A stretch of DNA of 64,000 bases from a virus. The notes below the pieces were generated by a model. It ran no database searches, had not been told where the DNA came from, and was given only the letters and a program-made list of their open reading frames with translations. Shown here piece by piece: positions 1 through 64,000 of the stretch. The position numbers and the translations under genes were made by a program. The stretch lies in the IMG/VR virus record IMGVR_UViG_3300043172_000590, positions 13,827 to 77,826 of that record. The stretch is one strand, 5' to 3'. Positions within the stretch are counted from its first letter, which is position 1. The number at the start of each line of letters is the position of its first letter.

Positions 1-308
1 TTTAAATAAATCATGAGAAAGACTTTTAAGGCGTGGACACGCAAACGTAAGAGCAATGATCAGTTTATCACAACTGAAATAAGCGCAAGCAGTAAGAAGA
101 GAGCAAAAAGCACAATCCTATCTCTTGGGCTTGAAGTGCAGCAAGGGACAGAGATATACATTTAACCTTTCCCTTAACGGTATTTAAAACAAACCAAGAT
201 GCAAATAGTAGTAACAGAATTTTTAAACGCCCTTCCATGGGTAGCAGTGATTTTTATTATAAGTGCAGTATTAACCTATATCCGTGGGCGTAAATAAAAC
301 AATAAAGA

Positions 309-596
309 ATGAAAAAGATATTAGAATATGCAGGAGATAACCCAGGCGCTATGTCCTTTATAATCGAACTTTTAGACCCGACCAATGGAGCCGCTGGCAT
401 TATCGTCTTTAGCAAGATTGATAAAATACACTCGCTCCGTGGAACCAATTTGTATGTGATGTGGTCCGACTTATGCAATAGGGAGATGGACAAAGTTGTC
501 AAACTTTGCCGCAAATGTCCCGATGAAATACTCGCAGACGCCTGTAATAGGCAGGATTATTCTGGACGTGAACTTGTAGCGGAATATTTAAAATAG
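309..596 (+). CDS. hypothetical phage protein (early region)
   Basis: 95-aa ORF in a dense co-directional run; GNPGA/LRGTNLY-type motif resembles conserved phage hypothetical proteins. Confidence 0.7.
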   Translation: MKKILEYAGDNPGAMSFIIELLDPTNGAAGIIVFSKIDKIHSLRGTNLYVMWSDLCNREMDKVVKLCRKCPDEILADACNRQDYSGRELVAEYLK

Positions 597-769
597 CAAC
601 TAACTGACATAGCGATGGAAAATAAATACACATTGCAAGAGTTGCAGAACAGAATTAACGGCATACTTAAGGATAAAAGCGGACTAAGCACACCCGAGGT
701 AGTTGAACCGCACTGCACCAAAGAAGGGTTTGCAATCAACGAAAGGGAGCTATGAAATAATCTATTATT

Positions 770-815
770 AAGCCGTGACTTATGCCATCCTAAGTGGAGA
801 GGTCACGGCTTTTAT
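770..815 (+). terminator. putative intrinsic terminator
   Basis: AAGCCGTGAC...GTCACGGCTT stem followed by a T-rich run. Confidence 0.6.
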
Positions 816-906
816 TATTTTATACAACGCTTTAAAGACTTGAAACATAAGTAACTACAATAATATTAATTCTTGGTTTTCTGTTAGTTGGTAATTTGGA
901 TTGGTT

Positions 907-955
907 AGCGGCGTACTGTGCCCATTGATTTGGTTGTGTGGTGCGCTGCTTTTCC
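907..955 (+). terminator. putative intrinsic terminator/hairpin
   Basis: GCGGCGTAC...GTGCGCTGC (with G-U pairs) followed by TTTT. Confidence 0.4.
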
Positions 956-1006
956 ATTAAAGATATTTCAAACAATTGGTGGTGAACTGAGGCAAATATA
1001 TATCCA

Positions 1007-1540
1007 ATGTTAACAATAACAATAAACCTCTATGAGTTCAAGGAGCTTAGCGAGGATATAAAACAAAAAGTACTAGGAAATCTACATGATATAAATGTTG
1101 ATTTTGACTGGTGGGGATCTATTTACGATGATGCAGAAAATGTGTTCATTGAAATAGAAGGTTTTGTGCTCGGGCGGGGAGAGAATATTGATATGAAATT
1201 TACAAGCACCCCACACGAGACAGCGGATAAAATAATATCAGAACATGGCGAAGTCTGCGAAACACGGAAGACTGCCGAAGCCTTCTTGAAGGGGAGAGAT
1301 TCTTTGGTTAAAAAATATTCCGATGGTATCGCTCTCGATAAAGTTTCAGAAGATAACGAAGCTGAATTTGACGAGGACTGTGATATATTGGAGGCTGAAT
1401 TCTTAAAAGACATAGGGAATGATTATCTCACCATGCTAAAAACCGAGAGCGTCTATTTAATGAGCGAAGAAGCGATAGTAGAAACCATTCTGTCAAATGG
1501 TTACACATTTGAAGAAAATGGTGTAATGCGTAATAAATAA
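1007..1540 (+). CDS. highly acidic early protein (possible DNA mimic/anti-restriction)
   Basis: 177 aa, ~23% Asp+Glu by hand count; located in the early region. Confidence 0.65.
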   Translation: MLTITINLYEFKELSEDIKQKVLGNLHDINVDFDWWGSIYDDAENVFIEIEGFVLGRGENIDMKFTSTPHETADKIISEHGEVCETRKTAEAFLKGRDSLVKKYSDGIALDKVSEDNEAEFDEDCDILEAEFLKDIGNDYLTMLKTESVYLMSEEAIVETILSNGYTFEENGVMRNK

Positions 1541-1544
1541 CTAT

Positions 1545-1784
1545 ATGAAACCAAGAGAATTAAACAGAGACGTTGCCCGCCTTGTAAAGAAATACAAGAA
1601 AGCGAGCACACCCGAACACTACGAGAAAGAACTTCCCGAAATAAAAGCGGAGTGGAAAAGGTTGTGGTATGCAGATAGAAAAGCGGAGTACTTTAATATC
1701 AAGTCTTTAAAGGCAATGGTAAGGCTCAATGTTATTATCCGTACAATACCGCTTTATCATATTGGATTAGATTTTGAACTTTAA
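1545..1784 (+). CDS. hypothetical protein
   Basis: 79-aa ORF closely coupled to the upstream gene. Confidence 0.65.
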   Translation: MKPRELNRDVARLVKKYKKASTPEHYEKELPEIKAEWKRLWYADRKAEYFNIKSLKAMVRLNVIIRTIPLYHIGLDFEL

Positions 1785-1796
1785 TATCTTTACCTC

Positions 1797-1982
1797 ATGC
1801 CACAAGAGATAACCAAAGCCGAATGTATTGGATGGCTATGCAATCAGGAGAGCCATATTAAAACTTTCGTAGAAACATGTAGTGTTGTTTCATCGAGATT
1901 CCCATCAACCAAAGATCAAATGCCCAAGGCAGCAAAAGAGTTAAGGGTAATCAGAAAGATACTACAGCTAATAAGCGACTAA
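1797..1982 (+). CDS. hypothetical protein
   Basis: 61-aa ORF in the operon. Confidence 0.55.
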   Translation: MPQEITKAECIGWLCNQESHIKTFVETCSVVSSRFPSTKDQMPKAAKELRVIRKILQLISD

Positions 1983-2001
1983 TAACTTAAGTCATAGAAT
2001 A

Positions 2002-2235
2002 ATGAAAACAAATACACACGCAGTTTACCACGAATATAAAAAGAGGGTGACTTCCCTCGCTGACAATCTAACAACAAGCGATCTGGCTTGGAGAAGACAA
2101 GCATTGAACGATCATCTCGATGCGCTATGTCGGGAATTAACCCACGAGGTTGATACTGGGAATATGAGTGCGGCAAGGGGCAGCCGGTACAAGAACCGGC
2201 TAACCAGCTATACGATTGAAAGACATTCGAAGTGA
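2002..2235 (+). CDS. hypothetical protein
   Basis: 77-aa ORF in the operon. Confidence 0.6.
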   Translation: MKTNTHAVYHEYKKRVTSLADNLTTSDLAWRRQALNDHLDALCRELTHEVDTGNMSAARGSRYKNRLTSYTIERHSK

Positions 2236-2387
2236 ACCATATAATATAAACATTGATAGTGAACGGCTGATAGATATATCGGTCGTGAAAGCGTTCTTAC
2301 CCCGGCGGTCCTGTATTAAATGTTCTTTTTGGATAGAGCAAATGCAAATGTGAATAACTTGTTTAAATCTTTTGGGACGGTTGGGAG

Positions 2388-2424
2388 AATCCCTGGGCAT
2401 TGGTTTGTCCGGGGATTTACTTTA
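2388..2424 (+). terminator. putative hairpin/terminator
   Basis: AATCCCTGGGCA...TGTCCGGGGATT stem followed by T-rich sequence. Confidence 0.45.
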
Positions 2425-2450
2425 ATACAAATCATTAACAATTAGAAACG

Positions 2451-2687
2451 ATGGTACATTTAATATACAAAACAGACGTGCATCATAGTTATGCATCGAG
2501 AGCTTTAATAGGCGTAGCCATGGAGGCATTTACCGCACTAGGGATTATTTTAGAGCAGGCACAAAAAGAAGGAGAAGATTTGTCTGACGAAGATGCAGCC
2601 AACCTAATCAATATCAAGCAAACCCAAGGCTACAAAGGAGAAGGAGAATTTCAATACGAAGAAGTAGAAACAGATATTTTACTATAG
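2451..2687 (+). CDS. hypothetical protein
   Basis: 78-aa ORF with an A-rich Bacteroidota-style start context. Confidence 0.65.
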   Translation: MVHLIYKTDVHHSYASRALIGVAMEAFTALGIILEQAQKEGEDLSDEDAANLINIKQTQGYKGEGEFQYEEVETDILL

Positions 2688-2727
2688 TGTAATCCATTTA
2701 CAAACAATCATAAGAAAACCTATTATT

Positions 2728-4518
2728 ATGAAAAGAGAATTGACAGAAGCAGCCAAGGCAGCCAAGGCAATAAGAACTGAGTTAAAAGAGGAATTTCCGG
2801 GAGTTAAATTCTCGGTTAAGTCGTCCAATTTTTCAATGGGAGACAGCGTCCACATATCCTATGTTGATGGACCGTTAACAAAAGATGTAGTAATCATCAC
2901 AGGTAAGTATCAGCAGGGACATTTCGACGGAATGACAGATATGTATGAGTATTCCAACAGCAGAGACGACATACCTCAAAGCAAATACGTACAAGTTGGT
3001 CGCACCATGTCAGCAGAGACGAGGGATGCGATATGGAAACATCTACAGGAGACGTTGACCGGATGCGAGGGCAAGGATATTGAGTCTCTTATTCCTGAAT
3101 GGAACCAGTACGGATCACATTTAACCTACCGTGTATTTTCAGAGACTAACTACTATACTGAGCCTGAAAAGAAAGAGTTATCCGCATCTACCGTGGAAGG
3201 ATTAGATTTTGAAATGGAAAAAACAGTGCACACTAAGAAGGGGCACGACGTCTGGGTAGCTAAATCATCTACCCGTGTCGGCAAAGATGAGTTCAGGGAC
3301 TTGCTGGACTGCGCTAAGATGCTGGGAGGGTACTACTCTTCGTACAGTAGAGACGGAGCAGTGCCAGGTTTTCAGTTTAAATCAGATGAGGCATGCAGGG
3401 AGTTTGTAGCTAAATGTAGTAGCGAGACAAAAGAGCCGGTCGATAACACTATTGAGACATCAACAGTAACATCGAAGACGACAACAAAGAAGTCCGATGT
3501 AAAAAATGAGGTAATGGCTGCTAAGTGGCAGAAGCTTTCTGATTCATACAGAAACGAGAGCGACAAGCTGTATGACAGGTTGAAGAATGCGCAGACCAAT
3601 ACACCTAAGCGGAACAGGGAATATAATTCCAAGAAAATTGATGCTGATATATTGAGTGATGTATCTATTCTTGCTCATGGTATTGCATTAGGATACGAGG
3701 ATGGGACTTTAGCCGAAGAGTTAAAAGTATTGCAGCCAATTAAAAATAAAAGACAACTAATGATGTTTGTCCCGGGCCATGCTAATACCGGTGGATACTA
3801 CGACGCCTTTAGAGACACCGTTCCGAATTACAAAAGGAATGGCAATATCACTGCTGGATTAAATGATGTGGGTATTGAGACTGAGGCGCAAGCGGATAAG
3901 ATACTGGAATTATTGAGCGCATTGGATAATACAAGCTCAGCGGAAAAAGAGAAGAGAAAAAACGAGGACAGGATTAAGCAGTTGGAGGATAATTTTAAGT
4001 TTCAGAAAATCAAAGGATTCTTCCCTACCCCTCTCGATATGGGGCGTGAAATGCTGAGCAGATTGGGAATAACAAACGGGCAAACTATATCTGATCCATC
4101 TGCAGGGCTTGGGCATTTAGCTGCGATTGTCAAGGAAGAATATCCAGACAACACACTGAAAACATTTGAGATAAGACCCGCTCTCTCGGAAATCCTAACA
4201 CTCAAAGGATTCGATAATACGTGCGCCGACTTTCTTGAGTGCGATGAGAAATTTGATAGGTTTATTATGAACCCCCCATTTGAAAACTCACAGGATATTG
4301 ACCACGTTCGTCATGCGTACTCGTTATTAAACGATGGCGGCAGGATTGTATCTATCATGGGGTCTGGCACATTTCACAACTCTTCCAAAAAACATAAGGA
4401 GTTTCAAGCGTGGATTGACGAGATTGGCGCCGAGTATGAAACAAATCCCGAGGGCTCATTCAAGGGAGCATTTAAAAGTACAATGGTTGGCTCCTGTATA
4501 GTTGTAATTGATAAATAA
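2728..4518 (+). CDS. polyvalent protein: N-terminal LPD29-like domain plus C-terminal N6-adenine DNA methyltransferase
   Basis: N-term AKAIRTELKEEFPGVKFSV...GHFDGMTDMYEY; C-term FFPTP, DPSAGLG (motif I) and IMNPPF (motif IV). Confidence 0.85.
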   Translation: MKRELTEAAKAAKAIRTELKEEFPGVKFSVKSSNFSMGDSVHISYVDGPLTKDVVIITGKYQQGHFDGMTDMYEYSNSRDDIPQSKYVQVGRTMSAETRDAIWKHLQETLTGCEGKDIESLIPEWNQYGSHLTYRVFSETNYYTEPEKKELSASTVEGLDFEMEKTVHTKKGHDVWVAKSSTRVGKDEFRDLLDCAKMLGGYYSSYSRDGAVPGFQFKSDEACREFVAKCSSETKEPVDNTIETSTVTSKTTTKKSDVKNEVMAAKWQKLSDSYRNESDKLYDRLKNAQTNTPKRNREYNSKKIDADILSDVSILAHGIALGYEDGTLAEELKVLQPIKNKRQLMMFVPGHANTGGYYDAFRDTVPNYKRNGNITAGLNDVGIETEAQADKILELLSALDNTSSAEKEKRKNEDRIKQLEDNFKFQKIKGFFPTPLDMGREMLSRLGITNGQTISDPSAGLGHLAAIVKEEYPDNTLKTFEIRPALSEILTLKGFDNTCADFLECDEKFDRFIMNPPFENSQDIDHVRHAYSLLNDGGRIVSIMGSGTFHNSSKKHKEFQAWIDEIGAEYETNPEGSFKGAFKSTMVGSCIVVIDK

Positions 4519-4525
4519 TAGGCAT

Positions 4526-4903
4526 ATGAACTACAGAAAAGAATTAGAAGACTTAGAGAAAAAGATATCTAACAGGTTCAATGATTTGACCGACAGATAC
4601 GACTCCCATAATTTCCTATCGCCTCTATTTGAAGTGCATACAATACTTACCGATGAGGAGATGATAGAGGCACTGGAAGAAAAGAACGAACTCGACTCCC
4701 TTCCTCGAATAGAGGTATATACTACCTACGGTGATGTATTTGACATCTTCGTTACCTCTGTTATTGGGAAGGACATTTATGGAGTGGATGTGGAAGAAAC
4801 GGACTCCGACAAGACTGCAAGATTTACTAACATCACATCCACATTATCCCGCATAAATCTGATTGAATCCATGATTAAATTAAAAGGTATTAAAAATGAG
4901 TAG
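4526..4903 (+). CDS. acidic hypothetical protein
   Basis: ORF following the MTase; ATG at 4526 preferred over the TTG start at 4508. Confidence 0.6.
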   Translation: MNYRKELEDLEKKISNRFNDLTDRYDSHNFLSPLFEVHTILTDEEMIEALEEKNELDSLPRIEVYTTYGDVFDIFVTSVIGKDIYGVDVEETDSDKTARFTNITSTLSRINLIESMIKLKGIKNE

Positions 4904-5108
4904 GCCAATAATACTAATAGAGATTAAAGCCGGATGTTTAATAGCAACATCGGCGACCGAAGACATGGATATCCTGCTACTTGACCATGACTCCTTAGAG
5001 AAAGGACAGATAACATGCAAGGATATGCTTAAGCCTGACCAAGTAGTGTCGAGGAATGTAATTGTACTCACAGCTATGAAAAGGATGGCTGAGAATGATA
5101 ATAGTTAA
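4896..5108 (+). CDS. hypothetical protein
   Basis: 70-aa ORF overlapping the upstream stop. Confidence 0.6.
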   Translation: MSRPIILIEIKAGCLIATSATEDMDILLLDHDSLEKGQITCKDMLKPDQVVSRNVIVLTAMKRMAENDNS

Positions 5109-5112
5109 TTAG

Positions 5113-5517
5113 TTGATAGTGAACAAGGAGGAACATATGAAAGCAATTGATAAAATGACAGACCATGAAGTCTGGTTGGATTGGGTCAATAATTTTGTGA
5201 CAGTAGAGGCCATGGCGGAATATTACTCCGTAGGTGCCATAGAGATACACAACAAGCTAACCTTAGGGCGTAATGAGCACGATAGGTTAGCGAAAATAGA
5301 GAAAGCAAAGAAAACCCTCTCAGATGTCGGTTTCCATACCGATAACCTCTGGCATATTGATGATGTCAAGTCAAAGTTTAAATGCACAGGCAAACAGGCC
5401 ATGAGTATTCTCAGCGAGGCATTGGCTAATGATGCGACCATGCAGCAGATATGGTACGCTATTGGGTTTCATGCGGAAGAGGAGGGGCTGTGTGAGGTGG
5501 AAGAGGAGCCAGTTTGA
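5113..5517 (+). CDS. hypothetical protein
   Basis: 134 aa; WLDWVNNFVTVEAMAEYY and LWHIDDV segments resemble phage early proteins; true start may be ATG 5137. Confidence 0.65.
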   Translation: MIVNKEEHMKAIDKMTDHEVWLDWVNNFVTVEAMAEYYSVGAIEIHNKLTLGRNEHDRLAKIEKAKKTLSDVGFHTDNLWHIDDVKSKFKCTGKQAMSILSEALANDATMQQIWYAIGFHAEEEGLCEVEEEPV

Positions 5518-5558
5518 AAATTATATATCTTAACATTTTTACATAAAATTGATTTAAA

Positions 5559-5798
5559 ATGAAAACATTAAAATTATTACAACGCAATTTACTATGCATA
5601 TTGCTATGCGTTATCCTGTGTGCCGGATGCAAGACCGAAGAAACTAAACCAAAACCGTTTGAATTACCACGTAATGATATTATGGTTATTTTTGAAAACG
5701 GGTACAAAAAAGGTGCACTACATGTGCTAGAAGAGGGTTGCTACAAGCCTGAAAGATGGGAAAAAGATTCTGTTTCAGTGGTTGTGTTTTGGCAATAA
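5559..5798 (+). CDS. putative lipoprotein
   Basis: basic N-terminus, hydrophobic stretch and lipobox-like LCAG|C. Confidence 0.55.
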   Translation: MKTLKLLQRNLLCILLCVILCAGCKTEETKPKPFELPRNDIMVIFENGYKKGALHVLEEGCYKPERWEKDSVSVVVFWQ

Positions 5799-5827
5799 TA
5801 CATAACGTAATTAATAAACGCAGTTTT

Positions 5828-6013
5828 ATGAAGAATTTAATAGAAGAAATACAGTACCAATTTGAAATGCTAAAACGATGGATGCGAGAACAAAAATTGC
5901 GTTTATTTGGTGTTAGCAGGTCGTTTTATTGCCAATCAGATATTGAAGGCAATAGAAAATGTAAAAACCAATGCGACCACTGCAAAGAATATTACAAACC
6001 ATTAGAGCAATAA
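5828..6013 (+). CDS. small Cys-rich hypothetical protein
   Basis: C-terminal C-x8-CxxxCxxC; start taken at ATG 5828. Confidence 0.5.
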   Translation: MKNLIEEIQYQFEMLKRWMREQKLRLFGVSRSFYCQSDIEGNRKCKNQCDHCKEYYKPLEQ

Positions 6014-6135
6014 TATGACTGCTAACTAGCAAATAGACACACCCATGAAATTAGACAAAGATAAAGTAGAGATAATACTCGGTTCTGTAGTATTGGCAAT
6101 AGGATTGTTTTTAGTTGGCATATTACTGAACCTAT

Positions 6136-6690
6136 TTGGAGGAAATTAAAATTATGGAATTACTGCCAGGAATAACATTCACAGGAAAACACTTCACCGG
6201 AAGAGTGGAGGTGCTTGCAATTAATGAAGAGCATAACGTATTGTGGGTTAGGTGTACTAGCCGAATCAATGGCCATTGCTCTCAATTTACAGAGCATTGG
6301 GATCTGCAGCATGTAAGATGGGGTATTGAACAGGGAGAATATACCTACGCTCAATTCCCAAATTATCCGTCAGCCCATTTTTCTGGATTTACTGAGAAGG
6401 AGAAATTTATAGATGAGTGTGAAAAACTTGACAATCAATTGTATCATAAGCTCAGAGAGGCAGGGATTGAAAAGGCGAAAACTCCCGACCACGATAATGT
6501 TCCAGATGCTTCTGGCAATCCTATATTTATCCGTCCCACAATGGATGATTTTAAGGATATGTATGGCAGGTCGAAGCAACTAACCCACGGACACTACGAT
6601 ACTATAAGGACGAGCGTAAAGATAGAGCGGAACAAGCCGTGTCCTTGTGGCTCTAAGAAGAAATATAAAAAGTGTTGTTTAAATAAATAA
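6136..6690 (+). CDS. SEC-C (SecA zinc-binding) motif protein
   Basis: C-terminal KIERNKPCPCGSKKKYKKCC; true start may be ATG 6154. Confidence 0.8.
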   Translation: MEEIKIMELLPGITFTGKHFTGRVEVLAINEEHNVLWVRCTSRINGHCSQFTEHWDLQHVRWGIEQGEYTYAQFPNYPSAHFSGFTEKEKFIDECEKLDNQLYHKLREAGIEKAKTPDHDNVPDASGNPIFIRPTMDDFKDMYGRSKQLTHGHYDTIRTSVKIERNKPCPCGSKKKYKKCCLNK

Positions 6691-6698
6691 TCGGACAT

Positions 6699-7025
6699 AT
6701 GTTATACATCTTAAAGAACCACAGGACTTCGATTGAAGGTGAATGGAAGTATTTCATCTTTGATAGTGAATGGCAAACAAGGAGCGAATTTACCGCTATG
6801 CCTGAAATGGCTAAGGAGAAAGCCCGTATGTTTCAAATGAAGGCAATAAGTCCGCTATACGCTAAGCAGTACTTTGAATTTAAGGCTGTAGCACTAGAGG
6901 ATTTTATGTCGAATATAAAGGCCTATCGAGTGAGTCGATTTAATCTCTTGCTGGGTAAGGTCTTGGCAGTAATATTGATAATTATAATTGCATGCTTCGC
7001 TCTGGGGCTGCATAATAAAATTTAA
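6699..7025 (+). CDS. hypothetical membrane protein
   Basis: C-terminal transmembrane helix. Confidence 0.6.
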   Translation: MLYILKNHRTSIEGEWKYFIFDSEWQTRSEFTAMPEMAKEKARMFQMKAISPLYAKQYFEFKAVALEDFMSNIKAYRVSRFNLLLGKVLAVILIIIIACFALGLHNKI

Positions 7026-7026
7026 T

Positions 7027-7377
7027 ATGAACAATCTAAACAGCAAACAAATAAATGGAATAGTCGAGTGGCTTGAATCATGGAGCGTCATAAAGGGCAC
7101 TATTATTCCGTCCCAGTTCAGGGAAGTGGCTGAGAAAAAAGGACACATACTGACCGGGGCCCTGGCAAAAGAAGCCTTTGCCAATTATGTGTCCGGTAGA
7201 ATAAAACCAGTCACCCCAAGCATGGGAGGATACTGGTTTGATTATGACAAGAACATATTTATTGCATATAGTTTCTCTTCTTTCGAGCTGTTTCAAGAAG
7301 AGTTTGGTAATCCGGTAGAAGCTCATAAATACGCTAAAGGCGAAGAGGCGACTCTTCCTAGTGGAGATAAGATTTAA
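7027..7377 (+). CDS. hypothetical protein
   Basis: ORF in the operon; likely start MNNLNSKQ at 7027. Confidence 0.6.
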   Translation: MNNLNSKQINGIVEWLESWSVIKGTIIPSQFREVAEKKGHILTGALAKEAFANYVSGRIKPVTPSMGGYWFDYDKNIFIAYSFSSFELFQEEFGNPVEAHKYAKGEEATLPSGDKI

Positions 7378-7400
7378 TTATTTACTAATATATAATACAG

Positions 7401-7652
7401 ATGTTTAAAAATAAAGGGCAAATAGTAGAGATTGTAAATAGGGCGGTCCCCTACTCTGGACAGATATGTAACTGGCAACTCGATAGAGGCGATGGTTCTG
7501 TCAAGTTTGATTGGAGAGGCGCCACTTATCGGGTTGAGATCGATGGTTCGGTACGAGAAATAGGGGGCAACCTTGAAAAGAGTGGTTCTGAGTCTATGCT
7601 CATGGAGGCTCTTCTTGGGGCTGTGTTTACATTGAGCTGTAAAGAGGATTAA
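7401..7652 (+). CDS. hypothetical protein
   Basis: 83-aa ORF in the operon. Confidence 0.6.
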   Translation: MFKNKGQIVEIVNRAVPYSGQICNWQLDRGDGSVKFDWRGATYRVEIDGSVREIGGNLEKSGSESMLMEALLGAVFTLSCKED

Positions 7653-7676
7653 ATTGTTTACTAATATTATTTACAA

Positions 7677-7949
7677 ATGAAAAGAGCTGTCTATAAATAT
7701 CCGCTAATGCGTACCACACAAGAAATCACTATGCCTAAGGGCTCAGTGATACTTAGCGTTCAAGCACAGAATGACGAACCTCAAATATGGGCGCTCGTGC
7801 CTGTTGACGAGGAGGAGACGCAGGCGCGCAGAATATTTATCTTAAATACCGGAGAACCGATAGATGTTATCACAGAGTGCGTCTTTTTGGGCACGTTTCA
7901 GTTAAGGAATGGAGCTTATGTGGGACATGTTTTTGAGATGATAACATAG
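7677..7949 (+). CDS. conserved phage protein (KYPL...MP.G..ILSVQ.Q...WALV...HVFE family)
   Basis: motif pattern recurrent in phage hypothetical proteins. Confidence 0.7.
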   Translation: MKRAVYKYPLMRTTQEITMPKGSVILSVQAQNDEPQIWALVPVDEEETQARRIFILNTGEPIDVITECVFLGTFQLRNGAYVGHVFEMIT

Positions 7950-7966
7950 AAATTCATAGGTGTAAT

Positions 7967-7996
7967 TTTGTTTTTCTGATTTTTGTGGTACTTTTG
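7967..7996 (+). promoter_or_regulatory. Bacteroidota primary-sigma promoter (-33/-7)
   Basis: TTTG-N18-TACTTTTG in an intergenic region. Confidence 0.7.
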
Positions 7997-8418
7997 AGGT
8001 GTTAATCACAGGTGGATTAGAATACGCCTCAAAGAGAATACGTCATGAAAATCGAGAATAATTTACATTCTATAATAAATCCGACCTTTGGCTTGACGTA
8101 TGCTAATTCTAAGGGGTCGGATTTTTCTTTTTCTTTCTACGATACGTAAGGCTACACACGAAAGGTAGATAGAACAAACTACTCAAAATATAGTTTCACA
8201 CCGAAAAAAGGCAGCGCTTATTGCGCGCGTTTTGCTGTTTAAATTGTAGTATGATTTCTGGGTACTTATTTTCTGCTACGAGCCTCAACCGATTCCTCGA
8301 TTGTTTATACGGATGATATGGTACAGATAACTACTCTTCTTTCTGGGAGGGGGAGGGGTACTTATCTTTTTTACCTTCCCTTCAAACCTCTTCATGTTTA
8401 CCGGATAACACGCATACA
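7997..8418 (+). ncRNA. structured ~420-nt leader with a 34-codon uORF (8045-8149) and terminator-like hairpin (8077-8124)
   Basis: no long ORF; AAATCCGACCTTT/AAGGGGTCGGATTT hairpin plus U-tract; further stems up to ~8390. Confidence 0.55.
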
Positions 8419-8850
8419 ATGAAAAAGAAAGGCAAACATCAAGTATCAAAAGAGCTGAAACAACGAAAAGCAAATAGAACTAAGGCACGTAAATACTCAG
8501 GACAATTAAAAAGACGAATCACAAGAGCTGAAAGAATGGTTAAGAGCATCTTGGATGAAGATGGAATAATCTACACTTTTCAGAAACCATTCTACTCACA
8601 TAATTGTTGTTATATTGTCGATTTCTACTTTGAAAATAAACTAGGAAGGAAATACATAATTGAGCTAGACGGCAAGACTCATAATCGACACACTAAAGCA
8701 TATGATAAGAATCGATCATTTTTCTTATATCACAAAAAGGAATGTGCTGTCATTAGGTTTAGAAACGAGGATGTATTCAATGATATCGACAAGATTATAG
8801 ATAAAATTTATAGCTTACACCCCCAATGTATTGATGATATTTTTATGTGA
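8419..8850 (+). CDS. DUF559/Vsr-like PD-(D/E)xK endonuclease
   Basis: T.AE, YIVDFY, IIELDG.TH, YD..R, VIRF.NEDV motifs. Confidence 0.85.
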   Translation: MKKKGKHQVSKELKQRKANRTKARKYSGQLKRRITRAERMVKSILDEDGIIYTFQKPFYSHNCCYIVDFYFENKLGRKYIIELDGKTHNRHTKAYDKNRSFFLYHKKECAVIRFRNEDVFNDIDKIIDKIYSLHPQCIDDIFM

Positions 8851-8922
8851 AAAGGGCGCGTTCTGTACTGAAAAATGATTACCAGATAATTAAAAGTACT
8901 TACATATACACAGTTTAAACTT

Positions 8923-9249
8923 ATGGAATATTTATTAGGAGCCTTTGGGCTAGGCGTATTTTTGATGATAGCCTACCAGTGCACTGGATTCACCAAGCAG
9001 ATACACGTCAAGACCACAGATGAAGCTAGGTCTTTGATTAGAAAAAAGTACGGTGCTGACTGTAATGGATTTACTTCTTGCGGACAGGGATTTTATATAA
9101 AAGGATCTGACGATGTGTATTATTGTTTTTTAGACAGTGCGGGCTCCGATAAGAAGTATGGATTGTATTTTTTATATTATAAAACTCATTCAGACGCTAA
9201 AGCATATGATGTGTGCGATATAGGAATGGCACTTACTGGTCCCTTTTAA
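8923..9249 (+). CDS. hypothetical protein with N-terminal hydrophobic segment
   Basis: 108-aa ORF. Confidence 0.55.
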   Translation: MEYLLGAFGLGVFLMIAYQCTGFTKQIHVKTTDEARSLIRKKYGADCNGFTSCGQGFYIKGSDDVYYCFLDSAGSDKKYGLYFLYYKTHSDAKAYDVCDIGMALTGPF

Positions 9250-9334
9250 CACCCCCGCAAGATGATACAAATAGGAATAGAAGAAGCTAAGCTGATTATT
9301 AAAATATAGCACACACTACCTAAATCAAAAGAGT

Positions 9335-9562
9335 ATGTTGGAATTTTTTACAGATGAGATAATAGATCTCACCTCTGACAACACAGCGGGAACGCTGCTT
9401 GACCGGGAGGCAATAGAATTGATTGTGAATATCATTATCGAAAAGCAGATTGTAAATAAGCCATACATAGATGTGCTTATAGCCAAGAACGAGAGCAATG
9501 GCGGCTATATGGCAAAGGCTAACGATTTCATTGATGTATTAGATCCTTATATTAACGGATAA
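9335..9562 (+). CDS. hypothetical protein
   Basis: 75-aa ORF. Confidence 0.5.
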   Translation: MLEFFTDEIIDLTSDNTAGTLLDREAIELIVNIIIEKQIVNKPYIDVLIAKNESNGGYMAKANDFIDVLDPYING

Positions 9563-9577
9563 TTAAATATATGCATT

Positions 9578-10063
9578 ATGCTAGTTAATTTAACACCAAT
9601 AACAGAAGAAATAGAAAGGTGTAAGAGAATAGCAAAAGAGAATGAATTTGAATATGTGTCACAGTCTGACCCTAAATGGTTACAAGAGACTGGCATTTAC
9701 CAATGTGCTTTTGCTTATAACTTTTCTGAGAATGAATTTGAGGAAACGAAAAAGCTTAATTGGGATGATAGGTATAAGATTTTCCCTGATTCCAGCAAGG
9801 GCACTTTTGGAGTTGCTGATAATATAGACCAGATAAAAAGGTACTACAAAGAAGAGGTCGAGGATGAGACCGAGAGATACGCTATATGCGTAACGCCAGT
9901 GTGGCAGGATAAGGAAAACAAGGGCAACGGTGGCGGATGGAGATGGCATAAGTGGGGCGAATATATTGGAGAGTTAAATCCTCAATGGGAATATCTGGAT
10001 GACGAAGATTTTGGAGAAGACTTTGAGTGCGTACTTGTATTTGGCATATTCAAAGTAAAGTAA
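9578..10063 (+). CDS. conserved phage protein (GWRWHKWGEYIG motif)
   Basis: 161 aa; motif recurrent in phage proteins of unknown function. Confidence 0.7.
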   Translation: MLVNLTPITEEIERCKRIAKENEFEYVSQSDPKWLQETGIYQCAFAYNFSENEFEETKKLNWDDRYKIFPDSSKGTFGVADNIDQIKRYYKEEVEDETERYAICVTPVWQDKENKGNGGGWRWHKWGEYIGELNPQWEYLDDEDFGEDFECVLVFGIFKVK

Positions 10064-10116
10064 ATATTGGCAGGAATAATCTCGATAAAAAGCACACTAA
10101 TCCTAATACTAAACAG

Positions 10117-10407
10117 ATGAAAAAGAAGGAACAGCGAATCATGACAGTTACATACTGCGACTATTGCGGAGAGGAAATAGAAGGAAGTTATCATACATTA
10201 CATAAAGCAGATAAAACTAAACTCGATTTTTGCAACGAAATAAAGGAGGGAAACAAGCATAATTGTTTAGTTAATTTCCGGAAAGATCAAATGGCGAAGC
10301 CGTCTTGCGACTGCCTCCTTGGGGAGTGGTGTTCGAATTGCTATGAGTCCAAGAAGTCGATGCTAATGGGTGGCAGTGTTAATGCTTTAACGGAAAAGAA
10401 ATCATGA
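10117..10407 (+). CDS. Zn-finger-like hypothetical protein
   Basis: CDYCG...C and CxC..CxxC; likely start MKKKEQ at 10117. Confidence 0.55.
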   Translation: MKKKEQRIMTVTYCDYCGEEIEGSYHTLHKADKTKLDFCNEIKEGNKHNCLVNFRKDQMAKPSCDCLLGEWCSNCYESKKSMLMGGSVNALTEKKS

Positions 10408-10471
10408 ACAACAAATTCACAAAAAGGCTAACTGCATACTTAGATAGTGAACAATAATATATAACTAACCA

Positions 10472-11065
10472 ATGGATAGAAAAGCTTATAAAATGATAGC
10501 TGAGCTTAGATACCAGCTACCCCCAATAAAAGAGACGCCTATCGGACAGAAATTTCACATCAATGAGATAGTTAGGATAATCGACATACAGGGCCATCCG
10601 TGTAGGATAGGGAGAGAGGGCAAGACAGCTAGGATACAGTACTCGTACAGCCAAAAATATAGTGGCGATGATGTTAAGTCGTATTCTTTAGAACATCTAT
10701 GGGAAAAGAATTCGTCTGCGTGGTGGGATGAAGAGCAGCTGGAATTAGTTAAGGGGATTGACGAGATTAATGACGAGATTGATTTGATTGAATACGAGAG
10801 ACTAAAAGTTAAATATAAAACAAACGCTATGGGAACAATAAGCAATCCAACTTTCGACAACAAAGAGCGACGCAGATACTACGGTTTAAGGGTCGGGGAT
10901 ACAGTTAGGGTTAAAGATCCGGGTGGTCGAACATGGGGCACCAGGGAGGTTTTAGAATTATGTGCAGGAGACAACAACCGAGTTGTCATAACTTCAGAAA
11001 AAGGAAATCCTATCGAATGGGTCGCCGAGTGGTGTGAAATCATAACTAAAATCGAGGATAAATAG
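10472..11065 (+). CDS. hypothetical protein, two SH3/KOW-like halves
   Basis: FHINEIVRI and LRVGDTVRV segments. Confidence 0.6.
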   Translation: MDRKAYKMIAELRYQLPPIKETPIGQKFHINEIVRIIDIQGHPCRIGREGKTARIQYSYSQKYSGDDVKSYSLEHLWEKNSSAWWDEEQLELVKGIDEINDEIDLIEYERLKVKYKTNAMGTISNPTFDNKERRRYYGLRVGDTVRVKDPGGRTWGTREVLELCAGDNNRVVITSEKGNPIEWVAEWCEIITKIEDK

Positions 11066-11073
11066 TATTAGGC

Positions 11074-11535
11074 ATGGAGATTCAATTCGGAAAAGGAAAG
11101 ACAAAATACGGACCAGGCGTACAAATAGATTTAACTGGCGACGAAGTTGCAATAGCTATTAGTGCCTATTTGGTTGCACATGGAGCTCATATTAGTGGGG
11201 CAAGGACGATAAGGGTAAACGGCGAACTCTGCGAGAGTGGGAGTATCTACGTAGATCCTGATGGCTTCCTAATAAAGGATGGCGAAAAGTATTCTGGAAG
11301 AGGACCAAGTAATACTATGACAAAAGAGGAGTTTGCCCCCAAATTCAAAAAGCTTTGTCGCCAATTATCTGAAAGACAGGTTGCCGTAGAGTTCAAGAAA
11401 AAGCCTGACAAATATTATCAAGAGAAAAGAAACGAATTTATAAGCTTGATAGACAGGGCTGTTGCGTCTGGGTGGTTTGTTATACCTCCATCGAATACGA
11501 GAGTGTATAAAATATATCACGACAAATGGAATTAA
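11074..11535 (+). CDS. hypothetical protein
   Basis: 153 aa; YGPGV.I.LTGDEVA.AI motif. Confidence 0.65.
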   Translation: MEIQFGKGKTKYGPGVQIDLTGDEVAIAISAYLVAHGAHISGARTIRVNGELCESGSIYVDPDGFLIKDGEKYSGRGPSNTMTKEEFAPKFKKLCRQLSERQVAVEFKKKPDKYYQEKRNEFISLIDRAVASGWFVIPPSNTRVYKIYHDKWN

Positions 11536-11559
11536 AGACACTTAATAAATCTTAGAAAT

Positions 11560-11943
11560 ATGAAGCAGGAATTTGAAATGACACAGGAGGAAATGGACGA
11601 TATTATCGCCATCAACAAAAGTCGAATGCCAGTAATGAAAATTGGTAACGTAACCACTGGAATGGACTTGCAGGAACGTATTAACGGATATTGGAAAGGC
11701 TTATCTGACAAATACGGATTCAAACAAATGACAGTTGAGGGTAGCAGTAGGGGAAAACTCTTCTTCTTGGCAGAACCAAAGCCAATTGTTAAGCCTAAGA
11801 CACGAGAAGAGATTGAAATGGATAAATACGACACTCTTCAAAAAATAGTTGACCAACTTGAAATGAGTGATTACGAGTGCGAAGGAGGATATTTAAAAAT
11901 GAATGTAGCATTTATGAAATTGAAGCAAATGGCTAAAGCCTAA
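11560..11943 (+). CDS. hypothetical protein
   Basis: 127-aa ORF, stop overlaps the next start. Confidence 0.65.
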   Translation: MKQEFEMTQEEMDDIIAINKSRMPVMKIGNVTTGMDLQERINGYWKGLSDKYGFKQMTVEGSSRGKLFFLAEPKPIVKPKTREEIEMDKYDTLQKIVDQLEMSDYECEGGYLKMNVAFMKLKQMAKA

Positions 11944-12176
11944 TGAAAAGCACAATAACAATAACACCCATGTCCAATATAGAGAATACGAGGACACTCA
12001 TAGACCACAAGGCGGTCACAACAGAAACTTGGGACAGCTTCATGGATGTGTTCGAGCTTAGAAATGTCCGTACCGATAAAAGACGAAGGACTAATCTAAT
12101 GGATATCTCGCTGTATGATGACGTAATTGTACGTGCAGGGATAGAGTATAAGGTTTTAGGAATGATGACTAAATAA
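11943..12176 (+). CDS. hypothetical protein
   Basis: TAATG translational coupling. Confidence 0.6.
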   Translation: MKSTITITPMSNIENTRTLIDHKAVTTETWDSFMDVFELRNVRTDKRRRTNLMDISLYDDVIVRAGIEYKVLGMMTK

Positions 12177-12194
12177 CTATTTAAAGTTTGCACT

Positions 12195-12404
12195 ATGAGA
12201 CCACAAGATTTAAAACTAGCACAATTAAAGGCCATCCCATTAGAGGAGTATGACGGCATTGGATATCACAATAAGACAAACTATGCGATCTGCGATGATG
12301 ATGTTATCCCAGAAATAGAGTGTGAGGATATCACATGTGATGAATGCTGTTTGAGTTGCTGTGTAGATATTGAGGCTAGGATTAAAGAATTAGAAACCAA
12401 GTAA
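12195..12404 (+). CDS. small Cys-rich hypothetical protein
   Basis: 69 aa, multiple Cys. Confidence 0.55.
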   Translation: MRPQDLKLAQLKAIPLEEYDGIGYHNKTNYAICDDDVIPEIECEDITCDECCLSCCVDIEARIKELETK

Positions 12405-12540
12405 TGATATGCCAAATAGACCTAAAAACCCCAAAGAAGCCGCAAAACATCGCCGCATTTTGATTATCTTCATCATCTATGTGGTAATATATACTTTGAC
12501 GGCGATAAGCTATTTAAACGCAAATTACAAGTTTTGATAT

Positions 12541-12816
12541 ATGACGTACAAAAAACTACCGGCAGATAAGGACCGGCGAAGAAAATTGACCGAACAGGCC
12601 CGTGAAGAGATTCAGCAAAGACATATCAATGGTGAGTCTATGAATTCATTGAGCAAACTGTTCAATGTATCGAGGGCTACAATTGGCAATGTACTGCATC
12701 CAGAGAGGACAAAGAACCGCAATCCGCAGGCAGGATACGGCAAGGAGGAGGCCTCAGAGAGCAGGAAAAAGACAATTGAGTATCGGAGGGAAGTATTTTA
12801 TAATGCTTCTAAATAG
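12541..12816 (+). CDS. helix-turn-helix DNA-binding protein
   Basis: KLT....EI......GESMNSLSKLFNVSRATIGNV. Confidence 0.75.
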   Translation: MTYKKLPADKDRRRKLTEQAREEIQQRHINGESMNSLSKLFNVSRATIGNVLHPERTKNRNPQAGYGKEEASESRKKTIEYRREVFYNASK

Positions 12817-12892
12817 TCATACATTTAGGAAAAGACACAATATATCAATATCTTGCAGTTCAATTAATGTTTAACTAAAACGCAGCAAAAAG

Positions 12893-13342
12893 ATGAGAAA
12901 TTTACTTTTTATTCTTTTGGTGTCCATAATCTCTTCGATGCTTTATAGCTCCCAAGCTGTAGCATTCTTTTGTCCGGACACCGAGCGCATTTACAATCAG
13001 GTTCATGCGCCACCGTCAGTAATCGTAGTTGAAGAAACTATAGTAGCTGATATTTTTATTGTAGAAGCAATCCCGGTTCTCGAAATCATATCCTTGAAGT
13101 CGTATAACGATGGTTACGGCATGGTGTTAAGGATAGATGCATTTATAGGTAGAAATGAAATCACTAAACGTAGTTGCAGCGAGTCCAATACAAGGTCAGT
13201 TGAAAATGACAAATTGAATGGCTACAGCGCAATGCCAGACGAAACCTTTGATATAAGTAAAGAAACCTTTACGAAATCAAGCCCGGATCTCTTGACTCTA
13301 TATGGGACAATAGGTTATACTATGGCCGTCACTGTGGTATAA
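12893..13342 (+). CDS. hypothetical exported/membrane protein
   Basis: MRNLLFILLVSII signal-like N-terminus; last gene before the convergent terminator. Confidence 0.5.
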   Translation: MRNLLFILLVSIISSMLYSSQAVAFFCPDTERIYNQVHAPPSVIVVEETIVADIFIVEAIPVLEIISLKSYNDGYGMVLRIDAFIGRNEITKRSCSESNTRSVENDKLNGYSAMPDETFDISKETFTKSSPDLLTLYGTIGYTMAVTVV

Positions 13343-13368
13343 TCTTTAATAATACGAATTTTATTCAT

Positions 13369-13401
13369 AAAAGGGACTCAGATAAATGGGTCCCTTTTTT
13401 T
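13369..13401. terminator. bidirectional intrinsic terminator at the convergence of early and late units
   Basis: AAAAGGGACTCA-GATAAA-TGGGTCCCTTTTTT. Confidence 0.8.
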
Positions 13402-13458
13402 AGTGCATGTGTGTAGCCCAGGGATGGACTAGTGGGAATATATTTATTGTACTATTTA

Positions 13459-13887
13459 TTAGAGTGGTAAATCATTTTCACTATCATTTTCTTCTGTAAT
13501 TTCAGACATTGACTGATCTCTTATTTCATCCTCGTCTTCCTCACTCATTACCCTCACCTTTCGTCCTTCAAGGATTTCTACTCTGTGCCACGACTCTACA
13601 TGAGTGGCAACAAACCATGTCTTAGAACCATCCTTTTTTATGAAATATCTTCTTTTTACTGCACCTTCTATCAGTAGATGTGTACCGGGTGTTATATATT
13701 TTTCTATAAGGTTCTTTGCCCTACTTCCCCATACCGCAATCTCAACCCATTCCGTAGCCTTACTCCTACCGTCCGTGGTTGCTATCTGAAACTTAGCGAT
13801 AGTATTAGCCTTTATTTTCCCTCTCTTCTTTATATCTATTATAGATATGTGCCTGCCAACGAATCCAGTAACTATGTGCCTATTCAT
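13459..13887 (-). CDS. ssb: single-stranded DNA-binding protein
   Basis: N...V.GFVG, TEWVEIAVWG, G..LLIEG, acidic tail ending DLPL. Confidence 0.85.
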   Translation of the reverse strand: MNRHIVTGFVGRHISIIDIKKRGKIKANTIAKFQIATTDGRSKATEWVEIAVWGSRAKNLIEKYITPGTHLLIEGAVKRRYFIKKDGSKTWFVATHVESWHRVEILEGRKVRVMSEEDEDEIRDQSMSEITEENDSENDLPL

Positions 13888-13897
13888 ATGCTATATT

Positions 13898-14809
13898 TTA
13901 TGTAACATCTTGAGATAAACTTAGAGTACACGGAGTATTTCCGCTCGTAGAATTTATCGTTAACGTAGCTGTCAATGTCGTTCCTGTGGCACCTGTAGTG
14001 TCTGTATCTATAGTTATGACTTCATTCGATTGCCCCGCTATAGTAAAAGGTGTGCCAGGGGAAACGATACTAAATTTAGCAGCGTCAGGACCTGTCAGGA
14101 TCAGTGAATTTACATCAAGTGGCACAAATCCTATGTTTTCTATTTTAAAATCCCTCGTCCCTGGGGCAGGATCTGCCGTTGATGGGATGACATAAGGATC
14201 TCCGCAATCTAATACGCCGTCAATTTCTGTTTTTAATTCTAATGCAAAAGAGACAGTCTGAATCAACGTAAAATTACATGCCGGATTTTCAGAACTATCA
14301 GAATTTACAGTTATATCGGCAAGCCATAAAGAGAAAGCATCCCCCATGTTACTGTTTGTAGAAAATTGTATTCTCTGTTCTCCTCCTGGAAGTATCGTAA
14401 ATGGAGTTGCAGGGGTCGGAGGAGTTAAATTGAACTTGGATGCATCGGCTCCGGATATTACAAGAGAAGATACTGCTAAATCTTTACCTCCGGAATTAAG
14501 AATATAGAATGCATTTCCTCCATTGTTACCTTCTGTCAAGTCAGTGAATAATATCATATATACACCACATTCTATAGGGTCTCTAAGTGACGATTCAAAT
14601 TCTGCGATGGATTCAGTCAATGACTTTATTTCATCCACCAACACTTGTATCTCGTCCAGTGTTGTGTTTATTGAATCTAAATCTGATTCTATCTGGACAT
14701 AATCCGAATCAATCTTGCCCAGTTCTGTGTTGATATCTACATATAAACCATTTAATGTTTTACAACATTTTTTCCAAGCTACTATTAATTCTTGTTGGCT
14801 GCTGCTCAT
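13898..14809 (-). CDS. virion fibre/decoration protein: CC coiled-coil plus two ASH/choice-of-anchor-D-like Ig domains
   Basis: two repeats of F.I.N.G...L.V.SL...G.DA.KF....P.TPFTI...T.NS. Confidence 0.7.
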   Translation of the reverse strand: MSSSQQELIVAWKKCCKTLNGLYVDINTELGKIDSDYVQIESDLDSINTTLDEIQVLVDEIKSLTESIAEFESSLRDPIECGVYMILFTDLTEGNNGGNAFYILNSGGKDLAVSSLVISGADASKFNLTPPTPATPFTILPGGEQRIQFSTNSNMGDAFSLWLADITVNSDSSENPACNFTLIQTVSFALELKTEIDGVLDCGDPYVIPSTADPAPGTRDFKIENIGFVPLDVNSLILTGPDAAKFSIVSPGTPFTIAGQSNEVITIDTDTTGATGTTLTATLTINSTSGNTPCTLSLSQDVT

Positions 14810-14994
14810 GACAAGTTGTCTCTTATTTGTTCAAAAGATTCTTTTGCAGTTGTGACTTTATCGTCTAAATCACCCATTTTTATCACGGATGAGGCGGTTG
14901 AGGTAGATATGTTTTCGAATGACGCCTTTATCGCCTCAAGGTTTGCCTGCTGGCTGGCACAGCACTGTTCTATTGCATCTATTATTTGTCCCAT
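14806..14994 (-). CDS. small coiled-coil protein sharing the CC module
   Basis: 62 aa; ATGA overlap with the next gene; aligns with the N-termini of both neighbours. Confidence 0.7.
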   Translation of the reverse strand: MGQIIDAIEQCCASQQANLEAIKASFENISTSTASSVIKMGDLDDKVTTAKESFEQIRDNLS

Positions 14995-15022
14995 CCTACA
15001 TCGGGTTAAGGGTTTTTATAGT

Positions 15023-15994
15023 TTAAGGGTAATCGAAAAATATTGTCTCAGATTCGTAATCAGTCAAAGCCCCTACATTGCTATATGTTTGGATCTCGTA
15101 AGATGTAGGAGATATTCTCTCCACCGCAGCCCACCCCATAAGGGTAATACCATCATCCCTGACAATGGTGCTGCCAATTCCAAATATAGTTGTAGGTGCC
15201 GTAAATGATAATGTGTATTTCCCTGTGTCTGGGTGTCCAAAAGAAAATCCAGAGAATCCTCCTTTTGTCGTCGCAACTCCTGCTTCTGTAAATCTAACAA
15301 CAAATATGCGAGGCTGTTGGCTCCCGTCTACTCTAAATTCCCCTGAGACATCCACGTTTGTAAATTGAGGGGTGTCCGCCGTTTTTAGTCCTGTTATTTG
15401 CTCTTTTGTGTAGTCTCCTACCTCTGCAGTCACTACGCCATCCCTGCTAAAAACTGATGTTACTGGCGTCGCTGGCTGGTTTGCAAGTTTTGTTCTTTCT
15501 GTATCAAGAAATATTTTAGTAGTTGCGCCCTCTACCATGTTATCCATGGCGAAAGCGTCCCCCGCAACAAGAGTAGGATCGTAAACTGACTTTAGCATAA
15601 GCACTGACAAGTCTTGGTCTCCTGTATTTGTGCCGCTCTGGTTGCCTACCGTTGTTCTTTCTGCATCGGTCAGTATCTTAGTGTTTGCCCCTTCTGCCAT
15701 ATTGTCCATGGCAAAGGCATCTCCTTCTACCAACGTTGGATCATATACAGGCTTCTGCATTGGGTCTGTGCCCCCGGTATTTGTTTCTATCTGATCAAGA
15801 GTAGCCTGTATGGCATCCATTTTAGACAGCGTACTGGTCAACTTAGCGTCAATGCTCGTGGTGTTACCATCAATAGATTCTGTGGCAGTTTTTATGTCTG
15901 ACAGATTACCGTTGGTCGTAACACAACAACTCTTTATCTCAATAATTATTTTATTGGATTGTTCGGTTCCAAAAGGATCGCTTTTATCTGCCAT
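15023..15994 (-). CDS. fibre protein with CC coiled-coil N-terminus
   Basis: internal 36-aa duplication; VTSVFSRDGVV.AEVGDY fibre motif. Confidence 0.7.
   Translation of the reverse strand: MADKSDPFGTEQSNKIIIEIKSCCVTTNGNLSDIKTATESIDGNTTSIDAKLTSTLSKMDAIQATLDQIETNTGGTDPMQKPVYDPTLVEGDAFAMDNMAEGANTKILTDAERTTVGNQSGTNTGDQDLSVLMLKSVYDPTLVAGDAFAMDNMVEGATTKIFLDTERTKLANQPATPVTSVFSRDGVVTAEVGDYTKEQITGLKTADTPQFTNVDVSGEFRVDGSQQPRIFVVRFTEAGVATTKGGFSGFSFGHPDTGKYTLSFTAPTTIFGIGSTIVRDDGITLMGWAAVERISPTSYEIQTYSNVGALTDYESETIFFDYP
15491..15760 (-). repeat. in-frame direct repeat (2 x 108 bp, period 162 bp)
   Basis: MQKPVYDPTLVEGDAFAMDNMAEGANTKILTDAERT vs MLKSVYDPTLVAGDAFAMDNMVEGATTKIFLDTERT. Confidence 0.9.
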
Positions 15995-15996
15995 AG

Positions 15997-16242
15997 CTAT
16001 ATTGATTTAATATTTTTTATATAAATAATAGCCTCATGTACCTGATTTAATAAATGATCTATCAAGCCTCCATTAGTTTCTAAATCGACACCCAACTCAA
16101 TAACTTCATTAAGGAACATCTCTGCCATATATCTTACAGACAGTATCTTGTCGGCACAGTTTTTATTTGCCTTTTTGAGTATATTTAGCTCAAGTATAGT
16201 ACATTCGACCAATCCGACTTGTAATTCATCTATTATACTCAT
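15997..16242 (-). CDS. hypothetical (probable virion) protein
   Basis: coupled ORF in the late operon. Confidence 0.6.
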   Translation of the reverse strand: MSIIDELQVGLVECTILELNILKKANKNCADKILSVRYMAEMFLNEVIELGVDLETNGGLIDHLLNQVHEAIIYIKNIKSI

Positions 16243-16817
16243 GGCAATGGCTGTTCAGTTAATTCGTTAACCGTTCCTGTCAATACGTACAATGCCGCAA
16301 GTATTGATATGTATTCCTCTTCAAGAAATTGGTCCGCGGCAAATGCGAGTTCTGTTTTTAAGCTTAACTTTCTTGCAGACACAGAATTGCAATTACACGT
16401 ACATGATAATTCCTTTTTCCAGTCAACGGCTAATAACTGTTGTTGCACCGTGTTGGTTATCACTGCTCTGAATCCAGCGGTGAACTCGTCCTCTTCCGGA
16501 GTCCCAAGATAAGTATATTCTATCTTGGTGCGATAAACGTAGTCTCCGAAGAAATCCAACCCACTCACTTCCCCATCAGGAGGCAAGTCTGCAATATTTA
16601 CAGTAATGCCATCATCCAAAAGAAATTCCCAATCTGCGAGGATGTCAATTTGATATTCACTACCATCATAAGTATTTATCAGCGTCAATGTTGCAGCCGT
16701 CACGCTTCCACCAGATAAATCTATGCCTGCATCTGCATATTCTTGTTGCGTCGTGGTGTCCACAACTCTGAAGTTGTACTTATCAAGTTCAATTGTCTCA
16801 TGCTTTAATATAGACAT
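16239..16817 (-). CDS. probable virion/tail-associated protein
   Basis: 192 aa, CTCNC motif, late operon. Confidence 0.6.
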   Translation of the reverse strand: MSILKHETIELDKYNFRVVDTTTQQEYADAGIDLSGGSVTAATLTLINTYDGSEYQIDILADWEFLLDDGITVNIADLPPDGEVSGLDFFGDYVYRTKIEYTYLGTPEEDEFTAGFRAVITNTVQQQLLAVDWKKELSCTCNCNSVSARKLSLKTELAFAADQFLEEEYISILAALYVLTGTVNELTEQPLP

Positions 16818-16819
16818 AT

Positions 16820-17464
16820 CTACCTCCTTACTTTTTTATACTTGGTCACGGTTATTTCTCCACATCCGTTTGTTTCGGCAATAATTTTACCTTCCTTTCT
16901 TCCCAGTCTCGGGCCAACGCCCCACAATATTCTCCTTCTTTTGGTAAAGTCTATTATGACTGCCTCTGCTTTAAAACCCGGGTTTGTAACCTCCATTTCC
17001 ATACCGCCATCAAAAGTTATTTTGGCATCAAAAAACATGCAGCCATCATTGAAGGTGTATCCACCTACCACGACCATGCTACTATCCGGTTTAGGCGCTG
17101 TTTTTTCAACTACTTTTCCCGGGAGATACAAAGTGTCCATCCTTGGCTTTAAGACGTAATTTTGAGCAGATTTGTACTTTATGATTAAGTGTTCTGCGGC
17201 ATTAAGTTGTTGATCCTTGATATTATACTTCTTTTGGATGCTGTCAACAATGGACAGATGTTTGTCGTCTGACTCTTTTTTGAGTCTCCTCAATTCTTTG
17301 GTCGTGAGCAGTGCTATCCGAACACTGTCACTTGAATGCTTATAGTTGTCTGTCATCCGGATTCTGGACTTACGTTCAGTGTTCCACATCTTAGACATTA
17401 TTCCGCCGCCAATACCAAGGGCTACAATTAGCAATATTAATATTGTTTTAGGACTTAGCTTCAT
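16820..17464 (-). CDS. putative inner-membrane spanin (Rz-like)
   Basis: N-terminal TM helix plus coiled coil, downstream of holin and endolysin. Confidence 0.55.
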   Translation of the reverse strand: MKLSPKTILILLIVALGIGGGIMSKMWNTERKSRIRMTDNYKHSSDSVRIALLTTKELRRLKKESDDKHLSIVDSIQKKYNIKDQQLNAAEHLIIKYKSAQNYVLKPRMDTLYLPGKVVEKTAPKPDSSMVVVGGYTFNDGCMFFDAKITFDGGMEMEVTNPGFKAEAVIIDFTKRRRILWGVGPRLGRKEGKIIAETNGCGEITVTKYKKVRR

Positions 17465-17768
17465 TTTCTATAATATTATTTGTTTCGTTTTTGAATCTTT
17501 TCATGCCCTTTCTCCATAGCCATAGTCCGGCGGCTCCCATAAACATCCAGAACAGCAGATTTACATCTACGCCGTAGATTACCCAGCTTATTTTGACGCC
17601 TGCCCAAATAAACCCCATTCCTATAAGAATATTGATTATTCCTGCTAATAGGTTCTTTTTAAAGAATATGGACGACTTATAGTCTATCCTGAACCATGCC
17701 GACTGTAGTTTTATTAAGGTCATTATGACGGCCCCTAATACCAATAATACATAAGGTAAAAATTCCAT
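17448..17768 (-). CDS. putative holin
   Basis: 106 aa, three TM helices, basic C-terminus, adjacent to endolysin. Confidence 0.6.
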   Translation of the reverse strand: MEFLPYVLLVLGAVIMTLIKLQSAWFRIDYKSSIFFKKNLLAGIINILIGMGFIWAGVKISWVIYGVDVNLLFWMFMGAAGLWLWRKGMKRFKNETNNIIENEAKS

Positions 17769-17770
17769 AA

Positions 17771-18340
17771 CTAAATATCTTTAAGTAAAATAAATCCTTT
17801 AAATTCGAGCGAGTCACGCCCATATATAGTATTGTTTTTTTCCAATGTTATCTTCCCTTCTCTCTCTCCCGCTAATGAGGTATTGCCTTCAACTGCTTTA
17901 AATTCATCGTAATCAGGTGTTGTCACCTCTGTAGCAATCCCTATATGCCCATGCCAAGCGTGCCCTTTTTTCTTCCAAAAACAAAGAGCTCCTTTTTGTG
18001 GGGTGTTTGAAAACTCCCATCCTTCCCTTTTGAACTTCGCCAAAGTCCCCATTGCAGAACCAGTAAATAGCCTATCTATTACTGAAACCATTGACGAATC
18101 GTATATAGAATATGATGTCTTCCAAACGAGCTCAGCCAAGTAGTCACACCATGCTTGCCCTTTTTTCCATCCTATCGTTTTAAACACCTCTTCTGATGAA
18201 GCAATTGACAGCCCATGGGATTTAACCAAGTTGAGGTACGGCTGCGGGAATCCATAGAATCCTGAGTTTCCCGGCTTCTCCATTAAATTGGTAAGACTTC
18301 GAGCCACTTCTACTACGATGTCATTAATTTTCATTGTCAA
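17771..18340 (-). CDS. endolysin, CHAP-domain amidase/peptidase
   Basis: AWC, GHIGI and VEGNT motifs. Confidence 0.85.
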   Translation of the reverse strand: MTMKINDIVVEVARSLTNLMEKPGNSGFYGFPQPYLNLVKSHGLSIASSEEVFKTIGWKKGQAWCDYLAELVWKTSYSIYDSSMVSVIDRLFTGSAMGTLAKFKREGWEFSNTPQKGALCFWKKKGHAWHGHIGIATEVTTPDYDEFKAVEGNTSLAGEREGKITLEKNNTIYGRDSLEFKGFILLKDI

Positions 18341-18385
18341 TATCGTCTCTTAATTTATCAAGATTTATCCTCATCTCCCCGGTCT

Positions 18386-18712
18386 TTATTCCTTTATTAA
18401 TTTTATATAATCCTTCAAGTCATCGAATCTATTATCTTGGGTTTTGCTGAATGCTTCAAATTTGTTGTCAAAATATTTTTCTAATCTCTCTATTTTGTCA
18501 TTCTCATTTTCGGCGTGCTTTCTTATTTCGTCATCCGTGTGCTTTATTGCTATATTATGTTTTGTGTCAACATATATAGTTGATGCCGCATTTTCTATTT
18601 TAGCCTCTTTATTTATGTACCCACTAGCCGTAATCGCTCCTGCAAAAGCAAACATTGCAGATATAAATGTCATTAATAAATATATTTTCCAGTTTTCCTT
18701 AAGATTGTCCAT
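18386..18712 (-). CDS. membrane-anchored coiled-coil protein (holin/antiholin-like)
   Basis: one TM helix plus coiled coil, upstream of endolysin. Confidence 0.55.
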   Translation of the reverse strand: MDNLKENWKIYLLMTFISAMFAFAGAITASGYINKEAKIENAASTIYVDTKHNIAIKHTDDEIRKHAENENDKIERLEKYFDNKFEAFSKTQDNRFDDLKDYIKLIKE

Positions 18713-19055
18713 TTTTATAATATTTTAAGCACAACCCCATAAACATAAATAATGTAACGCCCCCGAAAACATATTTAGATATTTCACTATTCGCACTCAG
18801 CATATAGTCCTCATATTTAAGATTTCTTAAACTAAATTCATACCAGGCCCTTCCTATCAATATTAATGAAGCAAGCGAATAAAACATTTTTGACAATTTA
18901 CTGCCTATTAACACATCGTCAAAGTCAATCAGCGCAATAGCCAAGAATATCGAAGTAAAATAAAATACACTCCACCCAGTACTACCAGATGGAGCTTTTG
19001 CGTCGAATAAGAAAAATGCAAATAATAGATATGATTTACCTATAAATTTAAACAT
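18699..19055 (-). CDS. multi-pass membrane protein of the lysis cassette
   Basis: ~4 hydrophobic segments. Confidence 0.6.
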   Translation of the reverse strand: MFKFIGKSYLLFAFFLFDAKAPSGSTGWSVFYFTSIFLAIALIDFDDVLIGSKLSKMFYSLASLILIGRAWYEFSLRNLKYEDYMLSANSEISKYVFGGVTLFMFMGLCLKYYKNGQS

Positions 19056-19158
19056 CTTCTTTATCTTCTTCTTTCTTTTCTTTCTTTTCTTTCTTTTGTT
19101 CTTCTGGAACTTCTACAGATCTTGTTTTGGGATCTGTAGGCTTTTCTGGATGTGGCAT
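19048..19158 (-). CDS. 36-aa charged micro-ORF (MPHPEKPTDPKTRSVEVPEEQKKEKKEKKEEDKEDV)
   Basis: translated by hand; stop overlaps the start of 18699-19055. Confidence 0.5.
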   Translation of the reverse strand: MPHPEKPTDPKTRSVEVPEEQKKEKKEKKEEDKEDV

Positions 19159-19213
19159 AATTAATAATTTAAAAGTTAAACAATATCACAAGTTAATATA
19201 ATTTATATTAAAA

Positions 19214-19621
19214 CTAAAAACCATCGAACAATTTCTGCTCCTGTATTTTACGCAGTTCAATGTCGTCAAGTTCGTCCTGAATTAAATCATATCGCTGTCT
19301 TAGCCTATTTAATCGGTTATCCCTGGATGCTGAGTCTAACTCTGCATTATTTTTGATAGTCAAATACTGAGTCTTTAGTGGCGTTATAGCGTCCTTACAA
19401 TTCATTGAATCTTGGACTAGCCCTGCAATCTTGATAGACACTTGTTCAAGAGTTGTTGTTCTTTTTTGTTTATATACTTTTTTAGTATGCTCCCAATAAT
19501 GCATATAAACATTTCCACTTATCGTTACCACCGTGTCAATATCGTTAAAGTATTCTCTTTTCTGTTGAGCCTCCGTGCTTAGCACGAAGAACATCATTGC
19601 TATTATAATTGTGTTTTTCAT
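19214..19621 (-). CDS. signal-peptide-bearing coiled-coil protein (possible fibre chaperone)
   Basis: MKNTIIIAMMFFVLSTEA|Q. Confidence 0.65.
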   Translation of the reverse strand: MKNTIIIAMMFFVLSTEAQQKREYFNDIDTVVTISGNVYMHYWEHTKKVYKQKRTTTLEQVSIKIAGLVQDSMNCKDAITPLKTQYLTIKNNAELDSASRDNRLNRLRQRYDLIQDELDDIELRKIQEQKLFDGF

Positions 19622-19624
19622 AGT

Positions 19625-21274
19625 CTATTTTACAACCCATGAGCCATTTTCATAAAAGTTAAATGCATTAATTGTTGTGTTGTATATTACCATTCCATTT
19701 ACTGCTGTTAAATTATCTCTTTGGCTTGTTGCCATTCTAGGAAGTAATAATGCCCCTGATGTTGATTTTATTTCAAGAGCTGCACTTGTTTCTGGGGTAC
19801 TCGTTCCAATAGCAAAATCTGAGTTAGGAACAGAAACTAATCCAATACTTGTTCCCCCTCTATTACTTGCTTTGATAATTGACTGAGTTGCTGTATATAA
19901 ATCACTTGCAGTTTTAAGCACAAACTCTTCATTAGATACTTCAATCATCCAAACTTTTTCACTACTTCCAGCATCTGACTCTTCCAGTATTATTCTTGGT
20001 GAATCTGATACAATATGTAATTCGTCATTAGCAAGATCTATTCCTATTCCTACATTACCAGTGAAATGGGGATTGTTTAATGGGGCTTTTGAATCTAAAG
20101 CTGATTGAGTGGCTAAACTTATTGGTTTATTGTCATCAGAAGTATTATCTACATTTGATACGCTTGAATTTAAAACGGCGATATCTACATCATCGACTGT
20201 TCCACTCAATGTAACGTCTCCAACTATATCTAAATTATCCTGAACTGTAAGAGTATTGCCGTCTGTATTTCTTATAATTGGTGTCTCAATATAGTCAGTT
20301 GCATCTATCGTAGTACCAGTAAAGCCAGCACCACTAATATCTCCTACATAAAGAACGCCCCTGATGTCAAAATCACTATTGACCATAAAACAGTTATCAC
20401 CAGACGACCATCCAAAGTAATCGGTTCCACTGTCGTTGAGATAAATCTTATCGGCTACTAGAGAACCATCACTATCAATAGAGGCAACATCTACACCATC
20501 GCTGTCTTTGATATACACCTTTTTAGAGCCAGCATTATCACCTAGTTTAAAGATTATATCCTTAGTGACAGAGTTAATTGTAAATGTTTGCTGCCCTTGT
20601 AGTGTCAAATCAGCACTTGCATGAATCATTCCGGTTTTACTCGAAGTAATATAAAATCGTATATAATCATTGCCTTCTGCAGCTCTTCTCCAAACTTTAA
20701 ATATCTTACCCGCTTCATCATTGCCAACATCAGTATCACTAAATACTTCAACATCATCATTTGCATAAGGTTGAATCTTTAAAATATCATCTGGGAAATA
20801 TAAGATAGGAGTTTGTATTCTGTACGGTACTTTGAAAGTTCCTACTTCCGACAATAATGCTCTTTCATCACCATCATCATACCCGCCAGTATAAAAAGAT
20901 ATATCCTGATTACTAGCGATTCTTAACTGGCCAGACTCAACCCCTATAGAGTATACATCGGAATACAAATTAATCTTTCGACCTGTAGTAGAAGGAAATT
21001 GAAGGAGACTTCCAGTTAAATCCGCCAAGTCTTTATCCCATAATGAAAATATTGGATCAGTTTCAGTATATGAAGTCAAAACAACTTCCCAGCTATCCCC
21101 ATCCCAGTATTCAAACTCACCCGTGGTAACATTATGAATGAGCCAATGTTTCCCGCTAGGATCTGAGAGGGCATCCCTTTGTGCCGTTGTTGCTTCTATA
21201 TGTTTAATAACCTGTTCTTGTCCGTATGTAAAACTTGAAATCAGAATTACAAGTAATAAAATTAATTTTTTCAT
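19625..21274 (-). CDS. tail fibre/adhesin protein with apparent signal peptide (start corrected to ATG 21274)
   Basis: MKKLILLLVILISSFTYG|Q; ETDPIF, NVDNTSD..KPIS.ATQ.ALD.KAP, GNVGIG, LLLPRM.T.QRD fibre motifs. Confidence 0.8.
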   Translation of the reverse strand: MKKLILLLVILISSFTYGQEQVIKHIEATTAQRDALSDPSGKHWLIHNVTTGEFEYWDGDSWEVVLTSYTETDPIFSLWDKDLADLTGSLLQFPSTTGRKINLYSDVYSIGVESGQLRIASNQDISFYTGGYDDGDERALLSEVGTFKVPYRIQTPILYFPDDILKIQPYANDDVEVFSDTDVGNDEAGKIFKVWRRAAEGNDYIRFYITSSKTGMIHASADLTLQGQQTFTINSVTKDIIFKLGDNAGSKKVYIKDSDGVDVASIDSDGSLVADKIYLNDSGTDYFGWSSGDNCFMVNSDFDIRGVLYVGDISGAGFTGTTIDATDYIETPIIRNTDGNTLTVQDNLDIVGDVTLSGTVDDVDIAVLNSSVSNVDNTSDDNKPISLATQSALDSKAPLNNPHFTGNVGIGIDLANDELHIVSDSPRIILEESDAGSSEKVWMIEVSNEEFVLKTASDLYTATQSIIKASNRGGTSIGLVSVPNSDFAIGTSTPETSAALEIKSTSGALLLPRMATSQRDNLTAVNGMVIYNTTINAFNFYENGSWVVK

Positions 21275-21278
21275 ACTA

Positions 21279-24149
21279 TTATTGTTTAATGAACCATCCA
21301 TAAGAGTCATCCCATTGAATCTCAATTGATCCCGCAGCCAACAGAGTCTGATCTGCTGCTGCTCCATTTATAGTATTTCCGTTCCTTGCAACCGTGCATG
21401 TGAACGTGGAGTTTGTGCAAAATATGTCATATACTTGTCCGTGTACTGGACTGGCATCTAGTGAAATAGTAACCGTATTAGCAGTTGCGTCCACTAGGAT
21501 GTTGCGTTCTGTTCCTGTTAGGGTGTAATCTGATGTCTTTGTGACCACTGACTGAACTTCGCCACCTGATGTTGTTATATTTCCTGTTACTACAACATCT
21601 CCATTAAAATATACATCTCCATCGACTCCGAATAGTTCTGAGCCTACGGCTGCTGTTGTTCCTACAAATACGCCGCCACCATCTTCTTGCAGTATTAAGG
21701 CTCTATCACTAGAAACCCCTCTCTCTGTAGCGTCCATAGCAATTCCTCTTTCAGATGCTGTAGCACTACCTAACAATCTTATTTGGAGAACCATGGGCTG
21801 AGTAGCTTCTGACGATCCAAACAATGCTATATTGCTAGATGCTGTTTTTGGGGCATCGTCAAAAACATGAAACGTTTCTAATGGCGCATCATTAGAGCCC
21901 ACCCCAAAAGGCCCCATCACATAACTATCCCCTGGTCCGTCGATGTTGATCTCTTCATCTACGGTTAGGGTTCCTCCAATATTAGCATTCTTAACAACCC
22001 CTAATCCTCCATCTGTCTGAATAGCTCCTGTTATTGTTGATGTGGATTCGGTTGTGCCTTCTACGGCTAGGGTGCCAGTTAAGGTAGTATTCAGAGAAGC
22101 ATCTATTTTCAAAGCATTCCCAGTGCCAATAGTAGCCCCTACGCTAATTTTATAGGAATCCCCATCGCTATTGTCAACTCCCGCTGTGAATTTAGATGCA
22201 CCTTGAATCTTATAAACTGTCTGTGGGCTAAATGTAGTAGAATTAGCATGAATTTCCAATATTGCATTTTCTGCGGATGTTGCTATTACTGCGTTGCCTC
22301 CGTTTACTGCTATGTCATTATTAAAAGTAGCAACCTCATTAGTCCCATCAATCAAAACCCTACCGCTTATATCCTCAACTGTCCAAGTGTGGGTAGTTGC
22401 AGTAGAAATTCCCGACAGATCAGTAACTAATTCTTTTGTTACGTCAGTAGCGTTGTGTAATTTCCATTCAGCATCGGAGAAATTTACTTGAGAACTAACA
22501 GCCCCACCAGATCCACCTGTAGACCCAATAATTTCCCCTCTCTTATCTTGCACGTCACTTCCACCGACTAGATTTATCAATGTTCCGCTACTGCCTGTTT
22601 GATATCTTAAAACAACCCGACATATATTAAAAAAAGTATGTATAAATTTATCATCAATCGCAGTAACGTCATAATCACTAAAATCATTCAATGCATTGAC
22701 ATCAGTATTATATTTGCCAGTCGGAAGCGTTACATATAATGCATCATCCGTATTTGTTCCTGACGTTTGATTTCCCCAGATCCTCAATCCATATCTGTCG
22801 TTGTTATTCCGGAGGGTAACGCCGTTGGCATCTACGTCCAGCTCATTCAGATCTGTATATTGCTGGGTAACCGGATTGGTCGGATGGTTCATTACATAAA
22901 AGACCGGAGTTCCGCTTTGCGCTGGGAATACCTGCTCCCAGAATTGTTGGGTAATTCCGTCGGTAGTCGTAATGACTGCATTATCAATAGCCCCTCCATT
23001 TACCGTTACAGTTAACAGGGGATCGACCCCAGATCCATCTTCATATGTAACGCGATGTCGGGCTTTATTCCTTATTGTTTCTTCCTGCCCTTTAAATAAA
23101 TCTTCCCTGTATAGTCCGTTGTTATACCTCTGTATGTTTACAGTACCTTGCGAGTTGGTTGTTGCCACACTTGCAATTTCTGCATATCCCAGCAATATAA
23201 CAGGAGTTGATGGTTTCGTAGTCGAAGCTGCAAGTTCCAAATCAAGCGTCCCATTCATTTCAGCATACACCCAGTTTGTTACGGACACTGCATCCGTCCC
23301 TGCTGTAAGTGCTATCCTCGCATGCCCATCTATACCCGATCCCGTTGTTGTGTTTAAATTGAATACGCGATTGCTCCCTTCTATAAAACCATGTAAATTG
23401 AAGTCTGCCAGTGATATTTGTTCCCAGTCATCAGGTGAGATATCAGGCTGGTTGCCTGAATTTAAGTCTGTTTTGGAGAAATACCGCATATTGTTATATA
23501 TAACCTGATTACCCCTATTATAAGTATCTCCGGGTTCATAACCATTTGCAGAACTCCACACTTCCATATAAACAACACCGCCATCAATCACCACCTCAAA
23601 TTCATGTGATTCAAAAAACCCATTGTTCAAAAGTGCACCTAATATATACTCGTTCTGTAGTGCGGTTGCATTAATAACTGCATTCTGGTCTATTGCGCCC
23701 TGAACGTGTGACGAATCTAACCCGCTTATGGTATTATCATAAAATACATTTTTTGCTGTATCTATAGAGTTCGCATTCAATCCGAACCCATAACTAGTAA
23801 GGATTTCATACGTGACTCCAATATCTTGCAATTGAACTGATTGCCCTATTCCGGTCAGCGTCCATACTTCGGTGTCAGATACGTTTCTTATAACCACAGT
23901 GTCTCCACCTACCTGACTAAACTCGGCCCAGAACCCACTAGGGGTATTTGTTGCGTCAGGGATAATAATAGTGTCATTACCCTCTGCTGTGGCATCAATC
24001 CTATATAGTCTGCCTGTGGTTAGGTATGGCAACGTAGTGTCCCCGGAAATATCCTGGCTGCTGTGAACATTTGCTGTGTATTGACCTGACACAACTAATT
24101 GTATCAGGAATAAACACAGGAATAGTGCGGTTTTAGTAATGTTTTTCAT
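21279..24149 (-). CDS. large tail fibre/adhesin protein with apparent signal peptide and CBM5/12-like module
   Basis: MKNITKTALFLCLFLIQLVVSG|Q; YNRGNQVIYNN.RY...N.GNQPD.SP..W; STSTITGA....GGLGV.KN motif. Confidence 0.8.
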   Translation of the reverse strand: MKNITKTALFLCLFLIQLVVSGQYTANVHSSQDISGDTTLPYLTTGRLYRIDATAEGNDTIIIPDATNTPSGFWAEFSQVGGDTVVIRNVSDTEVWTLTGIGQSVQLQDIGVTYEILTSYGFGLNANSIDTAKNVFYDNTISGLDSSHVQGAIDQNAVINATALQNEYILGALLNNGFFESHEFEVVIDGGVVYMEVWSSANGYEPGDTYNRGNQVIYNNMRYFSKTDLNSGNQPDISPDDWEQISLADFNLHGFIEGSNRVFNLNTTTGSGIDGHARIALTAGTDAVSVTNWVYAEMNGTLDLELAASTTKPSTPVILLGYAEIASVATTNSQGTVNIQRYNNGLYREDLFKGQEETIRNKARHRVTYEDGSGVDPLLTVTVNGGAIDNAVITTTDGITQQFWEQVFPAQSGTPVFYVMNHPTNPVTQQYTDLNELDVDANGVTLRNNNDRYGLRIWGNQTSGTNTDDALYVTLPTGKYNTDVNALNDFSDYDVTAIDDKFIHTFFNICRVVLRYQTGSSGTLINLVGGSDVQDKRGEIIGSTGGSGGAVSSQVNFSDAEWKLHNATDVTKELVTDLSGISTATTHTWTVEDISGRVLIDGTNEVATFNNDIAVNGGNAVIATSAENAILEIHANSTTFSPQTVYKIQGASKFTAGVDNSDGDSYKISVGATIGTGNALKIDASLNTTLTGTLAVEGTTESTSTITGAIQTDGGLGVVKNANIGGTLTVDEEINIDGPGDSYVMGPFGVGSNDAPLETFHVFDDAPKTASSNIALFGSSEATQPMVLQIRLLGSATASERGIAMDATERGVSSDRALILQEDGGGVFVGTTAAVGSELFGVDGDVYFNGDVVVTGNITTSGGEVQSVVTKTSDYTLTGTERNILVDATANTVTISLDASPVHGQVYDIFCTNSTFTCTVARNGNTINGAAADQTLLAAGSIEIQWDDSYGWFIKQ

Positions 24150-24162
24150 GACAGTACGATTT

Positions 24163-24720
24163 TTAATTCTCAGTTACAACATGACATTTCCCCCCGCCAG
24201 TCGAATCTATCGTCACAGCTTGGGCGATTAAGCCGTCAGCCTGCCATTCGAATGATTGACCTTGAATATACGCTACGGAGCTTCCTCCTGCCACAGATAC
24301 AGTAACGCTTCCGCCCTCAACCATAACAAATATCCTATGGTATGTATCAGCTGCAAATACAACAGGGGCAACATTATCTAAGGTTTGATTATCAACATTA
24401 TTATACGCTACTCCTGCACCTCCTGCCGGAGTCAATCCAGATCCAGTAGCAATCATTGTGTTGAATGCGACAACAAATTCTTCGCATGTTGCATATACTG
24501 TTCCGTCAAGATTTAGCTCAGATGGCAACTCTTGATTAATTATCTGCTGGTTTAAATGTTCTTTATGCCTTATGGATATCCGTCCGGTAGTGTCGGTTCC
24601 GGCTTTTGGGATACATAATGCTTCATAATTCTTGGGAAGGGCTGTAGCTCCGTCTTCTGACGTAATGTCTCCATACATTCTGAATGTACCTGTTCCGACT
24701 ATATCTTCTATAAATAGCAT
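24163..24720 (-). CDS. probable virion structural protein
   Basis: 185 aa, beta-rich, heads the fibre gene cluster. Confidence 0.65.
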   Translation of the reverse strand: MLFIEDIVGTGTFRMYGDITSEDGATALPKNYEALCIPKAGTDTTGRISIRHKEHLNQQIINQELPSELNLDGTVYATCEEFVVAFNTMIATGSGLTPAGGAGVAYNNVDNQTLDNVAPVVFAADTYHRIFVMVEGGSVTVSVAGGSSVAYIQGQSFEWQADGLIAQAVTIDSTGGGKCHVVTEN

Positions 24721-24750
24721 AGTGCTTTGTTTTTGTGATATTTATACTTA

Positions 24751-24781
24751 CAATATTATTGCTTATTTATAATGTTTCAAA
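24751..24781 (-). promoter_or_regulatory. putative promoter for fibre/lysis genes
   Basis: TTTG-N19-TAATATTG (one mismatch to TAnnTTTG). Confidence 0.4.
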
Positions 24782-24806
24782 ATTATCTACCTAAAAATTA
24801 CTCCCA

Positions 24807-27800
24807 CTATCTCTTTAAAAACGCTTCTGTTGCTTTTCTAGCTCTTCCTGATTCAGTTCCTTCGATTACGGACTTGGGGGCATTCATGAGTTTTAGTATA
24901 TTCTCCTCTGTCCACTCGCCATTTTCTATCAAGTCTTTTGCTCCGTCGTACATAAGGTCGAGATTTTCAATATCAACGCCGCCTCCGTATATCATTATTT
25001 GCCTAGCAAGCTCAGTCATTACATCCATACTGATAACGCCTTCAGCCTCTAATGCCTCAGATACATCCTTGCTAGTTTCGTTAATCTTCTGGATTAACTG
25101 TATAGGATTGTAGTTCCATGACTTCTTGGCTACTATCTTGTCGTATCCAAACTTAGCAATGTCAGATAGTATGTACGCGCCATCCAAAGGCCCCATTATT
25201 AACGCTCTTTTCATTTCCATTGTATCTTCATCATCCCATTCGGTCAATGATCCTGGAAGCCCTGACGCGACCCACTGCCATGCCAACGGAAGAGCATATC
25301 CATATATAGCCATTTTTTTAAGGGCCTTGCCTCCTCCTTTTGATTTAGCATACTTTAGTCCTGATATGGCAGCTCTTGTTTTTGCAGCTTTATCTCCGAT
25401 CCCTTTTTGCTTCTGAGCTTTATATGCTTTATCATACTCTCTTCTATATCCATGAACTATGTCTAAGTGGGATTCTGCTACTTTTCTCATATATGAGAAT
25501 TGAGAGTTTTTGAATGTGGCAAATGCGGATTTCATTAAATTCTTTTTCCCCTGCACCTCTCCGATAAATGCTTTCTCGGATGATTGCTGAGCCAAATTAT
25601 ATGCCAAATCAAAATCCATTATAGACTGCTTATGGGCCTTCTCCTTGGACCATCCTAAATCTTTTTGATAATGTTTCATCTGCTGATTGTACAGCGTCTT
25701 CCCTCCGGATGTTATAGCCATAGAGTCCATTAGTCTATTGGCAAATAATCCTACATTGGCGATCCCTCTCTTTGCTTCACGAATTGCATACTTAGATTTT
25801 GAAGCACCTATTTTAGCAGCATCCCTAAAACCCCTCTGTATCTCTTCATCTCCAATATCTCCTTTCTTGTATCTCTCTCTATAGAATTCTGAATTCTTCA
25901 TAAAGAACTTATGGTTCGATAATGCAGATACAGGATTCATTTTAGCAATCATCTTTCCCTCAAATGCAATAGTTCCTGTCATTGGGAGATAGATACTTTT
26001 ATCTCCTATTTTTATTGTTCCTTTATTTGCATGCTCCAAAAATGCCAAATGAGAAATAGACTGCTTTCCTGCTGTCCATAGTCTTACGGCTATTCTCGAC
26101 AATGCTGTAGCTCTATTCATTTTATGAAGGAATAGCTCCGAATTGTCAACGCCTGACTTGTCTGCCCCAATAGCCCTATTGGTTGCGTCTATAAGATCCT
26201 TGAAAGCCCCCGGGGCATTATTCTCAATGTTGTTTCTGACCGCTGCGTCCGCAAACAGCACATTCATATCCTTTGCAAATTTTTGATAATTATGGAACAT
26301 TTCCATGGATTCAATATATCCATCAACGACTCCAAAGAAATTAGATGTAGAGCTTAATTCATTGAGATTAGCTACCCTATGTTTAATATGCTTAGGCATA
26401 GCTGAGGGCATTAAGAATTCTGTGCCTCCAATCTTAATTGTACCCTCGCCTCTTATTCCGCCAACAGCATCATATCGTATCGGGATATAATTATCAATCT
26501 TATCTAAAGGTGTCCTGAATATATCAATATGGGTCTGGTTGTAATCTTTGTGTAATTCCGGAAGAAGGGTTCCTGTGACCCAATCTACATACTCAACATT
26601 CTCCTTTCCGATAAATTTACTTGTTTGCTCAAGGGCTGTCTCGTCCCATCCCTGTTCTTTGAGCTTTTCTTTCGATCCCTCCATCTTTGACAGGGCATAC
26701 AGGTACATTCCTTGGGACTCGCTCATAGATTCATTTATAGTCTCCCTGTTTCCATCCTTGTCTAATTTATGTATTCCTGTCTTAGACTTAACAGTGCTAA
26801 GTTCAGCTACTTGCATGCCACTAAGCTTTTTACCATATACTTTTTTCTGTCCAGACTCTATTTCACCAGTAATCTCACCCTTGCGTTTTAAGTAATTCTT
26901 TCTTGACTTGTACCACCCATTCTCTCCCTTCATCATTTTCTCGTAAATCCTACCCTCTCCCATCTCGCTCTTTCTCGACTCAATAAATTTGAGCATAAAA
27001 TCAAACGAGGATGTGACGGGGCGGATAAAGTCCCTATCAAAACTTCTTCCTGGTTCGGACATATATGTTTTAATCCTATTCCACCCGCTCATTTTTTGCT
27101 GGTTCTGAATCTCTCTCTTTGTCTTCCCAGCAAATCTTCCACGAGTCTGTTCCCTAGCCATGAGCTTAAGATCGTTTCTTCTGGTGACCTCTTTTTCTAT
27201 ATCTGCTTTAAGCTTTGACTTGCCTTCGGTAATCGTCCTGTTTATATTGTCTTTGATGTTACTCAATCCTTCAATTTCAGCATCCCATATCTCCTTCATG
27301 TCAATCAATGCAATCTCCTCGTATATAGCCTTTTCTCTCTCATTAACATCGTCAGAGAGTTTACGTTGCTCAATGCCTTCCAGTTGTTCGTCCATAAATC
27401 TATTGAAGGAATTAAATGCCTCACTATCAGATCTCTCATTAGCGGCTTTTTTAGATACTCTCTGAGCCTCTGAATCTGAGGACAATATTCTTTTCTGTTG
27501 AGATTTATTAAATTGCTTCTCAGCTTTATATCTGCTGAATATGTTTTTAGCCTCATCCAAATAATATTTTACTTGCTGGGCCCCTCCCTTAGCTTTCTTA
27601 ATTTTATTCCTAGCTTCTTGCGTCTTGACGGATACGAGATCCGATATATCAGATTCAATAATCTTTTTATGAACATCAAATGTTTTACTAACAACTTCAT
27701 CAACATAATCCAATGCTTGCTGCCTCTTTTTTTCAGTATTAGCCTTCCCCAGTCTTCTTGTGATGGACTTATATTGGGTTGGGGTAATAAATTTAGCATC

Positions 27801-30182
27801 AACCGCACCTTTGAGTTTTTCAGATATAGACTCTGACGTTTCAGAAAATTCTTTATCGGTAAGCCTTTTTGCATCCCTCGCAGCCCTGGCTTCAAGTTTT
27901 ATTTGATCTTTAAGCGCTGCAGCTTCATTGACAGATATCTTCTCTCCTTCTGACGGTAGCTTTTCTCTGGTCTTCTTTTCAGTGGGACGTTCAGTGAACC
28001 TTTCGGTTATGATATTGCCATAATCTTGTTTGACCTCTTTTTGTTTTTCACTATCAAGATTTTTATACCAATCACTACGCTCGATAGTTTTAAACGCCTC
28101 AATGGATGCATCAGCTTCCGACAAATTCTTTTTAGATTTATCAAAAGAAGATTTAGTCTCGGCTAATAGCTCCGCTGGGATCGGGTGGCGCTGTGACGGC
28201 TCGGCCTCCAACTCCTCCTTGGGAGCTTCAACTTTTATCTCTTTCTTAATTTTTTCAGCCTCTTTCTTTTTTCGACTTTCCTCAATGTCGAATATACGTA
28301 CGCGTTCTTTCTCTCTTTCGACCATCTCCTCCGAGATACGGCCTTCTTCAATTTCTGTTCTAATTCTTTCGGCATCACTTTCGGTTTTAATAGGTTCAAC
28401 TTCGGGTAACTTTTTCTCTATTCTTTCTTTTGGAATTTCTTTTTTAGGAAATTGCTTGCCAATTAATTGTTGTAGTACATTATCATTTTTAACTGTCAAT
28501 CCGGCTAAATCATCAATGGTCATAGCCTCGTCTATTATAGTCTCAGCCTCTTCTCTAGTGATGTCTTTTTCGCCTAATTGATATGATGGTCTCTGTTCTG
28601 CCTCTATTTCTTTTTTTATGGGCTCTGTAACCTTTTCCTTCTCGGCTTTAAATTCAGAGATAGCATCATAATCGGTCACAGTATCTTCTATTCTTTTAAC
28701 GTAATACTCCTTTTCAGAATCCGACAACCTCTCTGATTCATTTATTTTATCTTTATGGAAGTCTGGGCGGTTAGCTACATCCTTAACCATTAAATTCAGT
28801 GATATCTGATTATCGACAGCATGTTTTGCTATAAGATATTGATTTTTCTCTGCAGGGGTTTCAGCCTTAGTAAAATCTGTCCATAGTTTATTTGACTCTG
28901 CCCGTAATTCTCTTGATGATTTTTCGGTAGTCAGCGCATTACGTACCTGATCTCTTGTTGATGTATAGTAATTGGCGTATGATTTTTTAACCATCATATC
29001 CGCAATAATCTTCTGTTTGATGGATTTTCCCACAGCCTTACCTCTAAATGCAAGCCCCATGCCAAACTGTGTCCAGAAGTTGTCCCAGTTGATATCGCCA
29101 CCGTTGTATATTTCTGGATCTGAAATGATACTATGCGATCCAAACAAAGAGCCTTCGGCTAACGCTGCAGCACCCTCGGATATAGGCTTAGATGCGCCCC
29201 ATGAGGAAACAAGTTCGCCAGTAGCCTTTGAGGTCAGACCCATGGCCTCATATACGAGCCCTTCCGTGTAACCTTCGGCAAAACCTTTAAACAACTCCTT
29301 TACGTCCGCCTCCTCTTCATACATCGCCAGTCCTTGTTTGGTACCGAGAAGTACCGGAAACTTAGGTATTTTGGTTATCAGCCCCCCTGTCCATCTTCCG
29401 AGTTGTGCCAACTTCATCTCTGGCATCGTTGCCGTCGCCAGCAAGTCAGGAACGATACTCCCCATTCCAGAAACTACATTCCCCAGTATTGTTTCTGGGG
29501 CTGTGTACTCTTCAGTGTTTGTCCCTTCTATGACATCTGCCATATCTGAAAATAGCGCACCTTTCCATTCCATTCCTGTTGCGTCTCCAAATAATTTAAG
29601 TCCTCTATCAACAGTTCTAAATAATTCTGCGGCACTACTATTAAACGCCTCGGCAAACCCAAACATGTAATTTTCTTTAGGTCCCTTAACCGGGATCACT
29701 TGCTCTACCAACCCTACTTGTTTAATGTATGCTTCTGGTAGTTGCAGTTTTATGGACGCTTCTTTTATCTTATTGTTATAGTCAGCTTCTAGTTGGGTAT
29801 TGATGGCTATTTTTTCATCTTCGATAGCAATGTCGATGTCAGTAATTTGAGGTTGAATGGTGCTTTGCCTTGCAGGCTCAGGAATATCGATCATCCCATT
29901 CTCGGCTAAACTCAAACCAGCTGCCTCCTTCTCCATCATATCCTCTTCTGGGGTTTTATTAAAATCGACTGTCGTTGCCGCTATTTCTGCATCGGTCTTT
30001 ATTTCTGGGGGAAGATATATACCTGTAGTTGGGGGTTTTTCTTCCTCGGCGATAACCTCTCTGTCTGGCACTAAGACTGGCAGAGCCTCGTCTTTTCCTA
30101 AATCGTCCAGCGATATTTTTCTTATCTCCTTTTTTTTAGGTGTACTGATTTCGTCTAGCGATATTTTTCTTATATCTGGCAT
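24807..30182 (-). CDS. large internal virion/DNA ejection protein
   Basis: 1791 aa, helical and charged, last of three genes after the tail hub; no RNAP catalytic motif seen. Confidence 0.7.
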   Translation of the reverse strand: MPDIRKISLDEISTPKKKEIRKISLDDLGKDEALPVLVPDREVIAEEEKPPTTGIYLPPEIKTDAEIAATTVDFNKTPEEDMMEKEAAGLSLAENGMIDIPEPARQSTIQPQITDIDIAIEDEKIAINTQLEADYNNKIKEASIKLQLPEAYIKQVGLVEQVIPVKGPKENYMFGFAEAFNSSAAELFRTVDRGLKLFGDATGMEWKGALFSDMADVIEGTNTEEYTAPETILGNVVSGMGSIVPDLLATATMPEMKLAQLGRWTGGLITKIPKFPVLLGTKQGLAMYEEEADVKELFKGFAEGYTEGLVYEAMGLTSKATGELVSSWGASKPISEGAAALAEGSLFGSHSIISDPEIYNGGDINWDNFWTQFGMGLAFRGKAVGKSIKQKIIADMMVKKSYANYYTSTRDQVRNALTTEKSSRELRAESNKLWTDFTKAETPAEKNQYLIAKHAVDNQISLNLMVKDVANRPDFHKDKINESERLSDSEKEYYVKRIEDTVTDYDAISEFKAEKEKVTEPIKKEIEAEQRPSYQLGEKDITREEAETIIDEAMTIDDLAGLTVKNDNVLQQLIGKQFPKKEIPKERIEKKLPEVEPIKTESDAERIRTEIEEGRISEEMVEREKERVRIFDIEESRKKKEAEKIKKEIKVEAPKEELEAEPSQRHPIPAELLAETKSSFDKSKKNLSEADASIEAFKTIERSDWYKNLDSEKQKEVKQDYGNIITERFTERPTEKKTREKLPSEGEKISVNEAAALKDQIKLEARAARDAKRLTDKEFSETSESISEKLKGAVDAKFITPTQYKSITRRLGKANTEKKRQQALDYVDEVVSKTFDVHKKIIESDISDLVSVKTQEARNKIKKAKGGAQQVKYYLDEAKNIFSRYKAEKQFNKSQQKRILSSDSEAQRVSKKAANERSDSEAFNSFNRFMDEQLEGIEQRKLSDDVNEREKAIYEEIALIDMKEIWDAEIEGLSNIKDNINRTITEGKSKLKADIEKEVTRRNDLKLMAREQTRGRFAGKTKREIQNQQKMSGWNRIKTYMSEPGRSFDRDFIRPVTSSFDFMLKFIESRKSEMGEGRIYEKMMKGENGWYKSRKNYLKRKGEITGEIESGQKKVYGKKLSGMQVAELSTVKSKTGIHKLDKDGNRETINESMSESQGMYLYALSKMEGSKEKLKEQGWDETALEQTSKFIGKENVEYVDWVTGTLLPELHKDYNQTHIDIFRTPLDKIDNYIPIRYDAVGGIRGEGTIKIGGTEFLMPSAMPKHIKHRVANLNELSSTSNFFGVVDGYIESMEMFHNYQKFAKDMNVLFADAAVRNNIENNAPGAFKDLIDATNRAIGADKSGVDNSELFLHKMNRATALSRIAVRLWTAGKQSISHLAFLEHANKGTIKIGDKSIYLPMTGTIAFEGKMIAKMNPVSALSNHKFFMKNSEFYRERYKKGDIGDEEIQRGFRDAAKIGASKSKYAIREAKRGIANVGLFANRLMDSMAITSGGKTLYNQQMKHYQKDLGWSKEKAHKQSIMDFDLAYNLAQQSSEKAFIGEVQGKKNLMKSAFATFKNSQFSYMRKVAESHLDIVHGYRREYDKAYKAQKQKGIGDKAAKTRAAISGLKYAKSKGGGKALKKMAIYGYALPLAWQWVASGLPGSLTEWDDEDTMEMKRALIMGPLDGAYILSDIAKFGYDKIVAKKSWNYNPIQLIQKINETSKDVSEALEAEGVISMDVMTELARQIMIYGGGVDIENLDLMYDGAKDLIENGEWTEENILKLMNAPKSVIEGTESGRARKATEAFLKR

Positions 30183-30184
30183 AT

Positions 30185-31966
30185 CTATTTCGGATGCTTA
30201 CTTAAAAACATAATTGCTTGTGATCGACTCATTTTTTTCGCTTTCATTACAACTGGAATAGCCTCCTTTATGGTCATCTCCTTACCTCCTAGCTCAACAA
30301 CTTCGGTCATGTCAATTTCTTTAGAAGCAGCCGCAACAATGTCAGCAATCAACTCGTTTTTACCTTCGGCAGTCGCCGTGTTATATTCCTTTTTCCCCCA
30401 TGTAATACCAGTGCCTAATATATGGCGCTTTATTTCATCATCTGGGAAAATCTTAGCAACAGCCTCCTTGATTGGCTTGCTCTTATCGCTCTCGGAATCA
30501 AGCACTTTTATTACACCTTGAACCTCTGGCGATAATTCTTTGATGTCGGTTATGGTCCCAGCATTTGCGTCTGTGAGATATTGCTCTACAACGGGCTCGA
30601 TAGTTTCCTTTGCTACTTCGTAGTACTTATCGCCTACCCTCATAATTTTAGCGTCAATCCTTTTGGGCTTAATGTCAAACAAGGCATCATTTCTCTTTAG
30701 CACATCCAAAAGAACAGTGGTGTTCATTGGGGCGTCCTGTTTTGTCAAATCGAACATGATAGACTCTTTATCTTCGCTTGAGAACTTAGTCTTTTTACCT
30801 TCTTCAAACGTCACGCCCTCCTCTTTATAGAATGGTTCAATATATGCCGGTAATCCACCGGGAACATTCTTGCCTTTATAGTTAGTGCTGCCTTGCAGTA
30901 TCTCGCCGACCTTATTCTTAAACGTGTCGATATCTTGTTTCCTTTCCGTAGCCGGATAGGATATCCTGTCTCTCTGCCCATTGTCATAGGTGATGGTAAG
31001 ATATTTATCCGAAGATGATACGTCTTTAACATTCCCTTTTGCAGTAATCGCAGATCCAAGCTCTTCCAGATAACGCTTGTCTCTTCTCAATATGCCTTCC
31101 AGTGCTCTATTGTATTTATCTACAACACCCACATATTCAGGCTTTAGTCCTGCCGCCCCTGCTTTTGGCGCGGTATATGCTTGATAGAATTTTTCAGCCT
31201 TCGTGTCCATTCCATGCATGGCGAAGAATCGCTGCCTCGCACCTTCTAGTCCTCCCGATTCCTTCTTCGCCTGCGCCTTGTATTCTGGACGAGATTCAAC
31301 CATAGCGTCAAAGGTTTCAGATAATTGCTCCCTATTTTTACGCAAGAACTCGACTTTACCCTTAGCTGTGTCAATGCTGGCTATAGTTTCACTAAACAAT
31401 TTAGCCTTAGCATCTATTTGCTTGCCAAAATCACTGTACATTTTTTCTTCCAAAGACAATCTTTTGGGGGCAAGTATCTGCGTTGCACGTCCAGCTCCTA
31501 TCAATCCCTTGTCTTTGATCTCCATCATCCTACGTGCAGATTCATTGACATCGTAAATATCTCTGGCTCCGGGCTTCAATAGCTCTCCACGTGCAAAATT
31601 ATACGCCTTAACATCGGTCTGCATATCAGCAATCTTACTCTCCACTCCTCTTTTATCTCTTCTTAATTGAACCAGATCTTCACGGGAAAGCTTGCCACTT
31701 TTTTCCCGTAGGATATTAGACCATTTATCATCAATAGTGTCTAACTCTTTCATGTGGGTTTCCTGTATCTGGTCTGACATTCCCTGTACAGATTCTACGT
31801 CAAATACTTCTAGTATTGCCCGTTCATTTGCCGATATTTCTCCTTCTTCCCTTGCTATTGCTTCACGTCGGCTCCTTACCATCCTGTTAGTTATGGCATC
31901 TATAGAAGGCGCTAAATCAACAGCGAATGGGCTTCTTCCTGTGGGATATCCTTGAAATGCTGGCAT
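30185..31966 (-). CDS. internal virion/ejection protein
   Basis: 593 aa; synteny with podoviral ejection cassettes. Confidence 0.6.
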   Translation of the reverse strand: MPAFQGYPTGRSPFAVDLAPSIDAITNRMVRSRREAIAREEGEISANERAILEVFDVESVQGMSDQIQETHMKELDTIDDKWSNILREKSGKLSREDLVQLRRDKRGVESKIADMQTDVKAYNFARGELLKPGARDIYDVNESARRMMEIKDKGLIGAGRATQILAPKRLSLEEKMYSDFGKQIDAKAKLFSETIASIDTAKGKVEFLRKNREQLSETFDAMVESRPEYKAQAKKESGGLEGARQRFFAMHGMDTKAEKFYQAYTAPKAGAAGLKPEYVGVVDKYNRALEGILRRDKRYLEELGSAITAKGNVKDVSSSDKYLTITYDNGQRDRISYPATERKQDIDTFKNKVGEILQGSTNYKGKNVPGGLPAYIEPFYKEEGVTFEEGKKTKFSSEDKESIMFDLTKQDAPMNTTVLLDVLKRNDALFDIKPKRIDAKIMRVGDKYYEVAKETIEPVVEQYLTDANAGTITDIKELSPEVQGVIKVLDSESDKSKPIKEAVAKIFPDDEIKRHILGTGITWGKKEYNTATAEGKNELIADIVAAASKEIDMTEVVELGGKEMTIKEAIPVVMKAKKMSRSQAIMFLSKHPK

Positions 31967-32077
31967 GTCTTTATTTATATTGTTTCTTAACTGTAATTTT
32001 CGTTATTTTACGTATAGGTTTTAGACATAATTGTTAGATGGTTTCAAGGGTCAGTGTAATCGCTGGCCTTTGTTTTT

Positions 32078-32740
32078 TTATTGCCCCCAATACAATTCAC
32101 TGCTTCGTTCCATTGGTCTTATTGGCGACCTGCTCTCTATGCGCTGCGGGCCAAATCTTTCTGACATCCATTGTTCATGTGCTATATCAGCTTGGCTGAG
32201 CTCTTGTTGTCCTCCATATATAGAGACTCCTGATTTTATCGCACTGCCAATATTTGCTCCTCCTGCGGCCTCTAGTTGCGCCGACTCCCCCATGCCCTGT
32301 ACATATGGATATAGCTCATTGTATTTCCATTTCTCGGTTTCTAGTTGCCCCATCCTTCCCAGTGCTTCCATATAGACTCGCTGATTTCTCTGGTAGTTTT
32401 CAGCGCTTGCGATCCCGATATCCTTTTCTACCTCTCCCTCTCTTCCGTATAGACCGGCAAGAACTCCAAGCACATCGGACGAGGATTCCGCAACTCCTGT
32501 TGCAGCTTCTACACCTCTGCCTGTTGCACCCCTGACTCTCTCTCTTATAATATCTGCTCCGGGTATTTCGCGCTGAGAAGCGATACCTCCGGCTACCCTC
32601 ACCCTCTCCCTTTCGGAAGCCGCTATTTCATAGGGGTCGAATTCTCTTTTTGCCCTTCTTCTTTTTGCACCTGCCGAAATTGACTGCCCTATCCCTATTG
32701 CTGCTTGGGTTGCTGCTAATGCTATTAATGGTAATGGCAT
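32078..32740 (-). CDS. small ejection/pilot protein
   Basis: Ala/Gly-rich hydrophobic N-terminus MPLPLIALAATQAAIGIG. Confidence 0.65.
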   Translation of the reverse strand: MPLPLIALAATQAAIGIGQSISAGAKRRRAKREFDPYEIAASERERVRVAGGIASQREIPGADIIRERVRGATGRGVEAATGVAESSSDVLGVLAGLYGREGEVEKDIGIASAENYQRNQRVYMEALGRMGQLETEKWKYNELYPYVQGMGESAQLEAAGGANIGSAIKSGVSIYGGQQELSQADIAHEQWMSERFGPQRIESRSPIRPMERSSELYWGQ

Positions 32741-32754
32741 ATCTTATATTTTTA

Positions 32755-35700
32755 TTATTGTGAGATACTAAATTTAATCTCTACTTCATTTAACAATAAT
32801 CCCAAATCATCATTATTTGACAATGTTATTCCCATTGTTTCTCCTATCATATCCTTGCCGTTATATAACAGTTGGATATCTTCTATTCCCAATCTGTTGA
32901 TAATATTCTTAAGTATTGACGCAACCATCCGATTCTCTCTTTCTCTTATCAGGTTGGTTGTCAATATTGTTTTCTGTGCCGGATAATTAGTGCCAGATGC
33001 AATATTCGCTTCCATTTCCAAAATATTTTTATCTGACGAAATATTGATATTGCTATATCTTTTTGTCTCAGATGGAAGCTTATTTGAAATGAACGTTATC
33101 GAACAGTCCTGTAATTCTCCGTAAAATGTATTTCTTGGAGCACTACTGTCGTTGTGAAGATAAAGTTTTCCTTCCAAAAAAGAAAATAACTCATCCCCGT
33201 ACCATCCAAAATTTTCAGGAATAGCGCTTGCTGTCTTGAATTTGGCAGAGTACAGCCACCCTTTCTGGTTTTCTTTTTCAGAAAAAACAACTGTCTCTAT
33301 TTCTGTTCCGATAATGAAAGAAACCAAGACTTCATCGTGACTATTATCTATGGTTGTTATTACATCTTTTGTTCCTACGAACTCACGAAGCTCTTTTGCT
33401 TTCTGGTCAAAGTAGCTCTGCATTTTATATTCTCGCGAAATAGCTATTTGCCCATTGGCAGCAGTTCTTATGAACTCTCCCGTAGTATCGTCAAAATAAT
33501 AAATGTACCTATTATTTGAAACAATAGATCTTCTGTATTTGGTGCCCCTATCTTCGACGTATCTACGGAAGCTTCCGAATACTTTATCGGATAATACTAC
33601 AAACTCATTGCCATCGCCTTCTCGCGTATTTATCTTTCCTATATAAACAGAAGTTTCCTTGTGTTCTTGCAGAACCTTTAGCAAGTCTCCCGTTTCTTCT
33701 ATGCCGGTTATTCTCCCATAGACATCAGAAACGTCAAGAAATGTTGTTTGAGGCAGAAATATATTAAGATTATTAGTCTCTGTATTCTCGATATAATTTT
33801 CCCCACGGACAACTCTTCCGAATTCATCCTGCCTTGAATCTATCTTAGCGCCTACGCGTCCAATGTCAATGCCCCTTGAAATATAACTGTCTGAAAACTC
33901 TTGATCCTCAATAATTGCTATTGGGACATCTGTATCGGCAGTCAATATCTTTCTTAGATACACATCTCCAAAGTCCATCTCAAAACTAGGTATCGTAGCT
34001 ATGTCGTAAACGCGGTAAGGAATTCCGGGAATCCCACCAGCAATGTTTATTGTAGATACTATAGCTACGTTATTGACATCGACATCAGTAACCTCAATTA
34101 TATTGTAAGTAACAGTACTTATGTCAATAAAACCATCGTTTATCAATAAAAAGTTGGCAACGGATATGCCGGTAATGTCTGCCTTTGCGATATAAACAAC
34201 ATTGGGAGCAAATGAAATTACTGTATTTCCCGAAAAATCTACTGCCGGATAATCTGCGGACGGAGAATCTCCCCCTCCATGATCTCTGCTGGGTAGTCCC
34301 GGATTTAATACTTCGTGCTCTTCTCCTATCTCAAAATAAATATTGTCAATTATCTCTGTATTAGGTCTATATATTTCTATCTGATCTACTTTTATCGTAG
34401 TGGGCACAGTATCCATAGTTCCGGATATGATAAATCCACTCTCTGTGACATCCTGCCCTCCATCGTCATACGTTCTGATATACGAGGAGAGTTCGAAACT
34501 TTCTGTATCTCCGACTCTACGAACCCTATCTCCGTTCTCCCAAACATAATCAGGAGTAATAATATCAGGATATGTCTCCCTTATCTCGCCTAGCCTCTGA
34601 TTCACTCTAAGGAAGCTTCTGTTGGCAGGAACTCCATTGGATCCGTCTGGCTCTAATTGCTCCACAGCCGGAATGCCTATAGTGTAGGTATATGATTTAT
34701 TCGGTAAATATGTTATCCTGTATGATTTTGCCCATACTGGGGGAATATGCCGTATTCGTATTCTTGCGGTTATGGCACTGGATATGTCGTCAGGGAAGAA
34801 TGAGCGAACAAGTGGAGAATACATTTCTTCGTTTGCATATACAACATTATATCTCCCAAATCCATCATTATATATAAATCCGAACGGATGGTACTGACCT
34901 CTTTTCAACGTTTTTACGGGAGTATTGAATGCATTTAAAACAACCTTGCCTCCTGTGTTATTTTGAGAATCTGTTGTGTTATAAAATTTCACATCTATCG
35001 CAGTACCTAAATCGTCAAAAACAAGAGGAAACCCGGACGGACACGTTCCGTACTCTGCAACTATCTGATTGTATATATTTGTCACAATATCTTCAGGGTA
35101 ATTAGCTGGTGGATCATCTCCTGTAAAGAATGAGTATTCGTTCTTAAACGATCCTGATAAGAAGTCTATAGTTACCAGATATTCTGAATTTGGATAGAAC
35201 GTTCCCGGAAAATTAATTATGTAATTCTGATGATTGATTGTGGGATTGCCGCAAAGAACAGGTCCGGCCGCAACAATAAATGAATATACTGTTACCATTG
35301 TTACTACATCATTAATGCCTGTATCTGTCGCTACTATATCCAATTCATAATCCAGTTCATTCTCCTTGAAATCATACCCTTTAACTGGCATTGACATCGC
35401 CAAGTATTTTCCATCTAGTAATAATAGGTCGTTTGCAGAAATAGGGATGTCATCAAAATACCTATTCCCAATATCAGTATTTATGTTTCTTAATGATTCA
35501 GTATTTAAAAATGAAAGCACCAGATCTTCGTCATCATTTATTATCTGAACCTCATCCTTGTATTTATCAAGTGTTCTAAAAACAGAGAAATCCCCTGAAT
35601 TATTATTAGAGGCGATTCGCACAGCAACATTAATGCTCTTTACTGCCTTACTCCCGGTGTTTATCGTTATATTAATTGTATTGTTGATTGTAATGTCCTC

Positions 35701-36426
35701 AACAAAAGACCCGTCCAAAAATTCTTCAATCGATGGCAATGGGACTTTGCTTATTGGAGAATATGCAGATCCCTGAAACTCATCATACTGATAATTGTAT
35801 TTGAATTGCCAGAGCTTTTTTCTCAGGTTGTTGAAATTAATCACAACATCTTCTATCTGTTCCGTATCGGCATAGAGACACGTTGGAGCGAACCGGGGTG
35901 GTCTTTTGATGAGCGGGAATATATTATCTTCAAAAGGCAAATAATCATTATTATAAGCATCTCCGGGTAGTGCATTTGTGAAGTTGACGGCTTTTTCTAT
36001 GACGAATGACTTTGGGGCTAATGGTGTCTGTATCCAGTACAACATTCCCTGTATTACTTCCCCTCTAAGATTGGCATCAATAATGCCGAGAGAAGACTCG
36101 CTATGCCATATTTTCTGAACAATCTTTGTTTCGATAAAGTATCTCAGTATGGAATGGTCGTCGTTACTGTTATATATGCAGTATATGATAGCCTCATCCT
36201 GTAAATTCTGGATAATCCCAACGACTTTGTTTGTGCCTGCAGGAAGCGCGAGATCAAAAAGCTTATTTCCCCTAAGTTTGACATTCGCCATCCCTTCTCC
36301 TGATATGGAATTCGTCCGCATATTAACCCTATCTCTTACGACGCCATTGTCGCTGTCAACATACTTTTCCGTTGAATCTTTATCCATCGGTCCATTAATG
36401 GGCAATATCTGAGCTTGGTCTGCCAT
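32755..36426 (-). CDS. tail hub/stabilisation (nozzle, P22 gp10-like) protein
   Basis: 1223 aa; MDKD...Y, TLKRG..H.FG.IY.D.FGR, YG.I.GI, IS.EY.MQSYF motifs. Confidence 0.75.
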   Translation of the reverse strand: MADQAQILPINGPMDKDSTEKYVDSDNGVVRDRVNMRTNSISGEGMANVKLRGNKLFDLALPAGTNKVVGIIQNLQDEAIIYCIYNSNDDHSILRYFIETKIVQKIWHSESSLGIIDANLRGEVIQGMLYWIQTPLAPKSFVIEKAVNFTNALPGDAYNNDYLPFEDNIFPLIKRPPRFAPTCLYADTEQIEDVVINFNNLRKKLWQFKYNYQYDEFQGSAYSPISKVPLPSIEEFLDGSFVEDITINNTINITINTGSKAVKSINVAVRIASNNNSGDFSVFRTLDKYKDEVQIINDDEDLVLSFLNTESLRNINTDIGNRYFDDIPISANDLLLLDGKYLAMSMPVKGYDFKENELDYELDIVATDTGINDVVTMVTVYSFIVAAGPVLCGNPTINHQNYIINFPGTFYPNSEYLVTIDFLSGSFKNEYSFFTGDDPPANYPEDIVTNIYNQIVAEYGTCPSGFPLVFDDLGTAIDVKFYNTTDSQNNTGGKVVLNAFNTPVKTLKRGQYHPFGFIYNDGFGRYNVVYANEEMYSPLVRSFFPDDISSAITARIRIRHIPPVWAKSYRITYLPNKSYTYTIGIPAVEQLEPDGSNGVPANRSFLRVNQRLGEIRETYPDIITPDYVWENGDRVRRVGDTESFELSSYIRTYDDGGQDVTESGFIISGTMDTVPTTIKVDQIEIYRPNTEIIDNIYFEIGEEHEVLNPGLPSRDHGGGDSPSADYPAVDFSGNTVISFAPNVVYIAKADITGISVANFLLINDGFIDISTVTYNIIEVTDVDVNNVAIVSTINIAGGIPGIPYRVYDIATIPSFEMDFGDVYLRKILTADTDVPIAIIEDQEFSDSYISRGIDIGRVGAKIDSRQDEFGRVVRGENYIENTETNNLNIFLPQTTFLDVSDVYGRITGIEETGDLLKVLQEHKETSVYIGKINTREGDGNEFVVLSDKVFGSFRRYVEDRGTKYRRSIVSNNRYIYYFDDTTGEFIRTAANGQIAISREYKMQSYFDQKAKELREFVGTKDVITTIDNSHDEVLVSFIIGTEIETVVFSEKENQKGWLYSAKFKTASAIPENFGWYGDELFSFLEGKLYLHNDSSAPRNTFYGELQDCSITFISNKLPSETKRYSNINISSDKNILEMEANIASGTNYPAQKTILTTNLIRERENRMVASILKNIINRLGIEDIQLLYNGKDMIGETMGITLSNNDDLGLLLNEVEIKFSISQ

Positions 36427-36429
36427 TGG

Positions 36430-37200
36430 CTATCTTCTTGGTACTGTATTAAGCGAATTGTATATCGCGTCCTTAGCCTCCCAGAAATTATGAGGATCGT
36501 AAATCAAATCTATATAGTTTTGATATAATCTATCTACCTCATCTCTCTGTAATTGTAATTGCGCCGCAGTAAACCGACTAGGGATTCCCATTACCATAAA
36601 GTCCAGAACAACCTTAGCTACAATCATGTCCCTCGCCTCAGAAGGTATCTGTATTCCCCTCTCGCAATCAAGTCCGTTTGTTTTATATCTTATAACGGCT
36701 CTATCTTGGATGTCGCAAGTTACATCTTGTACGTTAGATGCGACACCATCGAAGAAATCAAATCTATGGCATCTCACTGTGAATGTGCAATCTCCAGGAC
36801 TCTCCTGCCAATAGCCTATAGAATTGGCTTTTGCTGCATATCTATAGCCTTTGGTCGGTATAGGGATTCCTTCTCCTTTGGTAGTGTCGTATGCCCCGTT
36901 CTCCCCTGTTGCTTGCATTGCCAAATCCGGCTCTTTTATAAAGGGCTGGAAGATCCCATGAACATATAATCCGACAGACAATAATTTTACTAACCCCTCT
37001 GGATATTGACCTACACCCATGCTGTTGATGTCTGCATATTCTGTTAAGTAAAATGACGAATAACTGACATTCACCTGCCTATATGTATCTAAAGCCCACT
37101 GGGTAGCTTTTGTGCGATATCTGTTTCTTTGTTCATCACCTATCTTCAATAAGATAGCTTCAACAATCGTATCTAGTCCAATGAATGCTTTTTTACCCAT
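36430..37200 (-). CDS. tail ring/adaptor protein
   Basis: position between capsid and hub genes; crAss-like ring protein size. Confidence 0.6.
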   Translation of the reverse strand: MGKKAFIGLDTIVEAILLKIGDEQRNRYRTKATQWALDTYRQVNVSYSSFYLTEYADINSMGVGQYPEGLVKLLSVGLYVHGIFQPFIKEPDLAMQATGENGAYDTTKGEGIPIPTKGYRYAAKANSIGYWQESPGDCTFTVRCHRFDFFDGVASNVQDVTCDIQDRAVIRYKTNGLDCERGIQIPSEARDMIVAKVVLDFMVMGIPSRFTAAQLQLQRDEVDRLYQNYIDLIYDPHNFWEAKDAIYNSLNTVPRR

Positions 37201-37202
37201 CT

Positions 37203-37811
37203 CTAAGCAATATTATCATTAGTATTATCAGTTGGCTTATATCCCATAAGCTCAAGTATCATACTCGACACTACCATATCTCCTGTTGGAAGATGGATGT
37301 CATCAGTATCTAAGAATTCTGAAAACGGAACAACAAGCTTCAAGTCAACAGATTCAATCAGTCCAAATTCATTTATAGGGCTATCCAGTACGATTCTGTC
37401 TCCATCTTTATAGTAGAACACTTTTCCAGAGCAGCAGTATATTTCAAGATTCCGGATACTATCAAGTTCTGCCTCTGTCACCCTATGGAAATTAATCTTA
37501 CCGCCCCTGGCCCTTGCGTGTACGAGTCCGGTTCCCATGGGTAAATCAATCACTTTCGCTGGTAATTGAATATACCTAATATCATCACTAACAGACTGTA
37601 CCGCGTTGCTATTGTATTTTTTTGCATAATAGTCAAAATCGGCTTCGAGCATGTTTTTATTGTTGGCATAATATTGTTTGACCAATGCGTCATAGGCCCT
37701 TTCTACTTCATCCTCAATAGCCTGCGGATGTGTGTGCTCTACAGAATCAAGTGTAGGCTGTTGTCTTACAACCTCTTGTCTTACCAGTTCGACTAATTTT
37801 GCCTTTTCCAT
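37203..37811 (-). CDS. tail ring/adaptor protein
   Basis: synteny; Y..LP...I.LP...G motif. Confidence 0.6.
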   Translation of the reverse strand: MEKAKLVELVRQEVVRQQPTLDSVEHTHPQAIEDEVERAYDALVKQYYANNKNMLEADFDYYAKKYNSNAVQSVSDDIRYIQLPAKVIDLPMGTGLVHARARGGKINFHRVTEAELDSIRNLEIYCCSGKVFYYKDGDRIVLDSPINEFGLIESVDLKLVVPFSEFLDTDDIHLPTGDMVVSSMILELMGYKPTDNTNDNIA

Positions 37812-37821
37812 CGGTTTGTAA

Positions 37822-38505
37822 TTACTTTCCTGTTTCTGTCAATTTAACAGCATATTGCTCTACCATGCTTTTTTCTACATTAACTCCAATATCCTGCAAT
37901 ATCATGTGGAGTATAGCCAACCTGTTGCCATCATCCCATTCTAGTTCTGTTGAGCCAGCTTCGTTATAAACCTCTTCATAAAATGCATCCACTGTTGTTT
38001 TGAACACTGGCGCTATAGGCAACCTCCAATACCAAACGTTTACAGAAGTTAATGTTATTGGGTAAACCTGTAATCCACCCTTTGCCAGGGAACCGGCGAT
38101 ATCTTTAACTGTAGGTTTAGTCACCGCATTATTCAGTCTATTGCTTTTCTTCTGCCCGCTTATAAGACTTGACGATCTCGATGTATCAGTATTAAAGTCG
38201 TCGATGTAATAAGCGTCAGCGATAATAATCTTACCATCCCCATTAGGAACAAGTGCCTTCCCCTCCGCCGCTACATCGCCAGATTTATAAAATGGGAGCA
38301 GATCCGCATCTATCATGCGAGTTGCACCCGCTCCCATTATGGCTGTTCCGGGCTGATATCCTTCCGGAATACCAAGCCTTCTTCTGAAATGAATAATATT
38401 TTTGGCAATCAGAGATATTTCAAACTCAGATGGCCTTATCCTGTTTGCGTTTTCATCCTTGTCTATAATGAAAAGCGCCAGTTGATATAATTCAAAATTA
38501 TTCAT
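37822..38505 (-). CDS. head-tail ring protein
   Basis: ELY....FIIDK......I.PSEF; VYP...Y.RLP..P motif. Confidence 0.65.
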   Translation of the reverse strand: MNNFELYQLALFIIDKDENANRIRPSEFEISLIAKNIIHFRRRLGIPEGYQPGTAIMGAGATRMIDADLLPFYKSGDVAAEGKALVPNGDGKIIIADAYYIDDFNTDTSRSSSLISGQKKSNRLNNAVTKPTVKDIAGSLAKGGLQVYPITLTSVNVWYWRLPIAPVFKTTVDAFYEEVYNEAGSTELEWDDGNRLAILHMILQDIGVNVEKSMVEQYAVKLTETGK

Positions 38506-38553
38506 TCAGAACAGTATTAATTATTTAGGGGACTATTGCTGTTCGCCTGCTTT

Positions 38554-39516
38554 CTACTTCTCCTTTCCCTGCATAAATTTAAGGTAAGAATGAACCTCAT
38601 CTTTGTGCTTTTCGGGAACGCGATACTCAGTTGGTAATCCTGCTTCTTCCGCAGCCTTATTCAGGTTCTCTGTATTCATGAGTTTTCCTACAGCTGGCTT
38701 AAAAGGTATTTTCTTTCCGTCAGAAAGAGTGACTTCCGTGGGATTATTAGGCGCCTTAATCTTCTCTTTATCAAGTCCGAGACTTCGACATGCTTTGTGC
38801 AGTACATCAAATCCATAGCTGCGCTTAAAGATAGATTTTTTCTCTGCTTCGCCTGCCATTTGGATTGCTGAAACACCAATATCTTTAACGCTCTCCATAT
38901 CACAGTTGAGAACTCCACCAGGGAATACTTTAGTGACAAATGCGACCATTTCTTCAAGTGTTCTGTTTTCATCCAAAAGCATACGGGTTACTTCGGCCTG
39001 CTTCAAATGTTCTCCCACACTACCCAGTAATTGCTTCTCTTTATCGTGAATAACCAGTGTTCCATTCGTTACGAACGGAGAACAATAAATTACATACCAA
39101 GCCAAATCTTTTTGAGTCTCATCAATGATAAGCTGCTCTTTAATTTGGGACAGTGCCCTAAATGGAGGGAAAGATAACCCTTTCCCATTTACAGATACAG
39201 GACTGTTTTTACTGTATCTTAAATCATAGGACATGCCTTTTTGTGAGTCGTAGTAGCTCGATACGGGAGGGATTGCCATTGGGGCAACCTCTTTGTATGA
39301 TGTTTTTTTGACGTTCCAAGTCTTTGCGAAGCCTTGGCGGTTAAATATAAGAAGAGCTCGACCAGCCCCCTTTTGTACTTTTTTTGCCTTAGCAAATAAT
39401 TTATCAATCTCTCTTAGTTGACCGTGCAATACTTCCGGAAAGGTATAATCTTCCTTTTGTTTCTTTGGATCAAGCTTTATTGGCGTGACCATTTTATTGT
39501 CTAAATAGATTCCCAT
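38554..39516 (-). CDS. probable structural/assembly protein downstream of the major capsid gene
   Basis: synteny only. Confidence 0.55.
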   Translation of the reverse strand: MGIYLDNKMVTPIKLDPKKQKEDYTFPEVLHGQLREIDKLFAKAKKVQKGAGRALLIFNRQGFAKTWNVKKTSYKEVAPMAIPPVSSYYDSQKGMSYDLRYSKNSPVSVNGKGLSFPPFRALSQIKEQLIIDETQKDLAWYVIYCSPFVTNGTLVIHDKEKQLLGSVGEHLKQAEVTRMLLDENRTLEEMVAFVTKVFPGGVLNCDMESVKDIGVSAIQMAGEAEKKSIFKRSYGFDVLHKACRSLGLDKEKIKAPNNPTEVTLSDGKKIPFKPAVGKLMNTENLNKAAEEAGLPTEYRVPEKHKDEVHSYLKFMQGKEK

Positions 39517-39545
39517 TTTTATTTATTTTTAAATTAAGCCTTTAA

Positions 39546-39600
39546 GATAGGTTGATTACGGGAGGTAAACGAATGTTTTTCCTCCCCATAATCAACTATA
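39546..39600 (-). terminator. long hairpin after the capsid gene (terminator/stabiliser)
   Basis: GTTGATTA.GGGAGG...CCTCCC..TAATCAAC imperfect inverted repeat. Confidence 0.55.
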
Positions 39601-39618
39601 TATTATTTTGCTCTCCGC

Positions 39619-41055
39619 CTATTGGTCTGTTCTTAGTACCAGTATTGTTTGGTTTAAAGCCAAGAAGATGCTCATCATTTCTGACAGCATGTAAACACTA
39701 TTGTCATCCCAATCGTCGCTAACAGGTATTCCTTTACCGTTAACACCGGCCTTATTTGCAACAATAAGCCTACGGTCTTCGCCGTTGTAGTTCAGGTAGC
39801 CTAAACTTACGTGCGATACCGACTTTTTGTATCCATCCACGGACATGCCTCCCTGATTATAACTGTTCATAGTCGCAGTTACTTTAGAGTCAGGGAACAT
39901 CATACCTAATGTTTCGAAATTGAAACCATCGGCTGCATAAGTAGTCGGATTACTAAACTCAGGAATTGGGATTAAATATGATTTAAACCCGTTCTTAAAT
40001 ATCTCACGAACATTGAAACCAACGGTTTTCATATTGGTGTACAAGTCTGTTCCCCCGCTATATTCCTTTATGAATGGCAATTGCGCATTCTCAATAGAGA
40101 GGTTGAGCTCCTGTCCCATGCAATACATTCCAGAACCAGACATTACACCCTGCGATGCATATAAGAATTTAATCTGGTCGAACTGATCCATATTGTATGT
40201 TCCGGTATAGAATTGCTTCATGCCATCAACATACATAGATGGAAGAAGTCCGTTGTCACTGGGAATCAAATTGGATTCTCCAAACCTATTGGCCTGAGTC
40301 AGGGCAGCATCGTTGGCACGAGAGTTAAGTATCTTGTCGTCAAACTGATACTGCATCTTTAGCCTTAACCTTGCCATTTCTCTCAATCCAAGACTGCTTC
40401 CATCTGGATCTTGTAGCATAGCTTCCCACTCTTCAAGTGCCTGCTGTCCACCTTCGATATTGATGGTATCTTTCAGTATTTGAACTTCATGGAAGTGGCT
40501 GAAATAATCCTGAACCGAACCTGCTGGCTGTCCAGAGCCGGGAGCAAACATTGATGCACCATTTATCAAATCAGCTCCTACGGGTACCGCAGTTGTAATT
40601 TGAGCTGCACCGGTAACACTCTCCGCTACGTAGTCAAAATTTGAGCCATTGGCAACTTTGGATACGATACGATAGGTCAATACAAGATTTCCTGCCGTAT
40701 TAAGCTCGGTCCCATATTTTCCCGGAACGTGTATTAAGAATCCAATACGCCCACTTCCGTTTGAGTTAACAATAGCAATGTCCGCACCTGCGCCACCGGT
40801 AGAAATCTCCGTAGCAACTTTAAGTGTCTGATGATAATGACCTTGCTCGATCACTTCAAGGGATCTTCCCTTGATGGATATTTCTTCGCTGGCCATCTGT
40901 ACAATATCTGCATATCTCAGTCCGGGTCCATATAATTGAACCAATTCCCTATATACTTGAGGCTTTAAAGTTAGGTTATTAACCGCTCTCCAAGCTGTTG
41001 AGAATATACCTTCTCTTCCGTTTCCCCTTACTGCGGGGCCTTTAATAGTACTCAT
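39619..41055 (-). CDS. major capsid protein
   Basis: 478 aa after scaffold; QILKDTINI.G and GLL HK97-fold-type motifs; crAss-like size. Confidence 0.85.
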   Translation of the reverse strand: MSTIKGPAVRGNGREGIFSTAWRAVNNLTLKPQVYRELVQLYGPGLRYADIVQMASEEISIKGRSLEVIEQGHYHQTLKVATEISTGGAGADIAIVNSNGSGRIGFLIHVPGKYGTELNTAGNLVLTYRIVSKVANGSNFDYVAESVTGAAQITTAVPVGADLINGASMFAPGSGQPAGSVQDYFSHFHEVQILKDTINIEGGQQALEEWEAMLQDPDGSSLGLREMARLRLKMQYQFDDKILNSRANDAALTQANRFGESNLIPSDNGLLPSMYVDGMKQFYTGTYNMDQFDQIKFLYASQGVMSGSGMYCMGQELNLSIENAQLPFIKEYSGGTDLYTNMKTVGFNVREIFKNGFKSYLIPIPEFSNPTTYAADGFNFETLGMMFPDSKVTATMNSYNQGGMSVDGYKKSVSHVSLGYLNYNGEDRRLIVANKAGVNGKGIPVSDDWDDNSVYMLSEMMSIFLALNQTILVLRTDQ

Positions 41056-41086
41056 AATTTAAGTCTTTTGCTTGTTTAACAAAATT

Positions 41087-42265
41087 TTATTGAGCTGGCT
41101 TTCCGAACATTTCGTTGATTCTATCCTCAACGGTTTTCTTCTCTTTACCTCCTACGATTGGCTCCTTTTTGTTTAAACCTACGCCAGCGTTATCATATTC
41201 TTTACGCACCTCATTTTCGGTCTGCGTCTTAATATGAGAACTAAGTGCTGCGAAAATCTTTTCGTAATTATCACCAATCATAGTTTTCAATAAATCTTCC
41301 TGGATATCCTTCTGTCCCTGTTCTGTTTGCAAGTCGTAGTATCCATCCATCACATCCTCGATAATACCTTCCTTGTAGTTGCCCTTTGATGCATCCTCTG
41401 CATTAAATTCAAATACAAATCCGTCATACTCCACTTTATTTACACTTGATACAAACTTTTCCGCAGGGGCCGTGAGAGTGTCCCTCTTAGCTTTAATGTC
41501 CTCCATTGAAGCTGTTTTATCTTGGGTTAATTTTTCCAAGATATCATCACCCTCGGCCTTCGGCAGTTCGACATCACCTCCGATTTGAGAAAGCTTTTGT
41601 CGCTCGGAATGAGCCGCATTCTTTATAATATCATTTTCAAGAGGAGTCCTTTCGTACCCCTCGGTCAATATGTCTTCAACATTCAATCCAAGCTGCGACA
41701 GTTTAACTCCCAGTGGGTTAGAGGTGCCGTTTGCAGAACTAAGTTTTGCACTTAATGTCAGCACGTCCATATCGTCCATTTTCGCAACATCAGATCTCAT
41801 TACCTCATTCAATACACCTTCTTTTCCGGAATATGCCACATCTTTCGATAATTGTGCAGCTTTGTATGCTGTCTCGTCAGGGAAATATGACAATACATCA
41901 GATTGTCCTTTGAGTTTTTCGATTAATGCATCGACATGTCCGGCTTTTTCTTGTAATCCCGGCATTCCCTTGTATGCTTCTGCGACAGCAGCGAAATCAT
42001 CAACACTTGCTATCTCTAATCCTGTTGCTTTATTGAAGAATTCTAGGCGTTGTTCTGTAGTGAAGGATTCGTAATCCGCCGGATTAGCTGGATCGGCTGG
42101 ATCGGCTGGATCGGCTGGATTAGCTGGATCGGCTGGATCGGCTGGATCGGCTGGATTAGCTGGATTAGCTGGATCGGCTGGATCGGCTGGATTAGCTGGA
42201 TCGGCTGGTTTTTGTTCTCCTAAAACTGCATCTCTAATTTGCTTGTCGATCTCTTCTGTTGTCAT
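41087..42265 (-). CDS. capsid scaffolding protein
   Basis: acidic protein between portal and MCP; PAD/PAN repeat. Confidence 0.75.
   Translation of the reverse strand: MTTEEIDKQIRDAVLGEQKPADPANPADPADPANPANPADPADPADPANPADPADPADPANPADYESFTTEQRLEFFNKATGLEIASVDDFAAVAEAYKGMPGLQEKAGHVDALIEKLKGQSDVLSYFPDETAYKAAQLSKDVAYSGKEGVLNEVMRSDVAKMDDMDVLTLSAKLSSANGTSNPLGVKLSQLGLNVEDILTEGYERTPLENDIIKNAAHSERQKLSQIGGDVELPKAEGDDILEKLTQDKTASMEDIKAKRDTLTAPAEKFVSSVNKVEYDGFVFEFNAEDASKGNYKEGIIEDVMDGYYDLQTEQGQKDIQEDLLKTMIGDNYEKIFAALSSHIKTQTENEVRKEYDNAGVGLNKKEPIVGGKEKKTVEDRINEMFGKPAQ
42074..42208 (-). repeat. 9-bp tandem repeat x15 encoding (PAD/PAN)15
   Basis: ggatcggct/ggattagct units counted directly. Confidence 0.95.
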
Positions 42266-42280
42266 TGTGTCTGTTTTAAT

Positions 42281-44689
42281 TTATACTTTTATTTGTTCCG
42301 GAGCAGCATTACTCTCTGCAATCTGCTGTCCAGCAACCGCTTTCTGTGCCTTGGGTATGTACGGCCCATTATATTGTATTATATAATCAAATTGAAACTT
42401 CTCTCTTTGCTTCTCTAATTCGAATTCGCCTTTATCTCTCTGTGCCTCTTTTTTAGCTTCTTCAAGCTGTATATTTTGTTGTCCCTGTAATTGTATGAAC
42501 TCTCTCTTGGATGCCTCCGCCTGCTTCTCTTTTTGCCTAAGCATGAATCCTAATATCATGCCTATCCTTCTGAGATTTTGCCTTTGAAGAACCATATCCT
42601 GAATAAATATAGCCTCTGATATAGAGAGCTTAGATTGATCATCGGAGCCCGTAGGCTTTATGCTTACTTGGATGAAGCCCATTATAGCAGCCTTCTCCTC
42701 TGCCAGATCGCTTGCCTTAATGTTTATGCCATATTCTACATTTGATTTATCAGCCTCCAATAAGATTACCATCCGCGTCTCGCCAATAACGTTTTCATAT
42801 GATTTTTTCACGATTTTATCATACTTACACATTGTCCGTATCCTGTACATTATATTTATGGACACGTCTTCTTGGAGCTCAGCTGTAGCTCTGGCAATAC
42901 TGTTTATTATTTCATTAGTGCCTTGCATCGCAGCCTGCATGTTATATTTAGCCACGTTTGGGTCTGGCGTAGCACCGGTAGATACCATATTTATACCGGA
43001 TGTTTTTTCGATATTAACTATAGCCTTATCCATGAGATCCAGCTGTACCTTAATATTATTGGACGTACTGTTGGATATTGGTATTATAGGCGGGGCAATA
43101 CTTCTTGCCGCTCCCGATAATGGATTCGTCGTCCTCTTGTAGAATAGTACCGTGGATTGCCGGTAATATTCCAGTATCTTCATCGGATCCCAACTCTTGT
43201 CTTTGCCTATAGAGATATTCTTAAGGCTTCCTATATCAACCGCAAAACCATCGCCCACTGCCAATGACATAAAATGTTGTGCTTTCAGCCATGCTCTTTG
43301 GAAATCGTCAACAAATGGCTTTATTTGCGATAGTATTGGTGTGGTAGACAGACGGATTGCCCTATAGCTTAATCTTGGTTTCTTGGTGGAGTTGCGGGGC
43401 ATGTAATCTACTTTACCCATGCCGAATGTATATTCAGTGCCAATTAGCCAGCTGCTCTTCCGGGCATATCGTATCTGGTACTCCTTTAGCTTTTCATTAT
43501 CTTGTAATTCCTCATCTGTGTATTTTTTGTTTACAGTCCGATTATTTGCCGAAACTTCTATATGTTTTTCATTGTCGATATCAATCCATTCATAATCCAA
43601 TACCGGCACTTTGTAGAAGTCATAGCCATAATATGTTTGTCCATACTCTTCATAAGAATATGAATAATCCTCCCAATTCGTCAAGCCAGGGTTTCCCCAT
43701 TCTCCGGAATAAGATCTTGCCAGTGCGCTTGCATCTTCATGGCTTAGATTTAATTTTTGTCGTATCTGAGATATCTCTACCCATCGTATAGTATACGCAT
43801 ATTCTGAGTCTTGATATGACTTGGTATTAGATAACTGTATTCCTGAGTATTTGAGGTCGCAATAATCAACCACAACCCTTTTAAGTTCCCTATCGTATCT
43901 TTCGCGAATTATAGCATAACCTTGCGCAAATAAGTCATCATGGATTCTTTCGGCAATCTCTTTATCCCAACTCGATACATTGAAAGTATGTTTGAGTAAA
44001 TCTTCCATGCTTATCGTATAAGGGACTTTAAATCCTCCCGATGCTGCATATAGCTCCAATTCATTGAGATTTTCAGGAATAAACTCGGGTGCATCCCGTT
44101 TTATCCCGGCCATTGCCTCCTGTTGGTCAATCCATTCCTTGTTTTTAGAGTAAAAATATGCCTTATATTTATTTTGCTCTTGGGTTCTTACGCTAAATGA
44201 GTCTATTGCATCGACAGACATTTCAGTGTACATCGAACGTATCTTCTCGTTTATTCCAGTCTTTATTTTAGGAACAACACTTACTGGTCGAAAATCTATG
44301 TTTACCCAAGCTTTTCTGCCCTTGGTCCCCCTTGCTTCTGTTGCCCCAAGATCATTGCTATCTGAATCAAACCTGCTTGCGGCATCTCCCGTATTGGTTT
44401 CTCCACCCCCGAACATCCAATCCTTGAATTTATCCATGGGATGCATCCCGTTTGCATATGCCCTATTAGTGTCAATTTGACTATAAATACTGCTATCAAT
44501 CCATGTTTTCCCAGTCGATACAAGATTGTATATCTTCTCTCCCCACATCTTATTGTACTCTACGGTATTTTTATCCGCAGGATTTATATTCCAGTCAGGA
44601 TAGTTGTACCTCCCTTTTTTGTAAGACTCGGGTTTCTTAAACTTAAAAGTCTTGGATGGCTCTATTTTATGTCTGTTTATTTTACCCAT
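42281..44689 (-). CDS. portal protein
   Basis: 802 aa immediately after TerL; W.NID.RPV..VPK motif. Confidence 0.85.
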   Translation of the reverse strand: MGKINRHKIEPSKTFKFKKPESYKKGRYNYPDWNINPADKNTVEYNKMWGEKIYNLVSTGKTWIDSSIYSQIDTNRAYANGMHPMDKFKDWMFGGGETNTGDAASRFDSDSNDLGATEARGTKGRKAWVNIDFRPVSVVPKIKTGINEKIRSMYTEMSVDAIDSFSVRTQEQNKYKAYFYSKNKEWIDQQEAMAGIKRDAPEFIPENLNELELYAASGGFKVPYTISMEDLLKHTFNVSSWDKEIAERIHDDLFAQGYAIIRERYDRELKRVVVDYCDLKYSGIQLSNTKSYQDSEYAYTIRWVEISQIRQKLNLSHEDASALARSYSGEWGNPGLTNWEDYSYSYEEYGQTYYGYDFYKVPVLDYEWIDIDNEKHIEVSANNRTVNKKYTDEELQDNEKLKEYQIRYARKSSWLIGTEYTFGMGKVDYMPRNSTKKPRLSYRAIRLSTTPILSQIKPFVDDFQRAWLKAQHFMSLAVGDGFAVDIGSLKNISIGKDKSWDPMKILEYYRQSTVLFYKRTTNPLSGAARSIAPPIIPISNSTSNNIKVQLDLMDKAIVNIEKTSGINMVSTGATPDPNVAKYNMQAAMQGTNEIINSIARATAELQEDVSINIMYRIRTMCKYDKIVKKSYENVIGETRMVILLEADKSNVEYGINIKASDLAEEKAAIMGFIQVSIKPTGSDDQSKLSISEAIFIQDMVLQRQNLRRIGMILGFMLRQKEKQAEASKREFIQLQGQQNIQLEEAKKEAQRDKGEFELEKQREKFQFDYIIQYNGPYIPKAQKAVAGQQIAESNAAPEQIKV

Positions 44690-44697
44690 CTATATAG

Positions 44698-47049
44698 TTA
44701 ACATCTGTACGACCTTGGGTTTATACTCTCCATCTCCTCTTTCTCTTCCATGCCTAACGATAATAATTTATAGTAAGCACTCTGTTCGCCTATTAATGCC
44801 TGTATCCATGATGCAAGGCCATCGAATTTAGTAAGTTCTTCCATTGACGATATCTGGTCTGCCTCTATCAAGAGCTCAGGTATATCCTCTATTGTAGAAT
44901 GGAACTTGATTTGATTAGCCAAAAGCAGGAATCCATCTTTTTTGTTCTGCATACCCAATGAGGTCCCAGGCTTCGATGCCCTTTTTATTGTACCGTCAGG
45001 CATAACCGTAGTTGTATAATTCAGGTAACCGGTAAATTTCTTTTCAACAATCCGTTCCCATACCGCTGTAATATTTTGCTCTAAATTAATTAGTCCTCCC
45101 CAGTATATGCCAGCTTTGATTGCCTCCATTGCAACTTCATCGCTTGTCCCAAACCTATGCCTGCAGAATGCCACGGCTTTAGGAGTAATCCATTTCCGCT
45201 TATCTTCTGCGATATCAATAATTGGATTATGCATTCTTTTTACTGTAATCCCTGTGTCAGAAGTCCTTGTACCTTTCTTTTGTAGATATCTTGACTCGCC
45301 TTGGTTATTGAATTGGGTAGGATCGACACCTATCATATATTTTATATTCATAGGTCGATAAACAGTTTCGTCATCTTCCATGAATGCAGAGTATGCTTCC
45401 ATAGTAGAGACCTGATTAGCCTCACCTTTGGCTGGTTTTTCGCTAACAATCCATGGCCCATTAGGGTCTTCTATAAAAGTTACTGATAAACTCCCTTGGT
45501 CAACAAACATCAGCCTGCCTTTTCTTGCGACCGGCTTATCTTCCAGTTCGAATAACCTTTCTCTCAGCAATTCATTGTCAAATCCAAGCTGCCCTGCTAC
45601 ACCTGTCCAGCAATCCTTACAGTCCTGTGGGAACTTGCGGACAAATGAACGATATTCATCCATCATAGCAGGATCGTCTTCGTTGTGCAAATCCACTCTT
45701 TTATTTTCTATGAACGTATTGGAGCCAATCCGTTTGATGGGCATATCGTGCTTTTTGGATAGCATTATCTGCCTTTCATTTGGCATGTCAATTATCGCTT
45801 CCCCAAAAACATCAATGTACCCTTCCATGCAGTAGTCGCTCCTATGATAACATAAAGCCAGCCCTGAGGCGGTTTGTCCATCTTTCTTCCTCTTGTAGAA
45901 GTTGGACATGTCACATAAATCCTTATAGTCCTGTCCTCCTTCTTCCATTTTTTCTACAGTTGATGGATGATCGCAATAACCAACCACCTCTGATCCTCCT
46001 CCCAGAGACATTGTTTCTTTATTTATCTGCCAACGGTTTTGTACGTTACCGGTCCTTTTCCCTTTCCCCTGTTCGTCAAATCCAGCACCAATCAGCATTT
46101 TTCCATCATTCGCCTTGTCGTCTCCCGATTCAGTATACGACAATACCGTATCTAATGTTTGCACATCGGCTATTCCATTTGATGTAAATTCAAGAGATTT
46201 CATCTTTCCGAAACCTCCAAGCCATACAGGCCTGGTCCATAATGGCCATGCTCTCCACGCAGGCATTAATTTTTGCTTAAAATGTGTCTCTGCATTATCT
46301 CCGTCCATGGAAACAATCGTACACAATTTATCTGCCCCTCTTTGCGATGCAGCTATACGGGTGATGATATGGCAAAATTCATTTGTCAATCCCTCTCTCC
46401 TTCCTTTGGGAAGTGCTGTGCCAAGCAGCAGTTTGTATCCCACATCAACCATCCGATAAGCCATTTTACCATCAATATCAATCTTTTCCGCCAACCCTGT
46501 TTCTGGATCTGTATCTACAAATGTTTCCGTACATGTGTTTATATAATGCCTGAAAAGAAACCTTTCTTTGCTTTTTTTTCTGAACTCAGGGAATATATAT
46601 CCCTTTTTGGTGGTCATTCGATGTAGGTTCAGATAACTGAAATACCAGGGAGGAAGCCATGTCGGTTTTCCGTCGTTAAAAAACCAATAGCCATGGTGCA
46701 TATAATATACAAACTTGCGTATAAATTCAATCTCTTCTGTGTAGTTTTCTTGGTTTTTCTCAAGCGTTGACCAGAATTTCTTAAGTGTAGCGTTACCATT
46801 TACTCCCCGGTTTTTATTTCCGAACTCTGTAATAATACTTCTCTCTAACTCTCTCAGTCTTAATGGATTTTCGAGTCTTTTAAATATTTGGTCGTCAGGG
46901 TGTTCCCCCCATCCGCCAATCAGGTGTAGTGGTGGAGGTTTTGGCAGCGATATCCTAATAGGCCTCAGTTTCTCCGAGCCCCAGTTGACCAAAAAGCTTG
47001 TGTCTGCCTCTTGGTACAGATGGCTATATCTACACTCCTGGTTATTCAT
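44698..47049 (-). CDS. terL: terminase large subunit
   Basis: PKGRREG (Walker A-like), GFDEQGK (Walker B), IGVDP nuclease motif. Confidence 0.9.
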   Translation of the reverse strand: MNNQECRYSHLYQEADTSFLVNWGSEKLRPIRISLPKPPPLHLIGGWGEHPDDQIFKRLENPLRLRELERSIITEFGNKNRGVNGNATLKKFWSTLEKNQENYTEEIEFIRKFVYYMHHGYWFFNDGKPTWLPPWYFSYLNLHRMTTKKGYIFPEFRKKSKERFLFRHYINTCTETFVDTDPETGLAEKIDIDGKMAYRMVDVGYKLLLGTALPKGRREGLTNEFCHIITRIAASQRGADKLCTIVSMDGDNAETHFKQKLMPAWRAWPLWTRPVWLGGFGKMKSLEFTSNGIADVQTLDTVLSYTESGDDKANDGKMLIGAGFDEQGKGKRTGNVQNRWQINKETMSLGGGSEVVGYCDHPSTVEKMEEGGQDYKDLCDMSNFYKRKKDGQTASGLALCYHRSDYCMEGYIDVFGEAIIDMPNERQIMLSKKHDMPIKRIGSNTFIENKRVDLHNEDDPAMMDEYRSFVRKFPQDCKDCWTGVAGQLGFDNELLRERLFELEDKPVARKGRLMFVDQGSLSVTFIEDPNGPWIVSEKPAKGEANQVSTMEAYSAFMEDDETVYRPMNIKYMIGVDPTQFNNQGESRYLQKKGTRTSDTGITVKRMHNPIIDIAEDKRKWITPKAVAFCRHRFGTSDEVAMEAIKAGIYWGGLINLEQNITAVWERIVEKKFTGYLNYTTTVMPDGTIKRASKPGTSLGMQNKKDGFLLLANQIKFHSTIEDIPELLIEADQISSMEELTKFDGLASWIQALIGEQSAYYKLLSLGMEEKEEMESINPRSYRC

Positions 47050-47728
47050 CTCCTACAAATCGTAATTTATCCTCTGTATAATCTTTGCCATATGGCGGAC
47101 TGTCAACTAATTTTTCGCCCCTTTCCATTCTGTCCACAAGATTTTCGGGCCTTAAATCTGATATTTTCCTGTGGGCCTCTTCGTACAGTGCTATCCTGAG
47201 CGCCCTAACATCGTCGCCTTCGAATATTGTTTTTTCAAGCTCTTGTATCTTCTCGCTCCATTTTTCAATATTAGATGAAGCTTTCTCCGCATTACTGGGA
47301 GAATCAAAGCCTGAATTTATCAACTCCATTGATTGCCCGAGTTTCGCTTCGTTGTACATTGCGTACATATTGAAGTCATTGTCGTGCAATAAGGATAGAT
47401 ATCGTACTATCAGCTTGTTTGTAAGATGTCTTTTACCTAGTATTATAGCTTCTGCATCATCGGTATATCTTTCTCCGTCTCTGGGAAACGCTGCTAATAT
47501 TGCCGCCTCTCTCTTCTTCTTCATCCATTGGCTTCGAAATGTCATCACCAAAGGGGATTCCCTGTCGTAGCAGGAGACAATAAACTTAATAATTGAAATA
47601 ATTGGCACTTTAATTGATGCTCTTATTTCTCCTATAAGCTCATCAAGATTAGGATGCAGGGACACGAAAGCGTCCTCCACATCCTTTTCAGAGAGATCTA
47701 TATTTACTAGACATCTTTTATAATCCAT
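47042..47728 (-). CDS. putative terminase small subunit
   Basis: helical 228-aa gene overlapping the TerL start. Confidence 0.55.
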   Translation of the reverse strand: MDYKRCLVNIDLSEKDVEDAFVSLHPNLDELIGEIRASIKVPIISIIKFIVSCYDRESPLVMTFRSQWMKKKREAAILAAFPRDGERYTDDAEAIILGKRHLTNKLIVRYLSLLHDNDFNMYAMYNEAKLGQSMELINSGFDSPSNAEKASSNIEKWSEKIQELEKTIFEGDDVRALRIALYEEAHRKISDLRPENLVDRMERGEKLVDSPPYGKDYTEDKLRFVGDE

Positions 47729-47735
47729 GTCAATA

Positions 47736-48149
47736 TTATGGTGCCAGTGTAGCTAAATCACTATCAACAAAAACAGTTTTGTTCCCAAATGCACCCTCAA
47801 TATAATTAACGATGACCCCCGCAGTTTTAACGCTATTGACCATAGCAAAACTGTCTTCCATCACCTTATTGTACTTGTCCTGTAGCGTTAGGGTAGATGT
47901 TGTTCCATCCAAAAGGTTAAATACTGGTAAATCAATTGTGGCACCAGATACCAGTGCGTCAATAGTCGCTTTATCATCAGTGACAATAAGCGTATCGGCA
48001 GCATCTCTTCTGTCGAAAGATTCGCCATAAACTATTTCTGCAACACCACCTGCATCTCTTGTTGTTACTATTTTTTCGGGGTCAATCGCCTGTACTACTG
48101 ACGTTGGTAGGGTTAAACCGTTTCTCGTGGTTATAGTTACTTGTTTCAT
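47736..48149 (-). CDS. probable virion protein (start corrected to ATG 48149)
   Basis: MKQVTITTRNG...; the upstream extension spans the divergent promoter region. Confidence 0.6.
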   Translation of the reverse strand: MKQVTITTRNGLTLPTSVVQAIDPEKIVTTRDAGGVAEIVYGESFDRRDAADTLIVTDDKATIDALVSGATIDLPVFNLLDGTTSTLTLQDKYNKVMEDSFAMVNSVKTAGVIVNYIEGAFGNKTVFVDSDLATLAP

Positions 48150-48189
48150 AACTCGTGTGCTTTTATTTAGTCTAAATAATAATAACGTT

Positions 48190-48253
48190 ACACACAAAGT
48201 AAGATTATACAAACTTAAATTCCAAGCACTTTGGGAAATATTGCATATCTTTG
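48190..48253. promoter_or_regulatory. divergent promoter region (late operon leftward, small genes rightward)
   Basis: TATCTTTG on + (48246-48253); TTGG-N20-TACTTTG on -. Confidence 0.45.
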
Positions 48254-48274
48254 GATATAAAAACAATTTCAGAT

Positions 48275-48541
48275 ATGCCACAAGCAGGACTAAGAAGGAC
48301 CGCCAGATATTATAGGTCACACCCTCTGGCAAGAAAAAAGAAAAAGGAATACGATACTAAGTATCATAGATCTCCTGAGCGAAGGAAATACAGATCTAGG
48401 CTTGGATCTATGAGAGCTAAAAGAGGATTGAAAGGTGATGGTCGGGACTTGTCTCACAATAAAGATGGGAGCGTGTCACTAGAAAACAAATCCACTAATA
48501 GGGCAAGAAATGGAGCAAATGGAAGAAGTTCGAGGAAATAA
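48275..48541 (+). CDS. very basic protein with a degenerate HNH-like C-terminus
   Basis: GDGRDLSH.......E..S.NRARNG; lies next to the packaging genes. Confidence 0.6.
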   Translation: MPQAGLRRTARYYRSHPLARKKKKEYDTKYHRSPERRKYRSRLGSMRAKRGLKGDGRDLSHNKDGSVSLENKSTNRARNGANGRSSRK

Positions 48542-48716
48542 AAACCCTTGCGACGGGAAAGATGTGTCGTGGATTGCTCTTGATGAAATCGCGATGGGAT
48601 TTCGGAGGACAAAGGCAAGGTGGATGATTGAAAACGAAACAAGACTTGATGGTGCTGCGGTAATGGAGGGTTTAAGTATTTCTTCCGAGGACATTGAGGC
48701 ACTCGAGAATATCTAG
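48510..48716 (+). CDS. hypothetical protein
   Basis: 68-aa ORF before the terminator. Confidence 0.45.
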   Translation: MEQMEEVRGNKNPCDGKDVSWIALDEIAMGFRRTKARWMIENETRLDGAAVMEGLSISSEDIEALENI

Positions 48717-48748
48717 CCTATCGTGCCACACGTAGGACGGAAAGGTTT

Positions 48749-48791
48749 CAAAGCCCGATAAGACATGATTCTTACCGGGCTTTGCGTTTTT
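48749..48791. terminator. terminator at the convergence point
   Basis: CAAAGCCCG.TAAGA...TCTTA.CGGGCTTTG followed by TTTTT. Confidence 0.7.
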
Positions 48792-48806
48792 AGTGATACT
48801 AATACG

Positions 48807-49427
48807 CTACAACTCTAATCCGTCAGCAGTCGGTTCTATTTTTGTGTTTTCAGGATTGTAGCTTTCTGGATAAGGATTAGGCTCGTTAAGCCTCTTTAGA
48901 TCCATTCCGAGCCACATGATAGATTCCTGTAGTTTAGTTATAGCTAAACTGCGCGCTCTTGACGAGGGGCATTTTTTGATGTTTTGTAATTGGTCATCAA
49001 GGCCTTGTCTTAATAATTTATTTGCCTTGACATCTTTCTCCATGTGCTGGCCCGCAACCATATCCATATTGAAATCAAACAAACTGCGCACATCTAATGC
49101 CCTAACGATAGATATAAACAATGCGTCTTTCGCTTGCTGCTCTTTTGGTAAGTCTTCGTAAGGAACAATACATGGGTGTTCTTGTTTGACCGGATCTTTA
49201 ACCTCTCCGCAAACCCAGCCATTAGCAATCTTTTCTTTCATCCAGTTATTGTGGCTGTCGCAAGATTTGGAATTGGGGTTTTGAAGATGAAACTTAACAC
49301 CATTAATGGCGCTTTCCTTTTGCCATTCAGGGGCATCCTCCCATGAAGACTGGGTGTCATCTCCAATACTTTGACAATACGCCCTGTTTACTTCATGGCA
49401 CACTTTAGCAATCTGCAATACATTCAT
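48807..49427 (-). CDS. RyR-domain plus Acb2/Tad1-like hairpin domain fusion (putative anti-defence protein)
   Basis: HNNWM.EK...GW..G.VKD...K.HPCIVPYEDLP.EQQAKD; SRARSLAITKLQESIMWLGMDL. Confidence 0.75.
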   Translation of the reverse strand: MNVLQIAKVCHEVNRAYCQSIGDDTQSSWEDAPEWQKESAINGVKFHLQNPNSKSCDSHNNWMKEKIANGWVCGEVKDPVKQEHPCIVPYEDLPKEQQAKDALFISIVRALDVRSLFDFNMDMVAGQHMEKDVKANKLLRQGLDDQLQNIKKCPSSRARSLAITKLQESIMWLGMDLKRLNEPNPYPESYNPENTKIEPTADGLEL

Positions 49428-49446
49428 TTTAATTTGTTTTAAATTA

Positions 49447-49887
49447 TTAATAAGCCTGCCCTTTATCGGGCAAGTCTTCTGGTTTTACATATACCGGAAC
49501 CGGCTCCTCCCATGAGTTGTGCCCGTTCCTAAAACAATTCATATATTTTCCTGCGAGATAAACCGTTTCAAGTCCAACCTCGGTTTTCTTTATATTTAAC
49601 TCTCCATGGACTATCGCAGTATCCTTGACTGCTACCCGCTTATTGTCGATACCTTCTCTTAGTATCTTCTTTGCCTCTCCTTGAAAATAGATGGTAAAAA
49701 TGTCATCGCTCTCCGGCCCTGTTCTATCTCTCGTGTAATCAATCAGCCTCAACCTTACTTCGATGTATGACGCCGTAACTGTCACCTCATCTATTTTTCC
49801 CACAAGCATGAAACTTCTGTCCGGATTTATTGCCGGAGCAGGATTTAGCATACTATATGCTGCGTGGGTCCTTGGCTTCTTAGGCAT
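49447..49887 (-). CDS. OB-fold/SSB-like protein
   Basis: FMLVGKI...IFTIYFQG.A.......V.V.D.AIVHGEL pattern. Confidence 0.5.
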   Translation of the reverse strand: MPKKPRTHAAYSMLNPAPAINPDRSFMLVGKIDEVTVTASYIEVRLRLIDYTRDRTGPESDDIFTIYFQGEAKKILREGIDNKRVAVKDTAIVHGELNIKKTEVGLETVYLAGKYMNCFRNGHNSWEEPVPVYVKPEDLPDKGQAY

Positions 49888-50271
49888 TTTGGAGTATTCC
49901 GCCCTTCTCTAATAACGATTCAACCAGATTCCAATCAACATAGGGTTTCCCCTCCTTTTGGTGTATTAAAGGAATGCCCAGTGCCGCATCATCTATATAC
50001 ATCTCTGCATAGCACTTATTGGAGCTTGTCCAATGTTCTTGCCCAATATCTTTCTGGATTGAATACAAGGCAATGTTATTCTCCTTAAACCAATTAACAG
50101 CATCGGTCAATACGTTTCCGAGTTTTTGTCCATCGCTCCGCATTGTGTATAAAATAAGCTTATGCCTTGTTTTGTCAATTTTCTCAATACAGGGATTGCT
50201 CCTATGTCTGCGCCAACTTTTGGGAATTCATGTTTTACACAAGTTCCATCAAAATCAATTGCTATCTTCAT
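49880..50271 (-). pseudogene. HAD-superfamily phosphatase split by a 1-nt frameshift near 50165
   Basis: MKIAIDFDGTCV.HEFP from ATG 50271; LYTMRSD...K.YA.MYIDD in another frame; the two ATGs are 128 nt apart. Confidence 0.8.
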
Positions 50272-51013
50272 TTTTAGTATTTTTATCTGTTGCCACTATT
50301 TGTTTGAACAATTCTAAATTCCACTTGGCATCAGCGAGAGCATTGTGCTCATTCTCTGGATCTGGACAAAACTTCCTCTTCCATTCGCTACTAAGGCCAC
50401 GCTCCTGCATCATCTGCTTCAAATCCATGCAGTAGTATGGAAATCCTTTTGGTAAGTCAATCATTAATCCAAACAACCAACAAAAAACTGTCCAATCATA
50501 ATCCGCAAAATAGCCATAAAATTCTATTGGTTTAGATACTGTAACATTGAACGGAGCCGTCAATGAATCCTTTAACTCAGTAGCAATCCTCTTGTTTGAC
50601 TTGCCGTACTTTTTGATGAGCCTTTTTAATGATTTATAGCAAAATAACTCAGGTTTAACATTAGTTATACTGCAGCATATCTGCGAGGCTTTGTATTTGT
50701 GTCCTATCTCTTTTTTTCTTAATTCCGCATATATAGGCTTCAATACATTCTCTCTGATCCAATAATTTTTAATATATTCCGGCCCAGATGGATAATTCTT
50801 ATTGACATCCTTCTGATAACGATTCCATGCCTCCTTTAGGTTGAAATCTTTTGAAATGGCATAATATTCTCTACCTTCTCCATTCACGATGCCAATGGAA
50901 ATTAAATCAATCGTTGGCTTTGTTTTCCCATAAGGAATTCCGAAAAATCTCTTGGTTTGACATCCTTCTGCAAATTCCGTATCCAGGAAGTACCTATTTT
51001 TCATATCATACAT
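50255..51013 (-). CDS. DEDDh 3'-5' exo(ribo)nuclease (Rv2179c-like)
   Basis: FLDTEF, LISIGIV, YDW, HNALADAKW. Confidence 0.85.
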   Translation of the reverse strand: MYDMKNRYFLDTEFAEGCQTKRFFGIPYGKTKPTIDLISIGIVNGEGREYYAISKDFNLKEAWNRYQKDVNKNYPSGPEYIKNYWIRENVLKPIYAELRKKEIGHKYKASQICCSITNVKPELFCYKSLKRLIKKYGKSNKRIATELKDSLTAPFNVTVSKPIEFYGYFADYDWTVFCWLFGLMIDLPKGFPYYCMDLKQMMQERGLSSEWKRKFCPDPENEHNALADAKWNLELFKQIVATDKNTKNEDSN

Positions 51014-51016
51014 TTT

Positions 51017-51706
51017 TTAAGCCTCACACATAATCATATGGCCATAAGCGGCATACAATTGCGTATCAAGAACTTTATTAATATCTCCTTGTAGTTTATA
51101 AGCGTGAGTTCCGAGAGACAAATATACTATATCGCCAACCTCCCATATATCGATACAAACCTTATCCGCAATCTTTGTCACAGGATCTATATCATGTATC
51201 GGGAATTTCTCCGGAACTACAGCTATTTTCCATTTTTCGGTAACCTCTCTTTTCACGTTGGTAAATTCCATGAATTTATTTATCTCAGGGATTGCCTCAA
51301 ATAAGTAGAATCCATTTATCGAAGAAAGTACACCTTCTCTTCTCCGTGCATGAATCTCGTGGTAATCCACCAACAAATACTTTTTATCTTTATGCGCAAT
51401 CGGGATATTGGATTTTGTAGAGATACAGTTCCAGAAAACTTCGTCGCCAATCTTAAGTTCGCATTCGGTTTCGTAATCAAAGCTCCCTTTGGTTATCCTC
51501 TTGGGAAAATCGACAACAATCCCATGCAGTATTACAAACTCGGTTAGGTCAAATCCCGGAGAGCTGGACCACGAATCATCATGTGCCGCATTTTTCGCCA
51601 TTATACCAGATTCTAATATGAGAGTATCAAATGTGTCTGTAACCTCAATTAAGACCTTGTTTGACACAGGTTTGCCTATCCACGGCAGGTGTAGTTCATT
51701 GCGCAT
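51017..51706 (-). CDS. tandem GroES-like protein
   Basis: KPVSNKVLIE...ESGI...G.V...ELKIGDEV...YLLVDY.EI. Confidence 0.6.
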   Translation of the reverse strand: MRNELHLPWIGKPVSNKVLIEVTDTFDTLILESGIMAKNAAHDDSWSSSPGFDLTEFVILHGIVVDFPKRITKGSFDYETECELKIGDEVFWNCISTKSNIPIAHKDKKYLLVDYHEIHARRREGVLSSINGFYLFEAIPEINKFMEFTNVKREVTEKWKIAVVPEKFPIHDIDPVTKIADKVCIDIWEVGDIVYLSLGTHAYKLQGDINKVLDTQLYAAYGHMIMCEA

Positions 51707-51983
51707 CGACAGTGGTGTTTTTACGGAACAATACTTGCTCCATGAGTTCGTTTACGAGATGAAGTTTCTCTCCGTTTATCTCAACGTTATAATGTCCGCG
51801 GTACATAATAGTTTCGCCAACCTCACATTCGCAATCTTCTCCTGCTTGTTTGACTACGCCCTGCCATAGGGCACCCATATCATCCTTTACTTGTATTGCA
51901 TCAGGAATTATTATCTTCGCTTCCCTCTTCACTTTCTGAAAGGAATGTACAATTAATTGTCCTGGACTTACCTTCTTCATCAA
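51696..51983 (-). CDS. groES: co-chaperonin GroES-like
   Basis: IIIPD, G.V..AG, EVGE.I.Y, VEINGEK..LV.E..VL. Confidence 0.75.
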   Translation of the reverse strand: MMKKVSPGQLIVHSFQKVKREAKIIIPDAIQVKDDMGALWQGVVKQAGEDCECEVGETIMYRGHYNVEINGEKLHLVNELMEQVLFRKNTTVDAQ

Positions 51984-52209
51984 TATATTTTTTAATTAAA
52001 CATAAATCTACTTGCACCATTAACGTTGCCCCTGTTTCGGGGTCGAACGCAGTATAACATATATTATCTCCTCCGGATTGGGCTTTGTAATTTTCCTGAT
52101 CTACCGCGCTGTTTTCAGACAGTTTATCCACCCTCATAACCATAAGGGTCCTGCCCTCTTCGCCTTCATTTATTGAAGGGACCATTATTTCTAATACTCT
52201 TATATTCAT
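51901..52209 (-). CDS. hypothetical protein
   Basis: coupled ORF overlapping the GroES start by 83 nt. Confidence 0.5.
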   Translation of the reverse strand: MNIRVLEIMVPSINEGEEGRTLMVMRVDKLSENSAVDQENYKAQSGGDNICYTAFDPETGATLMVQVDLCLIKKYIDEEGKSRTINCTFLSESEEGSEDNNS

Positions 52210-52445
52210 TACGATTCTAATAGATATTCAAGTTCTTCGATTGACTTCTTTATTTTTTGCACTAAATAATAAGCTCTCAATGTATCGAGATGGTTAACCG
52301 AATCTACCTCTCCTAAAGCTATAGACAATTCTTTTGCCTCTAACGAGTAAGCTTTCATCAGCTGTCCGATATTTCCACGATGGTTCTCCATCTTGGATTG
52401 CACTCTGATTTCTACATTGTCTGTAATTTTACTTTTTTCACCCAT
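52209..52445 (-). CDS. hypothetical protein
   Basis: 78-aa coupled ORF. Confidence 0.6.
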   Translation of the reverse strand: MGEKSKITDNVEIRVQSKMENHRGNIGQLMKAYSLEAKELSIALGEVDSVNHLDTLRAYYLVQKIKKSIEELEYLLES

Positions 52446-52447
52446 GA

Positions 52448-53194
52448 TTAAAAGGGGTTTTTATTAAAGTCAATAGATACTCCTCTATCTGCAACGGTAA
52501 CTGTTTTTCCGGTCAAGTCCTCTACTTCTTTTTTGAACCTTTCTTCATCCGAATTGTAATCTGATAAGTGGATCAGTACTACGTTGTTGACCCGTGACAA
52601 GTCATTTGCTGACAATAATTCTTTGCAGGTCTGGATACTCATATGTTCGTATGCCTTCTTGAGTACCTGTAATTCCATCTCGTCGCCCATCATCTTCTTT
52701 TCTACGATATCCTCACAGTAATTAGCCTCCACGAGGACTTGGTTTAGCCCATCAAACCTAAACTCTGAATACCTTGTGTCTGTAAGGAATAATACTACTC
52801 CACATTCTGGGTGGCGGATCAAGAAACCTAAAGGCTCTTTAGCTTCGTGTATGGTGTCGAACGGGATGATTTCAAATTCCCCTACCTTAAACTCGTTCCC
52901 ATCGCTAACCGGCCTTGGCGTGTTGTACGGATTTCCCTTTATTTCGATGCTGTCAATTGTTCCTTGGCTTGCGAATGCGGGTATTGACGTGTATAACATA
53001 TACTCGTTTATATATGCAGAATGATCAGAATGGCAATGGGACCAGATAAGCCCGACCACACTGGATAGATCAAACTCTAACACTTTCTTTACCTCCAATA
53101 ATTTAACCCCACATTCGATGATTAGCGTCTCTTTATTCCCCTTGAGAAGATAGCAATTCCCATGACTCCCAGATGCTAATACGTGTAGCTTCAT
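52448..53194 (-). CDS. metallo-beta-lactamase-fold hydrolase (YycJ-like nuclease)
   Basis: LASGSHGNCY, SHCHSDH, TDT, EANY, LIHLS. Confidence 0.9.
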   Translation of the reverse strand: MKLHVLASGSHGNCYLLKGNKETLIIECGVKLLEVKKVLEFDLSSVVGLIWSHCHSDHSAYINEYMLYTSIPAFASQGTIDSIEIKGNPYNTPRPVSDGNEFKVGEFEIIPFDTIHEAKEPLGFLIRHPECGVVLFLTDTRYSEFRFDGLNQVLVEANYCEDIVEKKMMGDEMELQVLKKAYEHMSIQTCKELLSANDLSRVNNVVLIHLSDYNSDEERFKKEVEDLTGKTVTVADRGVSIDFNKNPF

Positions 53195-53766
53195 TTCACA
53201 TCCTCTTTAAATTTCCAAATAAAGCCGCCTGCTTGTTTTCTGGTTAGCCCCGGCTTATACTCTTCCGTGGCGGCTACGGCATATAAATTCCTATGACACA
53301 CCCCCGTTTTTCGGTGAGCCTCCATCCCATTTATATGCTCTTTTATAAAATTACCATCTAAATCTAATTGCAAAATAGGTCTAGGTCTAATTTCGGTATT
53401 ATGCCTTATCATACCTGCGGTCATTCCGGGGTTTTCCTTCATAGTTATAACAGAATGGGCTTTTGCGCTTATGTATTCTAGATTACTTGCGTGATTATTC
53501 TGCCTGTTCCCATCTTTGTGGTGGACATGAAGTCCCGCAGGTCTTTCTCCAATAAACGCTTCTGCCACCAATACATGCATTCTTACGTATCGAATCAAAC
53601 TTGCCCTGCGAACCTCAAGCACGACGCTGAAATACCCACCCTTCTTGTTGGTGTTCGATAAAACGGTTCCTTTTGGGTTTTTCTTAAAACTTTTAAGCCT
53701 CCCGCAATTAGATACCTGATAATATCCCTCAAATCCAACAATGTCTCTCCAAATCTCAAGCTCCAT
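53191..53766 (-). CDS. NUMOD4-HNH homing endonuclease
   Basis: EIWRDI.GFEG.YQVSN.GR, HVLVAEAF, VHHKDGNRQNN..SNLE. Confidence 0.9.
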   Translation of the reverse strand: MELEIWRDIVGFEGYYQVSNCGRLKSFKKNPKGTVLSNTNKKGGYFSVVLEVRRASLIRYVRMHVLVAEAFIGERPAGLHVHHKDGNRQNNHASNLEYISAKAHSVITMKENPGMTAGMIRHNTEIRPRPILQLDLDGNFIKEHINGMEAHRKTGVCHRNLYAVAATEEYKPGLTRKQAGGFIWKFKEDVK

Positions 53767-53772
53767 AGTTCA

Positions 53773-53898
53773 CTATTGTTTTATTATCTTATTATTAGTG
53801 CTTTTACAGATTGGGCAAGCAGCAGCGTTAGCCTGAGATGCAATAGTAACAGGCTGATGCCATACAGTCCTGCATATATTGCATTCTCTTTTGTCCAT
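53773..53898 (-). CDS. 41-aa zinc-ribbon protein
   Basis: hand translation MDKRECNICRTVW...CPICKSTNNKIIKQ. Confidence 0.6.
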   Translation of the reverse strand: MDKRECNICRTVWHQPVTIASQANAAACPICKSTNNKIIKQ

Positions 53899-53904
53899 GA
53901 GAGG

Positions 53905-54234
53905 CTATATAATCTCGCTTAAAGCGCCTCTTGTGTTTGCGAGTGAGTCATTATATCCGGAAAGCAGGTCAATGCAATCATTTAGCTCTCCTATTACGCC
54001 GTCTCTCTTAGTTTTTTCTTTGTCATTTTCCGGGATAGGTACTTTGAAGTTTTTTAGCTGAGATACTTTGCCTGCTATGGCACCAGAGTTTTCGGCAGTC
54101 CTTTGTAACTCGTTTTTAAATCTGTCTAGAATAGCCCCAAATTCAGGAACCTTTTCTGTGATTTCGTTTGTATCCATTTTGTTCAGCGTTTTTACGTTCA
54201 GGTGCACATAGTCTACTGTTGTACATCTGGACAT
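53905..54234 (-). CDS. hypothetical coiled-coil protein
   Basis: 109-aa ORF; start uncertain. Confidence 0.55.
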   Translation of the reverse strand: MSRCTTVDYVHLNVKTLNKMDTNEITEKVPEFGAILDRFKNELQRTAENSGAIAGKVSQLKNFKVPIPENDKEKTKRDGVIGELNDCIDLLSGYNDSLANTRGALSEII

Positions 54235-54262
54235 TATTTATATTTGTTTATAATTTTATCCC

Positions 54263-55234
54263 CTATACAAAATCAGGCCCATCTTCTTTTTTTGTATCGG
54301 TACCTTTCTCGGCAATCTCACCTGTCTCCTTGTTGACGTTTTCAACCTTATCGACTGGTTTTTTATTTGCTACATCCGTCTTGACGAGCTCCTTCTTTTG
54401 TGCATTGGAAGCTCCGTCAGGTTTGTTTGTTACAATTTCTGCATCCTCTATGTTATCGAATCCGATAGCCACAATATTTCGCTTCTTGTCCTCATTGTTT
54501 TCTTCGGACAAATCATCAGCGTCGTTCCTCCCCTCTAGCAGATGGGCATCGTTAGAACTGTTGATAATGGATTTACACGCTCGGCTCTTGACAGTTTTAA
54601 TGCACATTTGGTCGGTAAATTTAGTATGCGCAGGGGAGTTCCCTTTTGCAGCTCCCATCATCCAAGCAGCCTTTATTTGAGCCATAGACATATCTTCAAT
54701 GTATAATGTCCCATCATCCATTTCCTTAACGGCATACGCTCCAAGAATCGCATTCTCTCTATTTTCAAATGGTTTTTCTTCCGGGGTTTCGTGCTTCACT
54801 AAAACCTTCCTACCCTTTTCTGTCCTCTTGGTTATATAAACATCTCCCTCTCTAACCACCTCTCCTTCTATTTCTTTCAGCCCAACTCTTTTTGCGACAG
54901 CAACATCTCCTTGATAGCTACGCATGAGAGTAAGTTCTGTTCCGAACACCACGAAGTAGCATTGTTTTTTAACGGGATTGAGTCCTTGCACCACCATGTC
55001 AAACAGAGAGTTGGCAATGCTTGCTTTAGAGCATATTTCGAGGGCTTTTTTCTTGTTCCGGTCCTCCACGTTCTGTAGTATCAGCCACGCAGATTTTAAT
55101 GCATTACCTGAACTGTAATTTTTCGGAAGGACAAGATCCTTAGAGTTCTCCATGTCTGCCACTCTTTTCGTTACGATATCAACTATGTTTGGCTGTGCTA
55201 CCGTAGTTTTGTTTTCGTTTGATTTTGTTGTCAT
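54263..55234 (-). CDS. recT: RecT-family single-strand annealing recombinase
   Basis: SIANSL.DMVVQGLNP.KKQCYF, RSYQG, DQM..KTV..RACK. Confidence 0.9.
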   Translation of the reverse strand: MTTKSNENKTTVAQPNIVDIVTKRVADMENSKDLVLPKNYSSGNALKSAWLILQNVEDRNKKKALEICSKASIANSLFDMVVQGLNPVKKQCYFVVFGTELTLMRSYQGDVAVAKRVGLKEIEGEVVREGDVYITKRTEKGRKVLVKHETPEEKPFENRENAILGAYAVKEMDDGTLYIEDMSMAQIKAAWMMGAAKGNSPAHTKFTDQMCIKTVKSRACKSIINSSNDAHLLEGRNDADDLSEENNEDKKRNIVAIGFDNIEDAEIVTNKPDGASNAQKKELVKTDVANKKPVDKVENVNKETGEIAEKGTDTKKEDGPDFV

Positions 55235-55249
55235 GCTATTTATTTAAAA

Positions 55250-55462
55250 TTATTTAGTTGTTCTCTCAATACTCCATATTCTCCCCGCTTTGATAAAAAT
55301 GTTTATTGTCCTGAGATTCCATCCCCATATGAATGCAGAAGGATAGACTTTGTGTCCGACAAACAAAGACGGCTCGTTCTCTAGTATATATACCACATCG
55401 TTCATTCTTTCCAGTTTGTTTTTTAGAACGAAATTCTTTGAACATTTATCTCCTTTTTTCAT
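55250..55462 (-). CDS. hypothetical protein
   Basis: 70-aa ORF. Confidence 0.55.
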   Translation of the reverse strand: MKKGDKCSKNFVLKNKLERMNDVVYILENEPSLFVGHKVYPSAFIWGWNLRTINIFIKAGRIWSIERTTK

Positions 55463-55465
55463 TTA

Positions 55466-55846
55466 TTAGAGATTTATGGGAATTACCACTTCTTCTATCT
55501 CAATCATCTTTCCAGCAAACTGCGCTCTATCAAAAGAAGTGGGATTGGTTATACCAATCTTATCCTTATAGCACATTGCAGCAGTAACTAATTTAAGCCA
55601 CGATCCGAGCCCGTTATAGTATCTGCCACTTTTCTTGTCTTTAACGATAAATCCCATTCCTTCATTATTTATCATACTAAAAGCCCTCCTCAGAAGACAT
55701 ATAGACTCCAAGTGCCCTACTTTGTGTTTATGGATGAAATTAATCACCTCTCCAAGTTGCCACTCGTCTTTTGTTAAGGCACACTGCCTGCCTGGGTAGC
55801 TGTTAATAATAGACTTAAATAAGTCTTGTATTTTATGCTCTTCCAT
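55466..55846 (-). CDS. hypothetical protein
   Basis: 126-aa ORF. Confidence 0.6.
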   Translation of the reverse strand: MEEHKIQDLFKSIINSYPGRQCALTKDEWQLGEVINFIHKHKVGHLESICLLRRAFSMINNEGMGFIVKDKKSGRYYNGLGSWLKLVTAAMCYKDKIGITNPTSFDRAQFAGKMIEIEEVVIPINL

Positions 55847-55931
55847 ATTCTAGTAATTATATAATGGGCATAAGCCTCTGTATCCGTGATATCCTACATC
55901 TATAATTTTCCGGACATCCTTCCCGGGTTCT

Positions 55932-56075
55932 TCAATGATATGCTATAACTATAAAACCCACAAATAGTACGTGCAATACGAGAACACTAGCTATAATAAT
56001 AATATATATGCCATTTTTATCTTCTGAGTTAGTCCTCCTTAAGGAGCGTTTCACTACTAATTTTATACATTCCAT
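55932..56075 (-). CDS. 47-aa single-TM membrane protein
   Basis: hand translation MECIKLVVKRSLRRTNSEDKNGIYIIIIASVLVLHVLFVGFIVIAYH. Confidence 0.5.
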   Translation of the reverse strand: MECIKLVVKRSLRRTNSEDKNGIYIIIIASVLVLHVLFVGFIVIAYH

Positions 56076-56095
56076 ATTTCAATTATTTTCATATT

Positions 56096-56503
56096 AAGAC
56101 CATTATCCCTGCAAGAGGGAAGGAAGGTCTGACATCCGATATAAAGACCTACAATGTGGGTTTAAGACTTGCCTGGTTCTGCTCCCTGCTGTCGCGATTC
56201 TTTTAGTTCAACAGCAACACGATTTGCCATACGGTTTTTACAGAAATGTTTGTTTTCATTCACTCCCTTGCAGGTCTTCCGTTACGGTCAGATACGGAAA
56301 CTTTGCATTAACAAACATACAAGTACCACTACCGACTTTGATTACCCTCGATATAATCAGGGATGGAGGTCTCGCTAAACTCCGTAAGGACAGCCGAAGT
56401 AAGCACAACCATTACGACCTGAGAAGTAAAGTTTCCCCAGCCATCCAAACGGAATTAATATTTTATTTGTGAGATTCATAATAAGTTGTGCTTATTCAAC
56501 TGC
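56096..56503 (-). ncRNA. structured ~410-nt leader with a 34-codon uORF (56479-56375)
   Basis: AATTCCGT..GGATGGCTGGGG/CTTCGGCTGTCC..ACGGAGTT stem with G-U pairs on -; further stems 56144-56278 and 56097-56130. Confidence 0.55.
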
Positions 56504-56505
56504 CA

Positions 56506-56535
56506 CAAATCTACACATAAAATCTTTAAATCAAA
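56506..56535 (-). promoter_or_regulatory. Bacteroidota promoter (-33/-7)
   Basis: TTTG-N18-TAGATTTG. Confidence 0.7.
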
Positions 56536-56558
56536 ATAATTAAGAACGATTTTAAATA

Positions 56559-56629
56559 GCAGAACGAGCGATTATCCCCTTCTCGTTATCTCTACCTCCG
56601 TTATCTGGGTGAGGCACTTTTTGTTCTGC
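56559..56629 (-). ncRNA. small structured RNA (array unit F)
   Basis: GCAGAAC/GTTCTGC closing stem; three GATAA repeats inside. Confidence 0.4.
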
Positions 56630-56712
56630 ATGTTACGAGTCTGCAACGCTTCGAGTGTCTGAGCATCCGCAAATTTCCCAATTACTATATTGCTCATTTT
56701 ATCCGGATAGCG

Positions 56713-56817
56713 TGGAGAAGCAAGGACTCGAACCTCGATGTAACCATCACACTAACGAGCAGTTTCCAGCATCAAAGCCTTCGGTGTCTCCTACTTACAT
56801 AATGTGCTACCTTCCCC
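56713..56817 (-). ncRNA. tRNA-like RNA (acceptor stem plus T-arm, atypical D/anticodon region)
   Basis: GGGGAAG/CTTCTCC-A acceptor with G3-U70; CGAGG-TTCGAGT-CCTTG T-arm; no encoded CCA. Confidence 0.7.
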
Positions 56818-56849
56818 TGATTCCCCGTCTTTCCGGGCTGTCAGTGTTT

Positions 56850-56964
56850 GTATAGATTTTAGCGTATGATTACCTCTATCAACGAAGGCCCCCTATCCAC
56901 TAATTAAGCAATGCCATCTATACCGTCAATCCCTAACACCTCAGAGATTCTGCTTGATAGGGTA
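56850..56964 (-). ncRNA. possible pseudoknotted RNA (array unit E)
   Basis: crossing stems 56850-57/56916-23 and 56871-82/56954-64. Confidence 0.35.
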
Positions 56965-56975
56965 TGATGTTTTCT

Positions 56976-57072
56976 AAAAACAGAGAGGGTCGATATTTAT
57001 ACATCCAGACCTCGACTGGGATAGTTGGTTTTAATGAGACCGCTCTAACTCGTTTTTTACCTCTCTGTTTTT
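56976..57072 (-). ncRNA. small structured RNA (array unit D)
   Basis: perfect 13-bp closing stem AAAAACAGAGAGG/CCTCTCTGTTTTT. Confidence 0.55.
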
Positions 57073-57120
57073 TCGCAAATAATGATCCAACACATTATAG
57101 ACGAACTATCAATATTTTCA

Positions 57121-57340
57121 AATCTGACCGTCTGCCGGGACGGGATACTGTAGGCGTGGATTCCTTGTGCTTTTGACATGGTTATTACACAGCTATTGCC
57201 TAGGCCCCACTGGTATCTCACCAATTGCCAATATCTCTCCACCAAACACGCCACTGGCAATGACTAGCAACTTTTTTTCATCGTTAATCAGATGGTGCCG
57301 CACAAAATGTACCGCCTGCTTGTTTGTTTTCGACCAGATT
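57121..57340 (-). ncRNA. ~220-nt structured RNA (array unit C)
   Basis: AATCTGGTCG/CGGTCAGATT closing stem (G-U pairs favour -); inner ATTGCCAGT/ATTGGCAAT. Confidence 0.45.
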
Positions 57341-57351
57341 ATACTTTAAAG

Positions 57352-57441
57352 AACAGGGAGCGGAGTTTGTGCATGCGCTAGCTTTCTCACGAATTGTTTA
57401 TCCACACTATCCAAGGGTCGCACCCTTTGCAACTCTCTGTT
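57352..57441 (-). ncRNA. small structured RNA (array unit B)
   Basis: AACAGAGAG/CTCCCTGTT ends; inner AAGGGT/ACCCTT hairpin. Confidence 0.45.
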
Positions 57442-57471
57442 TATATTTTCAATGAACGAATAATCAAATAT

Positions 57472-57609
57472 AAGATGCTTCTATTCTTATCGCCCCATTC
57501 TCTCTTTGTTGTTCCAAATACTGGCAGTGGGCAACTTTAGTCTATCATATCCTCCACAGGGAACAATCCCCAATCAAATTACTACGATAAGCGTCAAACA
57601 AAGCATCTT
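57472..57609 (-). ncRNA. rod-like ~140-nt RNA (array unit A)
   Basis: nested stems AAGATGCTT/AAGCATCTT, CTTATCG/CGATAAG and TTGTTCC/GGAACAA. Confidence 0.55.
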
Positions 57610-57642
57610 TTTCTCGCATACTACAGGTTTGTCTTCAAAAAT

Positions 57643-59724
57643 CTATTTAATCAATAATTTATAATAAGGTTTTCCTTCTGCATGAATGCTATTTCCCTTC
57701 TCGTCAGTATCAACAATACATGCTGGACACTTAGGATTGTTAATAAGTATCTCCCCGCATTCAGGGCACTTGTAGAGTTTCGCCACTCTTAGGTTTATTA
57801 TCTGGGATCTCGTCTCAATAATCTCATTTGTTGACTCCCTATTGTCGATGAATATGGGAGCGCTAGCATCATCGAACTTGCATATCTCATTAATAACTTC
57901 CATACCGGCATTAACCCTCTTTGCATCGTTGGCATCCTGGTATGGTACGCCATCAAGTAGTCCGATACAGCATTGTTCAAAACCACCATTCCCAAGCTCT
58001 TTGAACATTTTAAATTTGATGCCGGAAAATCTTTCATTGACCCGATTTTCGAGTTCGGTATATTTTTCTGTCTCAAATCTCTCAACAACCATCAGCTCTT
58101 TTTCCTTCGATGCAAGATTACTCTCTATTCCCTTCTTCTCATTTGTCAGCTCCAATACCCGGTCATTATCCTTTTGGATATCGTCACGAACCCTAAGATC
58201 TTTATTGATTGCTCCGATTTTAGTCTGTAGTTCAGATTCCTTGGATGTCAGTTCGGTGTCAGTTTCAGGCTTGTTGTTCTCGTCGAAATGCTCAATCTCA
58301 TTTTTCAATACACTCAGTAACTTATTTAGCCCAATAAGAGTGACATCGCCAGAAAGTGCCTCTTCCAAATTCTCTTCCTTGATAGGATTAGCGACAAGCT
58401 CCTTTAATTCCCCTTCGGAAACATGTACTGCAGCTTTTGCGGCTTCTCTCTTATCTTCCAGTTCTGTTATCGCGGACTTAGCATCATCTATTTTCTTAAC
58501 AATCGCTTTACCTTCCGTATTGATGAGGGCCTTTCCATCAATAACAAACTGGCTGAAATCTACTTTCATAGACTCCTTTTTCTCCTCTATATCCCCTTCT
58601 GGCAACGATTGCTTGCAGGCAGGGCAGGTAAATTCACTATCATTAAACTTGAGGCTCTTTTTATTTATTTCTGCCCAGTCTTCTAAGAGAGTTTTTTTAT
58701 TGGCGGTAAGCGTTTCTACCTTTCTTTCGCAGAGACCTATATCCATTGTTAGTCCAGGAATCTTATTGCCAGACATTTTGATTTGTCCCTCTGCTAATTC
58801 AATCTTTTTCTTATGCGCCTTATATGCAATATTTAGCCCTTTCCCAATATCCGCCTTTCTGGATTCAATATCTAACTCTATCGGGCCTTTTTTTCTTACA
58901 AGCGCAAGTTTCTTATTTGCAATGCCTTCCTCAGCTTTCGAAGCATCGAGTATTTTTCCGCTAACAGTCCCTTTCTCTTGAGTCAATACAAGCAGATATC
59001 CTTCTAATTTATTCCAATCAAGAACCTCCGGTATTTTACTCAACCTTTCTTTTATCGCAGAACCCTTGTCTTTCAACTCGTCCTTAAGCTTAGCAATAGA
59101 GGCTTTCACGCTTTTTTTATAGAGATCCATGCTTTTACCGTTCAGGATATCAAGCATCTTGATAAACTCCTCGTTGTTTTCTGCAATATCAGCATCAGTG
59201 CGTTCTCCGCCAGACATCTTAGCGAGCATTGCCCGTCTCTTAGCCCAAGGGACCTGCTTGTTGTCAAAAAAGTATAATGGGTTTGTAATCAACTTAAATA
59301 CTTCTTCGCTTATGATTGCTGAGACATACGCATTGTATTCGCCGATATTAACCGGGACGCCATCGTACCAACACAGAGTTTCGTTGCCTTTGAATACCTC
59401 CTCTTCTTTCCCTTTGGGCTTTACCCATTTTTCTTGGAGTGCCCTCTTAAGAATAGTTTCTCTTCCATCCAAGAGTAAGACACCTTCGACAGAATGGACC
59501 ACTCTTGACATTGGAATATTATTCTCGTCCAATGTCTTTATTGAGAAGTCGTGATTTCCAGCTGCATCCTTACCGAATAGGAGCCAAGTGAACCCATTGA
59601 GCTGAGTGCTCTTGAATGTTCCGTTGTCTCCCCATATATCCGTAATATCTTTATTGTAATTTACTTCGAGGTTTATCGCCCCCATGAAGTATGAAAATTT
59701 TAAGCTCTTAACTATTGCTTCCAT
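57643..59724 (-). CDS. SbcC/Rad50-like coiled-coil ATPase
   Basis: GDNGTFKST Walker A, long coiled coil with CPAC hook, PIFIDNRES Walker B, extra C-terminal Zn ribbon. Confidence 0.9.
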   Translation of the reverse strand: MEAIVKSLKFSYFMGAINLEVNYNKDITDIWGDNGTFKSTQLNGFTWLLFGKDAAGNHDFSIKTLDENNIPMSRVVHSVEGVLLLDGRETILKRALQEKWVKPKGKEEEVFKGNETLCWYDGVPVNIGEYNAYVSAIISEEVFKLITNPLYFFDNKQVPWAKRRAMLAKMSGGERTDADIAENNEEFIKMLDILNGKSMDLYKKSVKASIAKLKDELKDKGSAIKERLSKIPEVLDWNKLEGYLLVLTQEKGTVSGKILDASKAEEGIANKKLALVRKKGPIELDIESRKADIGKGLNIAYKAHKKKIELAEGQIKMSGNKIPGLTMDIGLCERKVETLTANKKTLLEDWAEINKKSLKFNDSEFTCPACKQSLPEGDIEEKKESMKVDFSQFVIDGKALINTEGKAIVKKIDDAKSAITELEDKREAAKAAVHVSEGELKELVANPIKEENLEEALSGDVTLIGLNKLLSVLKNEIEHFDENNKPETDTELTSKESELQTKIGAINKDLRVRDDIQKDNDRVLELTNEKKGIESNLASKEKELMVVERFETEKYTELENRVNERFSGIKFKMFKELGNGGFEQCCIGLLDGVPYQDANDAKRVNAGMEVINEICKFDDASAPIFIDNRESTNEIIETRSQIINLRVAKLYKCPECGEILINNPKCPACIVDTDEKGNSIHAEGKPYYKLLIK

Positions 59725-59814
59725 TATCTCTCTTTATTGTTATTTTGTTAGTACAATATTAGTATTAAAGGATGGTGTTTCCTAGTGTTTGTTGTAGTTT
59801 GGAATTGTTCCAAA

Positions 59815-60063
59815 TTAACACCGCAATGATGGTTTTAGATTTCTAAGAAACTCCATTAAATCATCAACTTGTTTTTTACAGGTAATTTGCACGTCGTCCA
59901 ATATTGCCCTATCTACCATGTGAGATACAGTACACACTTTCATATCATCATCCATCTGCTCAGATTCATATCTTTTCCATGTGTTACATTGCGCCTTGAT
60001 AACATCTTCTTTTTCGTTCTCAGTTTTCTGGTGCTCCTTTAAATAATTAATTTTTAGTTTCAT
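59815..60063 (-). CDS. hypothetical protein
   Basis: 82-aa ORF. Confidence 0.55.
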   Translation of the reverse strand: MKLKINYLKEHQKTENEKEDVIKAQCNTWKRYESEQMDDDMKVCTVSHMVDRAILDDVQITCKKQVDDLMEFLRNLKPSLRC

Positions 60064-60133
60064 ACAATTTGTTTTAATGTTTTATTTATTACTGGCTGTC
60101 AAAAAGTGTTTTTGCACGTACGCTATACCCCCC

Positions 60134-60445
60134 CTATAACCAAGACTTAACCCTATCTATAAAGCCAAGTCTTTTTCGCCAGCCCTTAAAATCTATTCCG
60201 CACTTGGTTGGATACGTTCTTTCAGCTAGTATATGGTAACCACTCAACATGCAGTCGCTTCCCTTTTTATGGGCACAGGTACCGCAATTACGGGGTATAA
60301 CATCAGATATATCAAATAATTTTACTATCTCTTCGCCAATAATATTAAAGTCATCTTCTTGTATAGCTTGAGCATAACATCCACTATTTATTAACTCGAC
60401 TGGCTGTTGTTTTTCTTTTAGTATTCCAATTATTTTTTCTTTCAC
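60134..60445 (-). CDS. hypothetical Cys-containing protein
   Basis: 103-aa ORF, GTG start. Confidence 0.5.
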   Translation of the reverse strand: MKEKIIGILKEKQQPVELINSGCYAQAIQEDDFNIIGEEIVKLFDISDVIPRNCGTCAHKKGSDCMLSGYHILAERTYPTKCGIDFKGWRKRLGFIDRVKSWL

Positions 60446-60492
60446 TATCTTAATTTTTAATCCGTAAAATTAAATGCCATGCCCACAGTCTG

Positions 60493-60954
60493 TTAAATTT
60501 TCCATGTCAAAAGTACAGCATCTCGAATTTCTTGATTACTATTCCCTGTATGCCCGGTATATTTATTAAACGTTTTCGCATCCAATTTCCCCATAGGCTC
60601 CCGGACCCTGAATGGGACATCGTATGTTTCGCACCATTGGCAGAGAAGTTTTCCGGTCTGGTGGTTCTCTCCGACATTCCTGGCGATCTTTTCTCGTTTC
60701 GCCGCTCCCTGCTCTTTATGCCAGTTACTCTTCTTTACGAGCCATCCGCCCTCGATATGAATTTCGACATTGAGATTTACGCTATACCCCTCAATTTGCT
60801 CTCCACCAAAATAACCAGACTTGAATGCAGCCACTAATTCCCAAAACCGCATAGTTCCCATGTAGGTTATTTTCTTCTCGTGCGTATCCCATATGCCGAC
60901 TCCGGATTTATCTACATCCGGATCTATTCCGATTTGATATCTCTTTTTTTGCAT
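60493..60954 (-). CDS. RuvC-like Holliday junction resolvase
   Basis: IGIDPDVDKSGV, HIEG, SNQE.RDA. Confidence 0.8.
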   Translation of the reverse strand: MQKKRYQIGIDPDVDKSGVGIWDTHEKKITYMGTMRFWELVAAFKSGYFGGEQIEGYSVNLNVEIHIEGGWLVKKSNWHKEQGAAKREKIARNVGENHQTGKLLCQWCETYDVPFRVREPMGKLDAKTFNKYTGHTGNSNQEIRDAVLLTWKI

Positions 60955-61184
60955 GGCTGTATTGATGTTTGGATTAATTTATCATTTTGTATTTCCCTTA
61001 GTTCTAACTCCCCGGTAATCGGGTTTAAGTATTCAATAGTCGAGCTTTGGTGTTTAATGTTGGCTATCCTGCATTGTACATCATAAGGTTTTATGCAGAT
61101 AGGAGAAGTATCGTAGTTGACGATGGCCAGCCTATACGTGCCCACGTCGCCTTCGTATATGGCTTTCAAGTCTTCTGAGTCCAT
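60924..61184 (-). CDS. hypothetical protein
   Basis: 86-aa coupled ORF. Confidence 0.55.
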   Translation of the reverse strand: MDSEDLKAIYEGDVGTYRLAIVNYDTSPICIKPYDVQCRIANIKHQSSTIEYLNPITGELELREIQNDKLIQTSIQPCKKRDIKSE

Positions 61185-61187
61185 AAA

Positions 61188-61397
61188 TCATTTATTTAGT
61201 TTATAATAGAGCGTTAGTAATCTGTGATAATATGGTAAATACAACATTTTTCCTGAATTTGCCCTCAATATGTCAATGTGCGAAGTCGTGAATTTCTTTA
61301 TATCAATTACGACAGAGCATTGGTCTAATCGTACCGGTCCCACTATTTCTGTTTTGTCGAAGAATTCCTCTAATTCATCCATTGGTACGTTTTTCAT
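61188..61397 (-). CDS. small conserved Bacteroidota phage protein
   Basis: PVRLDQC..V.D.KKF..SH...L.AN.G...Y.PYY.RL. Confidence 0.65.
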   Translation of the reverse strand: MKNVPMDELEEFFDKTEIVGPVRLDQCSVVIDIKKFTTSHIDILRANSGKMLYLPYYHRLLTLYYKLNK

Positions 61398-61431
61398 ATG
61401 TCTTCTCTTATCTGCCCCTTAGTATAGAGGG

Positions 61432-61722
61432 TTAAAGATTTATATTCCTTAACATTATCTTAGCTTTTGCCAAAGCCTCCTCAACTACCGCAATGCTTTT
61501 AATGTCAGTAAAGGTGAGTATTGCTTCTGGTCTGGTATTGTCTGTTGTGCATCCGACAGTATTGCTCTTTGTCCCGATGGGCCTTGGTGTATCATTTACG
61601 AATTCCACTCCTGTATATTTATTTACCTTACAGCTAATTGCACCTATTATGACATCTCCTTTGCCGAGTTCTATTAGTGTAATTCCTTTTGTGTTTCCGA
61701 TTTGTACATTCTTATGAATCAT
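61432..61722 (-). CDS. hypothetical protein
   Basis: 96-aa ORF. Confidence 0.6.
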   Translation of the reverse strand: MIHKNVQIGNTKGITLIELGKGDVIIGAISCKVNKYTGVEFVNDTPRPIGTKSNTVGCTTDNTRPEAILTFTDIKSIAVVEEALAKAKIMLRNINL

Positions 61723-61728
61723 AATCTT

Positions 61729-62574
61729 CTATATCAAATCAAGTTTAACATATTCTTCATTCAAATAAATATCAGCACCTTCAATATAAACAAATCCATC
61801 ATCTTCATTGTCCTTGTATGCCCAGCATGGGAGCGCCGCCTCTATCCTTACGAGATCAACTACATCTATATCGTCAACTCCCGCCCAGGTTATTCCATAT
61901 ACCTCACCAATCCATTTTTTACTTTTTAATCCATATAAGATGGAGCAGACCAATAAACTTCTCATTGGCATTTCTTCCCGATTGGCTTTTAATCCTTGTG
62001 CCAAATACTTCATTTTGTCAACCATTGGCGTTGTATCCTCCTTCTCCTTCTCAATTTTGACCACAGCAACACCTCTCTCTCTCCTATATGCCCTAAAACA
62101 CTTCAAGATGGTACTACCATCAATCCGGCCATAAAATTCTCCGTATTCGCCTTTTTTTATTTTTTTAAATACAAGAGCAAACTCAGCGATATTTAGAAAA
62201 AAGAAATCCTCATAGATATATCGTGACGTTTCCTGTATTTGAGGATCATTCATTTTATTATCCTGATTTACATTAATGTAATCATTCAAAGTTACTGTCC
62301 AGATATTTATGAATTCATAAACAGTGTCCTCTCCGTAAATATTTTTGAGCTCTGATAATTTAATAACATTACTGGTGTAACAAGCTGCCTCATTAATTAA
62401 GTCTTTATATCTTTCCCTTATAATATCAGGATTTAATTCCTTGAGGAATTGCTGAGGAGATTTGAATGTTTTTGCAAAAAGAAGTTCTCGTTTAGAGCTT
62501 GCTGATTCTTTCTGCAATATTGATTTTTGCTTCATCAATCCTTGTTCCTGAATTATTTTGCCTATTCTGTCCAT
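61729..62574 (-). CDS. replication-associated protein (Bacteroidota initiator partner, DUF6633-like)
   Basis: LNIAEF.L.F...K.G.YGEFYGRIDG..I...F..Y..ER; overlaps the initiator gene. Confidence 0.7.
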   Translation of the reverse strand: MDRIGKIIQEQGLMKQKSILQKESASSKRELLFAKTFKSPQQFLKELNPDIIRERYKDLINEAACYTSNVIKLSELKNIYGEDTVYEFINIWTVTLNDYINVNQDNKMNDPQIQETSRYIYEDFFFLNIAEFALVFKKIKKGEYGEFYGRIDGSTILKCFRAYRRERGVAVVKIEKEKEDTTPMVDKMKYLAQGLKANREEMPMRSLLVCSILYGLKSKKWIGEVYGITWAGVDDIDVVDLVRIEAALPCWAYKDNEDDGFVYIEGADIYLNEEYVKLDLI

Positions 62575-63400
62575 TACTTATCCTGTTTCTATTATCGTAA
62601 TTTCCTTCTAATATCTTAATAAAATTCTCTGATTTAAAGACCCAATTGAAATCCGCGGTCCATCCCCTGTCGTTGTCTCCATTTAGCATACTACTATCCC
62701 GCGATTTGTATATAACCTCTTTTATTATATCTTTCCCGTGTTCGTTCCATCTGGCTCTAATTATTTTTTTTCTTGCCTCTGACAATACCTTTACTATCGG
62801 TAATCCTTTACATTGTCCGTTGTAGTAATCAACTATTTTTTGATAAGGGATAATCTCTGGTGTTATTTTTTTTGGGAGGAGTGGCTGAGATTTTTTAATC
62901 TCAGATTGTTCCCCTTCTATTCTATTAGATTCGCTTTCTACTTCTACTTCACTTTCTATTCTATTAGATTCTATATTCCGAAGCATTAGGCAATGGTTAC
63001 TAAACCCTTTGCAAAGGGTTTCCCATGAATCTTCTATATCATTGATATCTAAAGACATATCTCTTTTGAAAAGATTTGGCAACTTCTCAAACTCGTAAAT
63101 TGCCGATTTTTTCATGTTTGTATTGAATTTTTGATGCTTGAGAAAATTTAGGAGAATTATATGGTTTTCGACATACATCACTTTGTTGTCTTTCTCGAAT
63201 TTAGTTAAGCATTCACCAATTATTTCTATATCCACCCCTGTTTCGAAAGATATCTTCCTTATAGATGTTTCATAGGCTCCAAGCATGTTTGTATTGTCAT
63301 TGGTTATTAAATACATGAAAACAAGCTTATAATTGGGGCTTAAATCCTCAAACCACGTATCTGACCATATTCTCGTTGATATATTTCTTGATTTGCCCAC
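62492..63400 (-). CDS. phage replication initiator (lambda O/DnaD-like)
   Basis: N-terminal wHTH (IWSD.WFEDLS...KL.F.YL.TN); C-terminal W.ADFNW.....NF.KILEGNYD. Confidence 0.8.
   Translation of the reverse strand: MGKSRNISTRIWSDTWFEDLSPNYKLVFMYLITNDNTNMLGAYETSIRKISFETGVDIEIIGECLTKFEKDNKVMYVENHIILLNFLKHQKFNTNMKKSAIYEFEKLPNLFKRDMSLDINDIEDSWETLCKGFSNHCLMLRNIESNRIESEVEVESESNRIEGEQSEIKKSQPLLPKKITPEIIPYQKIVDYYNGQCKGLPIVKVLSEARKKIIRARWNEHGKDIIKEVIYKSRDSSMLNGDNDRGWTADFNWVFKSENFIKILEGNYDNRNRISNGQNRQNNSGTRIDEAKINIAERISKL
62915..63021. repeat. iteron-like repeats/probable replication origin inside the initiator gene
   Basis: 18-bp direct repeat TTCTATTCTATTAGATTC (62915, 62954); perfect 20-bp palindrome AAACCCTTTGCAAAGGGTTT (63002-63021). 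Confidence 0.65.
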
Positions 63401-63448
63401 GTTTAAATAAATTTAATATCAAGTTTTATGTGAATGGTAATGTGATTT

Positions 63449-64000
63449 TTAAATTTGTTTAATTACATAAGGTTTTATGCTCCATTTCATCCTCCACATT
63501 CTTCGCATTTCCTCAATGAACCGATCAAACGTCTTTATATATCCCATATCAATTGCAAAGGCAAAATGCTTTTCGAGATCTTCGAGTTCTTTAAGTTGAG
63601 ATATGGAAGCCTTATCTCTCAATGCTCTTTCGTGTCTCCCAAATACAACGTAATTTAGAGATCTAGCCATTTTCCGGTAATCTACATTTGAGAGGGTGGC
63701 TATTGCCATAGATAATCCCCTATACATGTTGCCGGCCTCAATTCTATTTAGTATAAGATTGTCAGCAAGCCAGATAACAGTTTTTGCATATATTTCAGGA
63801 TGTAGTTCTAGCGCAGCCAACATCCATAGATAAGGATCACACCAAATAGTTTTCGTATGTCTGGCTCCGGTAGTTTTATATATCTTTAATTTTTTCAAGG
63901 TTCTTATTATCCCCTTCTCATTTTTAATCATTTCTATAAACGCAAGAATGCTGTCGTTTATAAGCCCCTGCTCTTTAAGTATATAATATATTCTTTCGTA
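63449..64000 (-). CDS. KilA-N-like DNA-binding protein (5'-truncated by the window edge)
   Basis: TIWCDPYLWML.ALELHP.IYA..V.WL.D; frame is open to position 64000. Confidence 0.75.
   Translation of the reverse strand, partial: YERIYYILKEQGLINDSILAFIEMIKNEKGIIRTLKKLKIYKTTGARHTKTIWCDPYLWMLAALELHPEIYAKTVIWLADNLILNRIEAGNMYRGLSMAIATLSNVDYRKMARSLNYVVFGRHERALRDKASISQLKELEDLEKHFAFAIDMGYIKTFDRFIEEMRRMWRMKWSIKPYVIKQI

Follow-up and report, generated by a model that had tools for sequence, protein, structure and literature searches.

The nuclease locus and its non-coding leader

The window, a stretch of 64,000 nt from IMG/VR virus record IMGVR_UViG_3300043172_000590 (positions 13,827 to 77,826), carries a small endonuclease gene of the DUF559 family preceded by a spacer of 469 nt. 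The corresponding spacer at the locus of its closest relative, in contig L002, is 451 nt long. Both spacers (hereafter, leaders) contain stop codons of all three kinds in every reading frame, at 5–18 stops per frame, and are therefore non-coding. The features of the window leader are given in Table 1 together with their counterparts in L002. All of the elements listed in an earlier description drawn from the letters of the window (the sequence-only reading) were located at the positions given there. The layout common to the two loci consists of a promoter motif within a long hairpin (H1), a terminator-like hairpin (T), about 200–240 nt of unconserved spacer, a pyrimidine/purine hairpin (Y/R) and the start of the nuclease gene.

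Table 1. Features of the leader and nuclease gene in the window, and their counterparts in L002
Feature	Position (nt)	Strand	Counterpart in L002 (nt)	Remarks
H1, long imperfect RNA hairpin enclosing the promoter motif	7956..8073	+	2554-2609	begins 7 nt past the DUF7352 stop codon
Bacteroidota-type promoter motif, TTTG-N18-TACTTTTG	7967..7996	+	2552-2581	predicted transcription start near 8001
uORF, 34 codons	8045..8149	+	2591-2734 (47 codons)	runs through T; stop 10 nt past the T-tract
T, intrinsic-terminator-like hairpin and T-tract	8077..8137	+	2663-2702 plus TTTTTATGTT	10-bp stem AAATCCGACC/GGTCGGATTT (8077-8086/8115-8124), 28-nt partly paired loop, T-tract 8125-8137
Middle spacer	8138..8324	+		AGGCT/AGCCT, AAACTA/TAGTTT and GGCAGC/GCTGTT stems; folds vary with the boundaries chosen
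Y/R hairpin (pyrimidine/purine)	8325..8367	+	2934-2972	outer 6-bp helix AGATAA/TTATCT, C·C 1x1 mismatch, inner 13-bp helix TACTCTTCTTTCT/AGGGGGAGGGGTA (5 G·U pairs), GGG loop
Y2, pyrimidine-rich tract	8374..8395	+		could pair with the purine arm instead of Y1; possible two-state switch
DUF559/Vsr-fold endonuclease gene	8419..8850	+		143 aa, basic N-terminal tail of ~34 aa; PF04480, E 1.2e-14

Both phages are without Shine-Dalgarno (SD) sequences and are A-rich at positions -13 to -11, which is the pattern described for Bacteroidota in PMC6847099. The neighbouring gene blocks are tightly packed, with gaps of 15–85 nt. The neighbours of the nuclease cassette are small early genes of unknown function, the upstream one encoding a DUF7352 protein with just three distant relatives.

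On the plus strand, each of the three hairpins (H1, T and Y/R) is unusually stable at either locus (z from -3.3 to -6.1; no more than 1/200 shuffles), and the much lower stability of H1 and Y/R on the minus strand or as DNA indicates that these are structures of the sense-strand RNA. Folded as a whole, the window leader reaches a z of only -2.19 (1/100 shuffles). No tRNA or tmRNA was found by search, and no Rfam covariance model for a known riboswitch or cis-regulatory RNA family matched. The Rfam scan, proposed in the sequence-only reading, gave zero matches at the gathering score across the whole window; at E values up to 10, the region 7800-9000 gave just 7 matches, all at chance level.

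The nuclease gene and its mobility

DUF559 proteins are small nucleases of the Vsr fold and form a very large family to which, as far as we know, no function has been assigned. The best solved relative of the window protein, searched as a single sequence, is the catalytic domain of I-Bth0305I (3r3p_A, E 5.6e-4, residues 35–131), and a family profile retrieved 3hrl_A (3.7e-31) and 3r3p_A (2.3e-7); it belongs, by PF04480 and 3r3p_A, to a fold family of homing endonucleases. I-Bth0305I, the prototype of the EDxHD (Vsr-like) homing endonucleases, is described as intron-encoded and as having a 165-aa N-terminal NUMOD/HTH DNA-binding region (PMC3239194; PDB 3r3p). The window nuclease is, unlike it, free-standing and only 143 aa long, and in place of a recognisable DNA-binding domain has only its basic tail, rich in lysine and arginine.

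Two relatives were recovered from about 5.8 billion protein clusters, one at 71% amino acid identity and one (P0057) at 44%. The latter carries a Cys-rich C-terminal extension and no additional N-terminal domain; a small Cys-rich ORF that follows the L002 gene is unrelated to this extension. The former is encoded in L002, a 41-kb contig of an otherwise unrelated Bacteroidota-type phage. When the first 20 kb of the window were compared with this contig, only nt 8504-8853 matched over more than 25 nt (78% identity), and the genes upstream of the nuclease are unrelated. A nuclease gene common to two otherwise unrelated genomes is a signature of horizontal mobility. Between the two copies (codons 29 to the end) dN is 0.098 while dS is saturated (pS 0.71).

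Further searches added little to this picture. In the cultured-phage collection neither nt 7900-8900 (as DNA) nor the nuclease (as protein) had a match, genome contigs gave no additional family members, and viral contigs returned just L002 again. The flanking proteins yielded no loci, and no related phage lacking the cassette was found by this route; in one DNA sequencing run, no contig joined across the cassette. No inverted repeats bracketing the cassette were found, and the DNA 3' of the nuclease gene is unstructured (z +0.6 to +1.95).

Promoter motif, terminator and upstream reading frame

The strict pattern TTTG-N17-21-TAnnTTTG has four matches in the 77.8-kb genome of the window (shuffles 2.3 ± 1.6), one of them within the leader, and the sole strict match in the L002 contig lies at the same position of its leader. 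Judged jointly over the two loci, the promoter motif that the sequence-only reading had proposed is beyond chance. It starts 18 nt (window) and 3 nt (L002) after the upstream stop codon. Its consensus and the spacing of 4–5 nt to the transcription start follow PMC6847099.

The hairpin that encloses the motif, H1, has a folding energy of -33.2 kcal/mol in the window (z -4.0, 0/200 shuffles), as against -23.3 on the minus strand and -14.8 as DNA; its counterpart reaches -15.9 kcal/mol (z -4.5). H1 is absent from the sequence-only description, and it shows no similarity to the candidate attC-like region at 5480-6160. The AUG of the uORF (8045-8047) is paired in H1 with a probability of 0.98–0.99. 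For an RNA begun at the promoter, the AUG is unpaired at 0.65 vs 0.24 in the window and at 0.12 vs 0.14 in L002. A model in which initiation at the promoter exposes the uORF AUG holds in the window alone and not in L002.

The terminator-like hairpin proposed in the sequence-only reading, and the T-tract after it, are likewise beyond chance (-18.5 kcal/mol, z -3.7, 0/200 shuffles), and the L002 counterpart is of similar strength (-19.8 kcal/mol, z -6.1). Terminator-like sites at -18 kcal/mol or lower make up 8 of 65 in the window genome, T included, and two of 30 in the L002 contig, of which the counterpart of T is one. The stem of T begins about 80 nt after the -7 box, and a TCTATAA at the foot of T lies 73 nt from this box in the window and 77 nt from it in L002.

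A promoter, an intrinsic terminator and a leader ORF crossing the terminator are all predicted in both loci. A pyrBI-type attenuator has this order: a promoter, a short leader ORF that passes through an intrinsic terminator to a stop codon beyond it, and then the regulated gene. Unlike the pyrBI type, both loci have an extra 270–290 nt or so before the gene, and neither the peptide nor the frame of the uORF is conserved: read by eye, the two peptides are unlike each other and their frames relative to the hairpin differ, although the uORFs are similarly placed relative to the terminator. The uORF of the sequence-only reading is present and does cross the hairpin, but such an arrangement is expected in about one in five random leaders (583/3000 shuffles for the window, 633/3000 for L002). 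The anti-terminator pairing suggested there fared similarly. The complementary words ATACGTCA (8038-8045) and TGACGTAT (8094-8101), and TTAGAAT (8017-8023) and ATTCTAA (8106-8112), are present in the letters, but pairing between the terminator loop and upstream sequence is not beyond chance (42/300 shuffles) and has no equivalent in L002, where 258/300 shuffles do as well.

The hairpin preceding the nuclease gene

The G-tract hairpin noted in the sequence-only reading was confirmed as the Y/R hairpin and is beyond chance. It has an energy of -19.0 kcal/mol as RNA (z -3.3, 1/200 shuffles), compared with -7.7 on the minus strand and -2.5 as DNA. It is located 35–59 nt before the start codon, with its end at 51 nt (window) and 28 nt (L002) from the ATG. 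The start region of the nuclease gene is largely unpaired in both loci, i.e. the start codon is not sequestered.

The two versions are identical in three base pairs at the foot of the inner helix and in five that adjoin the loop, among them a run of three G·U pairs; each version has a 1x1 mismatch. In the outer helix both sides have changed at all five comparable pairs with pairing kept. Hairpins of the Y/R type occur at six loci in the window genome and five in the L002 genome (both strands). A strict version of the pattern found L002 only among viral contigs, and among metagenome contigs a single unrelated match, located between an acetyltransferase-like gene and a second gene.

The purine arm could alternatively pair with Y2, giving a duplex of -18.8 kcal/mol in the window and, as AAGGGG:CCCCTT, of -10.1 in L002. 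This switch was rejected as a beyond-chance feature, being explained by composition (166/300 and 28/300 shuffles). The stems that the sequence-only reading had noted in the middle spacer are present and paired in the minimum free energy fold, but are not beyond chance; by eye, and unscored, they have no clear counterpart in the L002 fold.

Comparison of the two leaders

In primary sequence the resemblance between the two leaders does not exceed that of unrelated DNA. Their best local alignment scores 85, compared with 79.9 ± 11.9 for shuffles, of which 148/500 reach this score, as do 84/350 and 194/674 natural tiles. A colinear chain of shared words scores 52, a value reached by 55/524 and 156/1012 tiles, and neither hairpin picks its partner as the best sequence match in the other genome. 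Neither the alignment nor the word-chain search found a conserved scaffold sequence. Words shared by eye (AAGAGAA, TCTATAA, TAAATTG, GGATGAT) were discarded for want of statistical support. That the leaders cannot be aligned by sequence is attributable to the saturation of synonymous sites between the two genes. What recurs is the layout, and rough estimates of the chance of recurrence at the second locus alone are 0.006 for Y/R, 0.011 for the terminator and 0.006 for the promoter motif; these are post hoc, since the feature classes were picked after viewing the window. The layout is known from two loci only, on which the whole reading rests and which are too few for a statistical test of covariation.

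Linkage of the leader to DUF559 genes, anticipated in the sequence-only reading, holds in part: the layout is kept with the sole close homologue, but nt 8150-8418 cannot be aligned, and more distant phage DUF559 genes have no leader in common. The latter were ten of a set of 13 loci, from which one duplicate of L002 and two without an ORF call were left out; the gaps upstream of these ten genes range from -2 to 518 nt.

Alternative explanations

Several other explanations of the leader were considered. The segment from promoter to terminator (~8001-8132; ~2586-2710 in L002) could be a separate gene for a trans-acting RNA of about 125–130 nt, antitoxin-like or regulatory, that travels with the nuclease gene, the rest being an ordinary long 5'UTR. 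The predicted RNA has the same length in both loci and the layout of a small RNA (a stem-loop at the 5' end, followed by a U-tailed terminator hairpin), and the promoter motif is significant when the loci are taken jointly. The terminator tail is also 88% complementary to the start region of the DUF559 gene in the window, but this is not beyond chance (30/300 shuffles) and is absent in L002 (138/300), and direct pairing of the U-tract with the start codon was rejected on these figures from both loci. Nor were tandem repeats between promoter and terminator found, unlike in type III (ToxIN-like) toxin-antitoxin systems; the sole array is a TTTTTC x2.5 of the T-tract, and the internal repeats do not exceed those of shuffled sequences. 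A separate RNA gene would also leave the conserved Y/R hairpin unexplained, and we regard it as unlikely.

We also doubt that the three features have separate and unrelated causes, T ending the upstream transcription unit, the promoter motifs being a by-product of T-rich hairpin arms, and Y/R being the leftover of an SD-sequestering hairpin, in a spacer without dedicated function. The failure of the leaders to align would agree with this, as would the AAA...TTT-style terminators found elsewhere in both genomes and the other ORF-free gaps of the phage, which are 406–496 nt long. At one distant locus, L014, a pyrimidine tract pairs with a real SD just before the ATG, and the window hairpin could therefore be a relic of such an arrangement. 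However, the three features have one order and much the same spacing in two settings that are unrelated, some 450 nt have been kept in tightly packed gene blocks despite saturated neutral divergence, and the pairing of Y/R has survived two-sided changes at five of five outer pairs.

Third, the leader RNA might be the scaffold or guide of the nuclease, supplying the target recognition that a 143-aa protein consisting of the catalytic domain lacks; this we hold to be very improbable. Structured non-coding stretches 5' of a small nuclease are known from HEARO (an Rfam family) and the omega RNAs of IsrB, IscB and TnpB, and the sequence-only reading had drawn this parallel. As with these RNAs, a few hundred nt of structured non-coding sequence immediately precede the small nuclease gene of a mobile unit here, and a structured sense-strand RNA of constant size has been retained alongside the gene. 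Its nuclease, though, has a Vsr/PD-(D/E)xK rather than a RuvC/HNH fold. Guide-RNA scaffolds usually remain recognisable, whereas here there was no Rfam match and no conserved scaffold sequence was found between the leaders, leaving the proposed RNA partner without positive support. A strong terminator lies within the supposed RNA, and most DUF559 proteins are domain-only and without such a leader. On the other side, the nuclease has a lysine/arginine-rich tail but no recognisable DNA-binding domain, whereas I-Bth0305I needs its N-terminal region according to PMC3239194 and P0057 has its C-terminal extension; Vsr-like folds can bind RNA, FASTKD4 being the example given in PMC11879112. The wider form of this idea, in which the leader, besides being a brake, would yield an RNA that works with the nuclease such that a Vsr-fold enzyme with a basic tail borrows target recognition or self/non-self discrimination from it, i.e. 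an RNA-assisted homing nuclease unrelated to IscB/TnpB, is given very little credence.

It is highly unlikely that the spacer is a decayed coding remnant, such as the lost N-terminal DNA-binding domain of a longer homing endonuclease. Its length of about 150 codons is near that of the 165-aa region of I-Bth0305I (PMC3239194), but translations of all plus frames that ignored stop codons gave, in both loci, no Pfam family other than DUF559 in the gene itself. With this result and stops in all frames, a coding remnant and an alternative genetic code were both rejected. Both lineages would, moreover, have had to keep 450 nt of dead sequence through saturating divergence, and the longer relative P0057 is extended at its C terminus and not by an N-terminal domain.

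The last explanation, a ColE1-RNAII-like primer or origin at which the G-tract promotes an R-loop, was another proposal of the sequence-only reading and is very unlikely: the G-rich run of the window (GGGAGGGGGAGGGG, 8345-8358) is not conserved in length, being just GGGG in L002, and in both loci it is not free but forms the 3' arm of a hairpin that is stable as RNA, while the unit moves with the nuclease gene between unrelated phages, adjoins no replication gene and has no Rfam match.

A candidate RNA-level brake on the nuclease

The leader is interpreted here, with what we consider an even chance of being right, as the 5' control region of a self-contained, horizontally mobile Vsr-fold nuclease cassette with an RNA-level brake, composed of an attenuator and a 5'UTR hairpin. 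Of the proposals in the sequence-only reading, attenuation of a toxic nuclease fits best: promoter motif, terminator and pre-start hairpin recur with the sole close homologue in an unrelated phage, and hairpin control has precedents (see below). The specific anti-terminator pairing on which that proposal drew is, as described above, neither above chance nor conserved.

With such a brake, transcripts entering from upstream phage genes and most of those begun at the cassette's own promoter would terminate at T to yield an RNA of about 125–130 nt, and a regulated fraction alone would read through. In the read-through mRNA the remainder of the leader would act as a long structured 5'UTR, in which the Y/R hairpin may set the rate of translation, processing or stability, possibly by switching with the alternative R:Y2 pairing. 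Translation of the uORF through T, in the manner of pyrBI, is one possible, weakly supported signal for read-through. The net effect would be that a DNA-cutting enzyme is kept low or timed, and is insulated from the transcription programme of the phage.

Relationship to hairpin-controlled homing endonucleases

We consider it about as likely as not that the control of the cassette is a Bacteroidota counterpart of the hairpin-based regulation described for homing endonuclease genes of T4 and for marine Vsr-like ones. RNA hairpins are reported to control I-TevI, I-TevII, I-TevIII and segB of T4 and mobE of Aeh1 in the review PMC2988022. Going by the account given there, the cassette resembles this type in having a stable sense-strand RNA hairpin before a selfish phage nuclease gene, and, by prediction, in having a promoter motif within a hairpin, such that upstream transcripts and those from the embedded promoter may fold differently and the nuclease would be kept low or timed. 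In the T4 type, as that review describes it, the hairpin hides an SD directly at the start codon, whereas the cassette belongs to a host type without SD and its start is not sequestered. The promoter-bearing H1 is a separate hairpin, about 350 nt further upstream, and pairs the AUG of the uORF rather than the nuclease start. A strong terminator and some 450 nt of leader come in addition.

For marine 'fractured genes', Dassa et al. (2009; PMC2677866) report 5'UTR hairpins at 15 of 16 free-standing Vsr-like or GIY-YIG nuclease genes. Similarities to these include the marine phage-type setting, the Vsr-like family, and conserved upstream hairpins with complementary motifs in their arms (PMC2677866). 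According to the same source, the marine nuclease genes lie between split-intein halves belonging to replication genes, with a T4-type late promoter (TATAAATA) often present in the hairpins. The window cassette, in contrast, lies between unrelated small early genes, has a promoter of the Bacteroidota host type, and spreads three modules over about 450 nt.

Indications that DUF559 members behave as selfish mobile genes have only recently begun to accumulate, and at the present locus one such gene appears to have moved between unrelated Bacteroidota phages as an entire expression unit, equipped with a promoter of the host type, a terminator and RNA hairpins that are conserved. If the proposed control is correct, hairpin control of homing nucleases would extend from T4-like phages, in which an SD is hidden, to hosts that use none. 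We know of few regulatory RNA parts in Flavobacteriia, for which the leader would then offer a compact attenuator/5'UTR module. Among the more distant phage DUF559 loci, strong upstream hairpins are present at two, L007 and L012 (z -5.1 and -4.4, respectively).

The DUF559 cassette and its nuclease

The virus record containing the window is 77.8 kb in length and has direct terminal repeats. An SD-like 4-mer precedes only 12 of the 102 genes of this phage, and positions -14 to -11 are A-rich. These starts match the pattern (no Shine-Dalgarno sequence, A-rich upstream positions) that Baez et al. (PMC6847099) describe for Bacteroidota. The DUF559 gene sits in a rightward block of small genes, mostly unknown, where neighbouring gaps are only 15–85 nt, and the 469 nt between the DUF7352 and DUF559 genes is therefore an outlier for the block. 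This ORF-free spacer (the leader) and the gene together form the cassette. Also within this early block, nt 2728–4518 code for a protein of 596 aa that combines an LPD29 'large polyvalent protein' domain at its N-terminus with a small methyltransferase domain.

The DUF559 gene encodes a protein of 143 aa (match to DUF559 at E 1.2e-14) whose best relative of solved structure is 3r3p_A (E 5.6e-4; family profile 2.3e-7), the catalytic domain from homing endonuclease I-Bth0305I. PMC3239194 describes I-Bth0305I as prototypic of the Vsr-like 'EDxHD' family. Unlike I-Bth0305I, the window protein is without a DNA-binding domain and has only a basic tail of ~34 residues. Among ~5.8 billion protein clusters there is one close relative, P0002 (71% identity), and one at 44%, P0057. 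The latter, a third member of the subfamily (257 aa), has the hallmark FQKPFYS...CYIVDFYF in common, a longer basic N-terminus and a Cys-rich C-terminal extension of ~85 aa with two CxxC pairs, which matches Phage_zn_bind weakly (E 0.075). Directly 3' of the gene for P0002 (locus L002, nt 3477–3626) is a 49-codon Cys-rich ORF (CxxC ... CxC); it is not related to the P0057 extension, and nothing in the window corresponds to it.

Structure of the leader

A sequence-only reading had listed a promoter, a small upstream ORF (uORF), a terminator-like hairpin and further stems in the leader, and all were found where it had placed them. Its proposed pairing between the terminator loop and upstream sequence is equalled by 42 of 300 shuffles, and is not beyond chance. 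The uORF does cross the hairpin as described, but 583 of 3000 shuffles have such an ORF, so this arrangement does not exceed chance either. Internal repeats do not surpass those of shuffled sequence, the Rfam search of the leader gave no family match, and no tRNA was found in this stretch.

Features of the window cassette and its upstream neighbour (hairpins folded module by module)
Feature	Position (nt)	Orientation	Free energy (kcal/mol)	z	Remark
DUF7352 gene	7677–7949	rightward block			upstream neighbour of leader
H1, long hairpin	7956–8073	+	-33.2	-4.0	
uORF	8045–8149				34 codons
T, terminator-like hairpin	8077–8137	+	-18.5	-3.7	
Second small ORF	8318–8422				34 codons
Y/R, pyrimidine/purine hairpin	8325–8367	+	-19.0	-3.3	
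DUF559 gene	8419–8850	rightward block			downstream of leader

In these module-wise folds H1, T and Y/R are the three conspicuous parts of the plus strand. The fold of the whole leader reaches only z -2.2 and is not counted beyond chance. H1 and Y/R rely on G·U pairs and are far weaker on the minus strand and as DNA (only -2.5 and -5.7 kcal/mol for Y/R of the window and L002), so both are sense-RNA features. The RNA-specific hairpins are confined to the 5' side of the window gene; 3' of the nuclease gene the DNA is unstructured in both loci, and a search for an inverted repeat bracketing the gene found none. The second small ORF crosses Y/R, and its end overlaps the DUF559 start codon as ATGA, an arrangement in which translational coupling would be possible; at the equivalent position L002 lacks any ORF of at least 20 codons.

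Comparison with a second locus

L002 lies on a 41-kb IMG/VR contig, from a phage likewise of Bacteroidota type but not otherwise related to that of the window. Within the first 20 kb of the window only nt 8504–8853 matches this contig substantially (78% identity), and the genes upstream of the two cassettes are unrelated. Synonymous sites of the nuclease gene pair have reached saturation (pS 0.71), against a dN of 0.098 from codon 29 to the end, indicating purifying selection on the nuclease domain. Neutral DNA of equal age should be past alignability. In agreement with this expectation, BLAST gave no match between the leaders, and their local-alignment and word-chain scores were within the range of shuffles and unrelated tiles. 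When the T and Y/R hairpins were each compared with the partner genome by primary sequence, the counterpart was in no case the top match.

The L002 leader (451 nt, ORF-free) has the same layout as that of the window. The promoter motif TTTG-N17-21-TAnnTTTG, defined from the literature, occurs four times in the window's genome (2.3 +/- 1.6 in shuffles) and once in the 41-kb contig, counting both strands. One copy per genome lies in the leader, 18 nt (window) or 3 nt (L002) past the upstream stop codon; further matches in the window lie at 43610 (+) and 56535 (-). The strict motif is very rare in both phages. Transcription of most of their genes probably relies on other signals. At each of the two loci a long hairpin encloses the motif, a hairpin that also pairs the uORF AUG (probability 0.98–1.0), T starts ~80 nt past the -7 box (73 vs 77 nt from that box to TCTATAA at the base of T), and the uORF crosses T and stops past its T-tract. 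The L002 terminator is one of only two, among 30 terminator-like sites in its contig, at <= -18 kcal/mol. The inner helix of Y/R, whose end is 59 nt (window) or 35 nt (L002) from the start codon, begins with TAC and ends with GTA in both. Five loop-proximal pairs are identical (U-A, C-G and three consecutive U·G) and both hairpins have a 1x1 pyrimidine mismatch, while the outer helix (AGAUAA/UUAUCU vs UGAGU/GCUCA) has changed on both sides at 5/5 comparable pairs with pairing kept.

The feature classes were picked after the window had been seen, and fair chance estimates come from the second locus only. Computed from genome counts, they are roughly 0.011 (T), 0.006 (promoter) and 0.006 (Y/R, a class with 6 members in the window's genome and 5 in the L002 contig over both strands). 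A strict pattern combining the two Y/R hairpins was found, among viral contigs, in the L002 contig alone, and at one unrelated site in the metagenome collection; since it was derived from these two loci, its rarity is no proof of relatedness. Ten more distant phage DUF559 genes (upstream gaps -2 to 518 nt) have no common leader, and several have strong upstream hairpins. At one of them (L014, nt 2234–2356; 33% identity) a pyrimidine tract ~60 nt upstream, TCTCTTCTT, pairs with the SD-like AAGGGGAGA, which stops 4 nt short of the ATG. The resulting hairpin sequesters the RBS in the manner of T4, and its arms are similar to those of the window's Y/R. As judged from sequence, the locus is a well-defined lead resting on two loci, short of an established RNA element.

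A putative RNA brake and its alternatives

In the best-supported reading, the leader acts in cis as an RNA brake that restrains a selfish nuclease. A host-type promoter carried by the cassette would give independence from the phage's own programme, T would halt upstream transcripts and most of the cassette's own, releasing an RNA of ~125–130 nt, and read-through transcripts would bear a long 5'UTR in which Y/R may modulate translation, processing or stability. The layout of a uORF running through a terminator resembles pyrBI; as a read-through trigger it is statistically weak. Transcription starting at the promoter is predicted to free the uORF AUG in the window only, not in L002. The purine arm could instead pair with the downstream pyrimidine tract (nt 8374–8395 in the window) in both loci, but this is accounted for by composition.

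An RNA brake fits the hairpin control documented for T4-type and marine homing endonuclease genes. Regulation by hairpins and embedded promoters is documented for T4 I-TevI/II/III, segB and Aeh1 mobE (PMC2988022), and 5'UTR hairpins with complementary conserved motifs accompany 15 of 16 marine genes for free-standing Vsr-like or GIY-YIG nucleases (PMC2677866). The window cassette differs in that it leaves the nuclease start codon unsequestered, the host type uses no SD, a terminator is added and the leader is ~450 nt. A phage homing-type nuclease gene with an upstream regulatory RNA structure is a known kind; what is new is a three-part leader, in which a host-type promoter embedded in a hairpin is followed by a terminator and a start-distant, G·U-rich Y/R, moving with DUF559 between Bacteroidota phages. 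A literature search, in which DUF559 leader RNA was only narrowly targeted, found no description of such a leader.

That the promoter-to-terminator segment is a separate small RNA gene is unlikely, and it is equally doubtful that the features are unrelated to one another and have no dedicated function. A partnership of the leader RNA with the nuclease is attractive, since this protein is without a recognition domain and RNA binding is within the range of Vsr-like folds (PMC11879112), but we consider it improbable. A decayed coding remnant is more improbable still: the leader is non-coding, with 5–10 stops per frame of all three kinds, and a Pfam search of its translations read through stops found no family outside the DUF559 gene. 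A ColE1-like primer is hardly credible.

Other features of the window

Further ORF-poor stretches of 406–496 nt each (by a crude ATG-only gene call) occur within nt 19622–21278 and 56076–57642; these contain no Y/R hairpin of the scanned class. A 9-nt tandem array of perfect period (GGATCGGCT / GGATTAGCT units, at least 13 registers; nt 42056–42226) probably codes for a peptide repeat of three residues within a gene on the minus strand. At nt 9262–9299 two contigs end or begin in the single DNA run that contains the window, and a 29-kb contig has the same 38 bases in reversed orientation. This site looks like an assembly-graph junction, i.e. a short repeat or strain variant.

Follow-up and report, generated by a model that had tools for sequence, protein, structure and literature searches.

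The gene at positions 48807 to 49427 of the analysed window, a 64,000-nucleotide stretch (positions 13,827 to 77,826) of the IMG/VR virus record IMGVR_UViG_3300043172_000590, encodes a protein of 206 residues. A first-pass annotation had described it as a RyR domain fused to a sponge domain of the Acb2/Tad1 type, and had suggested that it binds and/or degrades more than one immune second messenger. The locus therefore raises the question of whether one small phage protein can counter two kinds of immune signal, and which signals these would be. Phage RyR anti-Thoeris proteins, the Acb2/Tad1 hairpin, and the fusion of two sponges in one protein are already known; what is new is the RyR-hairpin combination, and no description of a phage fusion of RyR to an Acb2/Tad1 hairpin was found in the literature. 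A parallel in design is Acb4-Sequestin (Pseudomonas phage Ab09 gp59), in which anti-CBASS and anti-Thoeris sponge modules are likewise carried by one phage protein, but both of its modules come from families unrelated to RyR and to the Acb2/Tad1 hairpin.

The virus record is complete, with 77,826 bp and direct terminal repeats, and a genome search finds the fusion gene in single copy. The large terminase shares just 24–26% identity with its matches, the terminases of Cellulophaga, Flavobacterium, and Maribacter phages, and these matches point to a marine Bacteroidota bacterium as the probable host. The fusion gene is the last of a run of minus-strand genes, and the plus strand over the same positions is full of stops. 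The gene and its parts are laid out as follows.

48807..49427, minus strand: the whole gene for the 206-residue RyR-hairpin fusion (from the ORF list), with an ATG start and the stop codon at 48807–48809.
49095..49427, minus strand: residues 1–111, a RyR (Repeat12-like) domain of four helices that is predicted to bind cADPR, with key residues H59, W62, K77, H84, K100, and D101.
49056..49094, minus strand: residues 112–124, a variable linker; in stand-alone hairpin proteins its counterpart is the 'FDF..DM' segment at the N-terminus.
48888..49055, minus strand: residues 125–180, a helical hairpin of the Acb2/Tad1 type, with helices 125–151 and 157–179.
48810..48887, minus strand: residues 181–206, a conserved non-helical tail (NEPNPYPxSYNPxNxKIEPTADGL.L).
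48749..48784, minus strand: a terminator-like hairpin that starts 23 nt past the stop codon; its stem of 15 bp precedes U-rich UUUGAAACCUUU.

The terminator-like hairpin has a folding energy of -26.1 kcal/mol (z = -6.9 against shuffles) and probably marks the end of the transcription unit of the fusion gene; it is absent from the list given by a consensus terminator scan. Just downstream of it, between minus-strand blocks, two small plus-strand ORFs occupy 48251–48716. They encode 96 residues, very basic in composition, and 68 residues, and neither has a Pfam match.

The N-terminal half is a RyR domain, as had been claimed for residues ~1–112. Pfam assigns residues 56–101 of the full protein to RyR (PF02026) with E=7e-11 (42.7 bits against a cut-off of 27.4), the match reaches 43.7 bits in the genome search, and the motifs quoted earlier for this domain, SHNNWMKEKIANGW...KQEHPCIVPYEDLPKEQQAKD, are present in the protein. 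A sequence search of the PDB with this half returns the Repeat12 domains of RyR1–3 and a RyR protein of Bacteroides thetaiotaomicron. The AlphaFold2 model of the full protein has been built on 42 homologues and has a mean pLDDT of 89.5. In this model the RyR half consists of helices 3–20, 34–49, 55–68, and 95–111 with pLDDT values of 92–98, and Foldseek matches it to 6uhi, 3nrt, and 9l91 with a probability of 1.00.

The link between RyR domains and nucleotide-signal conflict, also part of the first-pass annotation, is supported by work on RyDEP and RyR Tad. Two 2026 preprints have described a phage RyR family that neutralises Thoeris cADPR signals (PMC13232231; doi 10.64898/2026.06.04.730250). 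The glycosidase RyDEP, encoded by mycobacteriophage DyoEdafos, cleaves 2'/3'cADPR with the catalytic dyad H75/D117. Among eight phage homologues of RyDEP that have been tested, six bind 2'/3'cADPR without cleavage, two show no binding, and none cleaves. RyR Tad (gp68 of Pectobacterium phage vB_PatP_CB1) acts as a sponge in dimeric form and binds 1''-3' gcADPR with a Kd of 43 nM. Its ligand binding needs H129/W132, K147/H154, and K170/D171, and its RyR region by itself inhibits type I Thoeris. The known RyR sponges are plain dimers with no hairpin scaffold (all from PMC13232231; doi 10.64898/2026.06.04.730250).

The RyR half of the fusion protein is 52% identical to Pectobacterium phage CB1 gp68 over 106 residues (124 bits). 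The gp68 pairs H129/W132, K147/H154, and K170/D171 align with H59/W62, K77/H84, and K100/D101, so that all six validated 3'cADPR residues are kept, and the predicted four-helix fold is the same. Each of these six residues is also kept in 40–42 of the 42 fusion homologues. The two proteins differ in domain order. In gp68 the RyR domain is C-terminal, follows an inactive beta-sheet N-domain, and belongs to a dimer, whereas the fusion protein starts with it and continues into an Acb2/Tad1 hairpin, which is expected to drive higher-order assembly. The RyR-hairpin architecture is absent from all nine RyR proteins tabulated in the RyDEP study.

The RyR half could in principle be an enzyme instead of a sponge. 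It would then act as a RyDEP-type inverting glycosidase that converts 2'/3'cADPR to ADPR, while the hairpin sequesters trinucleotides. The RyDEP residues H75, W78, H100, and D117, which include the catalytic dyad, have their equivalents in H59, W62, H84, and D101 with identical spacings of 3, 25, and 42. The same residues are, however, found in sponge homologues without catalytic activity, so enzyme and sponge are not separable by sequence, and cleavage has been seen for none of the eight DyoEdafos RyDEP homologues tested. In addition, the 124-bit match to RyR Tad compares with 31 bits for PDB chain 35tm_A (139 aa), whose length and residue spacing lead us to infer that it is RyDEP. Since the RyR half is much closer to RyR Tad than to RyDEP, a sponge is favoured over an enzyme, and the combination of an enzyme with a sponge appears improbable.

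The C-terminal half had been assigned to the Acb2/Tad1 family, and this assignment also stands, with Pfam scores that lie around the cut-off. The Acb2_Tad1_hairpin family (PF24729, cut-off 27) scores 25.0 bits on the full protein and a marginal 27.0 bits, equal to the cut-off, when residues 125–206 are scanned alone; in the genome search the score is 26.8 bits, or 27.1 with the neighbours in frame. The stand-alone relatives of this half match the family in 30 of 30 cases (best E=5.5e-9). When a profile of the stand-alone family is compared with the PDB, CmTad1 (8kbb) is reached at E=8.6e-6, other Tad1 chains at ~0.3, and Acb2_43 at 0.66, while no PaMx33-type Acb2 chain is reached at E<=10. In the models, the two helices of the hairpin are long and antiparallel (pLDDT 87–98).

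The motif quoted for this half, SRARSLAITKLQESIMWLG, is present and aligns with CRENAMAITKLQECLMWLG in helix alpha2 of CmTad1. Residues R157, T164, K165, Q167, E168, M171, and W172 correspond to CmTad1 R88, T95, K96, Q98, E99, M102, and W103. R157 is found in 41 and T164 in all of the 42 homologues, with the same R-x6-T spacing as Acb2 R67/T74, and K165, Q167, E168, M171, and W172 are each kept in 40–42 of the 42. Position 158 is an alanine in the fusion protein as opposed to a glutamic acid in 40 of the 42 homologues. The tail at residues 181–206 is modelled as coil with pLDDT values of 46–75 and has no aligned counterpart in Tad1; its residues N184, P185, Y186, P187, S189, T200, A201, and D202 are near-invariant in the fusion and the stand-alone proteins.

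Fold comparison adds little to this assignment. With the isolated C-terminal model, Foldseek against the PDB returns no match at E<=0.001, and Tad1 chains appear only at E values of ~1.4–4, amid unrelated hairpins. A wide VIA-align search with the same model gives Z scores of ~8–9 to many unrelated two-helix hairpins. The structural check that had been suggested therefore does not settle the nature of the C-terminal half, since unrelated chains by the thousand match a two-helix hairpin. Because a two-helix hairpin is too simple for fold comparison, the homology of this half rests on sequence profiles.

The conserved residues have known roles in the relatives. In CmTad1, each phosphate of cA3 or cAAG is gripped jointly by R88 and by T95 of the neighbouring protomer. 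The trimer-of-dimers hexamer of CmTad1 is built by R88, T95, K96, Q98, E99, M102, and W103, and interface mutants are dimers that have lost trinucleotide binding (PMC10680739, PMC10312549). The equivalent pair in PaMx33 Acb2 is R67/T74, and the R67A mutation abolishes cA3 binding. On the other hand, T4 Acb2 with an engineered arginine still does not bind cA3, which indicates that pocket geometry matters, and cA3 binding is not universal among Acb2 homologues, even in the presence of one residue of the pair (PMC10680739, PMC10312549).

The earlier description of the C-terminal half as an Acb2/Tad1-like sponge holds in part: the trinucleotide and hexamer residues are kept, but neither Acb2 nor Tad1 is present in full. 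The CbTad1 gcADPR residues F82, N92, R109, and R113 are replaced by I150, R159, D176, and L180. There is no helix between the linker and the hairpin in the model, and stand-alone relatives of 78 residues begin at the hairpin. Since no counterpart of the Y11/K26 helix of Acb2 is recognised in the sequence, and both the beta-sheet domain and the gcADPR residues of Tad1 are lacking, binding of cGAMP or gcADPR by this half is not predicted, although a dinucleotide pocket of another build may be present. Judged by its sequence, the C-terminal module is a member of the hairpin family that is neither Tad1 nor a canonical Acb2.

In comparison with Tad1 (CmTad1 8KBB-8KBD; CbTad1 7UAV, 8KBE-8KBH), the hairpin is homologous, and the R/T pair and the QExxMW interface are identical. 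The predicted logic is also common to both, with a cADPR module placed on a hexamerising, trinucleotide-binding hairpin in the same order, ligand domain first. However, the N-terminal beta-sheet domain of Tad1 is absent, the cADPR module is the unrelated, all-helical RyR fold, and a tail of 26 residues has been added. With Acb2 (PaMx33 Acb2; Acb2_43, PDB 9PTQ), the fusion protein has the PF24729 family and the R-x6-T clamp in common, and its stand-alone relatives are Acb2-sized. The N-terminal Y11/K26 helix, with which Acb2 binds cyclic dinucleotides, has no recognised counterpart, and the conserved C-terminal tail is the module's own.

The ability of the hairpin to self-associate has been modelled. 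A three-copy model of residues 125–206 gives an ipSAE of 0.63, while the best of three controls reaches 0.26. This ipSAE mark was attained in calibration by 20 of 30 proteins solved as one-chain pairs and by 1 of 23 solved as single chains; the three-copy job differs from this calibration in its three copies and in the use of our own alignment. Contacts agree by at least 68% between the runs, the partner pLDDT is at least 63, and the confident interface consists of residues 156–176, the Tad1-like motif. This result may reflect the likeness of the module to the solved Tad1 and Acb2 hexamers and is no independent proof of assembly.

The same data bear on another reading, a sponge for a single signal. 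Here the RyR domain would be the sole ligand module, for cADPR, and the hairpin would only multimerise the protein, raising its avidity or stability. The conserved hairpin residues (R, T, K, QE, and MW) are the builders of the Tad1 hexamer, and selection for assembly would suffice to keep them. Because the Arg/Thr pair of Tad1 also serves hexamer formation, its conservation is no proof of trinucleotide binding. Moreover, the three-copy model backs self-association alone, and some Acb2 homologues do not bind cA3, even with one of the Arg/Thr pair. This reading has to be set against the wide occurrence of the hairpin-plus-tail as a stand-alone protein of ~80–95 residues, which must have a function of its own, since it is abundant without any partner domain; for the known family members this function is signal sequestration. 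It is also at odds with the known RyR sponges, which work as plain dimers without such a scaffold. We regard a purely structural hairpin as a possible explanation, though not a probable one.

The abundance of the hairpin is seen in the database searches. The full protein has 1284 matching proteins, and its C-terminal part has 1599 matches among short proteins, mostly of 78–100 residues, with identities of up to 91%, so that the matches far exceed what chance would give. The highest identity is to a stand-alone protein of 94 residues (P0121), which covers the C-terminal 82 residues of the fusion protein. In the best 80 viral loci of IMG/VR, the hairpin module is unfused in 76 and fused in 4, and no separate RyR gene lies within 4 kb of the unfused hairpin genes in these 76 loci. 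The stand-alone hairpin-plus-tail family (proteins P0121-P0240 in loci L004-L082) has the near-invariant tail NPYPxSYxPxN..PTADGLKL. It appears to be uncharacterised. Among cultured phages, the stand-alone protein was found only in Bacteroidota phages (Tenacibaculum, Bacteroides, and crAss-like), and it is annotated as hypothetical in all of them.

The stand-alone proteins also explain the linker. The first-pass annotation had taken a Met-rich linker, FDFNMDMVAGQHME, as a sign that two once-separate genes were fused, and the alignments agree with it: this segment aligns with the N-termini of P0121 and other stand-alone hairpin proteins (P0122, P0123, and more). Because of this alignment, the sequences indicate that the fusion captured a complete stand-alone hairpin gene. 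The linker has a pLDDT of ~70–75 in the AlphaFold2 model. Among the fusion homologues, identities are 47–67% in the RyR domain, 49–80% in the hairpin, and 62–81% in the tail, and fall to 0–28% in the linker. The linker region also holds three in-frame Met codons, M121, M123, and M129 (49059–49067 and 49041–49043), at the place where the stand-alone homologues start. It is a speculation that internal initiation at these codons could supply the hairpin as a separate protein, which would then assemble together with the fusion.

The fusion is not confined to this virus. About 40 protein clusters have the same RyR-plus-hairpin Pfam architecture, with 47–67% identity, and several are on contigs of 75–82 kb. 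A related protein is encoded by the N4-like roseophage Sulfitobacter phage phiCB2047-B. This RyR-plus-hairpin protein of 188 residues (AGH07415.1, at 3986–4552 of locus L001) is 40% identical over 178 residues, is without the conserved tail, adjoins thymidylate synthase, and is annotated as hypothetical. Phage phiCB2047-B would be a convenient cultured system for testing the fusion architecture.

The genes around the fusion are wholly different between loci, including four other viral loci and phiCB2047-B. Such varied neighbourhoods fit a mobile accessory gene, as is often the case for counter-defence genes. In the window, Pfam and PHROG assign the neighbours to a split HAD-like gene (phrog_1238), an Rv2179c-like 3'-5' exoribonuclease, an MBL-fold protein, an HNH/NUMOD4 endonuclease, and RecT. 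It had been suggested that the HAD phosphatase and the DEDDh nuclease form one nucleotide-handling cluster with the fusion gene. A dedicated cluster of this kind is rejected, as none of these neighbours adjoins the fusion in the four other viral loci or in phiCB2047-B.

Two of the neighbours have features of their own. The HAD-like gene (49880–50271, minus strand; annotated as 'phosphoheptose isomerase') falls into two ORFs that overlap and lie in different frames, of which 50107..50271 (54 aa) covers profile positions 23–72 and 49880..50143 (87 aa) covers 69–139. A frameshift, programmed frameshifting, a pseudogene, or an assembly error could each account for the split. The MBL-fold protein (248 aa, 52448–53194, minus strand) was considered as a homologue of Apyc1, an anti-Pycsar protein, but this is not supported: its faint match to the Pfam model reaches 18 bits, below the cut-off of 50, and the PDB holds no sequence match.

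For the function of the fusion protein, the reading that we favour by analogy with the characterised relatives, and consider somewhat better than an even bet, is a hexameric sponge with two kinds of site, in which the RyR domain binds 2'/3'cADPR and the hairpin core binds cA3 or cAAG. The RyR module would hold 3'cADPR and 2'cADPR in a pocket formed by H59, W62, K77, H84, K100, and D101, and would act like the sponge-type RyR Tad and the RyDEP homologues H4 and H7. Through the hairpin module, protomers would gather about a three-fold axis and form a hexamer like those of Tad1 and Acb2. In its axial pockets, R157 from one protomer and T164 from the adjacent one would grip the phosphates of cA3 and cAAG. 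The RyR domains are proposed to pair on the two-fold axes, as they do in RyDEP and RyR Tad. Each hexamer would then have six cADPR sites and two trinucleotide sites, which is the stoichiometry of Tad1, with the RyR fold standing in for the Tad1 beta-sheet domain. Its production during infection would weaken both Thoeris and those CBASS systems that signal with trinucleotides.

A role outside defence has also been considered, in which the protein would be an accessory protein that binds nucleotides or metabolites, for example as a sensor of ATP or ADP-ribose. Repeat12 domains of animal RyRs bind ATP and drugs, B. thetaiotaomicron has a cellular RyR-domain protein of unknown role, and two of the eight tested phage RyR homologues do not bind cADPR signals. 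Yet both modules come from families whose characterised phage members all bind or degrade immune signals, and every validated ligand residue is conserved. We therefore hold such a role to be very improbable.

The two-site sponge may also be part of a broader scheme. In this extension, the hairpin-plus-tail would be a portable, hexamerising, trinucleotide-binding cassette that Bacteroidota phages join to varied ligand domains. In the present fusion, the strictly conserved tail (NPYPxSY...PTADGL) would join with the 'FDF' segment of the linker to make a further pocket on the two-fold axes, much as Acb2_43 has a pocket formed by a beta-strand. One hexamer would in that case capture three kinds of signal: cADPR isomers, cyclic trinucleotides, and another ligand, for example a cyclic dinucleotide or His-ADPR. 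We offer this extension as a doubtful, tentative idea.

By analogy with the known RyR and Tad1 sponges, the fusion is probably a single protein of 206 residues that disarms Thoeris and CBASS at once. If this is confirmed, it would mean that phages have rebuilt the Tad1 design, with six cADPR and two cyclic-trinucleotide sites per hexamer, from interchangeable parts. The Acb2/Tad1 hairpin would then be a modular cassette for assembly and binding, and the new RyR counter-defence family would extend to multi-signal inhibitors. The large family of stand-alone hairpin-plus-tail proteins, with its 1599 database matches, is flagged as a set of candidate sponges. Confirmation would also offer a way to study how the phages of marine Bacteroidota, a barely tested group, evade immunity.

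What the first reader, a model, noticed from the sequence alone, without database searches (positions are those of the whole stretch)
56096..56535. Leader element 2: promoter, 34-codon uORF, loop-pairing hairpin and structured tail; architectural twin of 7967-8418
Minus strand: TTTG-N18-TAGATTTG promoter, then TAAGCACAAC 5 nt before an ATG (56479) that opens a 105-nt uORF. The uORF runs through a ~20-bp hairpin whose loop contains the exact 10-nt complement GTTGTGCTTA (56400-56409). About 280 nt of further stems follow (AAGACCTGCAA/TTGTAGGTCTT, TTCCGT/ACGGAA, terminal AGACC/GGTCT) before a 47-aa TM gene and the RecT operon. The element at 7967-8418 has the same promoter spacing, uORF length (105 nt), loop-to-start complementarity and total length, yet no sequence similarity I can see. 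Known analogues are P1 c4/icd, P4 CI/kil and the IncI repYZ pseudoknot. Inference: a conserved translation-coupled RNA switch family in Bacteroidota phages.
Basis: partly seen in the sequence, partly recalled or inferred. Interest (0 to 1): 0.75.

Follow-up and report, generated by a model that had tools for sequence, protein, structure and literature searches.

The report
Self-occluding leader RNA hairpin in phage
Just after a host-type promoter inside a marine phage's recombination operon, the first ~125 bases of the transcript can fold so that its 5' end and first start codon are locked away; this fold is clearly real on paper, but it is an orphan, and the claimed twin element and conserved phage family are not supported.

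Summary
Only the first ~130 nt beat chance. Window 56378-56512 (minus strand) folds at -43 kcal/mol, z -4.9, 0 of 200 shuffles.

The 10-nt complement is the core of a 33-pair long-range helix, A. It buries the predicted transcript start and the AUG at 56479. Both folds rely on G-U pairs, and B exists only on the transcribed strand, so this is an RNA-level feature.

- **280-nt tail:** marginal (z -1.6).
- **34-codon ORF:** codon usage of a spurious ORF; not called by gene finders.
- **Twin at 7967-8418:** it shares the promoter consensus and ORF length. It holds a plain terminator hairpin, and its loop-to-start pairing is within chance (5-9% of shuffles).
- **Homologues:** none found in any collection, and no Rfam match.
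- **Context:** the element lies in a 2.4-kb insertion that Cellulophaga phage relatives lack.

Best reading: a cis-acting, possibly bistable leader controlling the 5' end and first AUG of the RecT-operon transcript (confidence about 0.4).

The scan noted similar 5'-end-to-loop leaders in other Bacteroidota phages. These are AI notes, and membership was not testable here.

The parts
56506..56535 (-). Bacteroidota sigma-ABfr-type promoter, TTTG (-33) N18 TAGATTTG (-7); predicted transcript start about 56501-56498
   Evidence: Pattern scan, (3 full matches in 64 kb, 2 of them in ORF-free DNA facing genes). Consensus as described in PMC7366714. The start site is inferred, not shown.
56476..56509 (-). 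5' arm of long-range helix A. It holds the predicted transcript start, UAAGCACAAC (56494-56485) and the AUG (56479-56477).
   Evidence: RNAfold pair list. In a 600-nt transcript the pair probabilities are 0.86-1.0 for 56494-56476 and about 0.2 for the outermost pairs 56500-56497.
56381..56417 (-). 3' arm of helix A, lying inside codons 22-33 of the small ORF; contains GUUGUGCUUA (56409-56400)
   Evidence: 33 pairs of which 7 are G-U. Fold -43.0 kcal/mol, z -4.88, 0 of 200 shuffles.
56419..56472 (-). Two small hairpins enclosed by helix A, forming a three-way junction
56377..56456 (-). Alternative hairpin B (8 + 12 pairs, 35-nt loop at 56434-56400). It shares 56399-56381 with helix A. It forms when the start region is blocked or absent.
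   Evidence: -29.9 kcal/mol, z -4.33, 0 of 200 shuffles. The opposite strand gives only -11.4 kcal/mol, z -1.0.
56375..56479 (-). 34-codon ORF (the 'uORF'), probably not a gene in its own right
   Evidence: Its codon score resembles spurious small ORFs. It is absent from the 15-billion-protein collection. No Pfam or PHROG match.
56096..56373 (-). Remaining 5' untranslated stretch (the 'tail'); closed multibranch fold of marginal significance
   Evidence: z -1.64, 4 of 100; halves z +0.15 and +0.47
55932..56075 (-). 47-aa ORF with a C-terminal hydrophobic stretch of 24 residues; the first called gene after the leader; an orphan
   Evidence: called by gene finders; singleton cluster; no homologues; intermediate codon score

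Best explanation
A host-type (sigma-ABfr) promoter at 56535-56506 starts a transcript of the RecT operon. Its first ~125 nt form a self-occluding leader.

In the stable form, helix A pairs the 5' end and the first AUG (22 nt from the predicted start) with a segment 85-110 nt downstream. This locks both away. In the alternative form, hairpin B uses the same downstream strand and leaves the 5' end and AUG free. B can form only if the start region is occupied, for example by a ribosome loaded during transcription, or removed by processing.

The likeliest role is cis control of the 5' end, meaning protection from 5'-end-dependent decay or creation of a double-strand processing site. A second likely role is silencing of the first AUG. 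Together these would set how much of the early recombination transcript is usable.

Shown: the sequence features, the two folds, their statistics and their strand specificity.
Inferred: the start site, any switching, and any effect on downstream genes.
For: - Full consensus promoter in ORF-free DNA facing the operon (consensus from PMC7366714).
- Helix A: -43 kcal/mol, z -4.88, 0 of 200 shuffles. It is about the 7th-8th most stable locus among 10,360 windows of the genome.
- 7 of 33 pairs are G-U, and the opposite strand folds 11.6 kcal/mol worse.
- Hairpin B: z -4.33 on the transcribed strand against z -1.0 on the other.
- Loop-to-leader duplex: z -5, 0-1 of 2000 shuffles.
- The AUG pair has probability 0.995 in a 600-nt transcript. 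In the nascent RNA the start region is nearly unstructured (-2.3 kcal/mol) until about nt 90 is made.
- With the start region blocked, the fold switches to B.
- The base of the helix coincides with the predicted start. By my estimate this has about a 0.004 chance for 8 top hairpin loci and 4 consensus promoters.
- The 22-nt distance from start to AUG matches the modal Bacteroides 5' UTR of 23 nt.
Against: - There are no homologues, so covariation cannot be tested.
- Hairpin B ranks outside the top 20 loci of the 86-nt scan (about 1,800 non-overlapping windows), so at best top ~1%.
- No terminator follows, and the next gene starts 300 nt away with no predicted link to the hairpin.
- The outermost pairs of helix A drop to about 0.2 probability in long context.
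- The transcript start is only predicted.
Confidence: 0.4

Rival explanations
1. No function. The inverted repeat is a neutral leftover, for example of the insertion event that created this 2.4-kb zone. It happens to lie next to a promoter, and the ORF is random.
For: - The element is an orphan inside an insertion that relatives lack. The neighbouring ORFs are orphans too.
- The Watson-Crick core also scores on the opposite strand (z -4.18), as a DNA-level inverted repeat would.
- The tail and the twin do not exceed chance.
- The uORF has noncoding codon usage.
Against: - The G-U pairs and hairpin B are specific to the transcribed strand.
- The helix base coincides with the predicted start of one of very few consensus promoters.
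- There are two exclusive folds, each with z below -4.
Confidence: 0.25
2. The 34-codon ORF is translated, and its translation through hairpin B, gated by loop-to-start pairing (a pseudoknot), sets expression of the downstream genes, for example through Rho polarity. The element would belong to a family with a twin at 7967-8418.
For: - The ORF starts at a typical distance from the predicted start and ends exactly at the 3' foot of hairpin B.
- The loop complement is highly significant.
- The nascent RNA leaves a time window for ribosome loading.
- A pseudoknot with a ~10-pair loop helix looks sterically possible (my geometric estimate).
Against: - The codon score resembles spurious ORFs. Only 3% of real 34-codon gene segments score as low.
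- The uORF stop lies 300 nt before the next AUG, so there is no coupling by overlap.
- The twin fails the statistics and has a different structure. The peptides are unrelated.
- No family was found.
Confidence: 0.15
3. Hairpin B is cut out of the leader and acts in trans as a small antisense RNA against the start region of new transcripts from the same promoter. This would be an immunity-like circuit of the P1 c4 / P4 CI kind.
For: B is a stable 80-nt hairpin whose large loop carries 18-19 nt complementary to the start region. In c4/CI systems the antisense RNA and its targets also lie on one transcript (established knowledge).
Against: - No match to the Rfam C4 model or any other family.
- There is one continuous complement rather than two boxes.
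- No processing signals are recognisable, and there is no terminator.
Confidence: 0.07
4. A DNA-level feature: two inverted copies of a 10-13-bp site 85 bp apart, about 8 helical turns, bound by a phage regulator that loops the promoter region.
For: - An exact 10-bp inverted repeat, with one copy just downstream of the predicted start.
- The motif with up to 1 mismatch occurs 11 times in the window against 3.6 expected.
Against: - The site is not itself palindromic.
- Most other copies lie inside coding sequence.
- The pairing extends well beyond the Watson-Crick core through G-U pairs, which only matter in RNA.
Confidence: 0.05

Closest known systems
RNase III-sensitive leader hairpin of the phage lambda N gene (also the T7 early RNase III sites)
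   Same: A long, imperfect double-stranded hairpin in the leader of an early phage operon. It occludes the start region of the first reading frame. The helix of more than 20 pairs is long enough for RNase III (established knowledge; helix).
   Different: No sequence relation. The occluded ORF here is probably not a real gene. Cleavage is untested. The host is Bacteroidota, where translation initiation does not use a Shine-Dalgarno sequence.
Delayed-folding (kinetic trap) control of the MS2 maturation gene; 5'-terminal stabiliser hairpins such as the ompA leader
   Same: The start region is open only on the nascent chain and is closed at equilibrium by long-range pairing. The first nucleotides of the RNA are base-paired, as in 5' stabilisers.
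   Different: The partner lies downstream inside the ORF, not upstream. There is no experimental support here.
P1 c4 / P4 CI antisense RNAs (Rfam C4 family)
   Same: A hairpin loop complementary to a translation start region on the same transcript, in a phage early region.
   Different: No match to the Rfam model. One continuous 19-pair complement rather than two short boxes. The target lies upstream of the hairpin and belongs to the ORF that runs through it.
IncI/IncB repY-repZ leader-peptide pseudoknot
   Same: A leader ORF runs through a structure, and a hairpin loop pairs with a distant single-stranded stretch near a start codon.
   Different: There the pseudoknot activates the downstream gene, and the leader ORF overlaps that gene's start. 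Here the complement covers the leader ORF's own start, the next gene is 300 nt away, and no antisense promoter is seen.
Uncatalogued promoter-proximal leaders of Bacteroidota phages noted earlier in this scan (AI notes e1-3282400, e1-5906645, e1-3450722)
   Same: The start of the transcript pairs with the tip of a downstream hairpin, ahead of replication or nuclease genes, with each copy using its own letters (as those notes describe).
   Different: Those notes describe ~95-100-nt elements with a terminator-like hairpin and covariation in relatives. Here there is no U-tract, no relatives, and pairing that extends to 19-33 pairs. I had no model or sequences of those families to test membership.

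Membership tests
C4 antisense RNA (P1 c4, P4 CI) | Match to the family's sequence and structure model in Rfam | tested here: not met
   No hit at the gathering threshold in the window, nor at E up to 10 in 55800-56800
C4 antisense RNA (P1 c4, P4 CI) | Two loop segments complementary to two separate target boxes at the ribosome binding site of a downstream gene | tested here: not met
   One continuous complement to the start region of the ORF that contains the hairpin
C4 antisense RNA (P1 c4, P4 CI) | Processed to a stable ~77-nt RNA | not testable with these tools
   Needs northern blot or RNA-seq
IncI/IncB repY-repZ pseudoknot control | Leader ORF ends at or overlaps the start of the regulated gene (translational coupling) | tested here: not met
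   The uORF stop at 56375 lies 300 nt before the next AUG at 56075
IncI/IncB repY-repZ pseudoknot control | Antisense RNA transcribed from the opposite strand of the leader | tested here: not met
   No TAnnTTTG -7 box on the plus strand between 55205 and 58010. Other promoter types were not excluded.
Leader-peptide transcription attenuator (trp, pyrBI type) | Intrinsic terminator (hairpin plus U-tract) at or after the end of the leader ORF | tested here: not met
   No terminator-like site on this strand in 55900-56600. Hairpin B is followed by UUUAG only.
Leader-peptide transcription attenuator (trp, pyrBI type) | Mutually exclusive alternative hairpins whose choice depends on ribosome position | tested here: met
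   Helix A (-36.9 kcal/mol) versus hairpin B (-29.9 kcal/mol) when the start region is blocked. This is thermodynamic prediction only.
Double-strand (RNase III type) leader hairpin / 5' stabiliser | Helix of about 20 pairs or more that includes the 5' end or start region of an early transcript | tested here: met
   33 pairs with two single-base bulges and one 3-nt bulge. Core pair probabilities are 0.86-1.0.
Double-strand (RNase III type) leader hairpin / 5' stabiliser | Cleavage by RNase III, or a measured effect on half-life | not testable with these tools
   Needs in vitro cleavage or decay assays
Type I toxin-antitoxin (hok/mok-like) | Small hydrophobic toxin ORF with an overlapping leader ORF and a cis-antisense RNA | tested here: not met
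   A 47-aa hydrophobic ORF exists. However, the uORF does not overlap it and no antisense promoter was found.
Scan's uncatalogued 5'-end-to-loop leader RNAs of Bacteroidota phages | Transcript 5' region complementary to the apical loop of a downstream hairpin, beyond chance | tested here: met
   Duplex -22 kcal/mol, z -5, 0-1 of 2000 shuffles
Scan's uncatalogued 5'-end-to-loop leader RNAs of Bacteroidota phages | Terminator-like second hairpin, and pairing kept by matched changes in relatives | tested here: not met
   No U-tract. No relatives exist to test covariation. No look-alike was found by sequence in the scan's index.

The most novel reading that the evidence does not exclude
The element is a divergent member of an undescribed class of promoter-proximal leader RNAs in Bacteroidota phages. 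In this class the very 5' end of an early transcript pairs with the loop of a downstream hairpin. Here it would work as a co-transcriptional two-state switch: open while the first ribosome or a factor holds the start region, and closed for good afterwards. The switch would gate the phage's recombination and replication operon.
Probability: 0.2. Interest if true: 0.6.

Novelty: new member of a known kind. Interest (0 to 1): 0.33.

Why it matters
Post-transcriptional control in Bacteroidota and their phages is poorly known, because their mRNAs lack Shine-Dalgarno sequences and initiation depends on unstructured A-rich leaders. A leader that buries its own 5' end and first AUG, with a strong alternative fold that frees them, would be a simple and testable example of how these phages time early gene expression. 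As it stands it is a single orphan case supported only by thermodynamics. Its main value is as one more candidate to set beside the leader RNAs this scan has noted in other Bacteroidota phages.

Tried and rejected
Known RNA families:
- Rfam gave nothing at gathering or at E up to 10. The only hit was a weak tRNA-like match upstream of the element.

Searches for homologues of the element:
- blastn against 50,697 phage records found nothing.
- Exact and gapped DNA patterns in IMG/VR gave only chance hits or none.
- A translated-frame trick covering 56224-56472 found nothing in IMG/VR or in 185,000 species genomes.
- The two-arm pattern in the species genomes gave 10 hits, all chance. A miniature inverted-repeat mobile element is therefore unlikely.
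- 63 metagenome RecT loci are all at most 51% identical and share no nucleotide similarity.
- Close relatives sought via the ATPase, RecT and capsid proteins in IMG/VR: none.
- The closest RecT is 75% identical, with its first 110 residues identical.

Covariance model from the hairpin:
- No hit at the twin, in 65 loci, or in two whole Cellulophaga phage genomes.

Hidden or recoded gene:
- Codes TAG=Q and TGA=W open nothing convincing.
- The 124-codon stop-free plus-strand frame is not significant over the whole ORF-free zone (p 0.14).
- That frame has only repeat-protein pseudo-hits among 1.84 billion proteins and noncoding codon usage.
- There is no similarity to genes of phi46:3 or phi18:3.

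Other ideas:
- Riboswitch or ribozyme three-way junction: no Rfam match, and the junctions are only 1-3 nt.
- Type I toxin-antitoxin: no antisense promoter.
- The hairpin upstream of the HNH gene (53825-53910) lies inside a small zinc-ribbon ORF and is not a leader.
- The motif copy at 685 lies inside a small gene followed by a terminator.

Full report
**Context.**
- The window is bases 13827-77826 of a 77.8-kb IMG/VR phage record with direct terminal repeats.
- The genes around the finding lie on the minus strand:
  - an SbcC-like ATPase (57643-59724)
  - about 1.57 kb without long ORFs
  - ORFs of 47, 126 and 70 aa
  - RecT (54263-55234)
  - an HNH endonuclease
  - a metal-dependent hydrolase.
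- The nearest cultured kin by the ATPase are the Cellulophaga phages phi46:3, phi18:3, phi19:3 and phi13:2; the two records I opened, phi46:3 and phi18:3, are classified in Pachyviridae.
- In phi18:3 RecT follows the ATPase directly. In phi46:3 a single small gene lies between them.
- So 55235-57642 is an insertion zone peculiar to this phage.
- The 47-, 70- and 126-aa ORFs have no relatives in the protein collections.

**The observation.**
  - the promoter-like TTTG-N18-TAGATTTG
  - TAAGCACAAC 5 nt before the ATG at 56479
  - the 34-codon ORF
  - the exact 10-nt complement.
- The promoter matches the sigma-ABfr consensus of Bacteroidota: TAnnTTTG at -7 and TTTG near -33 (PMC7366714).
- Only 3 full matches occur in the 64 kb. 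That count is not itself enriched (2.0 expected). Two of the three lie in ORF-free DNA facing genes.
- Counting from the -7 box, the start should be about 56501-56498. This is inference.
- The AUG then lies about 22 nt downstream, which is the modal 5' UTR length in Bacteroides.

**The structure.**
- The stretch 56378-56512 (minus strand) folds at -43.0 kcal/mol. The z-score is -4.88, and no shuffle among 200 folds as well.
- The fold is one long-range helix of 33 pairs, 56509-56476 with 56417-56381. It encloses two small hairpins.
The AUG is paired (A56479-U56414).
- In a 600-nt transcript from the predicted start, the pairs of 56494-56476 keep probabilities of 0.86-1.0. The outermost pairs fall to about 0.2.
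- Seven of the 33 pairs are G-U. The opposite strand folds at only -31.4 kcal/mol.
- In a scan of the whole genome on both strands (10,360 windows of 135 nt), this locus is about the 7th-8th most stable after correction for G+C. The top locus there is an artefact of a 9-nt coding repeat.

**The alternative fold.**
It has 8 + 12 pairs, 56456-56435 with 56399-56377. Its 35-nt loop holds the complement.
- This hairpin B scores -29.9 kcal/mol with z -4.33 on the transcribed strand. On the other strand it scores -11.4 kcal/mol with z -1.0.
- Genome-wide, B is outside the top 20 loci of the 86-nt scan, so at best about the top 1% of windows.
- A and B share 56399-56381 and exclude each other as nested folds.
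- The loop-to-leader duplex alone is -22 kcal/mol, z -5, reached by 0-1 of 2000 shuffles.
- A pseudoknot of B with a ~10-pair loop helix looks sterically possible. That is my own estimate and was not computed.
- During synthesis the start region is almost unstructured (-2.3 kcal/mol) until about nt 90. Helix A then zips up.

**What does not hold.**
- *The tail.* The two halves of 56096-56377 fold like shuffles (z +0.15 and +0.47). The whole is marginal (z -1.64, 4 of 100).
- *The uORF.*
  - Its codon score (-0.02) is typical of spurious small ORFs. Only 3% of real 34-codon gene segments score as low.
  - Gene callers did not call it.
  - It has no family match.
- *The twin.*
  - The region 7967-8418 does have TTTG-N18-TACTTTTG and a 105-nt ORF.
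  - Its structured part is a plain terminator-like hairpin with a U-tract (8077-8124, z -3.7). There is no start-sequestering helix.
  - Its loop-to-leader duplex is reached by 5-9% of shuffles.
  - The two peptides are unrelated.
  - A covariance model of the element-2 hairpin finds nothing there, with filters off.
- *A conserved family.* No homologue turned up anywhere. Rfam has no match, including the C4 family.

**Is the stretch truly non-coding?**
- Alternative codes open nothing.
- A 124-codon stop-free frame on the plus strand (56098-56472) is locally unusual (p 0.006). Over the whole ORF-free zone it is not (p 0.14).
- That frame has no true homologues among 1.84 billion proteins, only summed weak matches to tandem-repeat proteins. 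Its codon usage is noncoding.

**Interpretation.**
- The solid core is a promoter-proximal RNA element of about 125 nt on the transcribed strand. It has two strong, mutually exclusive folds. The more stable fold buries the 5' end and the first AUG.
- The base of a top-ranked hairpin coincides with the predicted start of one of very few consensus promoters. By my rough estimate this has about a 0.004 chance.
- I read the element as a cis-acting leader. It would control the 5' end, either as protection or as a double-strand processing site like the lambda N leader. It would also silence the first AUG.
- A ribosome- or processing-dependent toggle to hairpin B is an inferred option.
- Nothing links the element to the next gene 300 nt away, and no terminator follows. 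An effect on the RecT operon would therefore have to go through RNA stability, processing or polarity. All of that is untested.
- A neutral inverted repeat remains a serious rival.

**Relation to earlier notes of this scan.**
- Notes on other Bacteroidota phages describe leaders in which the transcript start pairs with the tip of a downstream hairpin. These are unchecked AI notes.
- This element shares that one feature. It lacks the terminator-like hairpin and has no relatives.
- The scan's index holds no look-alike by sequence.
- A note on the neighbouring zone 56558-57609 reports conserved modules in related phages. I could not find such relatives for 56076-56560.

**Limits.**
The one close RecT relative and the other assemblies of this phage could therefore not be read.
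- All structural evidence is thermodynamic prediction at 37 C.

Noticed in passing
window 56572-56697 (-): A 41-aa ORF just upstream of the promoter, inside the 'ORF-free' zone. Its codon usage resembles real genes (score 0.20; only 2.7% of spurious small ORFs score as high). It was not called by gene finders.
   Followed up: partly
window 56713-56816 (-): A tRNA-like stretch with an acceptor stem and a canonical T-arm, a ~48-nt insert and no anticodon arm. It gives a weak Rfam tRNA match (17 bits, E 2.2) and ARAGORN does not call it. It is already the subject of another note of this scan.
   Followed up: no
window 7967-8140 (+): A consensus promoter (TTTG-N18-TACTTTTG) is followed 80-125 nt later by a canonical terminator hairpin with a U-tract (8077-8124, z -3.7). 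This layout would give a ~125-nt small RNA or an attenuator ahead of the gene at 8419.
   Followed up: partly
window 54263-55234 (-): RecT is mosaic. Its first 110 residues are identical to those of a 75%-identical RecT from a JGI contig, and the rest is diverged. This points to a recent recombination junction inside or just upstream of the gene.
   Followed up: no
window 42035-42260: The strongest 'hairpin' in the genome (-71.8 kcal/mol) is a self-complementary 9-nt tandem repeat. It encodes a (PAD/PAN)n run near the N-terminus of the 392-aa protein. It is an artefact for structure scans.
   Followed up: yes
window 53773-53898 (-): A 41-aa ORF with CxxC...CxxC spacing (zinc-ribbon-like) lies directly upstream of the HNH endonuclease gene. 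It contains a stable hairpin.
   Followed up: partly
window, 11 sites: TAAGCACAAC with up to 1 mismatch occurs 11 times against 3.6 expected (0 of 100 shuffles reach 11). Apart from the two copies in the element, most lie in coding sequence. This is unexplained and may reflect codon bias.
   Followed up: partly
window 56098-56472 (+): A 124-codon stop-free frame antisense to the leader. It is locally unusual (p 0.006) but not over the whole zone (p 0.14). It has no homologues and noncoding codon usage.
   Followed up: yes

Follow-up and report, generated by a model that had tools for sequence, protein, structure and literature searches.

The tRNA region of phage T4 is a tRNA gene cluster accompanied by the small stable RNAs C and D, and GOLLD and ROOL are large, ornate phage-associated RNAs that are likewise associated with tRNA. 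Alanine minihelices depend on G3.U70 for charging by AlaRS, and the MPME of mycobacteriophages is an ultra-small phage mobile element. Phage genomes rarely keep 1.8 kb free of genes. Here we describe such a zone in a complete 77.8-kb phage genome with direct terminal repeats from marine sediment, whose host probably belongs to the Bacteroidota; the analysed stretch of 64 kb is referred to as the window, and coordinates are positions within it (Table 1).

Like phage tRNA clusters, the zone is an ORF-free block in a gene-dense genome, with short units separated by AT-rich linkers, a tRNA-shaped element and a content that varies among relatives. Unlike them, it holds no canonical tRNA, as a preliminary description of this DNA had remarked of its cluster-like layout: ARAGORN with default settings reported 0 tRNA genes in the 64-kb window, and no Rfam family reached its cut-off. 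Moreover, its single tRNA-like unit lacks the D and anticodon arms, and its units appear to be distributed over the two strands. The zone also resembles GOLLD and ROOL, offering hundreds of ORF-free nucleotides in a phage with a tRNA-like element alongside, but it has no such Rfam match even at E 10 and no excess of folding on the sense strand; relatives exchange pieces of the zone, which is at odds with a single large conserved fold of the GOLLD/ROOL type. A further parallel is with the boundaries of mosaic phage modules, in that transitions between near-identical and unalignable sequence are sharp and fall at short shared sequences, the repeat ATATTTTCAA and the AACAGAGAG arms, although what the zone exchanges are non-coding pieces of 70-350 nt, not genes.

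Table 1 Features of the ORF-free zone and its flanks (window coordinates; unit letters as used in the text)
Feature	Coordinates	Strand	Description
SbcC-like AAA_23 ATPase, upstream flank	57643..59724	-	Pfam AAA_23 24.8 bits, below the gathering cut-off of 27 bits; PHROG 77 SbcC-like, E 8e-39
ORF-free zone	55847..57642		Between SbcC-like ATPase and 126-aa ORF/RecT; six-frame stops, negative coding score
Unit A	57472..57609	-	138 nt; closing helix 9-10 bp, nested stems; z -2.3 (+), -2.5 (-)
Direct repeat ATATTTTCAA, copy 2	57443..57452		10 nt; in A-B linker; X2 similarity breaks at 57447, 57457
Unit B	57352..57441	+	Closing arms AACAGGGAG/CTCTCTGTT as in D, 9 bp; interior unrelated
Unit C	57121..57340	-	220 nt; closing helix ~10 bp with G.U on - strand; z ~0 on both strands
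Direct repeat ATATTTTCAA, copy 1	57112..57121		10 nt; edge of unit C; X2 similarity starts at 57112
Unit D	56976..57072	+	13-bp perfect inverted repeat around 71 nt; z -3.5 (+), -2.0 (-)
Unit E	56850..56964		Two ordinary hairpins; z -1.1 (+), 0.0 (-)
Unit F	56713..56817	-	105 nt; acceptor/T-arm minihelix, tRNA-Ala-like, plus long irregular hairpin
41-codon ORF	56572..56697	-	Possible small protein; overlaps F-G linker and unit G; 95% identical 41-aa JGI protein
Unit G	56559..56629	-	71 nt; 7-bp closing helix; just upstream of next promoter
Bacteroidota-type promoter	56506..56535	-	TTTG-N18-TAGATTTG; for 126-aa ORF/RecT operon
RecT, downstream flank	54263..55234	-	Pfam RecT, E 1.9e-32

The preliminary description had reported about 1.05 kb without a credible ORF (56558-57609) between the SbcC-like ATPase and RecT genes; the gap is real, yet wider, and its ~1.8 kb form the longest ORF-free stretch of the 77.8-kb genome. 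All three stop codons are present in each of the six frames of the zone, the coding potential of every frame is below zero from about 55810 to 57600, in contrast to positive values over the ATPase and RecT genes, and a Pfam/PHROG search with 40 stop-to-stop fragments of the zone returned nothing better than E 0.014. A decayed coding sequence, which the same description had named as an outcome that would undo its proposal, is at odds with the six-frame stops, the negative coding score and the absence of any protein-family match among these fragments, and, like an alternative genetic code, was dropped on the first two of these observations. In 11 relatives the zone is absent and the ATPase gene is joined directly to RecT and an MBL-fold gene; the zone is therefore a lineage-specific insertion, and a truly non-coding one, in the early recombination operon.

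Related contigs (X2 and X3) came from two other studies of other sediments. Several non-coding modules are 95.5-97% identical in them, compared with 87-94% for the flanking genes, and differences amount to 24/778 (3.1%) in the non-coding pieces and 92/1034 (8.9%) in the coding flanks (Fisher p 3e-7), in a comparison of short, low-depth contigs in which alignment was limited to pieces with a similarity of 80% or more, so that the aligned patches are selected for likeness. Third codon positions of RecT differ at 12 or more of 82 sites (15% or more), compared with 7 of 239 sites in units G and A (p 4e-4). The high identity of the patches might come from recent recombination instead of constraint. 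Unit A is 95.5-97% identical in X2 contigs, with changes at 57495 and 57498 that permit a register-shifted helix on the minus strand, and unit G, the module common to all three lineages, is ~97% identical in X2 and X3, with a change at 56594 that turns a G.U into a G-C pair on the minus strand; the few visible substitutions in both units are compatible with minus-strand helices. Other parts have been rearranged. In an X2 contig, unit C has kept its ends (pieces 57112-57148 and 57235-57359, joined at 57148 to 57235) with its interior deleted or diverged; the order there is the ends of unit C, then the interior of unit D in B-type arms, bounded by ATATTTTCAA. Different sequence and a gene start follow unit G in X2, X3 has 43 nt in place of the 79-nt linker between G and F, and unit E was seen in neither X2 nor X3 contigs. 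The break points at 56552, 56629/56709, 57112, 57447 and 57457 are all in or at linkers, and 5 of the 8 similarity break points lie within linkers, which make up 20% of the sequence (p ~0.01). The modular layout with AT-rich linkers is thus as previously described, similarity in relatives breaking mainly in the linkers, and these alignments show both modularity and conservation of the modules in relatives. Blastn against 50,697 phage records found no match; IMG/VR scans with the ATPase protein, with three exact DNA words, one each taken out of units F, G and A, and with an alignment of the 41-aa ORF gave nothing, nor did scans of JGI metagenomes with the ATPase protein and a 22-mer from unit G. 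BLAST of the zone against 401 Bacteroidota genomes gave only chance-level matches of 20-45 nt, and a 23/25 match to an rpsL leader in that search is probably due to chance.

Folding statistics bear on the array of at least seven units, most of them self-closed, that had been proposed within 56558-57609. Helices do occur at the claimed positions, but unit E has no closing helix over the entire unit, only its two hairpins, and helix number and length are at the level of shuffled sequence: we counted 11 and 5 closing helices of at least 8-9 bp spanning 50-240 nt, against 8-10 ± 2.7 and 2.6-2.8 ± 1.6 in dinucleotide shuffles, and the tiled units number 4-5, against 4.1-4.2. Sliding 120-nt windows on both strands give a mean z of -0.15 inside 56558-57609 and of -0.17/-0.18 outside. 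As a 1000-nt fold, the minus (sense) strand has a z of +0.10, with 11 of 20 shuffles folding equally well, and the plus (antisense) strand a z of -2.14. Folding no better than that of shuffled sequence had been named beforehand as an outcome that would speak against the array, and this is what the sense strand and the helix count display. The earlier assignment to the minus strand had been drawn from G-U pairs; these are found on that strand in unit C, but given the z values of the two strands the assignment is unsupported. Our cmscan search (4227 Rfam families, positions 55000-58500) returned no family at its gathering score and, up to E 10, only the tRNA model, which matched nowhere beyond unit F. 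ARAGORN -m at default settings reported no tmRNA, and calls at lowered ARAGORN thresholds (70-80%) contradicted each other and were discarded. Direct repeats in the array are short and two-copy, with no tandem constant unit, and a CRISPR-like or ToxI-type array was dropped for this reason. Units A, C, E and G as folded RNAs are without statistical support; the features that stand out as non-random are the 13-bp inverted repeat of unit D and the minihelix of unit F, and only units F and D/B appear readable with any confidence. Hand-drawn terminal helices in ~1 kb of AT-rich sequence do not, alone, count as evidence for folded RNAs.

Unit F is the sole Rfam match. The tRNA model RF00005 aligns over all 71 of its positions with 17.1 bits (E 6.4 over 4227 families, ~0.0015 for the tRNA model alone), short of the gathering cut-off of 29, and ARAGORN makes no default call. 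The unit that had been called tRNA-like is a real tRNA-like element, although the proposed check with cmscan and ARAGORN yielded, beyond the match to the model, neither an Rfam family nor an ARAGORN gene. Its acceptor stem (GGGGAAG/CUUCUCC) has 7 bp, all standard pairs including G3.U70, and is followed by an unpaired A73; its T arm (CGAGG-UUCGAGU-CCUUG), with a 5-bp stem and a 7-nt loop, directly precedes the 3' acceptor strand. In place of the D and anticodon arms, the alignment holds a 48-nt insertion and 4 nt instead of 15 in the anticodon arm, and the MFE structure one long irregular hairpin. The ends of the unit are nearest to tRNA-Ala(UGC) among the 29 tRNAs of a Bacteroidales MAG, with a double change at pair 7-66, and a search of 185,579 species genomes for the 21 nt of its T arm and acceptor gave no exact match. 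With the tRNA-like domain of tmRNA and with alanine minihelices, unit F shares a 7-bp acceptor stem starting with GGGG, G3.U70, A73, a canonical T arm and the lack of an anticodon, so that alanine identity is in place (G3.U70, A73, T arm); a further shared feature is a helix stacked below the acceptor/T domain. It differs from tmRNA in its 105 nt, with only ~60 nt between both acceptor strands, and in having no pseudoknots, no credible tag frame with resume codon, no unpaired D-loop analogue and no match to the Rfam tmRNA model at E 10. The X3 copy is diverged, with 9 of 83 positions different (7 of 23 at the 5' end), and is much less conserved than the other modules. We read unit F as a minihelix of acceptor and T arm, derived from tRNA-Ala and lying on the minus strand. 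It retains what RNase P, the CCA-adding enzyme and AlaRS would be expected to recognise (G3.U70, A73), and it would mimic a tRNA, serving to signal processing or else as a decoy/acceptor. A Y RNA of the YrlA type was rejected, the genome having no TROVE (Rsr) or RtcB and the zone no such Rfam match.

Units B and D had been reported to begin with the same sequence, and they do, sharing AACAGAGAG arms around near-equal inner lengths of 72 and 73 nt. The perfect 13 bp of unit D lie where they had been placed; they form the longest perfect repeat in the genome, and a repeat of this kind arises in 1% of shuffles (p 0.01). B as an inverted copy of D was rejected, the alignment of the interiors not being significant (z 0.9). 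For unit B the plus strand had been judged the slightly better fit, and this strand indeed has one G.U in the arm where the minus strand has an A.C mismatch. B and D would form a family closed by a conserved helix, AACAGRGAG/CUCUCUGUU, and the G.U pattern and predicted folding energy favour the plus strand for it. A B/D family on the plus strand and a tRNA-like unit on the minus strand argue against the single co-directional polycistronic cassette of the preliminary description, and no Bacteroidota-type promoter or terminator was found framing the unit array. The genome is without Shine-Dalgarno motifs and its promoters are of the Bacteroidota type, the only full one in the zone being that at 56506-56535; because of this usage, a sigma-70-like promoter (TTGAAA-16-TATAAT at 57121-57094) is probably irrelevant and was set aside.

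Several other explanations of the zone have to be weighed. Unannotated small proteins are the least probable of them. The 41-codon ORF has its ATG start 16 nt after unit F, a 41-aa protein (P0121) called on an independent 2115-nt JGI contig is 95% identical to it, two of the three visible X2 changes fall at third positions and the length change in X3 is in frame (36 nt); however, its coding score is ambiguous, inside the range of spurious ORFs, its third positions are much more conserved than those of RecT, it is the sole sense-strand ATG ORF of at least 30 codons within 56558-57609, and it would explain at most 126 of 1052 nt. Neutral leftovers, i.e., decayed small genes or junk at a permissive junction, are very improbable and were already disfavoured: the junction does tolerate insertions (relative L010 has five small ORFs between ATPase and RecT), and neither a fold signal nor a family match marks the zone, but there is no residual coding signal in any frame and no protein similarity, and patches that differ by ~3% contrast with at least 15% at synonymous-type RecT sites. 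It is improbable that the zone consists of DNA-level cis elements, such as sites for regulators of the promoter downstream, an origin of replication, or a hot spot of recombination beside the recombination genes. Unit G may belong either to the 41-codon ORF or to sequence upstream of the next promoter; its distance from the -33 element of that promoter, on the upstream side, is 24-94 nt, and it is the module common to all three lineages. Conservation in the absence of a thermodynamic signal would suit DNA bound by proteins, D offers a perfect palindromic pair, and the products of the adjoining genes work on ends of DNA. Against this, iterons or repeated operator motifs were not found in the zone, the cumulative GC skew does not turn there, 1.8 kb is far above the need of a promoter region, nothing at the DNA level accounts for the tRNA-like build of F, and X2 differs after unit G, where a gene starts.

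The original proposal, seven or more separately folded small RNAs released by processing of a single polycistronic transcript of the minus strand and serving as decoys or antitoxin mimics, is quite improbable. In its favour, units and AT-rich linkers are arranged as it says, similarity to relatives breaks off in linkers, the tRNA-like unit could be a processing signal and the G.U pairs of the C helix lie on the minus strand; yet the minus strand folds with a z of +0.10 (mean z of sliding windows, -0.15), the number of helices is that expected by chance, B and D prefer the plus strand, E lacks a closing helix, and neither an Rfam match nor a repeated unit of a ToxI-type array was found. Reading the zone as one processed seven-RNA transcript is thus unsupported. 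The modules might instead be DNA that is selfish or is moved passively, in the form of recombination cassettes or of small non-autonomous elements that pass between related phages, their high identity then reflecting recent transfer; this is possible, if on the unlikely side. Patches that are ~97% identical adjoin unalignable sequence, a D-type interior occupies the position of B in an X2 contig (7.4 kb) whose flanks are unlike the source phage, the C-B block is bounded by the 10-nt direct repeat ATATTTTCAA, and a free-standing HNH endonuclease gene is inserted in the same recombination operon. Units B and D resemble MITEs and MPME in their terminal inverted repeats of 9-13 bp (that of D perfect over 13 bp, that of B 9 bp long and including a single wobble), their similar length and their presence/absence variation in relatives. 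However, their interiors are mutually unrelated, neither is flanked by target-site duplications (the flanks are not direct repeats), and the remaining units have no inverted repeats beyond chance. Further copies of B or D are absent from the 77.8-kb genome; the gapped arm pattern retrieved no D/B copy from IMG/VR, only one unrelated giant-virus inverted repeat, and gave 10 matches in 185,579 species genomes, compared with ~14 estimated by hand from the size of the collection, none with a D-like interior. The phage genome encodes no transposase, integrase, resolvase or reverse transcriptase (including RVT_1, Phage_integrase and Resolvase); attP with a tRNA 3' end, an invertible promoter, a retron and an integron attC were rejected on the absence of a recombinase/integrase or reverse transcriptase.

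In the reading that we prefer, with a probability of about 40%, the zone is a set of small non-coding modules that are under constraint or else mobile, and some of these, on one strand or the other, are RNA elements. The zone is built of modules of ~70-220 nt with AT-rich linkers between them, and what is conserved is the modules, not the stretch as a whole; in relatives from other sediments, some modules have stayed near-unchanged and others have been replaced, deleted or re-ordered, with breaks in the linkers. Some modules at least may be small RNA elements, made when transcription of the ATPase operon continues into the zone, or in the antisense direction. That the modules are transcribed and processed, or serve a function, is our inference. 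A more far-reaching version seems unlikely to us: a new type of phage locus, made of swappable ncRNA cassettes on either strand with nearly every nucleotide constrained, one of them an anticodon-less, alanine-accepting tRNA mimic. Bacteroidota phages of marine sediments would then swap cassettes at conserved linkers, and the cassettes could be, for example, decoys against host RNA-targeting or tRNA-targeting defences.

Across the samples of three studies, non-coding pieces of this zone have been kept better than the neighbouring proteins, which therefore points to selection or spread that is not protein-coding. As mobile DNA, the modules would count as unusually small elements; as RNAs, they would give phage biology a tRNA-Ala mimic that lacks an anticodon and a way of exchanging ncRNAs like cassettes.

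Between the SbcC-like ATPase and RecT genes, each of the six frames across 55847-57642 (the zone) is broken by all three stop codons, so the absence of a credible ORF claimed in the preliminary description for 56558-57609 (the array) holds, and over a longer stretch. A three-periodic Markov model, for which 49 of the genome's long ORFs served as training set, gives clearly positive coding scores over the ATPase and RecT genes and negative ones in every frame across ~55810-57600 (-1 to -25 bits per 150 nt). In Pfam and PHROG, forty stop-to-stop fragments, each 30 codons or longer, found nothing better than E 0.014, and tblastn showed no similarity between them and this genome or its relatives. 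Given the stops, the negative score and the lack of protein matches, a recently decayed or recoded gene is unlikely. In 11 IMG/VR relatives found via RecT (36-53% identity), RecT follows the ATPase after 0-175 nt and an MBL-fold gene comes next; small ORFs lie at the ATPase/RecT junction in one of the 11. By this comparison, the zone is a lineage-specific insertion. The HNH gene and 109-aa ORF are another one, inserted elsewhere in this operon, since RecT and the MBL-fold gene are adjacent in 9 of the 11 relatives.

Features of the zone and its flanks, with differences counted in the copies from runs X2 and X3
Feature	Window position	Strand	Remarks
SbcC-like AAA_23 ATPase	57643-59724	-	flank of zone; coding differences 13/205 (X2), 32/254 (X3)
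Unit A	57472-57609
Unit B	57352-57441
Unit C	57121-57340
Unit D	56976-57072
Unit E	56850-56964
Unit F, tRNA-like	56713-56817	-	seven-pair acceptor stem GGGGAAG/CUUCUCC with G3.U70
Unit G	56559-56629
41-codon ATG ORF	56572-56697	-	starts 16 nt after F, overlaps most of G
Local hairpin, strong	56400-56494		perfect 10-bp arms TAAGCACAAC/GTTGTGCTTA; 120-nt window z -5.1 on plus strand
47-aa ORF	55932-56075	-	hydrophobic membrane-like segment; called as a gene in both JGI and Logan
126-aa ORF		-	downstream flank of zone; coding differences 24/330 (X2)
70-aa ORF		-	follows 126-aa ORF
RecT	54263-55234	-	follows 70-aa ORF; coding differences 23/245 (X2)
Free-standing HNH endonuclease (NUMOD4 + HNH_3) and 109-aa ORF	53191-54234	-	between RecT and MBL-fold gene
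Non-coding piece	57517-57648		5-6/132 (X2)
Non-coding piece	57447-57545		3/99 (X2)
Non-coding piece	56552-56691		4/140 (X2)
Non-coding piece	56544-56629		3/86 (X3)
Non-coding piece	56143-56360		6/217 (X3)
Non-coding piece	55945-56048		3/104 (X3)

The 77,826-bp IMG/VR record, of which the window is bases 13827-77826, has direct terminal repeats and is rated complete. Gene density is high, and the array sits within a long minus-strand arm. Two more ORF-poor zones, 1.7 kb at genome 11598-13263 (ahead of the window) and 1.4 kb at window 19887-21278 (no match in an Rfam scan), make up about 6% of the genome together with this one. The phage genome is without Shine-Dalgarno motifs (13 of 88 long ORFs against a 7% background; upstream regions are A-rich) and contains promoters of the form TTTG-N18-TAnnTTTG, including a minus-strand one at 56535-56506; because of these two features, the sequence points to a Bacteroidota host. 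Runs with this DNA are only marine-sediment and cold-seep metagenomes. The nearest relatives of the ATPase are 33-36% identical, and the phage lineage is therefore very isolated. In the 81 ORFs scanned together, each 75 aa or longer, Pfam at E 1e-5 recognized only 11 families, none tRNA-related; a further 13 ORFs, the large structural proteins among them, were at most scanned on their own.

The array had been proposed to consist of separately closed units, and helices are indeed found at the proposed places, most of 7-10 bp; their number and tiling, however, resemble those of dinucleotide shuffles. On each strand, the 1052 nt hold 11 closing helices of at least 8 effective pairs and 5 of at least 9 (spans 50-240 nt), against 8.4-10.2 ± 2.7 and 2.6-2.8 ± 1.6 in shuffles, and the best tiling yields 4-5 units against 4.1-4.2. 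Sliding 120-nt windows within the array average z -0.15 on both strands, much as in the flanking genes (-0.17/-0.18). Folded as one 1000-nt piece, 56615-57614 yields z +0.10 on the minus strand, where 11 of 20 shuffles are at least as stable, and -2.14 on the plus strand. Per-unit z-scores, biased by the way units were picked, are notable for D (-3.5 plus, -2.0 minus) and A (-2.3, -2.5) only. The 13-bp perfect repeat of unit D, present in 1% of shuffles and the genome's longest, is the one significant inverted repeat in the stretch. A family of ~100-nt elements with long inverted arms in Clostridia MAGs (L014:6324-6426, L018:1111-1210, L019:3606-3708) shares its first 10 nt with D by coincidence, the interiors being unrelated. 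Internal paralogy is absent beyond the arms common to B and D. The window has no Rfam match at gathering scores and, up to E 10, only a sub-gathering tRNA match on unit F; ARAGORN reports no tRNA or tmRNA. The original observation is partly confirmed: what survives of it is the modular non-coding stretch, the tRNA-like element and the D repeat, but not unit folding beyond chance.

Unit F proved tRNA-like without being a canonical tRNA, as had been described. Its acceptor stem is accompanied by discriminator base A and by a T arm (CGAGG-UUCGAGU-CCUUG) directly 5' of the 3' acceptor strand, and a long irregular hairpin replaces the D and anticodon arms. The Rfam tRNA model scores it at 17.1 bits (E 6.4 over 7 kb x 4227 families, ~0.0015 for the single model). 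With one Bacteroidales genome standing in for the host, tRNA-Ala(UGC) is, of its 29 tRNAs, the nearest to the ends of F (29 of 39 positions; runner-up 27), with a double change from U-A to G-C at pair 7-66; the margin is small but nonetheless consistent with the alanine identity set. Neither the 185,579 species genomes nor IMG/VR contain the 21-nt T arm plus acceptor of F as an exact match, and the phage has no integrase; F is therefore not a host tRNA end copied into attP.

Three runs contain the stretch: X1, probably the source sample, and X2 from marine sediment, and X3 from a cold seep, X2 and X3 belonging to other studies than X1. Over the alignable pieces (at least 80% alike, on short, low-depth X2 and X3 contigs), pooled divergence is 3.1% in non-coding patches versus 8.9% in coding flanks (Fisher p 3e-7). 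Third codon positions account for 12 of the 15 RecT differences listed, which puts neutral divergence at 15% or more, roughly fivefold the value for modules G and A (p 4e-4). Similarity breaks or jumps at 56552, 56629/56709, 56791, 57112, 57148/57235, 57447 and 57457; the proposed layout of units and AT-rich linkers gains from this, as 5 of 8 break points fall in linkers, which form 20% of the sequence (p 0.011). X3 retains G and F, with a different sequence of 43 nt in place of the 79-nt linker between them. In X2, a 7.4-kb contig whose flanks are unlike this phage carries both ends of C, then the D interior between B-type arms (AACAGGGAG...CTCTCTGTT), and the common block spans two copies of ATATTTTCAA, from 57112 to 57452. 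A 467-nt X1 contig of different depth, 87% matched to 56331-56385 (55 nt) and unlike on both sides, could be another genome with a short element in common.

The few substitutions recorded in G and A are compatible with minus-strand pairing, and those in the X3 copy of F are at most suggestive. At 56594 in G, G.U becomes G-C in a minus-strand hairpin, and 57495 and 57498 in A jointly permit a shifted, more stable minus-strand helix (-39.5 vs -37.5 kcal/mol). In the X3 copy of F the first 23 nt hold seven differences, including four U-to-C changes, and five of the seven would require partner changes at 56719, 56741, 56747, 56753 and 56758, which fall in an X3 piece known by its count of nine differences. 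The arm mismatch in B and in the X2 D-type copy is G.U on the plus strand and A.C on the minus.

Several accounts of the zone compete. That the pieces are mobile DNA modules is unlikely, though it is the leading alternative. Unit G lies directly upstream of the zone's only full promoter, and a DNA-level role of G is therefore possible; for the zone at large, DNA-level signals are quite improbable, as the genome has no iterons and no GC-skew turn. A recombinase, a reverse transcriptase, Rsr and RtcB are also absent. The strong local hairpin lies outside the array, in the leader that follows the 56535 promoter; 56377-56401 agrees at 23 of 25 positions with a conserved leader that several Bacteroidota genomes have ahead of rpsL (ribosomal protein S12), probably by chance, since about 13 such matches are expected in 401 genomes. 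A co-directional cassette of at least seven folded, processed RNAs, as first proposed, is quite improbable too: the minus-strand fold and closing-helix counts match shuffled sequence, and strand preferences of the units partly conflict.

Junk DNA is very improbable, and micro-proteins are the least probable account. The latter would draw on a 95% identical 41-aa protein (I4T, V35A) called on a 2115-nt JGI contig, but the coding score of the 41-codon ORF is ambiguous, inside the spurious range, and coding alone would not explain how strongly its third positions are conserved. For the 47-aa ORF, an X3 contig has DNA of 97% identity. As a non-coding insertion, the stretch is unusually long, modular and conserved, and it contains a tRNA-Ala-like element; our best reading, tentatively held at a probability of about 0.4, is that the zone is a set of small, exchangeable non-coding modules with RNA elements among them.
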